In this document: piece by piece, positions 1-26,389 of the stretch
How the letters are laid out: each line of letters begins with the position of its first letter
How positions within the stretch are numbered: position 1 is the first letter of the stretch
Notes under the pieces: generated by a model
The model's database searches: none
Seen by the model: only the letters and a program-made list of their open reading frames with translations
Told to the model about the DNA's origin: nothing
Source of the DNA: Candidatus Heimdallarchaeota archaeon B3_Heim
Lineage (GTDB): Archaea > Asgardarchaeota > Heimdallarchaeia > Hodarchaeales > Hodarchaeaceae
Direction of reading: 5' to 3'
DNA length: 26,389 nt
Assembly: GCA_003144275.1 (NCBI GenBank)
Contig: NJBF01000045.1
Span: forward strand, 1 to 26,389
Translations under genes and position numbers: made by a program

Positions 1-176
1 ACCTCAGATATCTCTATATTCAGAATCATCACTATATAAGGCTTTTGGCTGCTCTTACTAGCAAATCTGAAGCTTTATAAGTTACGTTAAGACTGAAATA
101 TTTCATCGATAAATAGGGATCAACATCCGATTTGTTTTTCTCTACATTCCTAAGTATCAAACTGGAAACAAAAACA

Positions 177-1217
177 ATGCTATCAGAAGAAGAAAAGCTC
201 TATTTCTCGCGTCAAATAGTCCTTCCAAATTTTGGTGAATCTGGTCAGGAGAAGTTGAAACAATCGAAAATATTGATAGTTGGAATTGGAGGTCTTGGAA
301 CCTTCTCCAGTCTATTGCTAGCTGAAATGGGAGTAGGTTACCTTCGTATTGTCGACCGAGACCTCATTGAAAAGACTAATTTACATAGAACTCCACTTTA
401 TACCGAAGAAGATTTGAATCAAGCAAAAGTTGAGGTTGCAGCAAGGCATTTAAAGAGATTGAATCCATCTATGGTCGTAGATACTCACGCTTGCCACATC
501 AATAGCGGAAACATCGCAGAACTGCTTGAAAGTATTGATCTAGTCATTGATGGTTTAGATAATTTTGAAACTCGGCGTGTAATTAACCGTGAATGTGTGA
601 AGAAAGGTGTACCCTTCGTTTTTTGTGGTGTAAGCGGCAGAATTGGTAACATTGCGATATTCAACTCCACTGATAAGGCCCCCTGTCTCGCTTGTCTTTA
701 TCATGAAGTAAATGATGACGACCTTGAAGGTTGCGATATTACAGGCATCCATCCAGCCCTTCTAGCTGTAATAACGGGACTCCAAGTTCATGAAGCAATA
801 AATTTTCATCTTCACAAGGATACCGCGCTTGTAAACTCCTTATTATTTGTTGATCTTCAGAATTTGAGTTTTAATATGATCCCCATTCAAAAATCGAATA
901 ACTGTAAAGTGTGTTCTTCTTCTGAAAATTTTCAAGTTGAAAAACCTAAAACCGAATATTCTTCTGTAGAATTATGCGGAAGTAACTCCTTTATGATCGT
1001 TCCAGAGAGAAAGCAAGATATTAGATTGGAACAAGTTCTAGAAAAAATTTTGCATGAATTTAAATTAGTGAAACAAGGTAAGCTTGCTTTTACATTCAGT
1101 TATTCAGGGGATACAACTATTTCAGTATTTCAAGGGGGAAATGTTCTTATTAGGGGCCTAGAAACTAAAGAACAAGCGTTAAAAATCTGGGAAAAAATCA
1201 AAAATAAGTACTTATAA
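177..1217 (+). CDS. ThiF/MoeB/HesA family E1-like adenylyltransferase with C-terminal extension
   Basis: YFSRQI, GQEKL, GIGGLG nucleotide-binding loop, DRDLIEKTNLHR, DGLDNFETR, Zn pairs CLAC and CKVC, candidate catalytic Cys in GCDITG. ATG at 177 fits the family N-terminus better than the TTG at 132. Confidence 0.92.
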   Translation: MLSEEEKLYFSRQIVLPNFGESGQEKLKQSKILIVGIGGLGTFSSLLLAEMGVGYLRIVDRDLIEKTNLHRTPLYTEEDLNQAKVEVAARHLKRLNPSMVVDTHACHINSGNIAELLESIDLVIDGLDNFETRRVINRECVKKGVPFVFCGVSGRIGNIAIFNSTDKAPCLACLYHEVNDDDLEGCDITGIHPALLAVITGLQVHEAINFHLHKDTALVNSLLFVDLQNLSFNMIPIQKSNNCKVCSSSENFQVEKPKTEYSSVELCGSNSFMIVPERKQDIRLEQVLEKILHEFKLVKQGKLAFTFSYSGDTTISVFQGGNVLIRGLETKEQALKIWEKIKNKYL

Positions 1218-1434
1218 GAAGGAATTACTTGTAATCATGTTTTCTCGCTTCCTCATCTGATGAAACGCGAAGATTTTTACTAGCACTTCTTATTTAGTCT
1301 TGGCCAACATATACAGTATAGCAAAAATATCAACGAGTTAGCGAATATTAATATAAAGTGCTTAACTGATAACCCTCAGATGAATAGCGGTACGATATTT
1401 TTACAACAACGAATTGTCTGGATGAATAATATAG

Positions 1435-2598
1435 ATGGCTGATGTTATTTTATCTGCTTTTGATGAGAAAGTAGGACCTATTGCGATTTTCACAACAATT
1501 AAAGACCCTATATTGACAAAGAAAATCGCAGTAAAATCAGTTGTTTCCACACTCACTAATGTTAGGACTAGTGCTTCGGAGAATTTAGAAGGTGAGGCAA
1601 TTATTCCTTTTCCTGATGAGAATGTCATTTCGTTTATTTACTATACCACATTGAATCAGCGTACAGAAACTGGAGAACTTCGTGTCATCACACTGAGTGC
1701 AGTGGTGCAAAAGGAAAATAATACTTCTCTCTATGCTAATGCATCCATCCTCTCACAAAACGCGCTACGAATTAAGCGCCTTTTGAATAAAAATTATTCG
1801 TATGGACAACCTCTATCACCAGAGGTGATAAAAGAGCTAGAAAGGTGGGGGGAACTTAAAGAAACACCAAAATCTGAAGTTATTGCTGAAAAAGAGATTG
1901 AATTTGGATTAAGCAGTCTTTTCAAATTATTTCCAACAAAGAAAGACAGTAAAGGCTATTCAGATCCTTTAACTGCATTATTTTTTGGTCTTCTAAGTAA
2001 AATTCCCGTAATATTAATAGGACCACAAATTGAATTTCTATTAGAGCTTACGGATATGCTTCGAGAATTCCGTTCAGAGGAGGAACTTGATGTCAGGATT
2101 TCTATTGATTTAAGAGATCCGACAAATGCAGCTACATTTAAGATACCCAGAGCTGACATAATATTATTAGATGAGCAACAAAATCAAAAGAAACATTTTT
2201 ACGCTGATCCGATTATTGTGATTGGTGTAGGAAGGGATTCAAAGTATATCAATTACACTGGATCTGAGAGTGCAATTCACACTTTCAACAATATATTGAA
2301 AAAAGCTCGTGAGATTTCTGACGAATCAGTGTCGTTCCTTTATCTGAAAGGGGAACTCTTGTCTTTTACGGCAAAGTTAACAAATCTGAAGGCATATTGT
2401 CTCTCTGGAAAGCAAGGTAAGGCAAAAGATATTGCTAAGATTATTAATGTAAATGAAGGTTATCTCTATGCCTTAACTGAAGTAATACGTCTAAGAAGTC
2501 TTGTTCCAGTCGAGCAACTCAATCTGATGTTTAGGAAAAAGACAAAATTTGAAGAATTAGAACTTCGTGGAAAAAAATTCGTTGGCTTTATTCAATAA
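1435..2598 (+). CDS. Longin/uDENN + cDENN-like protein (DENN/NPRL2-like eukaryotic-signature protein), putative
   Basis: N-terminal ILSAFDEKVGPIAIF resembles the hhhxxFDxxxGP start of uDENN/NPRL2 longin domains. The central ALFFGLLSKIPVILIG..LLELTDML resembles the cDENN core helix-strand-helix. The ORF is clear; the fold call is by eye. Confidence 0.6.
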   Translation: MADVILSAFDEKVGPIAIFTTIKDPILTKKIAVKSVVSTLTNVRTSASENLEGEAIIPFPDENVISFIYYTTLNQRTETGELRVITLSAVVQKENNTSLYANASILSQNALRIKRLLNKNYSYGQPLSPEVIKELERWGELKETPKSEVIAEKEIEFGLSSLFKLFPTKKDSKGYSDPLTALFFGLLSKIPVILIGPQIEFLLELTDMLREFRSEEELDVRISIDLRDPTNAATFKIPRADIILLDEQQNQKKHFYADPIIVIGVGRDSKYINYTGSESAIHTFNNILKKAREISDESVSFLYLKGELLSFTAKLTNLKAYCLSGKQGKAKDIAKIINVNEGYLYALTEVIRLRSLVPVEQLNLMFRKKTKFEELELRGKKFVGFIQ

Positions 2599-2634
2599 TA
2601 ATCTTTCATTGAAAAAAAACTGGATTGTTTTGGA

Positions 2635-3675
2635 ATGTCACAACGAGAGAAAGAAATTTCTGGTAAAATTGCTGAGTTGGATAAAGAAAAGAAGATTTTA
2701 GAGGGAACTCGAGCATATTATGAACAGAATCTCTCTTATGCAGAACTTGAGGAAATAACTGGGATATCCATACGTGAATTTAAGAGATTTCAAAGTGATA
2801 ACGAATTTCCTTATCGTGTTGGGTCTTATAATAAACAGGCCATTTTTGACAAAATCCAAAATCGAATAAATGCTATAGAAGCTGAAATCGTAAAACTTCG
2901 TGAATCAGTTTTTGGTGCACTAGATCAATTACTATTCATTCCTTCTTGGCAAACTATGATCGATTCATCCTTCAATGGCTTCTATTTGAATCAACCAGTG
3001 CAAAAGATATTCCAAGATACAGTCATCCTATTACCAGAGCTTGCCATGACTGGATTTGAAGAAACGACAGGGGAACCCTATTTTTTGATCACTGGATTAG
3101 GAATGTATTGGGTAAAATTTGAACTAGGGGCTGGTTCAATAGTAACAGACTACAGAGAAATAACTGGAATCGTATTACCCCTTGATATCTACCACCGTGC
3201 CCAAGATGAGGCGGAGCAAGTTCTGAAAAGCGAAAATATGCGTATGACCGAGTATATGACATCAATACCCTTCTCCTTAATACTAGCAAAATCAACCACA
3301 CAGATGTATCTAAGGGGGGTAATTTCTAGAAATATATTTCATCCCTACAAAGAAAGTTTTGACCAATTCATGAAGTTGTGTAAGGATCCTAATAGTTTTA
3401 ATCCTGATGAAGGTCTCAAAATTCTCTCTGGCGGTCTAACAAGTGATAAATCGTTCTACGGTAACGAACTTCTGACTGAAAAACCATTAGGGGAATATTC
3501 AAGATTAATAGCTGGTATTAAAAATACCCAACCCAAGTTAAATAAAATTTTAGAAAACCTACAACTTGAAACAATGAGTGAGGCGCTTTTCGAGAAGCTT
3601 GTAAAGATAAAAATCGAATTCAGTGAGATTGGTAGAAATTATCTTATTGATTGGATGCCTGGCCATATCAGCTAA
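2635..3675 (+). CDS. Hypothetical protein, N-terminal coiled-coil, 36 nt downstream of the DENN-like gene
   Basis: 346-aa ORF with ATG start. Heptad-like segments (EKEISGKIAELDKEKKIL; IQNRINAIEAEIVKLRE). No family recognised. Confidence 0.8.
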   Translation: MSQREKEISGKIAELDKEKKILEGTRAYYEQNLSYAELEEITGISIREFKRFQSDNEFPYRVGSYNKQAIFDKIQNRINAIEAEIVKLRESVFGALDQLLFIPSWQTMIDSSFNGFYLNQPVQKIFQDTVILLPELAMTGFEETTGEPYFLITGLGMYWVKFELGAGSIVTDYREITGIVLPLDIYHRAQDEAEQVLKSENMRMTEYMTSIPFSLILAKSTTQMYLRGVISRNIFHPYKESFDQFMKLCKDPNSFNPDEGLKILSGGLTSDKSFYGNELLTEKPLGEYSRLIAGIKNTQPKLNKILENLQLETMSEALFEKLVKIKIEFSEIGRNYLIDWMPGHIS

Positions 3676-3681
3676 AGTTTT

Positions 3682-4821
3682 TCAACCAAAGATCTCTTTT
3701 AAAGCATTTTTAATTATCTCAACTTCTGTTTCTGTGACTCCTGGATGAATTGGAACTTCAAAGTGGTTTTCCGATATTCGGTCAGTTATAGGTAGATTAA
3801 CTGTGCTATAATCGGGGTAATTCACGTACATATTCCAACGCCATTCTTTTATTCCCTGAAGGTAAGTTGGTTGTTTATGACATCCTAGAGCATAAATTCG
3901 TCGTGAAGCAATGTTTCTGGCTTTTAACTCCTTAATCACGTTATCAACTGAGTATTTATTCTCATCAACTACGGGTGCACAAACATAATGACTATGGGTG
4001 TAACCTATAGGAGTTTTTTGAATATTTATATGCTCTAGCTCTGATATTGTTTGTCTCAGTGCCTCAGCGTTCCTTTTTCGTTTTTCTAGCATTGATGGTA
4101 ATTTTCTTAATTGAATTAATCCAATTGCAGCTAACGGATCTGGAAGACGATAATTGTAACCAATTCTGTGATGTTCATATCCTCCACTTGGACCCCTGCC
4201 ATGATTTTTGAGGCTTTTAATACGCGAAGCCAGATCATCATCATCGGTAACAATCATCCCACCTTCTCCACTAATCATATTTTTAGTTGCATAAAAGGAG
4301 AAACATCCCATATCTCCGAACGTACCTACATGTTGACCATCGATTTTTGCCCCATGAGCTTGACAGGCATCCTCAATAATCACCAAATCATGATCCTCCG
4401 CAATATCCCTAATGATATTCATATCACTGGGTAAACCAAAAATATGCACAGGAAGAATAGCTTTTGTTTGAGGTGTCACTAATTTTTTTATACTTTCGGG
4501 ATCTATAGTATAAGTTTCAGGATCTATTTCTGCAAAGATTGGTATACCCCCTCCAAATGTAATAGAATTAGCAGAGGCAATGAAAGTAAATGCAGGGGTA
4601 ATAACTTCAGCTCCCGGTAATATATTTGCTGCTTCCATAGCAAGATGTAATGCCGCAGTCCCATTCACTGCACATATTGCATGTTTGGCACCTACAAATT
4701 CTGCAAATTCTTTTTCTAAGGCTCTTGCATTTTTTCCTTCAACAAATTGGCCATTTCGAATAGTTGAAGAAACTAAGGATATTTCCTCTTCCGAAATTTG
4801 GGGTTGTGCAATAAATTTCAT
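3682..4821 (-). CDS. DegT/DnrJ/EryC1/StrS family PLP-dependent sugar aminotransferase
   Basis: NGTAALH, TFIASAN, PVHIFG, IEDACQAHG, FSFYATKN (PLP lysine), GEGG, GYNYRL, PIHP. Start set at ATG 4821 (MKFIAQP), where family homology begins. Confidence 0.95.
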   Translation of the reverse strand: MKFIAQPQISEEEISLVSSTIRNGQFVEGKNARALEKEFAEFVGAKHAICAVNGTAALHLAMEAANILPGAEVITPAFTFIASANSITFGGGIPIFAEIDPETYTIDPESIKKLVTPQTKAILPVHIFGLPSDMNIIRDIAEDHDLVIIEDACQAHGAKIDGQHVGTFGDMGCFSFYATKNMISGEGGMIVTDDDDLASRIKSLKNHGRGPSGGYEHHRIGYNYRLPDPLAAIGLIQLRKLPSMLEKRKRNAEALRQTISELEHINIQKTPIGYTHSHYVCAPVVDENKYSVDNVIKELKARNIASRRIYALGCHKQPTYLQGIKEWRWNMYVNYPDYSTVNLPITDRISENHFEVPIHPGVTETEVEIIKNALKEIFG

Positions 4822-5023
4822 AAAATCAGATCTCTTATTGAAGTTAGTTATTAAACATGAATGTATAGGAATTAAGGTTACTAACAGTGTTTCCGTTAAG
4901 ATCGTAATCAATTTTAGACTGAAACAAATACTCTTAATTCATTTTTGAACAGACTTCTTACAAATAATTACAAATTGAAATCACAAATACTGGAAAAATA
5001 AGAGCACAAAGCTGGGATCATGA

Positions 5024-5737
5024 GTGAATGTGAACATAGATGTCGAACAGATTGTTAATAGATATCAAAATGTATGTTCACAACTTTCTCACTATATCCG
5101 AGATGAAAAACATCCACAGTTTGTACTAGTAACTAAAAATCAGCCTGTAGCTCTAATATTAAATCTTTTACAACATCTAGAATCACCAATCTTTGGAGAA
5201 AATCGTGTTTCAGAAGCACTTTCCAAAATTGAGAAATGTGAAGCTTCTAATGCGGAATGGCACTATATTGGCCACTTACAACGAAATAAAGTCAAATCTA
5301 TACTTGGAAAATTTACTTTGATCCATTCATTGGCTGATATAAAATTAGCAAAAGAGATTGAAAAGAGAGCTGTAACAATTGGTCAAAATGTGAATTGCTT
5401 GATCCAAATAGATATATCTGAGGATGGGACGAAGTTTGGTTTTCCACCAGACCAGAGCTACTTAATCGACTTGATGAATGAATTGACTCAGATGTCCCAT
5501 TTACAAATAAAAGGATTAATGACGATAGCACCTTTCATCCCCTCAGAAGAAACTCGACCATATTTTAGAAAAATGCGGTCAATCTTTGATGTATTAGCTG
5601 AACAAAGCCCTCACCTGAGAAATATTGAAATGGAAATCTTATCCATGGGGATGAGTAATGATTATATCGTTGCACTCGAGGAGGGTTCCACAATGATTAG
5701 AATTGGTAGTGCAATTTTTGAAGATCAAAGCTCCTGA
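5024..5737 (+). CDS. yggS: YggS/PLPBP pyridoxal phosphate homeostasis protein
   Basis: VTK (PLP Lys), FGENRVSE, WHYIGHLQRNKVK, GLMTI, LSMGMSNDY..ALEEGSTMIRIGSAIF. GTG start. Confidence 0.95.
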   Translation: MNVNIDVEQIVNRYQNVCSQLSHYIRDEKHPQFVLVTKNQPVALILNLLQHLESPIFGENRVSEALSKIEKCEASNAEWHYIGHLQRNKVKSILGKFTLIHSLADIKLAKEIEKRAVTIGQNVNCLIQIDISEDGTKFGFPPDQSYLIDLMNELTQMSHLQIKGLMTIAPFIPSEETRPYFRKMRSIFDVLAEQSPHLRNIEMEILSMGMSNDYIVALEEGSTMIRIGSAIFEDQSS

Positions 5738-5745
5738 TTAAATTT

Positions 5746-8700
5746 ATGAAAAGGCAGAACATGAAGTTGATAAATATGACAACTCCAGAAGTTAGTTTTA
5801 CACTAAAAAAAAGTGAAACAAAAATCTTAAACACATTAATATCCTTTGGTGGTCAAACCAAACATGATCTTATTCTTATTTCTGATGTACAAGAAGAAAA
5901 AGCTGAGCAAGCAATTTCAGAATTGATAAAAAAAGAATTTATTAGACTGAACGAAGAAACAGGACGTATTTCCGCTACTTTACCCGTTTCTGCATTAACA
6001 CGAATGCTCACTGAGAATATGGCTCTCATAGAAAATATGAAAGAGAATTATAAAGAGGAATTTCATAGCTCAAAAAATTCTGTAGAAGAAGCATTAAACA
6101 AGTTTCAGGAAACAGTGAATGACGGGTTCAAAGTTCTAAAAACTCAAAATGAAGAATTAGAGGTATCAATAAAGGAGGCCATAGAAGGAAAAGAAAAACT
6201 TAACCACTCGCAGTTAGACGAGATGGTGGATCAAGTAGTTACTTCAATGAATACAAAAATAACTGAAACTCAAAATTCTGTTCAGACAAGTATCTCAGAA
6301 GGGACATCGAAATTAGATAAACACTGGGGTAGAGCCATTGATGAATTTCAAAACTTGCCTGACTCTGGGACCCGTTCTCTCAAAGATTCTATCACTAAAT
6401 ATGAACAAGAGTTAAATGAGATTATAAAATCCTCAGTTGAAAAAATTAATAGCATCCAAACTCAATTTAATGATCTACTAGGTGCAATTGAAACTGAATC
6501 CGTTACTAGGATACAAGAATTCTACTCGAACACCGATACTGTTGGCAGTGACCTGAAAGTTAATTTAAACACCGGATTACAAGAATCTCGCAAACACGAA
6601 AAGGAATTCATAAATGAAGTACATCAACATGTGAGAACCTCACTCGAAAATGATGTACTAAACGCATTGAAGGCAGTAATTTCAGATTTATCAAAAGAAA
6701 TTGATAATGATATAAACGAGGCTCTAAAACTTGTTGTTCAGCAAACTGATAAAGCAATCACTGCAAGTTCAGAACAAATGAAGACAGAGTTTACTGAGTT
6801 CACTGAAGATGCAAAGGAATTAATCCAAGAACAAAAAATCTCATTAAATGTTCTTGAAACAGAGATTTCGGAGATTACAGCAGAGCAGAAGCTAGAATCA
6901 GTAAGAGACTTATTTCTAAGCCAATTGCAAGCCGGTCAAACTACAGAACTTAATCAATTGGAAACAAGCTACCGACACACTCAAAAATCAGTAATCGATC
7001 TTGTTGAATCTTTAAGAAATTCTGCAAAAGCTAAATTAGCCCAACAAGGAGCAGAGTTTGAAAAGCTAATCAACAATTTTTCTGATTTAATTGACCAATC
7101 GGTGAGTCGGAAAGAACTGGATATTACTAGATTACAACACCTATCTCAATCTATTGAACAATTATTAAGAAATTTGCTTGTCTCAATTCCAATGCGTACA
7201 AATCAATTTAGAATTTCCTTGAAAGATTCATTAGAAGGCACTAACAAAAGTTTACAAGAAGAATATACAGAATCTTCGAGTGGTTCCGTAAGTAAAATTT
7301 ACGAAAAACTTGCTAATTCTCAACAAAGAATTGAATCTATAACTAATGAAACACTGGATGAAAGTAAAAATGAAATTGAGAAAGTAATTGCCTCATCAGA
7401 TCAATTTCAATCTGGTATTTCTGCTCTTCAAGAAGATTATCTGAGTAAAGTTGAGAATCGATTTGATCAGAGAGCTAAAGTGATGAATACAGAGTTAGAA
7501 GCAATAACTCGCAATTTCCAACAATTACTTGAGGGAATTGAAACAGGAGTTGGAGGCATTCATTCTCGTTTGACTTCGGAAGGCGTTACAAATATTTCTG
7601 CTGTTGAAACCTCTCTTCAGAGCAAACTAACTCAACTTAGGAGTGAAATAACTACCATATTTTCACAGAGTCAATCTGAGGCGCAAGAATTTGTTAGTTC
7701 GTTAAATGAAAATTTACAAACCCATTTAGAACGCACATTAGACGTAATTAAAGAGGGTTTTAGTCAAGTCAAATCTGAATATAATTTAGAGCTATCAAAT
7801 CAGTTAGAACAGCTTAATAACAAAAGTAAAGAACAACAAGACACTTTAATTGAAACAATAGAAGCTTTTTCACAGAAAGCATCCTTTAGTGGTTTTAAAT
7901 CGAATCTCGAGAAAACCCTTGAAGAAAATCAAAGTACCCTAAATGAGTTTATTGCGGAAAATCGAAGCAGTTTGGATGAAGTTATTTCTTTACAGAAAGC
8001 AAACATTACCAAATATCAAGAAAAAGGGCCTACGGATATATTAGGTTTTATTAATCAAATTCAATCCAATGCTACAACTCAAAACAAGAATATTAAGGAC
8101 TCACTGGAAGACCTACTTTCCTACCACAACAGTTTTTCAGATTCAACGATGTCTGAGGTAACAACATTAATTCGTCAGGTTCATGAGAGTGGAGATAAGC
8201 TTAAATCAATTCTTAATGAATCTTTACAGACTATGTTAACCAACCTGAATCGTACAAGCGAAAATATTGATTTATATTATTCTGATACACTAACGGAACT
8301 AGAAAATCAGCTTGGAGTCACTTCAGGATTTGTTACCTCCGAAATTGACACTTCCTTTCAATCGATCCGAAGTGAAATTGAGTCATTGAAGGAGGGTATG
8401 GAAAATACAGTAGCAAGGCTTAATACAGATCTCAAAGGAATAGTTTCTGATTCAGACCAAGAATTCAAGAGTAATGTTCCTGAAATCACAGAACAATTTT
8501 CTAGCGCTTTCGACACTTTGGTAAAAGAAAAAACCTCCTCTAACTTAGAGTTACAAAATACACTCTCTGATAATATGACAAATTTTATGAAATCTTATAG
8601 TTCTCAAGTGTCTGCTATTAGAACAAAGCTACATGATTTATTAGCTCAATTTAACAAAGCTATTGAGTCGAATCTTGAAAATTTAGACGTTATTGTCGAA

Positions 8701-9960
8701 ACTAATATAAGTCAAGCTTTGAAAAGAATCGAATCTATATATCATATCGATTCAAGCAAAGAAGATCCATTTGGTTTGCGAGATATTCATTCCAAAGTCA
8801 CAGTGGCAAATAAACGGTTAAAATCTGTCGTCTCTGATTCAATTCGTACTCAGCTTGAAGACTTTGAAAGTAACCTACCTGATCTACAAACCTCTTTTGA
8901 CGCTATTCACACTCAATCTGAGGAAGATTTGACAAAATCTATCGAAGAATTATCCGATATAATTTCAAGTTCTCAAATGACTCTTACTACCGATCTGCAT
9001 AATTATCTAAATGAGGAAAGAGAGCAATTGGATTTTTCAGAATTACGAGATGGCCTGAAGGATGTTTTACAAGGTTTTAATGAAGACTCAACCCAAAATA
9101 TTGAACAGCTCTCTCTTGATTTTACCGACAGTATTCAACGTGCAATCAATGAGGTTAACAAATCACGGGAAGAAATACAATCAATTTTAGCTGATTTGAC
9201 GGAAGTAATGACGGAGCGAATTGTCAAGTCAACTACACAATTGACAACATTGAAGTCCGACCTGAGTATGAAAGTGGAAGTGATGAGTAGTGAATTTTCA
9301 AAAAATTTATCTACAGATCTAGAATCGTACAATAATGATATAGAAAAATCTAATTTAGAAAACAAAGGGAAAATGGCCAAGTTTATCCAATCATTGAATA
9401 ATGAAATTGAAACTTATCTCTCAGAATTTTTAAACAAAACCAATGAAATTCTAAACGGGATAAAAGATTCCCACTCACAGCAAGCCGATGTTTTGGAAAC
9501 TTTAGAGACTGAATTATCTGAAAATGAGCCAATTTCATATTTACGGTTACTAAAATTATCAACAAATCATGCGATCAATGAATACTTTATGAAGCTAATA
9601 GAAAAAGCTTCTAAACGAGTTACGTTATATATGTCCGATCCTACTATTCTTTCATCTGCTGATCTCAAATCTATTCCCGCAGGAAAACGAATTTGGATTT
9701 TTACAAGCTATGATTTCAGTAAAAAGGGTAAAAAATGGTTTACTGAGATTGGTAATCAAGTAAATATAAATTTACGAAAATCTAAAGGTGCTAGTAAAAT
9801 TACTGGGATATTAGCCGTCAAGGATGAAGATCAAGCCGTTGTCTTACCTGATGAAGTTGGTTTTACCACAGTTGATGAGAAATTTGTGGCTTACTTGTCG
9901 AATATATTAAATATGTTAAAGGGTTCATCTCTCAGACCAAGAAAAGGATCTGGTCAATAA
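5746..9960 (+). CDS. Giant TrmB-like protein: N-terminal wHTH, ~1200-aa amphipathic helical/coiled-coil region, C-terminal PLD-fold effector-like domain
   Basis: The N-terminus ETKILNTLISFGGQTKHDL...AISELIKKEFI...ATLPVSAL matches the TrmB wHTH pattern. The C-terminus INEYFMKLIEKASKRVTLY...RIWIFT...ILAVKDEDQAVV matches the TrmB sugar-binding/PLD-like fold. The middle is rich in E/Q/S/L/N/K and almost free of Pro. The exact start (5746, 5761 or 5776) is uncertain. Confidence 0.7.
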   Translation: MKRQNMKLINMTTPEVSFTLKKSETKILNTLISFGGQTKHDLILISDVQEEKAEQAISELIKKEFIRLNEETGRISATLPVSALTRMLTENMALIENMKENYKEEFHSSKNSVEEALNKFQETVNDGFKVLKTQNEELEVSIKEAIEGKEKLNHSQLDEMVDQVVTSMNTKITETQNSVQTSISEGTSKLDKHWGRAIDEFQNLPDSGTRSLKDSITKYEQELNEIIKSSVEKINSIQTQFNDLLGAIETESVTRIQEFYSNTDTVGSDLKVNLNTGLQESRKHEKEFINEVHQHVRTSLENDVLNALKAVISDLSKEIDNDINEALKLVVQQTDKAITASSEQMKTEFTEFTEDAKELIQEQKISLNVLETEISEITAEQKLESVRDLFLSQLQAGQTTELNQLETSYRHTQKSVIDLVESLRNSAKAKLAQQGAEFEKLINNFSDLIDQSVSRKELDITRLQHLSQSIEQLLRNLLVSIPMRTNQFRISLKDSLEGTNKSLQEEYTESSSGSVSKIYEKLANSQQRIESITNETLDESKNEIEKVIASSDQFQSGISALQEDYLSKVENRFDQRAKVMNTELEAITRNFQQLLEGIETGVGGIHSRLTSEGVTNISAVETSLQSKLTQLRSEITTIFSQSQSEAQEFVSSLNENLQTHLERTLDVIKEGFSQVKSEYNLELSNQLEQLNNKSKEQQDTLIETIEAFSQKASFSGFKSNLEKTLEENQSTLNEFIAENRSSLDEVISLQKANITKYQEKGPTDILGFINQIQSNATTQNKNIKDSLEDLLSYHNSFSDSTMSEVTTLIRQVHESGDKLKSILNESLQTMLTNLNRTSENIDLYYSDTLTELENQLGVTSGFVTSEIDTSFQSIRSEIESLKEGMENTVARLNTDLKGIVSDSDQEFKSNVPEITEQFSSAFDTLVKEKTSSNLELQNTLSDNMTNFMKSYSSQVSAIRTKLHDLLAQFNKAIESNLENLDVIVETNISQALKRIESIYHIDSSKEDPFGLRDIHSKVTVANKRLKSVVSDSIRTQLEDFESNLPDLQTSFDAIHTQSEEDLTKSIEELSDIISSSQMTLTTDLHNYLNEEREQLDFSELRDGLKDVLQGFNEDSTQNIEQLSLDFTDSIQRAINEVNKSREEIQSILADLTEVMTERIVKSTTQLTTLKSDLSMKVEVMSSEFSKNLSTDLESYNNDIEKSNLENKGKMAKFIQSLNNEIETYLSEFLNKTNEILNGIKDSHSQQADVLETLETELSENEPISYLRLLKLSTNHAINEYFMKLIEKASKRVTLYMSDPTILSSADLKSIPAGKRIWIFTSYDFSKKGKKWFTEIGNQVNINLRKSKGASKITGILAVKDEDQAVVLPDEVGFTTVDEKFVAYLSNILNMLKGSSLRPRKGSGQ

Positions 9961-9975
9961 CAATTTAATTTGAAA

Positions 9976-11796
9976 CTAGATCCTGATTATCCCAAGCAGC
10001 TTTGATTTCTTCAACGTGTTTAATTTGACTAGGCCTTCAGGATTCAGGCCCTTCGCTTTATAATACGAAGTTACTAGTTCATTTTGTTTTTTGTAAAAAT
10101 CACTTTTTCCCTTAAGATATCGAGGAAAGACGTCATTAGAAGGAGATAAACCTGCTCGTGTATTGAAAAGGCGTTCTAGCAATGTAATTCTATTTCCTAT
10201 CTCCAGAATATTGGTACTAGAACCATTTGAGGAATTAAAATGGTTAATTAATGGAGAGACTGTTGAATTATTATACAAAATACTGGATAATAGTCTTATT
10301 GGCATTGTCTGTAAAATAACACCTCTTAATCTTGAGGGAAATTTATTTAGAATGGAGTCTGACGTCAAGAACATCGGTAAGAATCGTGGACAAAGAATTA
10401 GTGAGTCCAGAACTGCGCTAAGGTTTTCAAACAAAATCTTTAACTTAATTTTTCCTTTTATCGACTGAGGAGAGAGTGGGAAAGGGTATCCAAGAAATTC
10501 TGGATAAACTAAGCTTCCTGTTTTAAAATGAGTAGCTCCATACGGAGCGGAACTAAGATCCATGCTCAAGACTGGACAATTAGGATAGTAAAACATTCCT
10601 GTCATCTGTCCCTTAATCATTGGGGAAGGTTCACTTGTTTGTTTGTACAGGTAATTTTCTCCCCGAGCTAGTTTGTCTCCTAATTCCCTTTTTTGGATGA
10701 TGTCGTCGATGAGAGAATAGATTTGGGATTCCCCCCAGTTAAATCCTAGATCTATATTTAAAAGTTTACGCTTGTCTTCCTGAATATGAAATAAGGATGC
10801 TAAAGCAGCACCTGTTGATATGGGGTCGAGTCCCTCTTCATCACATTTTACTATAGCTGCCTGAATAGATTCATGGTCTATTATTTTAAGATTAGGGCCT
10901 AATGCTACAAAGTTCTGATAGGAGTTTCTTTCACATTTAACAGAACATTGCCAACAGTCGTAAGCTTCACCATATCCATGAAAAGATGAAACTTGATCTG
11001 ATTGAAGTGTCAGTTTTCTGGAACAATTTTTTGTTGGAAGACTATCATATTTAATTATTTGATGAATGGCTGAGTACGTACCTTGAGTATGCAACAACTG
11101 ACTCCAGGGATGGTTTAGTAATATAGATTTAAAGAGTGATAATTCATCCTCGGTGAATTCAGGTAAATTTGTAGGTTCTGGGGGATCAGTAAGTACAATT
11201 GCCTTGATGTTCTTAGATGCAAGAACGCTTCCTAATCCTCCTCGCTGGAAAAAATGCGTTCGATCAACTACAACACCTGTATACATGACTTGATTTATAG
11301 CTGCTTTTCCTATAGAGGCAACGCATGATTTCTGGCCATATTTTTGCCTTAAAATAGTGTCAGTTTTTTCAACACTTTCTAACCAAATTTCAGAAGCATT
11401 CTCAAGGGTAATATCAGCAAACTCATCGATCACAATATACTGAGGTGATTTCGCTTTCCCCTTGATCTGAAAGAAGTCGTACCCTGTATGTTTTAGATAA
11501 GCTCCAAAATGACCTGTACTTGTTGCTGTGCATAATGTATTAGTGTGGGGTGACTTAAATGTGGCTATAGCTGTACCAGAAGAAGGGATTATTGATCCAG
11601 TTAAAGCTCCTGTCCCAAAGAATATATTATTGTCTGATCCGCGTGGACTTGTGTCAACAGGAATGGTTTCATAAGCTAGATATACTGCAATCCCTCTACC
11701 TCCTAGAAATGCCTCGACCACTTGGCGTTCAATAATTTTTTTTGGAATAACTTTATTTTCAGTTAGATCCAGGGTAACAAGCGTTGGAGAGTACAT
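9976..11796 (-). CDS. Aldehyde:ferredoxin oxidoreductase (AOR/W-pterin) family protein, divergent
   Basis: FLGGRG, KSP, GYD, RGGLGSVLASKNIKAI, CxxCxxxC (CWQCSVKC), CDEEGLD.ISTG, GATH, SLILC, RI..LERLFN.RAG. Confidence 0.9.
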   Translation of the reverse strand: MYSPTLVTLDLTENKVIPKKIIERQVVEAFLGGRGIAVYLAYETIPVDTSPRGSDNNIFFGTGALTGSIIPSSGTAIATFKSPHTNTLCTATSTGHFGAYLKHTGYDFFQIKGKAKSPQYIVIDEFADITLENASEIWLESVEKTDTILRQKYGQKSCVASIGKAAINQVMYTGVVVDRTHFFQRGGLGSVLASKNIKAIVLTDPPEPTNLPEFTEDELSLFKSILLNHPWSQLLHTQGTYSAIHQIIKYDSLPTKNCSRKLTLQSDQVSSFHGYGEAYDCWQCSVKCERNSYQNFVALGPNLKIIDHESIQAAIVKCDEEGLDPISTGAALASLFHIQEDKRKLLNIDLGFNWGESQIYSLIDDIIQKRELGDKLARGENYLYKQTSEPSPMIKGQMTGMFYYPNCPVLSMDLSSAPYGATHFKTGSLVYPEFLGYPFPLSPQSIKGKIKLKILFENLSAVLDSLILCPRFLPMFLTSDSILNKFPSRLRGVILQTMPIRLLSSILYNNSTVSPLINHFNSSNGSSTNILEIGNRITLLERLFNTRAGLSPSNDVFPRYLKGKSDFYKKQNELVTSYYKAKGLNPEGLVKLNTLKKSKLLGIIRI

Positions 11797-12043
11797 TTAT
11801 TTCTACCAATCTCGACTAGTCGGGGCACTATTTGTGGTTTCTGGAAAAAGCTGGATAAAAGCTAGTTAGTTTCGAAGGTAGAGCCTAATAAATGTCGTAA
11901 AATGTGGATTTGAAGACATTCAACTAAACTACCCAAACAAAAATGTCTATAGTAATAAAGCAAATATTCAAATTATATTCTCGAATCAGTTTTTTTTCAG
12001 CAAACAACTACTATTTTCATATTTCCTGAAGGTGACCCTAAGT

Positions 12044-13270
12044 ATGTCCGATGACCAAACTGATAATCCCTTGATACTCACTGAGATGGCTCCTGATTTT
12101 GTTTCAGATTTTATAGGAGCAATTAGTATGGTATTTCTTGTATTAGGTGGATGGTACTTTTTCTTTACTCTAATTTACCCAATTCTCGTAATTAACTTTG
12201 ATTTTTTGGGAATAATTGCCGCAATGATAATAATGATGGTTTTCTTAACCTATAGTTTCGGTAAATTTAGTATTTTTTTGAGTGTTATTGCCTATCAATC
12301 AGCTTCGTGGCGTACAGGCGTTCCTTACATGAATGATAAGACAAAGTGCCCCTTTCTACAAAGAAAATTTCTGAAATTTTACTGTATAGCAGAACAGATT
12401 GCAGAATTTGATGTTCCAGCCTTTGTGAAGTGCCATAGAGAGACAATGTGGTTAGAATGCTGGCCAGACCGTGTACCATCGATAATAGACGTTTTTGATT
12501 CGGTTCCGTCTAAACGGCAACAACAGTTAGCCTTCATTCTCGGGGCGATGAAAGAGCGTTCTCTGTCTGCGAGCTTTAAAATGCATGAAGTATTATTAAA
12601 TGAAACGTTGGAGATGGATATTCGATTAGCAGCAGGTTATGCCCTTGCTGAGATGAAGGATGAAAAAGCAATTGAACCCGCTATTTCTCTTCTTGGTCAA
12701 ACGGCTGCTCGTCAGGAAACCACAGTTCGTGCAGTAATTGCTCGATTTGGAGAACTTGCTATTCCCTACGTAACTGCTGCTCTTAAAACGTGTGATGAGG
12801 ACCTAAAATGTGGTGCTTTAGCAGAAGTTTTGGGTAAAATTGGAGCCCCAAGCGGAATCCCTGCTCTTGATAAAATTTTGAATGAACCTTCTTCAGAGGA
12901 TTATACACGATTACAGGCAATATATGCATTGCAGGAAATTGGTACAAAGGAAGCATATGAGAGTTTAATCAGACATCTAGAAATTGCACAAGAAGAAGAG
13001 AAACTAACTATTAGAGATGTGTGCATGGCTAAAAAATTGGAAACATTCCCCATATTGATTGAATTATTAAATAACGAGGATTTGTCTGAAAGTTACTTTG
13101 CTGAAGTTGGAGATATTTTAGCACAAGTTCAAGCCCCAACTTATGATAAATTTTTCTCAAAATTAGAGGATAAAGAGTTAGTAAAACGATTAGTTTTGAC
13201 ATTAAAGGACCATACACCAGAGGAAGAGGAATATTTACCTTTACATGCAGTCCTTGATACGTATATCTAA
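12044..13270 (+). CDS. Membrane-anchored HEAT-repeat (PBS-lyase-like) protein with a Cys4 segment
   Basis: Two or three N-terminal hydrophobic stretches. Repeats such as IRLAAGYALAEMKDEKAIEPAISLL, ALAEVLGKIGAPSGIPALDKIL and RLQAIYALQEIGTKEAYESLIRHL. ATG at 12044 preferred over GTG at 12032. Confidence 0.8.
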   Translation: MSDDQTDNPLILTEMAPDFVSDFIGAISMVFLVLGGWYFFFTLIYPILVINFDFLGIIAAMIIMMVFLTYSFGKFSIFLSVIAYQSASWRTGVPYMNDKTKCPFLQRKFLKFYCIAEQIAEFDVPAFVKCHRETMWLECWPDRVPSIIDVFDSVPSKRQQQLAFILGAMKERSLSASFKMHEVLLNETLEMDIRLAAGYALAEMKDEKAIEPAISLLGQTAARQETTVRAVIARFGELAIPYVTAALKTCDEDLKCGALAEVLGKIGAPSGIPALDKILNEPSSEDYTRLQAIYALQEIGTKEAYESLIRHLEIAQEEEKLTIRDVCMAKKLETFPILIELLNNEDLSESYFAEVGDILAQVQAPTYDKFFSKLEDKELVKRLVLTLKDHTPEEEEYLPLHAVLDTYI

Positions 13271-13296
13271 TAAAAGGCGTTTACTTCCTTTTATCA

Positions 13297-13304
13297 TTTT
13301 TTTT
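13297..13304 (+). terminator. Oligo-T tract (T8), candidate archaeal intrinsic terminator after the HEAT gene
   Basis: T8 lies 26 nt after the stop at 13270, at the junction of convergent genes. U-tract termination is established in archaea. Confidence 0.45.
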
Positions 13305-13485
13305 AAACTGAAACTATCCATCCCATTTCTTCTAGATTCAGGATGAATTGCTTTAGGAATACTTGGTCTCCACTGGAAAAATCGTTAATTCTTTCTACCT
13401 TCCGACTATTGATCCATATATCCACTTTTCGTCCAGGGTGGTGGATGGTACGTAAATTTTTCGGTAATTTTAAATTGCGAAGCAT
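13303..13485 (-). CDS. Small hypothetical protein (60 aa)
   Basis: ATG start preceded by a purine-rich GTGAGAG element. Fills an otherwise empty gap and has a globular-looking composition. Confidence 0.5.
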   Translation of the reverse strand: MLRNLKLPKNLRTIHHPGRKVDIWINSRKVERINDFSSGDQVFLKQFILNLEEMGWIVSV

Positions 13486-13782
13486 AAGTCTCTCACTGAT
13501 TAGAAATACACCTGTTTGAATTTATACGCTTAAAGGACTGTAAAGTCCAAGAATCATCTCGTAGTCAATCGCACGTTTCCCGAATTGGGGTTATTTTTCT
13601 TGAGAATTATTTTTTTGTGATATGTGATTAATTTTCTCCAGATCAGGAAAATTAAAATGTTGTATTTCCGTTAAATATGAATATCGTCGGGCTATCCTTT
13701 ATTTGACGATATCTTTGTTATTTAATTTTATTCGGACGTTAAAGACAAATAATTAATCGAGAAAAGGTTGATTTGACAAAGT

Positions 13783-14472
13783 ATGGTTATAACAATCATT
13801 TTTATTGAATCGGCTCTTGAATTGATTCCCGAATCCCTTAGAAACACTCCATTAATACGAAAAGATTGGAAAACGACAACACGTAAAAGAAATCGAGGGA
13901 TTCTTTTAGATACAGCCATTCACGGTTCAATTATGACAAAATTATCTGACAAAGAAAAACGTGGTAGACCGGATATTGTTTTCTATTCATTATTAAATCT
14001 ACTCTACTCTCCTCTTGTTGCTAATAATATTCTTAAAATTATTATTCATACTTATACAGAACAGTGTATACACATTCCTTCTCATTGGAGAATTCCAGTA
14101 AACTATAATCGCTTCGTTGGCTTGTTTTCACAGCTATTATATAAAAAGCGTATTCCCGTTGAAGGAGAGCCCATTTTGTCAGTAACTAGATGTACGCTGG
14201 AAAAATTAATCCAGAAATTTGATCACAATAAAATATATCTTCTAGAAACACCTACTAAGATTTCTGGTAATGTATCAAGTTTAAAAAGTCTAGTAGATGA
14301 GGATGCTGTATTTATAATAGGAGGGTTTCAATCTGGTGAGTCATCACTGTTATTTAAGACAAATCTTGTCAGTAATCCAAATTTCCAACAGATTTCTCTG
14401 TACCAAGAAACCAAACCAGCGTGGACGATATCATCTCGCCTCCTACATATGCTAGAAGATCAATTATTATGA
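13783..14472 (+). CDS. nep1: Nep1/EMG1 SSU rRNA pseudouridine N1-methyltransferase (SPOUT)
   Basis: ESALELIP, RGRPDI, SPL, IHT, RIPVNYNRFVGLFSQLL, FIIGGFQSG. Confidence 0.92.
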   Translation: MVITIIFIESALELIPESLRNTPLIRKDWKTTTRKRNRGILLDTAIHGSIMTKLSDKEKRGRPDIVFYSLLNLLYSPLVANNILKIIIHTYTEQCIHIPSHWRIPVNYNRFVGLFSQLLYKKRIPVEGEPILSVTRCTLEKLIQKFDHNKIYLLETPTKISGNVSSLKSLVDEDAVFIIGGFQSGESSLLFKTNLVSNPNFQQISLYQETKPAWTISSRLLHMLEDQLL

Positions 14473-14488
14473 TAAGGACGTTGTTACC

Positions 14489-15034
14489 ATGAAAAACGTA
14501 AAAGTTCTAGTGGCTAGTAAGAATCCAGTAAAAATAAAAGCTAGTCTGGATGCTTTTCAACTCTTTTTTAAAGATCCGATTGTTGATTCGCAAGAAGTCG
14601 TCGTACCAACTGCTAATGCTTCTCAACCTATCGGAGAGGATCAAACACGAGAACATTCGGAATTGAGAGTTATACAAGCTCGTGAAAACTATCCAGGATA
14701 CGATTATTTTGTAGGAATTGAGGGAGGCATAGTAAAACTAAATTCAAACAGTGCACGCATAATAGTCTATTCATCTATAGGACATCAGTTAGCTATAGAA
14801 ACAGTCAGGGGGTGTGGAATCCCTCTACCATTAGAATGGTATACTGCCTTGACTACTCAGGAATATCACGAACTTGGAGATCTTGCAGAACTAAAAAGTG
14901 GAGTCTCAGATATTAAAAAGAAACAGGGTGTTGTAGGATTCTTCAGTCAGAACTTTGTTACCCGATACGATATTCTCAAACAAAGTGTAATTATGGCTCT
15001 TGTTCCATATTTAAATCCAAGTATTTTTCCATAG
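14489..15034 (+). CDS. yjjX: Inosine/xanthosine triphosphatase (YjjX/DUF84 family)
   Basis: VASKNPVK, QPIGEDQT, DYFVGIEGG, ELGD, KKKQGVVGFFSQNFVTR, MALVP. Confidence 0.9.
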   Translation: MKNVKVLVASKNPVKIKASLDAFQLFFKDPIVDSQEVVVPTANASQPIGEDQTREHSELRVIQARENYPGYDYFVGIEGGIVKLNSNSARIIVYSSIGHQLAIETVRGCGIPLPLEWYTALTTQEYHELGDLAELKSGVSDIKKKQGVVGFFSQNFVTRYDILKQSVIMALVPYLNPSIFP

Positions 15035-15192
15035 AATGAGTGGTACAATGGTGTATAATTGAGATACCTTAAATTTAATCAAAGTAAAAAGTTGAATGAA
15101 AACCTTTATGGATATAAGAATGAGACGTTACCGTGTTTAACGGGTCTTCTTAGAACAGATTTATCTTGAAGAAACTCAAGGGAATATAAGAA

Positions 15193-15720
15193 ATGCGATC
15201 TACACACCCTGTAAAGGCACAAACAGTTCTTCCTCAAAAGGTGGAACAAATTAAACACTGGTTAGACCTCCTTAGGATAAAACATGTTATTTTAAAGGAT
15301 AATCATGATAATGCCTTTAATATTTTACTTCCCATAAAAAACTGTCCTGATATTCATATTGCCTTAGAGAGTAATTATACCCATATATCGTTCTTTTCGA
15401 ATGGTTTAACTAGTCTTAAGAAAGAGCCCGATCATACCATATCATCCTTTTTAAGACGATTACTTCAGATTCAAGGTAAATATTTCACTAGTAGAGTGAT
15501 TACAACCGGACCCAACGAAGATCTCAGAATTTTCTTAGGTTACCGCTTAGATGAAGTAACTATGTACCGTTTCTCGCGAAAAATTCGTGAAATGATTCAT
15601 TTTGTCAAAGAAGTGGCCGCTTTACTTGAAGAATTCAAGATGGATGAATTGTGGCGGCAAACTGAACAAGAACCGAAATTTCCTGCAATTGACATTAGTG
15701 AAAGAGTAAGATTTCGCTAA
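15193..15720 (+). CDS. Hypothetical protein, possible YbjN/T3SS-chaperone-like fold
   Basis: 175-aa ORF. The pattern is helix, strands, FLRRLLQIQ helix, strands, then a long C-terminal helix, as in YbjN-like domains. The fold is inferred. Confidence 0.6.
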   Translation: MRSTHPVKAQTVLPQKVEQIKHWLDLLRIKHVILKDNHDNAFNILLPIKNCPDIHIALESNYTHISFFSNGLTSLKKEPDHTISSFLRRLLQIQGKYFTSRVITTGPNEDLRIFLGYRLDEVTMYRFSRKIREMIHFVKEVAALLEEFKMDELWRQTEQEPKFPAIDISERVRFR

Positions 15721-15728
15721 TTTTTTTT
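15721..15728 (+). terminator. Oligo-T tract (T8) directly after the 15193-15720 stop
   Basis: TTTTTTTT immediately follows TAA at a convergent junction. Confidence 0.45.
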
Positions 15729-16185
15729 AAAATGGGCGTTTCTGCCATGATAAATAGGTTTCAACCCAGCAAATTATCGTAGCTATTCCACCGAAAAGAA
15801 GTGCGAAAACTTTGCTTGTGGTTAGTGGCAAGGTTAGAAAGAAGAGAAGATACCCTGCAAAAAGAATAGAGACAAAAACAGCATAAAAGAGGAATCGGGG
15901 TAAAGTATAATTTCTTATCAGAATAAATTGGTTTAGAGCTCCAATATCAACTTTTTTTGCGATTTCAAAGTTTCCAAATCTATTTTTTCGTATTACTCCC
16001 AACGTTTCAAGTTTTTCTAAATGATAACTCGATACACTTGGAGAGGACAACCCTAACCCTCGCTGAATCTCTCGAACTCCTGCAGCTTCCTTTTTTCTCA
16101 GTAAATAAAAATAGACATCAAGCGTTGTACCCTTAATTGCAGTTTCATAATTGATTGATTGATCATTTTGCTCGCTGACCATCAT
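15727..16185 (-). CDS. Membrane-anchored winged-helix transcription regulator (wHTH + 2 TM)
   Basis: KGTTLDVYFYLL...GVREIQRGLGLSSPSVSSYHLEKLETLG wHTH, followed by LPRFLFYA and two hydrophobic helices. GAGAGGA SD-like element immediately before ATG 16185. Confidence 0.85.
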   Translation of the reverse strand: MMVSEQNDQSINYETAIKGTTLDVYFYLLRKKEAAGVREIQRGLGLSSPSVSSYHLEKLETLGVIRKNRFGNFEIAKKVDIGALNQFILIRNYTLPRFLFYAVFVSILFAGYLLFFLTLPLTTSKVFALLFGGIATIICWVETYLSWQKRPF

Positions 16186-16341
16186 TCCTCTCCTATTCAG
16201 AATTCTTTTCCCATAAACCTTCAACATAGGATCCTCAAAAAAACCTTTTCAAATAACAACCCAATCCCAATTTATTCCTGATGATCAAGAGTTTATTTGT
16301 GTGGTCTAATACACCTCCTTTAGACTTAATAAACCCCAGAA

Positions 16342-16349
16342 TATATAAA
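16342..16349 (+). promoter_or_regulatory. TATA box candidate (TATATAAA) for the 16365 gene
   Basis: TATATAAA starts 23 nt before ATG 16365, consistent with a leaderless or short-leader archaeal transcript. Confidence 0.5.
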
Positions 16350-16364
16350 GAATAAGTGGAAATT

Positions 16365-16832
16365 ATGACATTTAGAATCTCTGAGGATGAAAAAAAGGAT
16401 AATGACACCTTAGAAAAAATCCTCGCTTCATTAAATACTACAGCTCAAGTGAAACCTGAAATCAAAGATTACGTGGACACATTATCAAACCGTATGCTTG
16501 ACTTAACTCGTGATTATTATGCAGCGATTCTATATCTCTTTACATCTCCACTATCATTGCATCAACGGTTGATTCTTATGCAATTGGTTACACTCTACCC
16601 AAAAGGAAGTTCAGGAATAGAATTAGCAAGAAGTTTAGGAATATCAGAGAAAAGTAAATCAATATATAGAGATTTAAAGTATTTACGAACTCAACATTTA
16701 ATTTCCACAGAAGACATTCATCCACGATTCAAATTAGTTTATGCTAATTCTGAAAATCGCTTTATGAATCGACTAATCGAACTAGTTCAGATACATGGAC
16801 GTGAATTGAAAAATATTATTCAAGAAACATAA
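16365..16832 (+). CDS. Winged-helix DNA-binding protein (C-terminal wHTH, ArsR/MarR-like)
   Basis: QRLILMQLVTLYPKGSSGIELARSLGISEKSKSIYRDLKYLRTQHLI followed by a wing (FKLVYAN). ATG at 16365; alternative GTG at 16356. Confidence 0.75.
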   Translation: MTFRISEDEKKDNDTLEKILASLNTTAQVKPEIKDYVDTLSNRMLDLTRDYYAAILYLFTSPLSLHQRLILMQLVTLYPKGSSGIELARSLGISEKSKSIYRDLKYLRTQHLISTEDIHPRFKLVYANSENRFMNRLIELVQIHGRELKNIIQET

Positions 16833-16852
16833 ATTCTCAAAGTGAAACAGCT

Positions 16853-17491
16853 ATGTTACGAGGTCCAATTACTACTATACGACTTTTTCAGATATCATAT
16901 GTCATCTTGGTCTCAGTATGTATTACTGGGTCAATACTGTTCCTATCAAATAGTATTATGACCTCACCATCAACAGATATTGAGCCAGGACCACCATTAT
17001 TTGAAAATACATCTTTTGACACAGCTGTAGCGCGCATAAGTGATCCTTTATCGTTTTTCCCTAATATGTTATGGGCTTTTATTCCATTAACTATAGCAAT
17101 TTTCATAATAGCCTTCTACCTCCCTACAAGGTCAAGCCTCGGCCTATCAAAAGCGAAAATCCAAAAAAAATCACAATTAAACCGTTTTAATATTCCTGTA
17201 CGAGGATATACAATCAATCTTGACACGGGTTATATTAGAGTCACACGAAAGCTATCGTCATTGAGTGGTTTATTGCTTCGAGAGATGAATTTTACAGTTA
17301 ATCTTCCTTTGGACTACTATGATAAGAAACGTATATTTGATTTCCTTGTTGGTGAGAGAGTTAATTATACAAAAACTCATGTTCTTCTACAAAAAACCGT
17401 GAAAATTCGGAATATTCCGCTTCTTATTGTTAGGACGAAAGCAATAGTTGCAACTGTTGATACTACAATTGATCCTCCCTCTCCAAAGTAA
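16853..17491 (+). CDS. Hypothetical membrane protein (2 TM + basic C-terminal domain)
   Basis: Hydrophobic segments ISYVILVSVCITGSILFLS and MLWAFIPLTIAIFIIAFYL. Starts 20 nt after the wHTH gene. Confidence 0.75.
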   Translation: MLRGPITTIRLFQISYVILVSVCITGSILFLSNSIMTSPSTDIEPGPPLFENTSFDTAVARISDPLSFFPNMLWAFIPLTIAIFIIAFYLPTRSSLGLSKAKIQKKSQLNRFNIPVRGYTINLDTGYIRVTRKLSSLSGLLLREMNFTVNLPLDYYDKKRIFDFLVGERVNYTKTHVLLQKTVKIRNIPLLIVRTKAIVATVDTTIDPPSPK

Positions 17492-17577
17492 TTAATGTTA
17501 ATAGAATTGGATGGGAAACTTTTAACTCTTCCTGCAAGAGACACTCCATATAGTGTAAAAAGGCAGCAGATGATTAA

Positions 17578-18318
17578 TTGACACGACTTGTAGCATATTC
17601 AGTGACTTCTGACGGCCATTGGGATCCAGTGGCGTTCTCTCTTAAAGATCTTAAACCTAAAGTAGTTTTCATCCTTGTTGATGACGAAAAAAGGAAAATT
17701 TGGATCTGGATAGGAAGAGATGCCACAATCAAAACTCGCTTTATTTCATCAACTGCTGCGACTGAGATTCGTAGATTGTATGGGTTAACTTTTCGTGTAC
17801 AAACGATTGATCAAGGCGAAGAATCTCGTGAATTTTCAGAATGTATAGAATCGATCCCAAAAAAAGGTCTGGTACCAGAATTAGCCGAAGGACAAAAGGA
17901 GAAAAAAGCAACTAAAACCACTCGCTCCTCTTCCGCTGCAAAAAAAGTTACTCCAAGAATTAAAGTGGGTAAATCGACAGTAAAAAAGGCCAGTGCCACA
18001 AAAACTACCCGTAAAACTCCTGTGCGAAAAACTACACCAAGAAAAACAGCGACCAAAACCACTCGTAAACCCACTACAACAAAAACCAAAAAAACTACAC
18101 CTAAATCTAAATCGCGTAGTTCAAAAGAGGTTCTGTCTTTAAACAGTTATTTACCACAAGATACAAGCATTATCACCACCCCACCTTGTCCTGAATGTGG
18201 CGTTGGAAATTTGCTGCCTTATTCTGAAAATACTATCCAGGAAGGAAGAGAAAATTTGATACTACCCTTTGCTAAGTGGGTTTGTTCAAAATGTGAGTAC
18301 TCACCTACTCACAAATAA
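17578..18318 (+). CDS. Gelsolin-domain protein with Lys/Thr-rich linker and C-terminal Zn ribbon
   Basis: VFILVDDEKRKIWIWIGRDA...RF.S...A...R......IDQGEESREF is the gelsolin repeat signature. CPEC...CSKC forms a Zn ribbon. TTG start, with an in-frame TAA immediately upstream. Confidence 0.82.
   Translation: MTRLVAYSVTSDGHWDPVAFSLKDLKPKVVFILVDDEKRKIWIWIGRDATIKTRFISSTAATEIRRLYGLTFRVQTIDQGEESREFSECIESIPKKGLVPELAEGQKEKKATKTTRSSSAAKKVTPRIKVGKSTVKKASATKTTRKTPVRKTTPRKTATKTTRKPTTTKTKKTTPKSKSRSSKEVLSLNSYLPQDTSIITTPPCPECGVGNLLPYSENTIQEGRENLILPFAKWVCSKCEYSPTHK
17900..18125 (+). repeat. Low-complexity K/T/R/P repeat region inside the gelsolin gene
   Basis: Repeated KTTR/KTTP/KTP units. At DNA level, AAAACCACTCG occurs twice along with similar AAAACTAC units. 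Confidence 0.8.
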
Positions 18319-18324
18319 ATTTAC

Positions 18325-18999
18325 TTATTCTTTTGACTCTTCGGCCGTTAGAATATCGTCTAACTGTTTCCGCTTATCCTCAGGCATTTCATCGCGGATT
18401 TTTTGTTGTTGTTCAATAAGGTTTTGCATGAAAAGCGTATAGGTGAACGGGAGGAGTGTTTGAGTTTCCACTCGGGCCTCAAAATCCTTTCGGGCGTTAT
18501 CACGATCATGAATGAGTTGATCTTTTGTCATTGTCCCATTTCCCAATCCAGGAACAGATTTATCCTTAATGTAGTACTGGGTTCCGTTATATCCAAGTGG
18601 AAAAGCAAGACACTCTAAAGGCATAGAGTGATAGATGTTGCAAAGCTTATTTTCTTGGTCAAGCAAAGGACAACCGCTATTCTCTTTTGCAGCAATGACT
18701 ATAGAAACAACATCTCGGATTTCTCCTTGGAGTTGAGTTGGGAAGGTCTGCATTTTTAGATGAGGAAAAACTGAATTGATAATCCCTGACTGAGTCCAAT
18801 TCCGAATATCAGCAAAAGACACGGAGACAAATTCTCGTTTTTCACAACATTGGCCACATTTGGTACAATTGAAAACGTATTTCTTTTTTGGTGGCTTTTC
18901 CTCTGCTTGAGTCGAAGGTTTTTCCTCTTCATCAACCTTTACTGTTTCTTCCTCTTTCTTTTCGTCCCCATGATCTAAATTTGAATTTTCGTCCGACAT
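18325..18999 (-). CDS. YkgJ-family cysteine-cluster (CxxCxxCC) protein
   Basis: FNCTKCGQCC and CPLLDQENKLCNIYHSMPLECLAFP; acidic disordered N-terminus. Confidence 0.88.
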   Translation of the reverse strand: MSDENSNLDHGDEKKEEETVKVDEEEKPSTQAEEKPPKKKYVFNCTKCGQCCEKREFVSVSFADIRNWTQSGIINSVFPHLKMQTFPTQLQGEIRDVVSIVIAAKENSGCPLLDQENKLCNIYHSMPLECLAFPLGYNGTQYYIKDKSVPGLGNGTMTKDQLIHDRDNARKDFEARVETQTLLPFTYTLFMQNLIEQQQKIRDEMPEDKRKQLDDILTAEESKE

Positions 19000-19061
19000 T
19001 TACCTGAAACCTCTCTCAAACTTGGCTATACTTACACATTCTTTCATGCGATGATCGATAT

Positions 19062-19847
19062 TTATTTACTTTGTTTAGCAATCAACGCAGCTGTTGCTCC
19101 AGCATTGATCCCATTATCAATATTAACGACAACTAGTCCAGGAGAACAGCTTTGAAGCATAGACATTAATGCAGCAACTCCTTTTCCGCCATAACCATAA
19201 CCAGTAGATGCTGGTACTCCAATTACGGGGGTTCTCACTAAACCAGATACAATTGATGGAAGAGCGCCCTCCATTCCAGCAACTACAATGATAACTCTTA
19301 CATTTTGTTTTACAAGCTCTTTCAAGGGAGCGAATAACCTATGAACTCCTGAAATTCCAACATCATGAAATGAAATGACTTCTACACCCATTATACGAGC
19401 AATAGCTTCCGCTTCTTCCGCAATTGGTATATCTGAAGATCCTGCTGTAAGTATACCTATTCGTTGAGATGGAATAGGCGGGGAATAATCTTTCTTCTTG
19501 ATGGTCACCGTGTAGGGTTCTGAATCTGATGAAACTTTTAAGTTATAAGACGTGCCGAATTCCTTTTTTAGAAGAGATAAGTGTCGTTGTAACACCCGTG
19601 AAAGTAAACACACCTGATGAGATTCCATTAAAGAAGAAACAATTTCAACAACGAGTTTGGGGCTCTTATTTTCCGTAAAAATTATTTCTGGTATCCCTCG
19701 TCTTATTTGACGACTCGTATCCATCTTTGCCCCCTCTCCAACGAATTCAAGACCGAATAGATTTATAGATGTGATAGCTTCCTCAATTTCAATTTTTCCA
19801 TCCTTTAATTTTTGTAAAATCTCCTCTAAATCATGCATTGGCATCAT
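19062..19847 (-). CDS. larB: Nickel-pincer cofactor biosynthesis carboxylase/hydrolase LarB
   Basis: R.IRRGIPEIIF.ENK, ILTAGSSDIPIAEEA, DVGISGVHRL, VAGMEGALPSIVSGL, PVIGVPASTGYG, MLQSCSPGLVVVNIDNG. The start may be one of the nearby downstream ATGs. Confidence 0.95.
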   Translation of the reverse strand: MMPMHDLEEILQKLKDGKIEIEEAITSINLFGLEFVGEGAKMDTSRQIRRGIPEIIFTENKSPKLVVEIVSSLMESHQVCLLSRVLQRHLSLLKKEFGTSYNLKVSSDSEPYTVTIKKKDYSPPIPSQRIGILTAGSSDIPIAEEAEAIARIMGVEVISFHDVGISGVHRLFAPLKELVKQNVRVIIVVAGMEGALPSIVSGLVRTPVIGVPASTGYGYGGKGVAALMSMLQSCSPGLVVVNIDNGINAGATAALIAKQSK

Positions 19848-21084
19848 TCTCTCTTTTAATATTAGAATTAATGTTTTTTCGAGTTTTTCTCAGTGATTGC
19901 TTCTTTTTAAGGGCAATTCTTTTTATATCCTCATATTCTACTTTTTCTGTAATCATCTCGTCCCCGATAAAACCACGTTTCACTTTTACACTATCATCTC
20001 CCTCTCCAATTTTGATTTTATGCATAGTAGAATTACGTGGAATAATATGCCTAAAGCTGGATAATACTCGCACTCCTAATGTTCCTAATTCACGCATAAG
20101 CAATAAGGAAACTTCGTGAACTTTTTCTGGTTTAACAATGGCTTGAAGAAGATACCCTGGTCTGTTCTTCTTCATCAGTGTATTTATCGCAATAAAATCC
20201 AAAACTAAATTTTCACGGAAGAGGATATCAAATAGGTAACCAATGGTTTCTCCATCTACATCGTCAACATTTGTCTCTAGAATCATAATTTCCTCAGAAT
20301 GCAAATGATTTTTAGTTATTCCAAGAATGATTTGTAGAAATGACTGTTTGCCTTCTTTTGGAGAATGAGTACCAAAACTTCTTCCAATCTTCTCGATTTT
20401 CATACTCGGTAAATACTGAATTGCGTTTGCTTGTAAAGAGGCTAAAATTGCGGCTCCCGTAGGTGTTAATAGTTCCTCATTCACAGGTCCCCCTTGAATT
20501 TTTAAGTTACCCATTTGAATGATTTCTGTTGTAGCAGGTGTCGGAACAGAGACCAAACCATGAGCAATCGTCCGAGTTCCTCCTCCTACAGCAATAGGTA
20601 AAAGTTGAATATGTAACTCTTCTTTTCGAATTAACTCCAAGAGATAGTAGAATCCCAGTATATCTAGAATCGTGTCGATGGTTGCTAGTTCATGGAAATG
20701 GAAGTTTCCGTTATCACTCGTAGCACCATGAATTTTTTTTTCTGCCCCAATTAAATAGTTTAATGCATTATGTGCTTTCTTTCTTGATATCTCCATCTGT
20801 AGAAACGAATGACTTAGATTTTTCAAAATCTCTACTAACTCGTGAGGTTGAAAGCGTTTCTTTGCGTTTGTGACCAGTTGTAGCCCAAAAAATCCTTCAA
20901 TTTTAACTTTCTTCCAATTTAACAGAAATTGAGGATCATAATCAACTAATTTTGATTGAAATTTGCTACAAAAGTCATTACGTTGGTCTTCGGAGCATAA
21001 ATCTAATAACGCAGCGATGAGCATATCTCCTGCCGCGCCTGAAATACTGGAATTAATAATTAGCAATGCCATCTTCAATTTCAT
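19831..21084 (-). CDS. larC: Nickel-pincer cofactor nickel insertase LarC
   Basis: SGAAGDMLIAALLDL, HFHE..TIDTILDI, AHG.VSVPTPAT, ELLTPTGAAIL, LETNVDDVDGE, MKKNRPG, LGTLGVR, EYED. Confidence 0.93.
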   Translation of the reverse strand: MKLKMALLIINSSISGAAGDMLIAALLDLCSEDQRNDFCSKFQSKLVDYDPQFLLNWKKVKIEGFFGLQLVTNAKKRFQPHELVEILKNLSHSFLQMEISRKKAHNALNYLIGAEKKIHGATSDNGNFHFHELATIDTILDILGFYYLLELIRKEELHIQLLPIAVGGGTRTIAHGLVSVPTPATTEIIQMGNLKIQGGPVNEELLTPTGAAILASLQANAIQYLPSMKIEKIGRSFGTHSPKEGKQSFLQIILGITKNHLHSEEIMILETNVDDVDGETIGYLFDILFRENLVLDFIAINTLMKKNRPGYLLQAIVKPEKVHEVSLLLMRELGTLGVRVLSSFRHIIPRNSTMHKIKIGEGDDSVKVKRGFIGDEMITEKVEYEDIKRIALKKKQSLRKTRKNINSNIKRENDANA

Positions 21085-21345
21085 AAAAAACTAGAGTGTA
21101 TTCAAAATTTTTTACTAGAAAAATAATTGAGTTTATCGATTGGAGGAGAAGAAATTAAGTAAATTTTTCATTTCGTACTAAAATTATTTTAGTGTCCCGA
21201 TTACCATCATTGATTGTATTGCTTTCGTTCTAACGAATGAAGAAAAGACAGAAAAAACTAACCCATTAACTGTATTTAAACTACGGAAAAAGAAAATATT
21301 AAAGATCCTTCAATTTTTGATTATAATCGAATTTAGGTAATTTTC

Positions 21346-22077
21346 TTGATAGGCGTCAACATTACAACAAAGAATGGACTATTGCTTTTTTCCCATTCAT
21401 TTATGCCTGGTTTTTCTGATGTTGACGAAGATTTACGAGCGGGCTTAATGAGTGCGGTTCTCAATGCAGTTAAAGAAACCGATGATTCAGGTATAAAGAC
21501 AATTGATCAAGGAAAATACATTGTTCACATAATCGAGGGAAAATACACATATGGAATATTCTTCTCTCATGAGCACGATTTAAAGGAAATGAATTTTGCA
21601 AATACAACCTTACGGCGTTTTGAAGCTACTTTTAAGAAGGAATTAACAGAAGAAATTTCTTTTGATAACCATCAGTTCGTTGATTTCAATGATTTTCTGA
21701 AGAATGAGTACAATTCCTTGATCTCGATTGACGTTGTTGGATTGAGTAAAATCATCGATATTATGGATAACTCATTTTTTTCTGATTATATCTTGCTAGA
21801 AAAACCAAATTTTCATCAGGTTTTCACCACAATCTCACTCCCTGACGTTCATCCTCACGCTAATGCTCTTGCCCAGATGTGTAAAGCAATAATTGAGTCA
21901 AGTATATTGATTGGTCAAGAGATTGAACAACTTCAATTTTCATTAGGTAGGGAATACATAGTATTTGTCGATCGGTTTAGAAAGTATGTAGTTATCATCA
22001 TCATCATAAAGAAAAATCGAGAAAAAGCACATAAGGAGATTATGCGCTTAAAAAGTAAAATTGTTAGCTCACTCTGA
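21346..22077 (+). CDS. Longin-domain protein with a second roadblock/longin-like domain, putative
   Basis: ITTKNGLLLFSHSF...DEDLRAGLMSAVLNAVKE...IKTI...LRRFEATF...QFVDFNDF matches the longin pattern. The C-terminal half has a helix-strands-helix-strands-helix order. TTG start. Confidence 0.68.
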   Translation: MIGVNITTKNGLLLFSHSFMPGFSDVDEDLRAGLMSAVLNAVKETDDSGIKTIDQGKYIVHIIEGKYTYGIFFSHEHDLKEMNFANTTLRRFEATFKKELTEEISFDNHQFVDFNDFLKNEYNSLISIDVVGLSKIIDIMDNSFFSDYILLEKPNFHQVFTTISLPDVHPHANALAQMCKAIIESSILIGQEIEQLQFSLGREYIVFVDRFRKYVVIIIIIKKNREKAHKEIMRLKSKIVSSL

Positions 22078-22087
22078 GATAATTACC

Positions 22088-22777
22088 CTATTTTTGAAAT
22101 TCTAAATCCTCAATCCAGTTCACATTTTCCCCTCCATTGGTCCAATATTTCCAGCGTAAATAGATTAGGCATCCAATAATTATAATTATAAATACCACAG
22201 CACAAATAGAAATGAAGGGAGCTGTATTATTTGGGTTTATATCAGCATCAAATGGATAAAGTACTAACGTAGGTAAATCAAAGGGATTTAGAAAGTCAAA
22301 AAACCAATCAACTAAAGTAATAATAGCTGCAAGACTAAAGTTCTTCGTATCAACCTTTATGAATAACAAAAGTATAAATGCTTCACATAATTCGAATGTG
22401 TGGGCTGCTAAAGAAACAATATCAAAAAATGTTGGTTGGACAGTGAACACAACAATGTAGCCAAAAAATACCCTTATTAGACCGATAAAAGTGATCACAT
22501 TAAGTACTTGAATATTTTTTTTCAGTCCCAAAGTAACCGTCAAAAAAACACCAAACAATATGGCAAATGTATTGGAGTCTGGAATGAAGATCCAGAATAT
22601 GGGATGGTAATAAGCATACTGCCAATAATAAAGAATAACTCCATATGCTGGTATTATTGTGTTGATAGCAATCCAGAGAACTAAAAGCCACTTTGGAAGA
22701 TTTAATAACGAATCTCTCACAGATTGGATGTTTATTGCCCTCAATTTTTTTTCGAAGTCCAACCACTTACCATCCAA
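22088..22777 (-). CDS. DUF1405-family integral membrane protein
   Basis: YGVILYYWQ...HPIFWIFIPDSN signature and multiple TM helices. Confidence 0.75.
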   Translation of the reverse strand: MDGKWLDFEKKLRAINIQSVRDSLLNLPKWLLVLWIAINTIIPAYGVILYYWQYAYYHPIFWIFIPDSNTFAILFGVFLTVTLGLKKNIQVLNVITFIGLIRVFFGYIVVFTVQPTFFDIVSLAAHTFELCEAFILLLFIKVDTKNFSLAAIITLVDWFFDFLNPFDLPTLVLYPFDADINPNNTAPFISICAVVFIIIIIGCLIYLRWKYWTNGGENVNWIEDLEFQK

Positions 22778-22897
22778 ATCAATCCTTAAGTTATGTTATA
22801 CTTGTATATAACAGAAAATTTGATTCAACCCTCTCGTTAAAGAGCTTTTTCTAAGAAATAAATCGTTAAATATAGGAGATTTTTCCATTTAAAATCA

Positions 22898-23749
22898 ATG
22901 CCTGAATTACCAGAACTTGAAGCAATCAGTAAATATTTGACCAAAAAATTATCTGGTGAAATTATCGCTAGAGTTGAAACATTTATCCACACTGTCATAA
23001 GATTCCCTGACAGTCATACCATTCAAACTCTGCTAGTAGGAGCTAGGCTTGAGAAAGTAAGCAGAAAAGGCAAATTAATTGTGTTTCAATTTAGGTCGAT
23101 TGATACATATCTCCGTCTCTGTATTGATCATGGACTCACAGGCCGTTTTGCTTGGGAAAAGGTGAAAGCACCTGCTAAAACTGTCTTGAGGCTCAAGTTC
23201 CAGTCAGGATCTTCCTTAATATATCATGATAGACGTTTACATGGAGCTATATGGTTGTTCCATGGGACGAACAAAGAAAACACCCTCTTTCCATCTAAAG
23301 TCAAGAACTATGGCCCTGATATTCTGACTATTTCATTGGACGAATTCAAAGCTAGGATTAGCCGATATCGTGGGGAAATCAAAGGAGTTCTGACCAAACA
23401 GGAGTTTGTTACAGGAATAGGAAATGCTTACGCTGACGAAGTTTTATTCAATGCACAAATCCATCCTTTTACGAAACGAACAGATCTTAGTTCCAGTGAG
23501 ATAGAAAGATTGTATAATTCGTGTACTTCAATCTTAAGACATGGAGTATCTGAAATTACTAATTGGTTATTTACCACAAATAAAATAGATAATCAGCGAT
23601 TTTGGAGGAAAGAATTGTTTAAAATTCATCTGAGAGGGGAGCAACCCTGCTATAACTGTGGAAAATCCGTTTCCTCGATTAAAGCAAATCGACGGATAAC
23701 GAATTTCTGTCGCACTTGTCAAACCTCTCGCAACAAGAATTTTATTTAA
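22898..23749 (+). CDS. mutM: Fpg/Nei family DNA glycosylase/AP lyase
   Basis: N-terminal MPELPE, RKGK, GPD, H2TH motif LTKQ..VTGIGNAYADEVLF.AQIHP, Zn finger CYNC...R.TNFCRTCQ. Confidence 0.93.
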   Translation: MPELPELEAISKYLTKKLSGEIIARVETFIHTVIRFPDSHTIQTLLVGARLEKVSRKGKLIVFQFRSIDTYLRLCIDHGLTGRFAWEKVKAPAKTVLRLKFQSGSSLIYHDRRLHGAIWLFHGTNKENTLFPSKVKNYGPDILTISLDEFKARISRYRGEIKGVLTKQEFVTGIGNAYADEVLFNAQIHPFTKRTDLSSSEIERLYNSCTSILRHGVSEITNWLFTTNKIDNQRFWRKELFKIHLRGEQPCYNCGKSVSSIKANRRITNFCRTCQTSRNKNFI

Positions 23750-23783
23750 TAGGAAGTAATTTTATAGAGTGTTACGTAAATCT

Positions 23784-23816
23784 ATTCTTCCTCCCCTATG
23801 AAAGGATAGGAAGAAT
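23784..23816. other. Strong inverted repeat (hairpin) between mutM and the ACD alpha gene
   Basis: ATTCTTCCT (23784-23792) is the reverse complement of AGGAAGAAT (23808-23816); 15-nt spacer. Confidence 0.6.
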
Positions 23817-23834
23817 TTATAGATAATAATCTGG

Positions 23835-25229
23835 ATGAAATTCACGATGCTGGACTTCTTCTTTGAACCACGATCTGTTGCCATTCTAGGTGCTTCTTCC
23901 GATGAGAAAAAATACGGTCGTTTGATTTTTAACCATTTCGTGGTTCCTTATTTCAAGAGAGTCTTTCCAATCAATCCTCGTGTTTCAGAAATAATGGGTA
24001 TTAAATGTTACAAAAGTGTATTTGATCTGCCAGAAGTTCCTGACCTAGCTGTAGTCGTTTTACCGACTAAGTTAGCAATTCAAGCCATCGCAGATGCGTC
24101 AAAACGAGGAATACCTGCAATCGTATGTATAACGGCAGGATTCTCAGAAGTCGGACGTGATGATCTACAAGAAGAATTAGTGAAGGCACTAGGCGACTCA
24201 CGGTTAATTGGGCCGAATTGTCTTGGAATAGTGGATACTCACTCTCAAGTAAATACATTGTTTCCAAATTTTGAACTTCCTGAAAAAGGAAACGTGTCTT
24301 TGATATCACAATCAGGTTCACTTGCCATTGATCTTCTTCTTGCCCTTCAACAGAATAAAATAGGACTCAAGCGATTCGTCTCCTACGGAAATGCTGCAGA
24401 TCTGAATGAGACTGACTTTATTGAATATTTTGGCCAAGACCCAGATACAAAAGTAATAGGAGCGTATATAGAAGGAGTAAAAGCTGGTCGAAAATTCATC
24501 AAAATCTCGAAATCGATAGCACGTAAAAAACCAATTGTTGTTCTAAAGCTTCCTTCTACAGAAAATGTTTCAATGGCTGCTAAGGGACATACTGGTGCAG
24601 TAGCTAGCACTATGGGAATCTACAAAGAAATATTAAGACAATCAGGAATCATTCAATGTGATAGTACTTCTCAATTTATAAATTCCATCAAAGCACTCTA
24701 CACACAACCACCTGCATTTGGTAATCGTATAGCACTAGTCACAAATACAGGTGGACCCGCTGCAATGGCATTATATCGAATGAATCGCTATCAATTAGAA
24801 TTGGCCGAATTACCTGATAATGTAGTGGACGAGACAGAAGTGGTTATTAAGAAACACGCAGTCCAAACATCCATCTCAAGAGATAAAAACAATAATCCGC
24901 TTGCATTTATGGACTTAACAGGTTCAGCAACTACTGAAGTAATCACTGAGATATCGAAAATATTTCTAAAGGAGAAAAATGTGTCAGGAATAATAATTGT
25001 CCCTAGAAGTGATGCACCAGTTGTATCCAAGGATGCCCCAGCACGGATAGCTCTACTTAAACGAGAATTTCCAAAAAAACCTATATTGGTATATAATCTT
25101 CCTGATCCTACAGTGAATGCGGAGTTTGAAGGATATGGTATTCCAGTATTCCGTACGGCGGAAGATTCTGTAGATGGAATGTATGCATTAGTCGAAAGAG
25201 GACGTATTTTACAAAAATACCTATATTGA
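23835..25229 (+). CDS. acdA: ADP-forming acetate/acyl-CoA ligase alpha subunit (CoA-binding + ligase domains)
   Basis: FFEPRSVAILGAS, PINP, CITAGFSE, RLIGPNCLG, SQSGSL, VSYGNAADL, YIEG, HTGA phospho-His motif, TNTGGP, DLTG. No ATP-grasp domain. Confidence 0.92.
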   Translation: MKFTMLDFFFEPRSVAILGASSDEKKYGRLIFNHFVVPYFKRVFPINPRVSEIMGIKCYKSVFDLPEVPDLAVVVLPTKLAIQAIADASKRGIPAIVCITAGFSEVGRDDLQEELVKALGDSRLIGPNCLGIVDTHSQVNTLFPNFELPEKGNVSLISQSGSLAIDLLLALQQNKIGLKRFVSYGNAADLNETDFIEYFGQDPDTKVIGAYIEGVKAGRKFIKISKSIARKKPIVVLKLPSTENVSMAAKGHTGAVASTMGIYKEILRQSGIIQCDSTSQFINSIKALYTQPPAFGNRIALVTNTGGPAAMALYRMNRYQLELAELPDNVVDETEVVIKKHAVQTSISRDKNNNPLAFMDLTGSATTEVITEISKIFLKEKNVSGIIIVPRSDAPVVSKDAPARIALLKREFPKKPILVYNLPDPTVNAEFEGYGIPVFRTAEDSVDGMYALVERGRILQKYLY

Positions 25230-25235
25230 GAGGAG
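25230..25235 (+). promoter_or_regulatory. Shine-Dalgarno GAGGAG for the 25242 gene
   Basis: GAGGAG lies 6 nt before ATG 25242, directly after the acdA stop. Confidence 0.6.
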
Positions 25236-25241
25236 TAAAAT

Positions 25242-26294
25242 ATGAGTGATTTTGAACCATCATCAGAAAAACAGCAACAAATTCATGATCGAGTTAGAGC
25301 AATCATTCTGCAATCTGGTGACAAAATTACCGCAAATGTTAGGGTTGTTACAGGTTTAATTTCTGATACCCGACTTAAGCAAATTCGTTGCTTTACTGGA
25401 GCTGGAGGAAAAACCTATGTGATTGAAGCGGCCTTATCTACCTCACTTGCAGGAGAGATAGATGGGGGCATTGTTCTTAAATTTGCTAATGATCTAGAGG
25501 CCGAAGTTAGCAATGCAGAACGGCTAGCTCGACATTTAACTATTCGCCAACGAGACTGGGAATCGTGGAAAGAGAATCACGATTTACCATTACGAATTCG
25601 TCGTTATCCTGATCACGTCTTCTCTCCTCAAGTGATACAGGTAATTCCAGAAGTTAAAGCGTTACTTCTGGAGTTTCTAAGTGGATTTAATCCCCTAATT
25701 CAACATACCTTGGAACCAAATGATCGATGGGGTTATGCAGGTTACGCCTTAGCTCGATTGCACGGATCAGAACAACTCCAAACGAGTGTTCAGCTTTATA
25801 ATCCATTGTTTAAACTATTGAAACAATATATTGACGAACGATATATTGATTACTGGATTGCCATCTTAGAACAATCTAAAGGTGGAGTAGAATTCATCCA
25901 TGGTGACAGCCATATGAGTAATATTCTTGTTTCTCCTGCAAGTATTGCGTGGATAGATTCAATAATGTTACCCAAGCTAGATAGAATGGATGATATTGGT
26001 TACATACTTAGTCATGTAGTACAAGAAGAAGTAGCAAAGAATATCAGCATAGGAATTGATATAAAAACATTAAGCTCTTCTATTACTCGATCTTGGGTTC
26101 CACTAATACTAACTACGTATAAACAAACCTACGATATATCCCAGATTTATTCTCGGTTGCCAATCGACTTTTTCCTAGGAAGCCATTTAATCATTCGTGC
26201 TGGTTTGTGGGAAAAAAATATAGCAGATATATTGGTAAAATTAGGTCAGCATTTCATTCATGATATGCCAGTCTCCAAACTCCTTGAAGAATAA
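25242..26294 (+). CDS. APH/choline-kinase-like phosphotransferase (protein-kinase-like fold)
   Basis: Gly-rich TGAGG, VLK, LARLHG, Brenner motif IHGDSHMSNILV, Mg-binding WID, then DDIGYIL. Confidence 0.85.
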   Translation: MSDFEPSSEKQQQIHDRVRAIILQSGDKITANVRVVTGLISDTRLKQIRCFTGAGGKTYVIEAALSTSLAGEIDGGIVLKFANDLEAEVSNAERLARHLTIRQRDWESWKENHDLPLRIRRYPDHVFSPQVIQVIPEVKALLLEFLSGFNPLIQHTLEPNDRWGYAGYALARLHGSEQLQTSVQLYNPLFKLLKQYIDERYIDYWIAILEQSKGGVEFIHGDSHMSNILVSPASIAWIDSIMLPKLDRMDDIGYILSHVVQEEVAKNISIGIDIKTLSSSITRSWVPLILTTYKQTYDISQIYSRLPIDFFLGSHLIIRAGLWEKNIADILVKLGQHFIHDMPVSKLLEE

Positions 26295-26320
26295 AAATGG
26301 CTCCTTCTTGTATATTCTGG

Positions 26321-26389
26321 CTAAATATTGAGAATCCCAAGTGCATATGCAGCAGCTTGAGATGCACGAAGGGGTTCTGACGCCTTATC
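26321..26389 (-). CDS. 3' end of a gene entering from the right edge (partial)
   Basis: The minus-strand frame reads DKASEPLRASQAAAYALGILNI then TAG (26321-26323), convergent with the kinase gene. Only 22 codons are visible. Confidence 0.45.
   Translation of the reverse strand, partial: DKASEPLRASQAAAYALGILNI

Follow-up and report, generated by a model that had tools for sequence, protein, structure and literature searches.

P0001, a protein of 387 residues encoded by a Hodarchaeales archaeon, is an archaeal member of the folliculin (FLCN)/SMCR8/C9orf72 branch of the longin-DENN superfamily. It combines a predicted longin domain, a cDENN-like core and a helical tail, it is homologous to Asgard proteins that are recognized by the Pfam Folliculin model, and its family carries a GP motif in the longin domain together with an arginine-finger column that holds no arginine. 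By analogy with its better known eukaryotic counterparts, P0001 probably serves as a small-GTPase-binding platform of the FLCN/C9orf72 type.

FLCN-FNIP, C9orf72-SMCR8 and GATOR1 switch off Rag/Arf GTPases at eukaryotic lysosomes, and have been linked to cancer and ALS/FTD. Longin-DENN proteins in Heimdall-group archaea bear on the origin of the eukaryotic endomembrane and nutrient-signaling machinery. Asgard DENN proteins, including some Heimdallarchaea proteins with the exact domain organization of FLCN, were described by Liu et al. (10.1101/2020.10.19.343400; Nature 2021), folliculin N-domains were reported in Lokiarchaeia by Bulzu et al., Asgard longins of the FLCN/SMCR8 type were also published in Traffic in 2025 (PMC12290439), and UniProt/AFDB already name entries of the Folliculin/SMCR8 longin kind. 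Asgard FLCN/DENN proteins are already known, and the published picture, namely that such proteins exist in these archaea, is unchanged by P0001. What is new here is a compact, highly conserved and confidently modeled Hodarchaeales family that current Pfam models miss, and that is distinguished by its arginine-free finger column as well as by a narrow, highly conserved distribution within Hodarchaeales. Since the GP motif is kept and the finger-column arginine is missing, the family is a natural experiment on whether a GP-type longin can do without an arginine finger. The literature searched yielded no biochemical work on an Asgard protein of the FLCN/DENN type; P0001, being small and free of insertions, is a candidate with which biochemical and structural work on archaeal FLCN-like proteins could start.

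Predicted fold and conserved motifs

The gene begins with ATG and its reading frame runs without interruption through 387 codons (Table 1). Two minus-strand ORFs at 1401-1628 (75 aa) and 1956-2159 (67 aa) were rejected as spurious, the plus-strand gene that they overlap being strongly conserved. The 217-nt spacer upstream is AT-rich and holds no feature that could be validated, and an Rfam scan of positions 1-5200 of the window (the whole 26,389-nt stretch of DNA that was analyzed) found nothing. No family in Pfam (E <= 0.1) or NCBIfam matches P0001, the curated DENN-family models (uDENN, DENN, dDENN, Avl9, SPA, C9orf72-like) and Folliculin (PF11704) included. The first-pass annotation had nevertheless proposed a tripartite longin-DENN-like protein, based on a uDENN/NPRL2-like N-terminal motif, FDEKVGP (residues 9-15), a cDENN-like middle segment, LFFGLLSKIPVILIG (residues 182-196), and an HTH-like C-terminal segment, AKDIAKIINVNEGYLYAL (residues 330-347). 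All three segments are found in the translation, well beyond what chance would give, and because P0001 has no Pfam or NCBIfam match, their recognition cannot stem from annotation. The first two are near-invariant across ~45 homolog clusters; in a 36-sequence alignment of the family (A1, the source of all column frequencies), F9, D10, E11, G14 and P15 are conserved at >=90%, as are F183, G185, V192 and G196, and P191 is invariant. The region of the third segment is weaker, with L347 and E349 alone reaching >=90%. Across the whole protein, the columns conserved at >=90% number 53 of 140 in the N-terminal third, 35 of 138 in the middle domain and 10 of 73 in the C-terminal helices, the longin domain being the most conserved part.

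An AlphaFold2 model built on A1 (mean pLDDT 84) shows a longin domain and a cDENN-like core followed by a helical tail, and when it was compared with DENND1B, FLCN and NPRL2, as had been suggested, neither the longin nor the cDENN core was missing and FLCN proved to be the closest fold. Residues 3-138 have the longin topology b-b-a-b-b-b-a plus two helices (beta1 3-10, beta2 14-20, alpha1 25-42, beta3 52-59, beta4 64-76, beta5 82-92, followed by alpha2 93-120 and alpha3 129-138); FDEKVGP falls within this domain, with GP at the start of beta2. A stretch predicted to be disordered (residues 144-155, pLDDT below 50) leads into the second domain, where strands and helices alternate over residues 159-293 as in a central cDENN core, and which contains both the middle segment and the conserved strand-helix IPVILIGPQIEFLLE (residues 190-204). 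The helical tail consists of a long helix (297-323) and an HTH-like three-helix unit (330-337, 341-353, 359-365), into which the third segment falls. Close to the C-terminus lies a short strand (382-386) with an invariant G384, which is ordered in the full-length model and disordered in a model of the isolated C-terminal part, and is therefore probably docked on another domain. Global TM-scores of the model are 0.30-0.36 and the high scores arise from per-domain alignments, so that the relative orientation of the domains is different or uncertain. A two-copy complex prediction with A1 scored 0.00, which is no verdict, neither for nor against dimerization.

Table 1. Features of the P0001 gene and protein and of the two flanking genes (positions in the window)
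Feature	Positions	Strand	Basis
P0001, folliculin-like longin-DENN protein, 387 aa	1435..2598 (incl. stop codon)	+	ORF list, homologs, AlphaFold2 model, fold matches
Longin (uDENN) domain, residues 1-140	1435..1854	+	Model and conservation
GP motif, G14-P15, start of longin beta2	1474..1479	+	Alignment, model, PMC12290439 definition
Longin beta4-beta5 loop, residues 77-81 (TETGE), plus R83	1663..1683	+	Model, column frequencies, alignment
Flexible interdomain linker, residues 141-157	1855..1905	+	Low pLDDT; indels and variable length in alignment
cDENN-like alpha/beta core, residues 158-295	1906..2319	+	Model
Helical tail (putative dDENN equivalent), residues 296-368	2320..2538	+	Model
C-terminal tail, residues 369-387	2539..2595	+	Full-length versus isolated C-terminal model
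P0002, possible operon partner, 346 aa	2635..3675	+	ORF list; begins 36 nt after P0001 stop
ThiF/MoeB-type E1-like adenylyltransferase, 361 aa	132-1217	+	Pfam ThiF 2e-66; conserved upstream neighbor

According to PMC12290439, the GAP-type longins (FLCN, NPRL2, SMCR8 and C9orf72) have a specific GP motif, located in the loop or at the start of longin beta2, which FNIP2, NPRL3 and the DENND proteins lack and which a class of Heimdall longins shares. The motif is present in 35 of 35 members of the P0001 family, which in this respect are Folliculin/SMCR8-type longins, and G14 is invariant among the distant relatives too. The catalytic arginines of FLCN (R164) and SMCR8 (R147) sit on the loop that joins the last two strands of the longin domain (10.1101/2020.04.16.045708). 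In the same beta4-beta5 loop the Pfam-Folliculin-positive Asgard relatives carry 'ARGG.R', with R-G invariant, and alignment through Asgard intermediates places their invariant arginine at P0001 position 79, a column that in the 36 family sequences holds Gly (25), Thr (7), Ser (2), Glu (1) or Asn (1) and never Arg. Four residues further on, at the start of beta5 in the model, R83 aligns with the second arginine of 'ARGG.R' and is kept in 35 of 36 members; Gln or Val replaces it in two divergent ones. Judged from its sequences, the family appears to resemble C9orf72 in motif status, with GP kept and the canonical finger absent.

Relatives, distribution and gene neighborhood

A word-indexed search returned 45 homolog clusters (E down to 1e-209, identity down to 31%), mostly of 387-388 aa, and all of the named homologs come from Hodarchaeales/Heimdallarchaeota metagenome bins. 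Relatives at a greater distance, which align mainly to the first ~140 residues of P0001, came from an exhaustive phmmer search. About half of the 21 species sampled from the window's GTDB genus-level group have a full-length ortholog (E <= 1e-100), three other Asgard families have relatives of ~380 aa (E ~1e-27), and 361 of 400 genomes of a phylum sample have no match at 1e-10; full-length orthologs are limited to part of this one Hodarchaeales group. Within this group, two genomes encode a 152-aa longin-only version at E ~1e-59 (G069:C4:96927-97349 and G070:C13:98844-99263), and in another, two pieces of the gene are matched inside a single 491-codon frame (G073:C8:38492-39829), which suggests a truncation or an insertion. 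Public runs containing this DNA are marine sediment and cold-seep metagenomes, with no RNA run among those listed.

At the level of sequence, the link between P0001 and the Pfam Folliculin family is transitive, through relatives. Six of 35 distant phmmer relatives match PF11704, three of them above the curated cut-off, and one distant relative matches Pfam C9orf72-like (E 8.8e-5). A complete genome of another Asgard family contains three tandem Folliculin-positive genes of 372, 375 and 166 aa (locus L011, 5091-8396; G116:C1:639090-642395), whose longins share 31-32% identity with that of P0001 and the common blocks GEAIIPFPDE, KKIAVKS and LY..A..LS; all three genes carry GP and 'KARG..R', and the trio may possibly be a set of hetero-oligomeric paralogs. 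After the tandem come a weak PCI-like ORF and a TPR/SNAP-like gene on the opposite strand. Because Folliculin-positive Asgard genes bridge to P0001, its homology to the FLCN branch is founded on sequence as well as on fold. Profiles of the P0001 family (A1), of a longin superfamily sample (A3), of the 'ARGG.R' subgroup (A4) and of a 63-residue fragment never reached FLCN by sequence; their searches of solved structures reached the Lokiarchaeal longin 8yqg only. The Pfam Folliculin model had no match at E <= 0.01 in the window's genome and was equally silent in control genomes, so that its silence does not show absence.

The window makes up the whole of a 26.4-kb contig; the genome to which it belongs is 3.95 Mb in size and 94% complete. 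Around P0001 the genes are ordered XPD-like helicase, ThiF-MoeB E1-like, P0001, P0002, DegT aminotransferase (opposite strand), YggS and a giant coiled-coil protein, an order that is kept in relatives at 52-56% identity (loci L001 and L003). A relative at 40% identity (L005) keeps the ThiF-P0001-DegT order, with P0002 missing, and down to this relative the arrangement of XPD-like helicase, ThiF, target, DegT and YggS is retained; the orthologs at L002 and L004 have unrelated neighbors. On the contig, a 1,404-aa protein (5746-9960, +) with a weak N-terminal TrmB-type HTH match and very long apolipoprotein-like helical repeats is kept downstream in relatives, a 246-aa protein (17578-18318, +) has a single gelsolin repeat (Pfam 1.6e-6), and a 243-aa ORF (21346-22077, +) has no Pfam match and was not found by the FLCN-type longin profile in a genome search.

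At the P0002 position, L001 and L003 also have an ORF of 345-346 aa, absent in L002, L004 and L005. P0002 has a coiled-coil-like N-terminus, no match in Pfam or NCBIfam, and a poor Atlas model (pLDDT 0.44) with no usable structural neighbor. We considered it as a hidden FNIP- or DENN-like partner and rejected the idea, BLASTP detecting no similarity to P0001 or to the paralog P0092; P0002 and P0092 end in a similar-looking W-M-x-G motif, yet show no BLASTP similarity.

The genome has 46 Ras-family matches, all of them on other contigs. Among the genes of the 26-kb contig, Pfam detects neither a small GTPase nor a roadblock protein, and the neighborhood therefore hints at no client GTPase. In line with this, Tran et al. 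remark that the genes for Asgard GTPases and for their regulators as a rule do not share operons. A gene for a 164-aa Ras-family GTPase with weak RING-type matches (L004:345-839) does lie ~200 nt upstream of the 48%-identity ortholog P0035; as a conserved link it was rejected, such a gene being found in L004 and not at the other orthologs examined (L001-L003, L005). Four further longins of the P0001 type are encoded in the genome, none of them adjacent to the P0001 gene: three are in ORFs of 339-386 aa, one of these without GP, and the fourth (L009; G000:C87:16437-16814, minus strand) is inside a giant open frame of 8,821 codons and is the sole longin in this genome with both GP (FFDQTKGP) and an FLCN-type 'EARGG' loop.

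A probable GTPase-binding platform and its alternatives

In the reading that we favor, the longin face of P0001 would bind one small GTPase among the many of the Ras superfamily in this organism and would control the nucleotide state of the bound GTPase, as modeled on FLCN-FNIP2, C9orf72-SMCR8 and GATOR1. P0001 would act as a GP-bearing, finger-less subunit in the way that C9orf72 does, with catalysis supplied by a partner or with regulation that does without an arginine finger; alternatively, a displaced finger could be provided by R83, which lies at the loop's base. The options for catalysis are such a displaced finger, a DENND-like GEF, or a non-catalytic holding subunit that needs a partner.

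Several features would suit a catalytic role for P0001 itself, as an arginine-finger GAP of the FLCN, SMCR8 and NPRL2 sort in which R83, or R/K12 beside GP, would enter the GTPase active site from the beta4-beta5 region of the longin domain: the whole family has the motif that is reported for GAP-type longins specifically, the almost universal R83 is placed at the end of the loop that carries the fingers of FLCN and SMCR8, and FLCN is the closest fold. We consider this unlikely, however, as Gly, Thr or Ser at the column of the relatives' invariant 'ARG' arginine argues against a canonical arginine-finger GAP, R83 aligns with the second arginine and is missing from two divergent members, and its position at the start of a beta strand leaves it less free to reach the nucleotide. 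Human FLCN presumably reads ...KDSLAR(164)GFQR(168)W..., which makes R164 the first arginine of ARGFQR and agrees with the known numbering of the F157 deletion; R83 would then be the counterpart of R168 and not of the finger. Slightly less probable is a DENN-type GEF, like DENND1A/B for Rab35, that would engage a Rab-like GTPase mainly via the cDENN lobe. It is a long shot that the family represents the archaeal counterpart of the non-catalytic, GP-bearing, C9orf72-like subunit, having lost the finger arginine and forming an asymmetric pair with an FLCN-type longin that has the finger and is encoded at another locus. If true, the division of labor between catalytic and holding subunits (FLCN-FNIP, SMCR8-C9orf72, NPRL2-NPRL3) would predate eukaryotes, and P0001, with its winged-helix-like tail and the co-oriented P0002, would be a tractable system for reconstitution.

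Two readings lead away from GTPases altogether, and we give very little credence to either. The C-terminal three-helix unit could work as a nucleic-acid-binding winged helix, making P0001 a longin-sensor transcription regulator: 18 of 41 C-terminal segments match Pfam FeoC, weakly (best E 7e-4), fold matches of the isolated C-terminal domain are almost all winged-helix domains, and in a distant relative, P0077, an FLCN-type longin is joined directly to a bona fide HTH_24 wHTH, so that a longin-wHTH architecture exists in this superfamily. P0077 itself is a metagenomic protein of 237 aa, with HTH_24 above the cut-off (E 8.9e-5) and ArsR/IclR/TrmB-type matches at 187-231. P0001 could also work with the upstream ThiF/MoeB-type E1-like enzyme in a ubiquitin-like or sulfur-carrier pathway, the ThiF-P0001 order being kept in the window, in L001 and L003 and in the 40%-identity relative L005. 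Against such a scheme, which we regard as most improbable, the two genes are separated here by the 217-nt gap, their order is lost in L002 and L004, and no fold or motif ties longin-DENN proteins to E1 chemistry; conservation extends to the housekeeping genes on either side (XPD-like helicase, DegT, YggS), so the order may merely reflect shared ancestry.

Comparison with known systems

The nearest known proteins are the Asgard longin(+DENN) proteins of the FLCN/SMCR8 type, which P0001 resembles in phylum, in longin plus DENN architecture (~370-410 aa) and in having GP at beta2; the best AFDB cluster, A0A523THY3 ('Folliculin/SMCR8 longin domain-containing protein'), matches residues 1-368 of P0001 at E 6.5e-15. 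The P0001 orthologs differ from the Folliculin-positive Asgard proteins in being missed by the Pfam Folliculin model and in having G/T/S in place of the invariant 'ARG' arginine, and from the operon of Liu et al. in not being adjacent to a GTPase or roadblock gene. Human FLCN, a RagC/D GAP subunit (6NZD, 8DHB, 3V42), is 12-13% identical to P0001 and has 579 aa as against 387 aa, P0001 being free of the long insertions of the eukaryotic proteins; unlike FLCN, P0001 has no arginine at the finger column (in the alignment through Asgard intermediates) and no mTORC1/Rag-Ragulator context, and no FNIP-like partner was identified for it. C9orf72, the non-catalytic GP-bearing subunit of the C9orf72-SMCR8 Arf/Rab GAP (7MGE, 7O2W, 6LT0), shares ~12% identity with P0001, in which the WD motif of C9orf72 is not evident. 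The canonical DENN-module proteins and Rab GEFs DENND1A/1B, DENND10, DENND11 and AVL9 align through their uDENN-cDENN-dDENN fold with nearly the whole of P0001, at scores below those of FLCN, whereas GP is reported absent from DENND-type proteins and P0001 escapes the Pfam models of the DENN family. With NPRL2, the catalytic subunit of GATOR1, the alignment covers residues 1-144 of P0001 only, and the middle and C-terminal domains appear to follow the FLCN/DENN architecture rather than the C-terminal architecture of NPRL2.

Follow-up and report, generated by a model that had tools for sequence, protein, structure and literature searches.

A TrmB-type protein with a very long helical body in Asgard archaea: most likely a structural scaffold

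Results

The window analysed here, a stretch of 26,389 nucleotides from Candidatus Heimdallarchaeota archaeon B3_Heim, contains a reading frame that is open across 1404 aa and encodes P0001, referred to below as the giant protein (Table 1). Translation probably starts at the ATG at 5776 (M11), since M11 lines up with the first residue of most orthologues (about 20). There are 33 homologues in the database; the gene is genuine and conserved in Asgard archaea, and the sequence features noted in a preliminary description are confirmed. The upstream YggS-type gene adjoins it in every orthologous locus inspected (synteny, L002-L005), and a nearby XPD-ThiF-DegT block is kept within the genus. Among distant family members YggS is not adjacent and the neighbours are unrelated, and no functional link is drawn from YggS or from the XPD-ThiF-DegT block. 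Across the distant lineages compared, no conserved neighbourhood ties the wider family to chromatin or to another process, and no sugar-transport or glycolytic genes lie near the giant gene. The protein is predicted to be soluble, and no membrane segment was found in its sequence. Among public sequencing runs, no RNA data set with the gene was listed.

Table 1. Features of the giant TrmB-type gene and its upstream neighbour, in window coordinates.
Feature	Coordinates	Strand	Basis
YggS-type PLP-binding protein (Ala_racemase_N)	5024..5737	+	Pfam; same-strand neighbour upstream of the giant TrmB gene
Gene for the 1404-aa protein P0001	5746..9960	+	ORF list, translation, orthologue comparison
TrmB-type winged helix-turn-helix, residues 18-80	5797..5985	+	PF01978, family profile vs PDB, AF2, Foldseek
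Acidic helical region rich in Ser/Thr/Asn/Gln, period 11/3, residues 81-1259	5986..9522	+	Composition, FFT, AF2, conservation
Non-catalytic PLD-like alpha/beta domain of TrmB/TrmBL2 type, residues 1263-1397	9532..9936	+	AF2, Foldseek, VIA-align
Basic loop KKGKKW on the PLD-like domain, residues 1326-1331	9721..9738	+	Alignments A1 and A3

Of the 21 genomes of one Hodarchaeales genus, 19 encode orthologues of 1386-1418 aa, and the same layout recurs at other lengths (747 to >1800 aa) throughout Asgard archaea, with relatives in several Asgard families and among database proteins labelled Odin-, Thor- and Hermodarchaeota. Two shorter paralogues are encoded by the B3_Heim genome, so that the TrmB-derived proteins whose helical bodies are very long number at least three there; their lengths are held exact across species, the 799-aa paralogue family measuring 799-800 aa in most full-length clusters. 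The wider Asgard family comprises numerous paralogues per genome and numerous length classes. The C-terminal domains of the paralogues match the A3 profile weakly (E 0.016 and 0.0014), collinearly and at the right place, and the family membership of these proteins rests chiefly on the N-terminal TrmB match and the common layout. The architecture is not confined to the giant gene, whose product represents a single length class within a broad Asgard family. Full-text searches of the literature turned up no account of such long TrmB-type proteins from Asgard archaea.

At the N-terminus, PF01978 (TrmB) aligns to residues 18-72 of the giant protein alone with 20.4 bits, below the 25.6-bit cut-off, and matches 27/27 family members at E<=0.01 (best 3.4e-8). 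The first PDB matches of the family profile are TrmB 3qph and TrmBL2 5bpd, at E 4e-4 to 7e-4 and in the expected N-terminal position. The head of the AF2 model, at pLDDT about 80, has H-H-H-E-E secondary structure and was aligned by Foldseek to TrmBL2 5bpd over 103 columns at 25% identity. The winged helix-turn-helix of TrmB type that had been proposed for this end is thereby upheld. Its recognition helix comprises residues 50-62 (EEKAEQAISELIK) and its wing residues 66-77. The DNA-reading residues of the TrmB recognition helix are Tyr50 and Asp51 (PMC4158304). In the 27-member alignment this pair, a mark of TrmB family membership, is not present in the giant protein; 26 of the 27 members carry Glu or Asp at the position aligned with Tyr50, and the acidic recognition helix reads EEKAEQ. 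DNA binding, which the preliminary description had ascribed to this head, appears uncertain because of that replacement of the DNA-reading Tyr.

In the AF2 model an amphipathic helix begins at residue 81 and runs on for ~1,170 residues. DSSP assigns helix to 972 of 1128 middle residues (~86%) in this model at pLDDT 58.5, and residues 90-1260 contain 6 Pro and carry a net charge of -89. The helical, Pro-poor character noted earlier for this region stands; the packing of its helices in the monomer model is without confidence (pLDDT 58.5, pTM 0.29). The model splits the middle into 11 helices that are 40-146 residues long; several measure 120-150. Conserved Pro/Gly breaks, flanked by invariant motifs, are found at P205/G208, P482, G601, G671, G761-P762, G816, G861, P912, G1010 and P1045. 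By FFT, the hydrophobic periodicity is 3.68 (11/3), with a signal 4.4-4.5 times as strong as the 95th percentile of shuffles and almost no heptad power; of seven relatives (747-1818 aa), six have periods of 3.65-3.68 and the seventh, the 763-aa paralogue, 3.58, again with heptad power near zero. The hydrophobic stripe is coherent within blocks of >200 residues, and its phase jumps between blocks. On a helical wheel, the hydrophobic face is narrow (3/11 bins, ~100 degrees) and made of Leu/Ile/Phe; Lys and Arg do not lie at both interfaces, and the class-A charge pattern is absent. The conservation score of the helical part is 0.63, compared with 0.60 and 0.68 for the end domains, and within it polar positions score 0.62 versus 0.67 for core positions. 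Only about 8 indel columns per 1,170 helical residues are seen down to 35% identity.

The middle does not resolve into any known globular domain, and Foldseek with the 1198-residue AF2 model gave no match at E<=0.001. A relationship to SMC/Rad50/MukB, which are marked by halves of a Walker A/B ATPase head at the two ends and by a hinge or zinc hook, was rejected, in keeping with the earlier view that this is no SMC-type ATPase: no Walker A motif was found in the protein and no SMC or AAA Pfam match, and the MukB and condensin rows for the model have TM of only about 0.1, a value that is meaningless at pLDDT 58.5. Self-alignment of the protein yields offsets of 270-350 residues (95% probability), but hhalign scores of unit versus unit were no better than those of reversed-sequence controls, and the idea that a hairpin unit had been duplicated four-fold was rejected on this ground. 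When mirror-image correlation of hydrophobic patterns was applied to all predicted helix pairs, no antiparallel partners stood out, and complex prediction of residues 11-180 with 1166-1400 gave a score of 0.25 (mark 0.32), which speaks neither for nor against the two ends sitting together.

Sequence searches with the C-terminal domain against Pfam and PDB found no match. Against 1.84 billion representatives its profile found 13 matches, nine of which are members or fragments of the same family (E<=1e-30); the remaining four are weaker and include 991-aa and 519-aa proteins. The AF2 model of residues 1235-1404 reaches pLDDT 86.8, and Foldseek places TrmBL2 and TrmB first (E 6e-8); in AFDB Swiss-Prot, B. 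subtilis YrhO ranks first, followed by TrmBL1, TrmBL2 and TrmB. VIA-align superposes the domain on TrmB 2f5t residues 110-243 with Z 12.8 and rmsd 2.5 A over 122 residues. The Z scores of 12.4-12.8 to TrmB/TrmBL2 are tied with those of the PLD nucleases Nuc and NucT (PLD-enzyme fold match, Z 12.7), and this equal score was counted against the explanation preferred below. HxK at the catalytic place is seen in 0/27 family members, and the HxK(x)4D signature of PLD enzymes is thus lacking, in agreement with the TrmB/PLD-like pattern without nuclease motif noted beforehand. The alignment to TrmB stops at TrmB residue 243; because the protein ends directly after the PLD-like domain, the sugar-binding subdomain of TrmB (Gly320, Glu326) is absent. 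Within the basic loop K1326, K1327, G1328 and W1331 are invariant and K1329 and K1330 are kept at >=90%; the motif is specific enough as a search pattern to recover the family. The domain carries a net charge of +9, and the loop is a candidate polyanion-binding site, whose ligand is a matter of inference.

Discussion

Domain identities, periodicity, composition, conservation and phyletic spread, all shown by the present analysis, allow a model of the giant protein to be put forward. The protein is a variant of the TrmB family and most likely serves as a structural scaffold; to the fuller reading, a derived member of TrmBL2 type that acts as a scaffold of fixed size and not as a metabolite-sensing regulator, we assign a probability of about one half. 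This model proposes that the single amphipathic pairing helix of the TrmBL2 type was replaced by ~1,170 residues of helix, the insert being placed inside the pairing helix because the helix that follows the winged helix and the one that precedes the PLD-like domain both align to that helix of TrmBL2. The narrow hydrophobic stripe, occupying ~3/11 positions and running straight along the helix, fits unsupercoiled helix-on-helix packing, either between chains or upon fold-back at the conserved Pro/Gly breaks; neither a heptad coiled coil nor a helix that coats lipid would be expected to have such a pattern. The TrmBL2-like end domains may mediate oligomerisation and anchor the protein to a polyanion, of which DNA bound without sequence reading is the most likely, with the KKGKKW loop as a second possible polyanion contact, and the acidic helical body could serve as a spacer or docking surface to which DNA cannot stick. 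What the model says of the oligomeric state, of binding to DNA, of the overall shape and of the role in the cell is inference. Points that weigh against the model are the Glu/Asp in place of the DNA-reading Tyr, the winged-helix score of the giant protein alone, the low-confidence packing of its helices and the lack of a neighbourhood shared across the wider family. Should the proteins prove to have a structural part to play, whether on DNA or in the cytoplasm, they would form a new class of archaeal architectural protein and a clear case of a transcription-factor scaffold turned to a structural use.

TrmBL2, among the closest known counterparts, is a chromatin protein that forms tetramers, and its domains follow one another in the same order as in the giant protein (PMC4877046, PMC4158304). 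TrmBL2 (P. furiosus PF0496 / T. kodakarensis TK0471; 5bpd, 5box, 5bpi, 5bqt) likewise runs from winged helix through amphipathic helix to PLD-like domain, both proteins are without the sugar-binding subdomain, and TrmBL2 is the top Foldseek PDB match for both ends and lies <=1 Z unit from the top in VIA-align. However, TrmBL2 has 264 aa and one short pairing helix where the giant protein has ~1,170 helical residues, it keeps the DNA-reading Tyr50/Asp51 where the giant protein has Glu/Asp for the Tyr, identity is only 12-25%, and the invariant KKGKKW loop sets the giant protein apart. The sugar sensors TrmB and TrmBL1 (3qph, 2f5t) share the winged helix and the first effector subdomain (Z 12.7-12.8), whereas the giant protein is without their second, sugar-binding subdomain and has a linker ~35 times longer. 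A simple sugar-sensing repressor is unlikely in the absence of that second C-terminal subdomain and its sugar-binding residues, in line with the earlier remark that the protein is no simple repressor.

Alternatively, two chains may form one continuous parallel rod, with the winged helices and the PLD-like domains at opposite ends and DNA bridged to a distant partner such as membrane, cytoskeleton or a second DNA. The scarcity of Pro, the 86% helix and the coherence of the 11/3 stripe over blocks of >200 residues are consistent with such an extended tether, strict length conservation would suit a molecular ruler, and low AF2 confidence for intramolecular packing is expected of helices that pair between chains. 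If extended, the modelled rod would measure ~175 nm; folded back, it would be much shorter. The conserved Pro/Gly breaks with invariant flanks, however, cut the middle into 11 helices, the hydrophobic phase jumps from block to block, and DNA binding by the winged-helix head is itself doubtful. Further, the pairing helices of TrmB cross antiparallel (PMC4158304) and both helix stubs of the giant protein map onto that helix, which together favour end domains that lie side by side. An extended tether is thus unlikely, and the placing of a DNA-binding head more than 100 nm from the C-terminal domain, as first envisaged, is not borne out by a model in which the helix is broken at conserved Pro/Gly positions (pTM 0.29); the preliminary interpretation as a whole is partly supported.

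It has also to be considered that DNA binding has been lost and that the protein works as a scaffold or cytoskeletal element, its winged helix and PLD-like domain acting only in protein-protein contacts or self-assembly, such as head-to-head and tail-to-tail assembly into filaments or lattices. The acidic recognition helix with its lost reading Tyr, the many paralogues per genome and the many length classes agree with this scenario, as does the strong conservation of polar surface residues along the whole helical part, which implies specific partners. PLD-fold domains usually pair, as in Nuc and the PLD family. However, polymerisation is a prediction only, the invariant Lys-rich loop and the C-terminal charge of +9 suggest a polyanion ligand, and the closest solved relatives bind DNA, all of which leaves a scaffold detached from DNA a doubtful proposition.

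A bolder reading sees in the long TrmB-derived proteins of Asgard archaea a skeleton not described before: ATPase-free helical struts of fixed length would self-assemble via TrmBL2-like ends and would organise the chromosome or anchor it, the exact length classes (~800 and ~1400 aa) acting as molecular rulers. This is speculative and decidedly improbable; if true, the closest relatives of eukaryotes would possess a prokaryotic counterpart of the nucleoskeleton.

An apolipoprotein-like coat, in which 11-residue amphipathic helices would cover a membrane or lipid body while a phospholipid head group is bound by the PLD-like domain, is very improbable: Pfam Apolipoprotein A1/A4/E (PF01442) scores 95.2 bits against a 90-bit cut-off, summed over 5 stretches, apolipoprotein A-IV is the best PDB sequence match at only E 0.005, the 11/22-residue amphipathic periodicity is shared with apolipoproteins A-I, A-IV and E (3s84) and a Lys-rich loop sits on the PLD fold, but the Leu/Ile/Phe face is narrow and not flanked by basic residues, the polar face is strongly acidic, Pro-punctuated 22-mers are absent, exact length and polar-residue conservation are unexpected for a surface-coating helix, the N-terminus is a winged helix and not a signal peptide, the loci compared have no conserved lipid-metabolism context, and the giant protein is intracellular by architecture. 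Lipid-binding helices typically have 11-residue periodicity. A class-A lipid-binding helix, which has a broad non-polar face, Lys/Arg at the interface and Pro-punctuated 22-mers, was rejected on the narrow face, the position of Lys and Arg off both interfaces, the net charge and the 6 Pro.

Public annotation names these proteins 'helix-turn-helix domain-containing protein', 'sugar-specific transcriptional regulator TrmB' or 'SbcCD ATPase subunit'; the analysis lends no support to calling them regulators or ATPases. KfrA-type plasmid proteins (PMC7821693) offer a functional analogy only, as they combine a small HTH head with a long alpha-helical body, are ATPase-free and have been proposed as scaffolds, but they are non-homologous, far shorter, bacterial, plasmid-borne and without a C-terminal PLD-like domain. 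The peripheral stalk (E/G) of A/V-type ATPases, a hendecad right-handed two-helix coiled coil (PMC3293630), has the 11-residue periodicity in common with the giant protein; it is unrelated in sequence and context and spans ~100 residues, and the likeness is one of packing rule, not of function.

Distribution and gene model

The window encodes a giant protein that is a new and so far uncharacterised variant within the TrmB family. The preliminary description had seen a TrmB protein split by a helical rod and proposed a tether or chromatin protein; that observation holds up, and the proposal is supported in part only. Among 5.8 billion proteins searched, 33 homologues turned up; those of full length have 1386-1418 aa and 35-96% identity, and named entries are labelled as Hodarchaeales, Hodarchaeota, Heimdallarchaeota or ‘Thorarchaeota’ MAGs. 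On its conservation, the gene is real and under constraint. The phyletic profile that had been proposed, over 400 Asgard genomes, places the ~1400-aa form solely within the window's own genus, where 19 of 21 genomes carry it; it is the longest exact-length class seen in that genus. Scanning 185,579 species genomes yielded 22 loci, every one in Asgard MAGs, mostly labelled Hod- or Heimdallarchaeota. Since the residue aligned with M11 is the first residue in ~20 orthologues, translation probably begins with the ATG at 5776 (M11). Three in-frame ATGs (M1, M6 and M11) lie at 5746-5778, and AT-rich TTAAATTTAT lies ~30 nt upstream of 5776; it could be an archaeal TATA box, with a short-leader transcript separate from yggS. 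The product has no Cys and 13 Pro in total, and is dominated by Ser, Glu, Leu, Thr, Lys, Ile, Asn and Gln.

Coordinates of the giant gene, of annotated neighbours in the window, and of two paralogues at other loci (L014, L015) of the same genome (G000)
Feature	Coordinates	Strand	Description
Giant-protein gene	5746-9960	+	open for 1404 codons
YggS-type gene	5024-5737	+	directly precedes giant gene
Protein without Pfam family	1435-2598		upstream block
Protein without Pfam family	2635-3675		upstream block
799-aa paralogue	L014:271-2670, G000 contig C23		TrmB winged helix, long acidic helix, PLD-like end
763-aa paralogue	L015:255-2546, G000 contig C8		TrmB winged helix, long acidic helix, PLD-like end

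Terminal domains

Both ends bear out the folds first read from the sequence, a TrmB-type winged helix at the N-terminus and a TrmB/PLD-like domain devoid of a nuclease motif at the C-terminus. In the single sequence, the PF01978 (TrmB) match at residues 18-72 scores 20.4 bits, under the curated cut-off of 25.6 bits; the same model matches all 27 members of the family alignment (best E 3.4e-8). For a profile built from each member's first ~105-115 residues, the four best PDB matches are TrmB (3qph) and TrmBL2 (5bpd, 5box and 5bqt), aligned at their residues 11-102. This part is modelled by AF2 as helix-helix-helix-strand-strand (pLDDT about 80); together with the start of the next helix, it gives a 103-column Foldseek alignment with TrmBL2 (25% identity). 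Tyr50 is the main DNA-reading residue of TrmB (PMC4158304); this defining residue is not kept, the aligned position being Glu or Asp in 26 of the 27 members, and the recognition helix of the giant protein reads EEKAEQAISEL.

Sequence methods detect nothing at the C-terminus. AF2, run on residues 1235-1404 with the 27-sequence alignment, gives a confident model (pLDDT 86.8). Its top Foldseek matches are TrmBL2 and TrmB (E 6e-8); PLD-fold proteins such as NucT, Zucchini, FAM83 and F13 come next. Among Swiss-Prot models the top matches are B. subtilis YrhO, TrmBL1, TrmBL2 and TrmB, in alignments that take in the helix preceding the domain. By VIA-align the domain reaches Z 12.8 (rmsd 2.5 A, 122 residues) against the TrmB effector domain's first subdomain, level with Nuc and NucT. 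No HxK stands at the catalytic place in any of the 27 members, and a PLD enzyme is ruled out by the missing HKD motif. The protein ends right after the PLD-like domain and so, like TrmBL2, lacks the subdomain with which TrmB and TrmBL1 bind sugar; a sugar sensor was also rejected. The domain has a net charge of +9 and carries a conserved loop, F-[ST]-K-K-G-K-K-W, in which K1326, K1327, G1328 and W1331 are invariant.

The helical middle

The helical middle is, unexpectedly, no loose spacer: the mean conservation of its columns (0.63) is on a par with the end domains (0.60 and 0.68), and polar positions (0.62) are nearly as conserved as core positions (0.67). Only ~8 indel columns occur over 1,170 helical residues, down to 35% identity, several of them near predicted helix breaks. 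Two 2-residue indels, at residues 615-616 (window 7588-7593) and 713 (window 7882-7884), occur in three combinations, each in its own subgroup: the first alone, the second alone, or both.

Residues 81-1259 have a net charge of about -89, 35% Ser/Thr/Asn/Gln and 6 Pro. Periodicity analysis, suggested beforehand, gave a single dominant hydrophobic period of 3.68 residues (11/3), with a power 4.4-4.5 times the 95th percentile of shuffles and a harmonic at 2.21; heptad (3.5) power was negligible. The hydrophobic phase is coherent over ~200-residue blocks and jumps from block to block. Conserved hydrophobic positions number ~2.9 per 11 and fill three adjacent bins (~100 degrees) of the helical wheel, the remainder being Asp/Glu and Ser/Thr/Asn/Gln, without flanking Lys/Arg. 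Such a stripe is the sequence signature of straight helix-on-helix packing. Although the Apolipoprotein Pfam model scores 95.2 bits against a 90-bit cut-off, the pattern is not that of a lipid-coating class-A helix.

The AF2 model of residues 11-1208 makes 86% of the middle helical, in 11 predicted helices of 40-146 residues each, and is of low confidence (pLDDT 58.5, pTM 0.29) and unreliable on helix packing. Predicted breaks fall at or near the conserved Pro/Gly sites P205/G208, P482, G671, G816 and G1010, the predicted helix continues through G601, G761-P762, P912 and P1045, and stretches 477-526 and 792-851 are modelled as coil. The long, Pro-poor helical middle of the preliminary description was recovered in prediction, as was its lack of a Walker A motif and SMC hinge. 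An SMC fragment was rejected, there being no Walker A motif, SMC or AAA match, or hinge, and a membrane protein was rejected on a highest 19-residue hydropathy of 0.9.

Relatives and annotation

In other Asgard families, frames of 747, 761, 1080, 1297, 1722 and >1818 aa end in weaker matches to the C-terminal profile (E 1e-5 to 1e-13). A TrmB match opens all four complete relative frames scanned (above the Pfam cut-off in three), and an Apolipoprotein-like middle is present in 6/6 relative frames scanned. All seven relatives measured are acidic and poor in Pro, and six share a period of 3.65-3.68, the 763-aa paralogue peaking at 3.58. Most full-length database clusters of the 799-aa type are 799-800 aa long (40-78% identity); the type includes a Candidatus Hodarchaeum mangrovi protein and a 24%-identical Odinarchaeota protein. 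ESM Atlas features further pointed to TrmB-carrying Promethearchaeota clusters of 652-872 aa. The wider family has so far been seen almost only in Asgard archaea and is mislabelled by public annotation. Orthologue labels conflict: ‘DNA repair exonuclease SbcCD ATPase subunit’ (P0015), ‘sugar-specific transcriptional regulator TrmB’ (P0025) and ‘apolipoprotein A-IV repeat region-like’ (P0014). No motif supports the ATPase label.

Proposed origin, shape and role

TrmB pairs by antiparallel crossing of its pairing helix (PMC4158304); TrmBL2 assembles into DNA-coating tetramers (PMC4877046). Two helices of the giant protein, the one that follows the winged helix and the one that leads into the PLD-like domain, align to TrmBL2's only pairing helix, so that the simplest history would be a TrmBL2-type pairing helix grown from within. 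In the preferred reading, a TrmBL2-like oligomeric head would attach to a polyanion, probably to DNA whose sequence is not read, and the acidic helical body of fixed size joined to it may act as a spacer or offer a docking surface. Stretched out in full, this body would measure ~175 nm; a single fold would roughly halve that, and helices of 120-150 residues in a zigzag would bring it to ~20 nm. Some fold-back appears to have slightly better odds than full extension, because the breaks are conserved and neighbouring predicted helices are similar in length (122/122, and 146/148 with a kink); two sequence-based fold-back tests were flat on the helical part. The shape, ligand and role of the giant protein are directly testable. 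No description of long TrmB-type Asgard proteins was found in the full-text literature searches, the closest relevant papers being studies of TrmB and TrmBL2 (PMC4158304, PMC4877046, PMC11840125); analogies, and no more, are offered by KfrA-type head-and-tail proteins (PMC7821693) and by the rotary-ATPase stalk with its hendecad pattern (PMC3293630).

Gene neighbourhood

In orthologous loci down to 35% identity a block is kept in the order XPD helicase, ThiF, a 346-351-aa protein, DegT (opposite strand), YggS, giant gene and aldehyde:ferredoxin oxidoreductase (AFOR; opposite strand, facing the giant gene), with an additional ~385-aa protein after ThiF at some loci. Neighbours of distant family members are unrelated to this block, and therefore no function can be read from context. 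Public runs listed no RNA data. The upstream block, which also has the ThiF/E1-like gene and the opposite-strand DegT aminotransferase, lies at window 132-4911 and is kept with the giant gene across the genus; its XPD-like helicase lies just outside the window. Downstream, a 412-aa HEAT/PBS-lyase repeat protein is encoded at 12032-13270, and a similar gene lies near the orthologue in locus L003.

Follow-up and report, generated by a model that had tools for sequence, protein, structure and literature searches.

How an archaeal actin regulator might be tethered to another cellular structure is the question raised by one gene of Candidatus Heimdallarchaeota archaeon B3_Heim, whose product joins a gelsolin repeat to a strongly basic tail and a terminal Zn ribbon. 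The gene lies on a 26,389-nucleotide stretch of contig NJBF01000045.1, referred to here as the window, and the original prediction was that its product might connect actin filaments to DNA, RNA or acidic lipids, or bundle them. Among Asgard gelsolins, characterisation has to our knowledge been confined to those of Thor and Loki and a single one from Heimdall; the Hodarchaeales family that carries this gene is not represented. The Hodarchaeales are the archaeal order thought to be closest to eukaryotes.

Results

The coding sequence occupies positions 17578..18318 of the forward strand and specifies 246 residues plus a stop codon. Its TTG start, which follows immediately on an in-frame TAA, is kept in five relatives and agrees in position with the ATG starts of homologues (MTRLVAYQV...). 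In an alignment of those five relatives the upstream intergenic region (17492..17577, forward strand) is conserved and contains the A/T-rich motifs TTTTAAC and ATATAG, which form a candidate archaeal promoter, and AGATGAT, 4 nt before the TTG, which we infer to be a Shine-Dalgarno-like element. A GTG at 17602, used as the start in two database entries, was rejected because residues 2-9 are conserved and make the first beta-strand of the fold. An antisense open reading frame at 17811-18089 (92 aa, V/F-rich) mirrors the K/T codons and is not a gene. No RNA run is listed among the matching public sequencing runs; the DNA runs were marine-sediment and cold-seep metagenomes, each with at most 25% of the sampled words.

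Searches identified 47 database homologues, 44 of which are full length and have all three parts, an architecture that is therefore not a chance one. A scan of 400 Asgard genomes placed the gene in a single Hodarchaeales family, where 20 of the 21 species genomes have it as a single copy, and in none of the other genomes scanned; in the sole family member without it (G075), the neighbouring winged-helix gene sits at a contig edge. The gene is thus real and conserved, and it encodes a gelsolin domain, a polybasic disordered linker and a Zn ribbon. Loss of the linker or ribbon in orthologues, or a non-basic linker, had been named as evidence against the original prediction; both parts are present in 44/44 full-length sequences, and the linker, though its sequence drifts, is net basic in 43/44. 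The host genome also encodes one bona fide actin (441 bits) and four other gelsolin open reading frames. Sub-cut-off matches of the whole protein to the Pfam families HAM1_N, Saf4_Yju2, BRI3 and RR_TM4-6, and matches, again below cut-off, to viral histone doublets in the PDB, were set aside as low-complexity artefacts.

Residues 1-91 (17578..17850, forward strand) form the gelsolin domain. Pfam PF00626 matches residues 17-86 at E 1.6e-6, its 28.3 bits lying above the cut-off of 21, and in the genome scan this protein again had a single match to it, with 30.8 bits; the best matches in a search of PDB sequences were villin and Asgard 2DGel and ProGel proteins. The AlphaFold2 model of residues 1-95 (pLDDT about 80-86) has strands at 4-9, 15-18, 30-35, 40-45 and 73-78 and helices at 51-68 and 84-91, that is, the central beta-sheet with one long and one short helix that defines the gelsolin/cofilin fold. 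The top Foldseek match was Thor ProGel (7c2f_B), with a TM(target) of 0.92 and an rmsd of 1.1 Å; of 77 PDB matches at E<=0.001, the best 50 are all gelsolin-family proteins. With PF00626 above its cut-off and the model superposing on 7c2f, the single gelsolin repeat read from the sequence is confirmed. The WxG signature that follows the second hairpin strand is present as IWIWIG, its W44 and G46 being invariant in 44 sequences, and most other invariant residues (F55, I56, S58, A61, I64, R65 and R66) lie on the long helix at 51-68. In structures of G1-actin and ProGel-actin, the corresponding long helix lies inserted between subdomains 1 and 3 of actin. Homology and the conservation of this helix suggest that the domain binds actin.

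Asgard gelsolin domains fall into several classes, and this one is assigned, by blastp and shared motifs rather than by a tree, to the ProGel/1DGelX class and not to the 2DGels. Its closest paralogues in the same genome are ProGel (42% identity, E 1e-24) and 1DGelX (39%, E 1e-21), the E values for 2DGel domains running from 4e-10 to 0.14, and it has in common with ProGel/1DGelX the motif V[KR][TS][RK]F[IV]SS and a hairpin longer by two residues. All three Ca-binding side-chain signatures of the 2DGels are replaced, namely the Type II Asp of 'GD' and Glu of 'DEK' and the Type I helix-end Asp: the positions of GD, DEK and LD are here V (E in most relatives), T and R. Identical substitutions occur in ProGel/1DGelX-type domains, and since the signature residues are missing, Ca-independent action would be expected. 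Directly after the domain comes the segment SIPKKGLVPE (aa 92-101; 17851..17880, forward strand), conserved in homologues with G97 and P100 invariant, which may lie on actin in the manner of the ordered first 10-20 tail residues of 2DGels (PMC9433394).

The linker (aa 102-191; 17881..18150, forward strand) contains, counted over residues from about 101 to 191, 22 K, 7 R, 21 T, 11 S, 5 P, 4 E and 0 D, giving a net charge of +25 and a pI of 11.5; its composition is K 25%, T 18%, S 12%, A 6% and P 6%. It is disordered in the AlphaFold2 model (pLDDT below 50), and a DNA-level search gave zero tandem repeats in it. Ranked by net positive charge in a 50-aa window, it is sixth among the 6164 open reading frames of at least 80 aa in its own genome. 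Basic, low-complexity and disordered are descriptions that stand, with a length of about 91 residues in place of the predicted 80 or so; across homologues the length is 50-97 aa. Lysine-rich linkers also follow the gelsolin domain in the C23 paralogue of the same genome (net +7) and in a 298-aa protein of family f11 (net +8), both of 1DGelX type. Positive charge is nevertheless not obligatory for the gelsolin-Zn combination, the linker being net-neutral in one homologue (P0037) and acidic in P0060, an out-group protein whose Zn domain is of the same type.

Likening this tail to histone H1 holds only as a loose description. The residues enriched are K, T and S, not K, A and P, an H1 globular domain is lacking, and a Pfam scan of the whole protein gave zero matches at E<=10 to PF00538, the linker histone winged helix. 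The S/T-P-x-K/R motifs proposed as phosphorylation sites number 0-4 per linker, most members in the more distant half of the family having none, while SPKK-type motifs number 0-2 and are missing from the distant subclade; being sparse and not conserved, the former do not support a conserved site of phospho-regulation.

The C-terminal Zn ribbon (aa 192-246; 18151..18315, forward strand) reads TPPCPEC-G-LLPYS ... ILPFAKWVCSKC-YSP, with its cysteines encoded on the forward strand at 18187-18189 (C204), 18196-18198 (C207), 18283-18285 (C236) and 18292-18294 (C239). A four-cysteine ribbon had been correctly recognised, the interval between its knuckles being 28 rather than about 30 residues (CPxC-28-CSxC), and all four cysteines are invariant in 44 sequences. 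In the homologue alignment the ribbon has a mean column identity of 66% and 14 invariant columns, and its model (pLDDT 84) consists of two long beta strands forming a beta-hairpin, with no helix. The nearest folds are YgiT/MqsA-type ribbons, at weak scores (Foldseek E 0.04-0.6); TIGR03830 scores 13.7 bits against a cut-off of 61.8 and matches weakly in 11/22 domain sequences, and TIGR03831 matches, far below cut-off, in 2/22. The characterised example of a YgiT/MqsA ribbon binds a protein. Pfam and NCBIfam searches of the domain returned only sub-threshold generic Zn-ribbon matches (DUF7479, IS1595, YjdM and the MqsA family), and a comparison with PDB sequences only chance-level matches to eS31/S27ae ribbons, the Loki2DGel chain being unmatched.

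A profile search recovered stand-alone relatives of the ribbon, Zn proteins of 50-80 aa, and a search for longer proteins with the domain yielded, among at most 8000 candidates, gelsolin fusions only, which is weak evidence. Beside the stand-alone genes lie those for a HypB/UreG-type GTPase and a 2-hydroxyacid dehydrogenase, an uninformative setting. Weak profile matches in the 400 genomes to a 299-aa multi-ribbon open reading frame and to another that we take, from its sequence, to be Mut7-C-like were judged unrelated.

Two further genes accompany the gelsolin gene. Always directly upstream on the same strand (16853..17491, forward) is a gene whose orphan product combines two hydrophobic segments, predicted to be transmembrane, with a C-terminal domain of roughly 115 aa, which the positive-inside rule predicts to be cytosolic, given a K/R-rich stretch after the second segment. 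A single-sequence query found this two-TM orphan in 18/21 genomes of the family and 0/62 elsewhere in the class, and a functional link with the gelsolin gene is possible. The Protein Atlas look-up for the orphan gave nothing reliable (scores below 0.9, TM below 0.4), and prediction of a complex between its cytosolic domain and the gelsolin and Zn domains scored 0.00, with the partner poorly folded, a result that weighs neither for nor against an interaction. Further upstream, and likewise always adjacent, is the gene for a 158-aa winged-helix-like protein (16356..16832, forward strand), 54-97% identical within the clade and wHTH/MarR-like in the Protein Atlas look-up. The whole 12-kb block around the gelsolin gene is syntenic in the clade.

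Discussion

We suggest that this protein is, on balance, a lineage-specific member of the 1DGelX class that acts as a targeted, Ca-independent regulator of actin filaments, and is not primarily a chromatin protein, a reading to which we give somewhat better than even chances. The gelsolin domain would engage actin by way of its invariant long helix and, as measured for Thor 1DGelX, would need no Ca to act, and the polycationic tail would add electrostatic avidity of low specificity for a polyanion. The most economical candidate for that polyanion would be the acidic surface of F-actin itself, contact with which would allow side-binding and, through it, severing or bundling, and the Zn ribbon would be the part that docks on a protein or sets localisation, bringing the activity to a conserved partner in the cell. 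F-actin is preferred here over nucleic acid or lipid by parsimony, as a polycation binds any polyanion. Membership of the class does not guarantee strong actin binding, since Thor ProGel binds rabbit actin very weakly (Kd 337 µM; PMC7444086).

An adaptor between actin and nucleic acid, in which tail, ribbon or both bind DNA or RNA and tether chromatin, plasmids or ribonucleoproteins to filaments, possibly with the adjacent winged-helix protein, seems to us unlikely. The tail is indeed strongly polycationic with conserved charge, and the only comparable K/T-rich tail in the genome sits on an aIF2-gamma-like translation factor, which is RNA-associated, with other top polybasic tails on what we take, from their sequences, to be RFC-large-subunit-like and Nop56/58-like proteins. 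Zn ribbons in general are often nucleic-acid binders, and throughout the clade the winged-helix gene precedes the gelsolin gene by two places on the same strand. However, Pfam and NCBIfam gave zero matches to DNA- or RNA-binding families in any part of the protein, the tail departs from H1 in domain content, composition and SPKK motifs as described above, the nearest folds to the ribbon are, at weak scores, the protein-binding ones, and P0060 combines the same Zn type with an acidic linker. The adjacency is also unspecific, winged-helix genes being very common in archaea and the whole block syntenic. Coupling to DNA is a conjecture that none of the present analyses favours over F-actin side-binding or over targeting to a membrane or partner. 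Its fuller form, in which the protein would work with both the winged-helix and two-TM proteins as an actin-based module for positioning or segregating DNA, we consider slightly less likely again.

We regard as equally unlikely as the simple adaptor a tether between membrane and cortex, in which the tail would bind anionic archaeal lipids, the ribbon would dock on the cytosolic domain of the two-TM protein, or both, for example at protrusions. The orphan's restriction to the same family, its constant position directly upstream and its predicted cytosolic domain agree with such a role, and MARCKS and K-Ras both bind acidic lipids by way of unstructured polybasic segments. Asgard actin filaments, moreover, run into membrane protrusions, including those of cultured Hodarchaeales (10.1101/2025.02.26.640444; PMC13716822). 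Against this, an amphipathic helix, a hydrophobic anchor and a lipidation motif are all missing from the tail, and the two-TM protein evolves much faster than the ribbon (22-31% identity at distances where the ribbon keeps 45-50%), a poor fit to a conserved interface. The gelsolin gene also has its own conserved upstream region, and in a neighbourhood that is syntenic as a whole adjacency counts for little. Least probable is a cross-linker analogous to the villin core with headpiece, in which self-associating ribbons would let two gelsolin domains on basic tethers bridge filaments: Thor 1DGelX and ProGel yield bundles in TIRF assays (PMC7444086), the hairpin of the modelled ribbon may expose an edge strand for pairing, and the emergence of gelsolin-linker-Zn proteins in two Asgard lineages with different Zn families suggests a generic role for the terminal module, but for the Loki Zn domain neither actin bundling nor binding to F-actin is reported (PMC9433394).

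The protein also bears on Asgard gelsolins more widely. A gelsolin module, a linker and a terminal Zn ribbon recur here in a second Asgard lineage with another gelsolin class and another Zn-ribbon family, which suggests a general route to the targeting of actin regulators. The tail, whose charge is conserved in 43/44 sequences, offers a handle on how primitive single-domain gelsolins gain side-binding or localisation, and the existence of stand-alone relatives of the Zn module should make its partner accessible. Were the tail to bind DNA or membrane, the protein would be a first candidate for a link between archaeal actin and some other structure of the cell, and were the nucleic-acid coupler true, it would place actin-based positioning or segregation of DNA in the order thought closest to eukaryotes.

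Comparison with known systems

A close precedent is Thor 1DGelX, which nucleates and severs actin independently of Ca and whose extension was proposed by the authors to give side-binding (Akıl et al., 2020, PNAS, PMC7444086). In both proteins one domain of the ProGel/1DGelX class is extended at its C-terminus by non-gelsolin sequence (here 145 aa); domain X, the Thor extension, is a predicted coiled coil, whereas the extension here is a polybasic disordered linker of ~90 aa plus a four-cysteine ribbon, and Thor 1DGelX is known from biochemistry whereas the present family is known from sequence and models. Thor ProGel (PDB 7c2f), of the same sequence class and the best structural match to the gelsolin domain, is a bare domain of 88-94 aa without a tail.

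In layout the protein resembles Loki2DGel and MKD1-2DGel, which are gelsolin-Link-Zn proteins (Akıl et al., 2022, Commun Biol, PMC9433394; PDB 7whg): ~70-80 aa of linker separate a gelsolin module from a Zn domain of (CxxC)2 type at the C-terminus. The cysteine spacing is about 30 in the Loki Zn domain against 28 here, and stand-alone copies of the Zn domain are known for both the Loki and the Hodarchaeales type. The Loki proteins, however, combine two Ca-binding gelsolin domains with an acidic linker (pI 4.6-4.7, and a net charge of -8 for the G206 example), where this one has a single domain not of the Ca type and a linker with a net charge of +25. The Loki Zn domain (CPxCGN...DYPxxYGKK.CGECG), which did not co-sediment with F-actin (PMC9433394), and the present ribbon appear to be different sequence families. 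The Loki type is found in 135/135 genomes of family f20, 14/14 of f19 and 0/21 of the family studied here, and our profile gave three marginal matches on short open reading frames among the 135 f20 genomes and left the Zn domains of Loki-type 2DGels undetected; hhalign relates the two with 76-83% probability, driven largely by the cysteine knuckles.

More distant likenesses concern single parts. The N-terminal domain of E. coli MqsA (PDB 3gn5/3hi2) has the same CPxC-x-G-hh, long beta-hairpin and CxxC at similar spacing, but the protein described here has neither an HTH domain nor a toxin-antitoxin context, and the fold scores are weak. The C-terminal tail of linker histone H1 and bacterial H1-like K-rich tails are likewise long, disordered and lysine-rich with occasional S/T-P-K/R-K/R motifs, but the present tail is T/S-rich rather than A/P-rich, has no winged-helix globular domain and does not conserve its motifs. 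The earlier view that no characterised Asgard gelsolin matches this architecture must be tempered in the light of the gelsolin-Link-Zn proteins and Thor 1DGelX; judged by its sequence, the architecture is not unprecedented but a variant of known Asgard actin regulators.

Results

The 246-codon open frame at 17578-18318 (+) is a real, conserved gene. A search of 5.8 billion proteins returned 47 homologues, 44 of them full length (206–283 aa) with all three predicted parts, a gelsolin domain, a linker and a C-terminal Zn ribbon; those with names come from Hodarchaeales or 'Heimdallarchaeota' metagenome-assembled genomes. The gene is single-copy and restricted to one clade: a Zn-domain profile run over 400 Asgard species genomes detects exactly one copy in 20 of the 21 genomes of the same GTDB family or genus and none in the order's sister family (0/2) or the next family (0/31), and in the one genome of the 21 without a match (G075) the neighbouring gene stands at a contig edge.

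The frame opens with a TTG that abuts the preceding in-frame TAA. Because the homologues begin at this position, with ATG (MTRLVAYQV...), and residues 4–9 make the first β-strand of the predicted fold, we take the TTG to be the true start; a GTG eight codons 3' of it was discarded on the same grounds. In an alignment of four to five relatives, the 86-nt spacer upstream (17492-17577) is unusually conserved, nearly at the level of coding sequence, with the conserved stretches GATGGGAAAnTTTTAAC ... ATATAGTGTAAAAAGGCAG ... AGATGAT, the last of these 4 nt 5' of the start codon, and the TTG itself is also conserved. The spacer includes the A/T-rich motifs TTTTAAC and ATATAG, and its motifs may represent the gelsolin gene's own promoter and ribosome-binding site.

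The predicted gelsolin repeat was confirmed by a Pfam scan (PF00626; score 28.3 bits, cut-off 21), and among solved structures the best sequence matches come from villin and from the Asgard two-domain (2DGel) and bare single-domain (ProGel) gelsolins. An AlphaFold model (pLDDT about 80–86 over residues 1–95) superposes on Thor ProGel (7c2f_B) with a TM-score of 0.92 and an rmsd of 1.1 Å, and among the PDB matches listed in a structure search with this model, 50 of 50 are gelsolin-family proteins. The organism's genome, which is 94% complete at 3.95 Mb, contains a single actin and five gelsolin ORFs, counting the gene studied here: two ProGel-like paralogues of 111 and 118 aa; L011 (299 aa, G000:C23:81387-81581 region, (-)), which resembles 1DGelX, a single domain with an extension, and carries a K/P-rich linker and a β-rich C-terminal domain; and the 2DGel paralogue L006 (411 aa, G000:C48:42993-43550 (+)), whose extension comprises ~120 aa of proline-rich tail plus another C-terminal domain. 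The extensions of these last two resemble no characterised one.

Aligned to these paralogues and to Loki-, Thor- and Heimdall-type proteins of other genomes, the domain falls by sequence in the ProGel/1DGelX class, with which it has in common a hairpin longer by two residues and, where the long helix begins, the motif V[KR][TS][RK]F[IV]SS. Sequence identity is 42% to the ProGel and 39% to the 1DGelX of its own genome, and 2DGel domains match it with E-values from 4e-10 to 0.14. The fold lacks the Ca-ligand residues: V, T and R stand at the three positions that hold Ca-ligand side chains in 2DGel D1/D2 (the D of 'GD', the E of 'DEK' and the D of 'LD'), the T being nearly invariant and the R invariant within the family. 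F55, I56, S58, A61, I64, R65 and R66 are likewise invariant and all lie on the long helix, the actin-binding element in G1–actin and ProGel–actin structures.

The linker (residues 101–191, ~91 aa) is predicted to be disordered and contains 22 K, 7 R, 21 T, 11 S, 5 P, 4 E and no D, for a net charge of +25 and a pI of 11.5; it is basic, as originally predicted. Its positive charge is conserved: across the family the sequence is impossible to align, yet 43 of 44 linkers are basic (net +5 to +28, length 48–97) and the remaining one is net neutral, with a pooled composition of K 25%, T 18%, S 12%, P 6%, A 6% and R 5%. Within its own genome, 183 of 6164 ORFs have a 50-aa window of comparable charge, this linker ranking sixth, and the only other K/T-type tail is that of an aIF2-γ-like GTPase. 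The latter ORF (G000:C99:6677-8074 (-) and G000:C21:2-316 (-)) has a K/T/A-rich N-terminal extension of ~100 aa that presumably resembles the lysine blocks of eukaryotic eIF2-β; since two contig ends carry near-identical tails, the assembly appears broken within it. In L011, and in a protein of 298 aa from a different Asgard family, the gelsolin domain is likewise followed by a linker rich in lysine and proline.

The original prediction called the linker histone-H1-like and the protein a possible adaptor between actin and nucleic acids. The H1 likeness is loose: the linker is K/T-rich rather than K/A/P-rich, and a Pfam scan found no H1 globular domain in the protein. The S/T-P-x-K/R motifs do occur (0–4 per linker, and ~two-fold above shuffles in the near subclade, where sequences are not independent) but are almost absent from the distant subclade, and they are not a conserved feature of the family. 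We consider a nucleic-acid adaptor unlikely, and the striking actin-to-DNA claim is unsupported at present.

The C-terminal four-cysteine ribbon (CPEC-28-CSKC) also proved as predicted, and is modelled (pLDDT 84) with two long β-strands. Its four cysteines and the segments TPPCPxC-G-LLPYS and W-CS-C-YSP vary hardly or not at all among the homologues, in which the gelsolin domain is strongly conserved as well. Searching 1.8 billion representative proteins with a profile revealed many stand-alone relatives of 47–85 aa (P-x-CPKC-x-x-G-x-L-x-P-L-S ... P-x-x-x-W-x-C-x-x-C), and also P0060, a 199-aa protein on a 2.5-kb JGI metagenome contig that joins a gelsolin domain through an acidic, proline-rich linker (net -5) to the same type of ribbon (FLPYS ... 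W-C-x-x-C). Gelsolin–Zn fusions of this type are therefore not confined to the family, nor always joined by a basic linker. The closest fold neighbours are YgiT/MqsA-type ribbons, at weak scores, whereas the YgiT/MqsA family HMMs score far under their cut-offs on this domain. Three stand-alone relatives of ~60–75 aa (L034–L036; E 1e-11 to 1e-13), from genomes G009, G006 and G007 of the Asgard family f11, have a lysine-rich C-terminal tail (KMNAKKAKKAG). These genomes also match the Zn domain of Loki gelsolins (E 1e-5 to 1e-7), and if one f11 ORF gave both matches, it could connect the two families of Zn domain.

Upstream of the gelsolin gene lie, in order, genes for a HEAT protein, EMG1, an NTPase, a 175-aa protein, a winged-helix (wHTH) protein on the opposite strand, a 158-aa wHTH-like protein (16356-16832 (+)) and a 212-aa orphan (16853-17491 (+)). 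On its 3' side, on the opposite strand, are a convergent CxxCxxCC gene (PF03692, 18325-18999 (-)), whose end and the stop codon of the gelsolin gene are only 6 nt apart and whose product has an acidic/lysine low-complexity N-terminus, and then LarB-like (AIRC) and LarC-like (Ni_insertion) genes (19062-21084). This order is kept in all relatives examined, down to 40% identity. The wHTH-like protein, always two genes upstream, is 54–97% identical across the family, with only distant relatives elsewhere; it has a clade-specific N-terminal region of ~55 aa and no Pfam match at E≤0.01, and its Atlas neighbours are MarR/IclR/AF_0843-like. The fast-evolving orphan has two hydrophobic segments, predicted to span the membrane, and its C-terminal ~100 aa form a conserved domain (R-K-x-S-S-L-x-G-L-L-x-R-E-F ... 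D-F ... L-P-L-Q); it belongs to no Pfam family, and is found in 18 of the 21 genomes of the family, always adjoining the gelsolin gene upstream, and in none of 62 elsewhere in the class. The shared distribution hints at a module, a lead only, as the whole block is syntenic. That the gelsolin is tethered to the membrane or to a transmembrane protein such as this neighbour is improbable.

Discussion

We suggest that actin binding by the gelsolin domain is free of Ca control, that the polycationic tail adds avidity by electrostatic attraction, with the acidic surface of the filament as the simplest target, giving side-binding and thereby severing or bundling, and that the Zn ribbon serves to dock the protein on a partner that is itself conserved. 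Taken jointly, these proposals are somewhat more probable than otherwise. That the protein instead cross-links by self-association, its conserved ribbon holding copies together, is the least probable reading. The protein is a concrete, testable candidate for how actin regulators are targeted in the archaea most closely related to eukaryotes.

The literature searched holds no description of this gelsolin–linker–Zn family. The sole characterised ProGel/1DGelX-class member with an extension is Thor 1DGelX, which binds rabbit actin with a Kd of 7.7 µM and nucleates, severs and transiently bundles it without Ca control (PMC7444086). The original prediction could match the three-part architecture to no characterised Asgard gelsolin, but Loki2DGel and MKD1-2DGel, with two gelsolin domains, a 69–79-aa Link and a C-terminal (CxxC)2 Zn domain, make it an already known design (Akıl et al., 2022; PMC9433394). 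That Zn domain, which does not co-sediment with F-actin, also occurs alone and at the C-terminus of other Loki proteins, and was not consistently detected outside Loki (PMC9433394). In our scan it was present in 135/135 genomes of family f20 and 14/14 of f19, at 2–10 copies, and in 0/21 of the Hodarchaeales family. Loki-type proteins recovered from genomes (349 and 333 aa) have acidic linkers (net -8), in contrast to +25 here, and their Zn domain belongs to a different sequence family (CPxCGN...DYPxxYGKK.CGECG); in the 400-genome scan our Zn profile did not detect the Zn domains of Loki-type 2DGel proteins. A common origin of the two Zn domains is possible, the 76–83% probability in a profile–profile comparison resting mainly on the Cys knuckles. 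Rather than a new kind of system, the protein is a variation on the Asgard 1DGelX and gelsolin–Link–Zn theme, set apart from the characterised examples by its polybasic linker, its Zn-ribbon family and its host lineage, Hodarchaeales.
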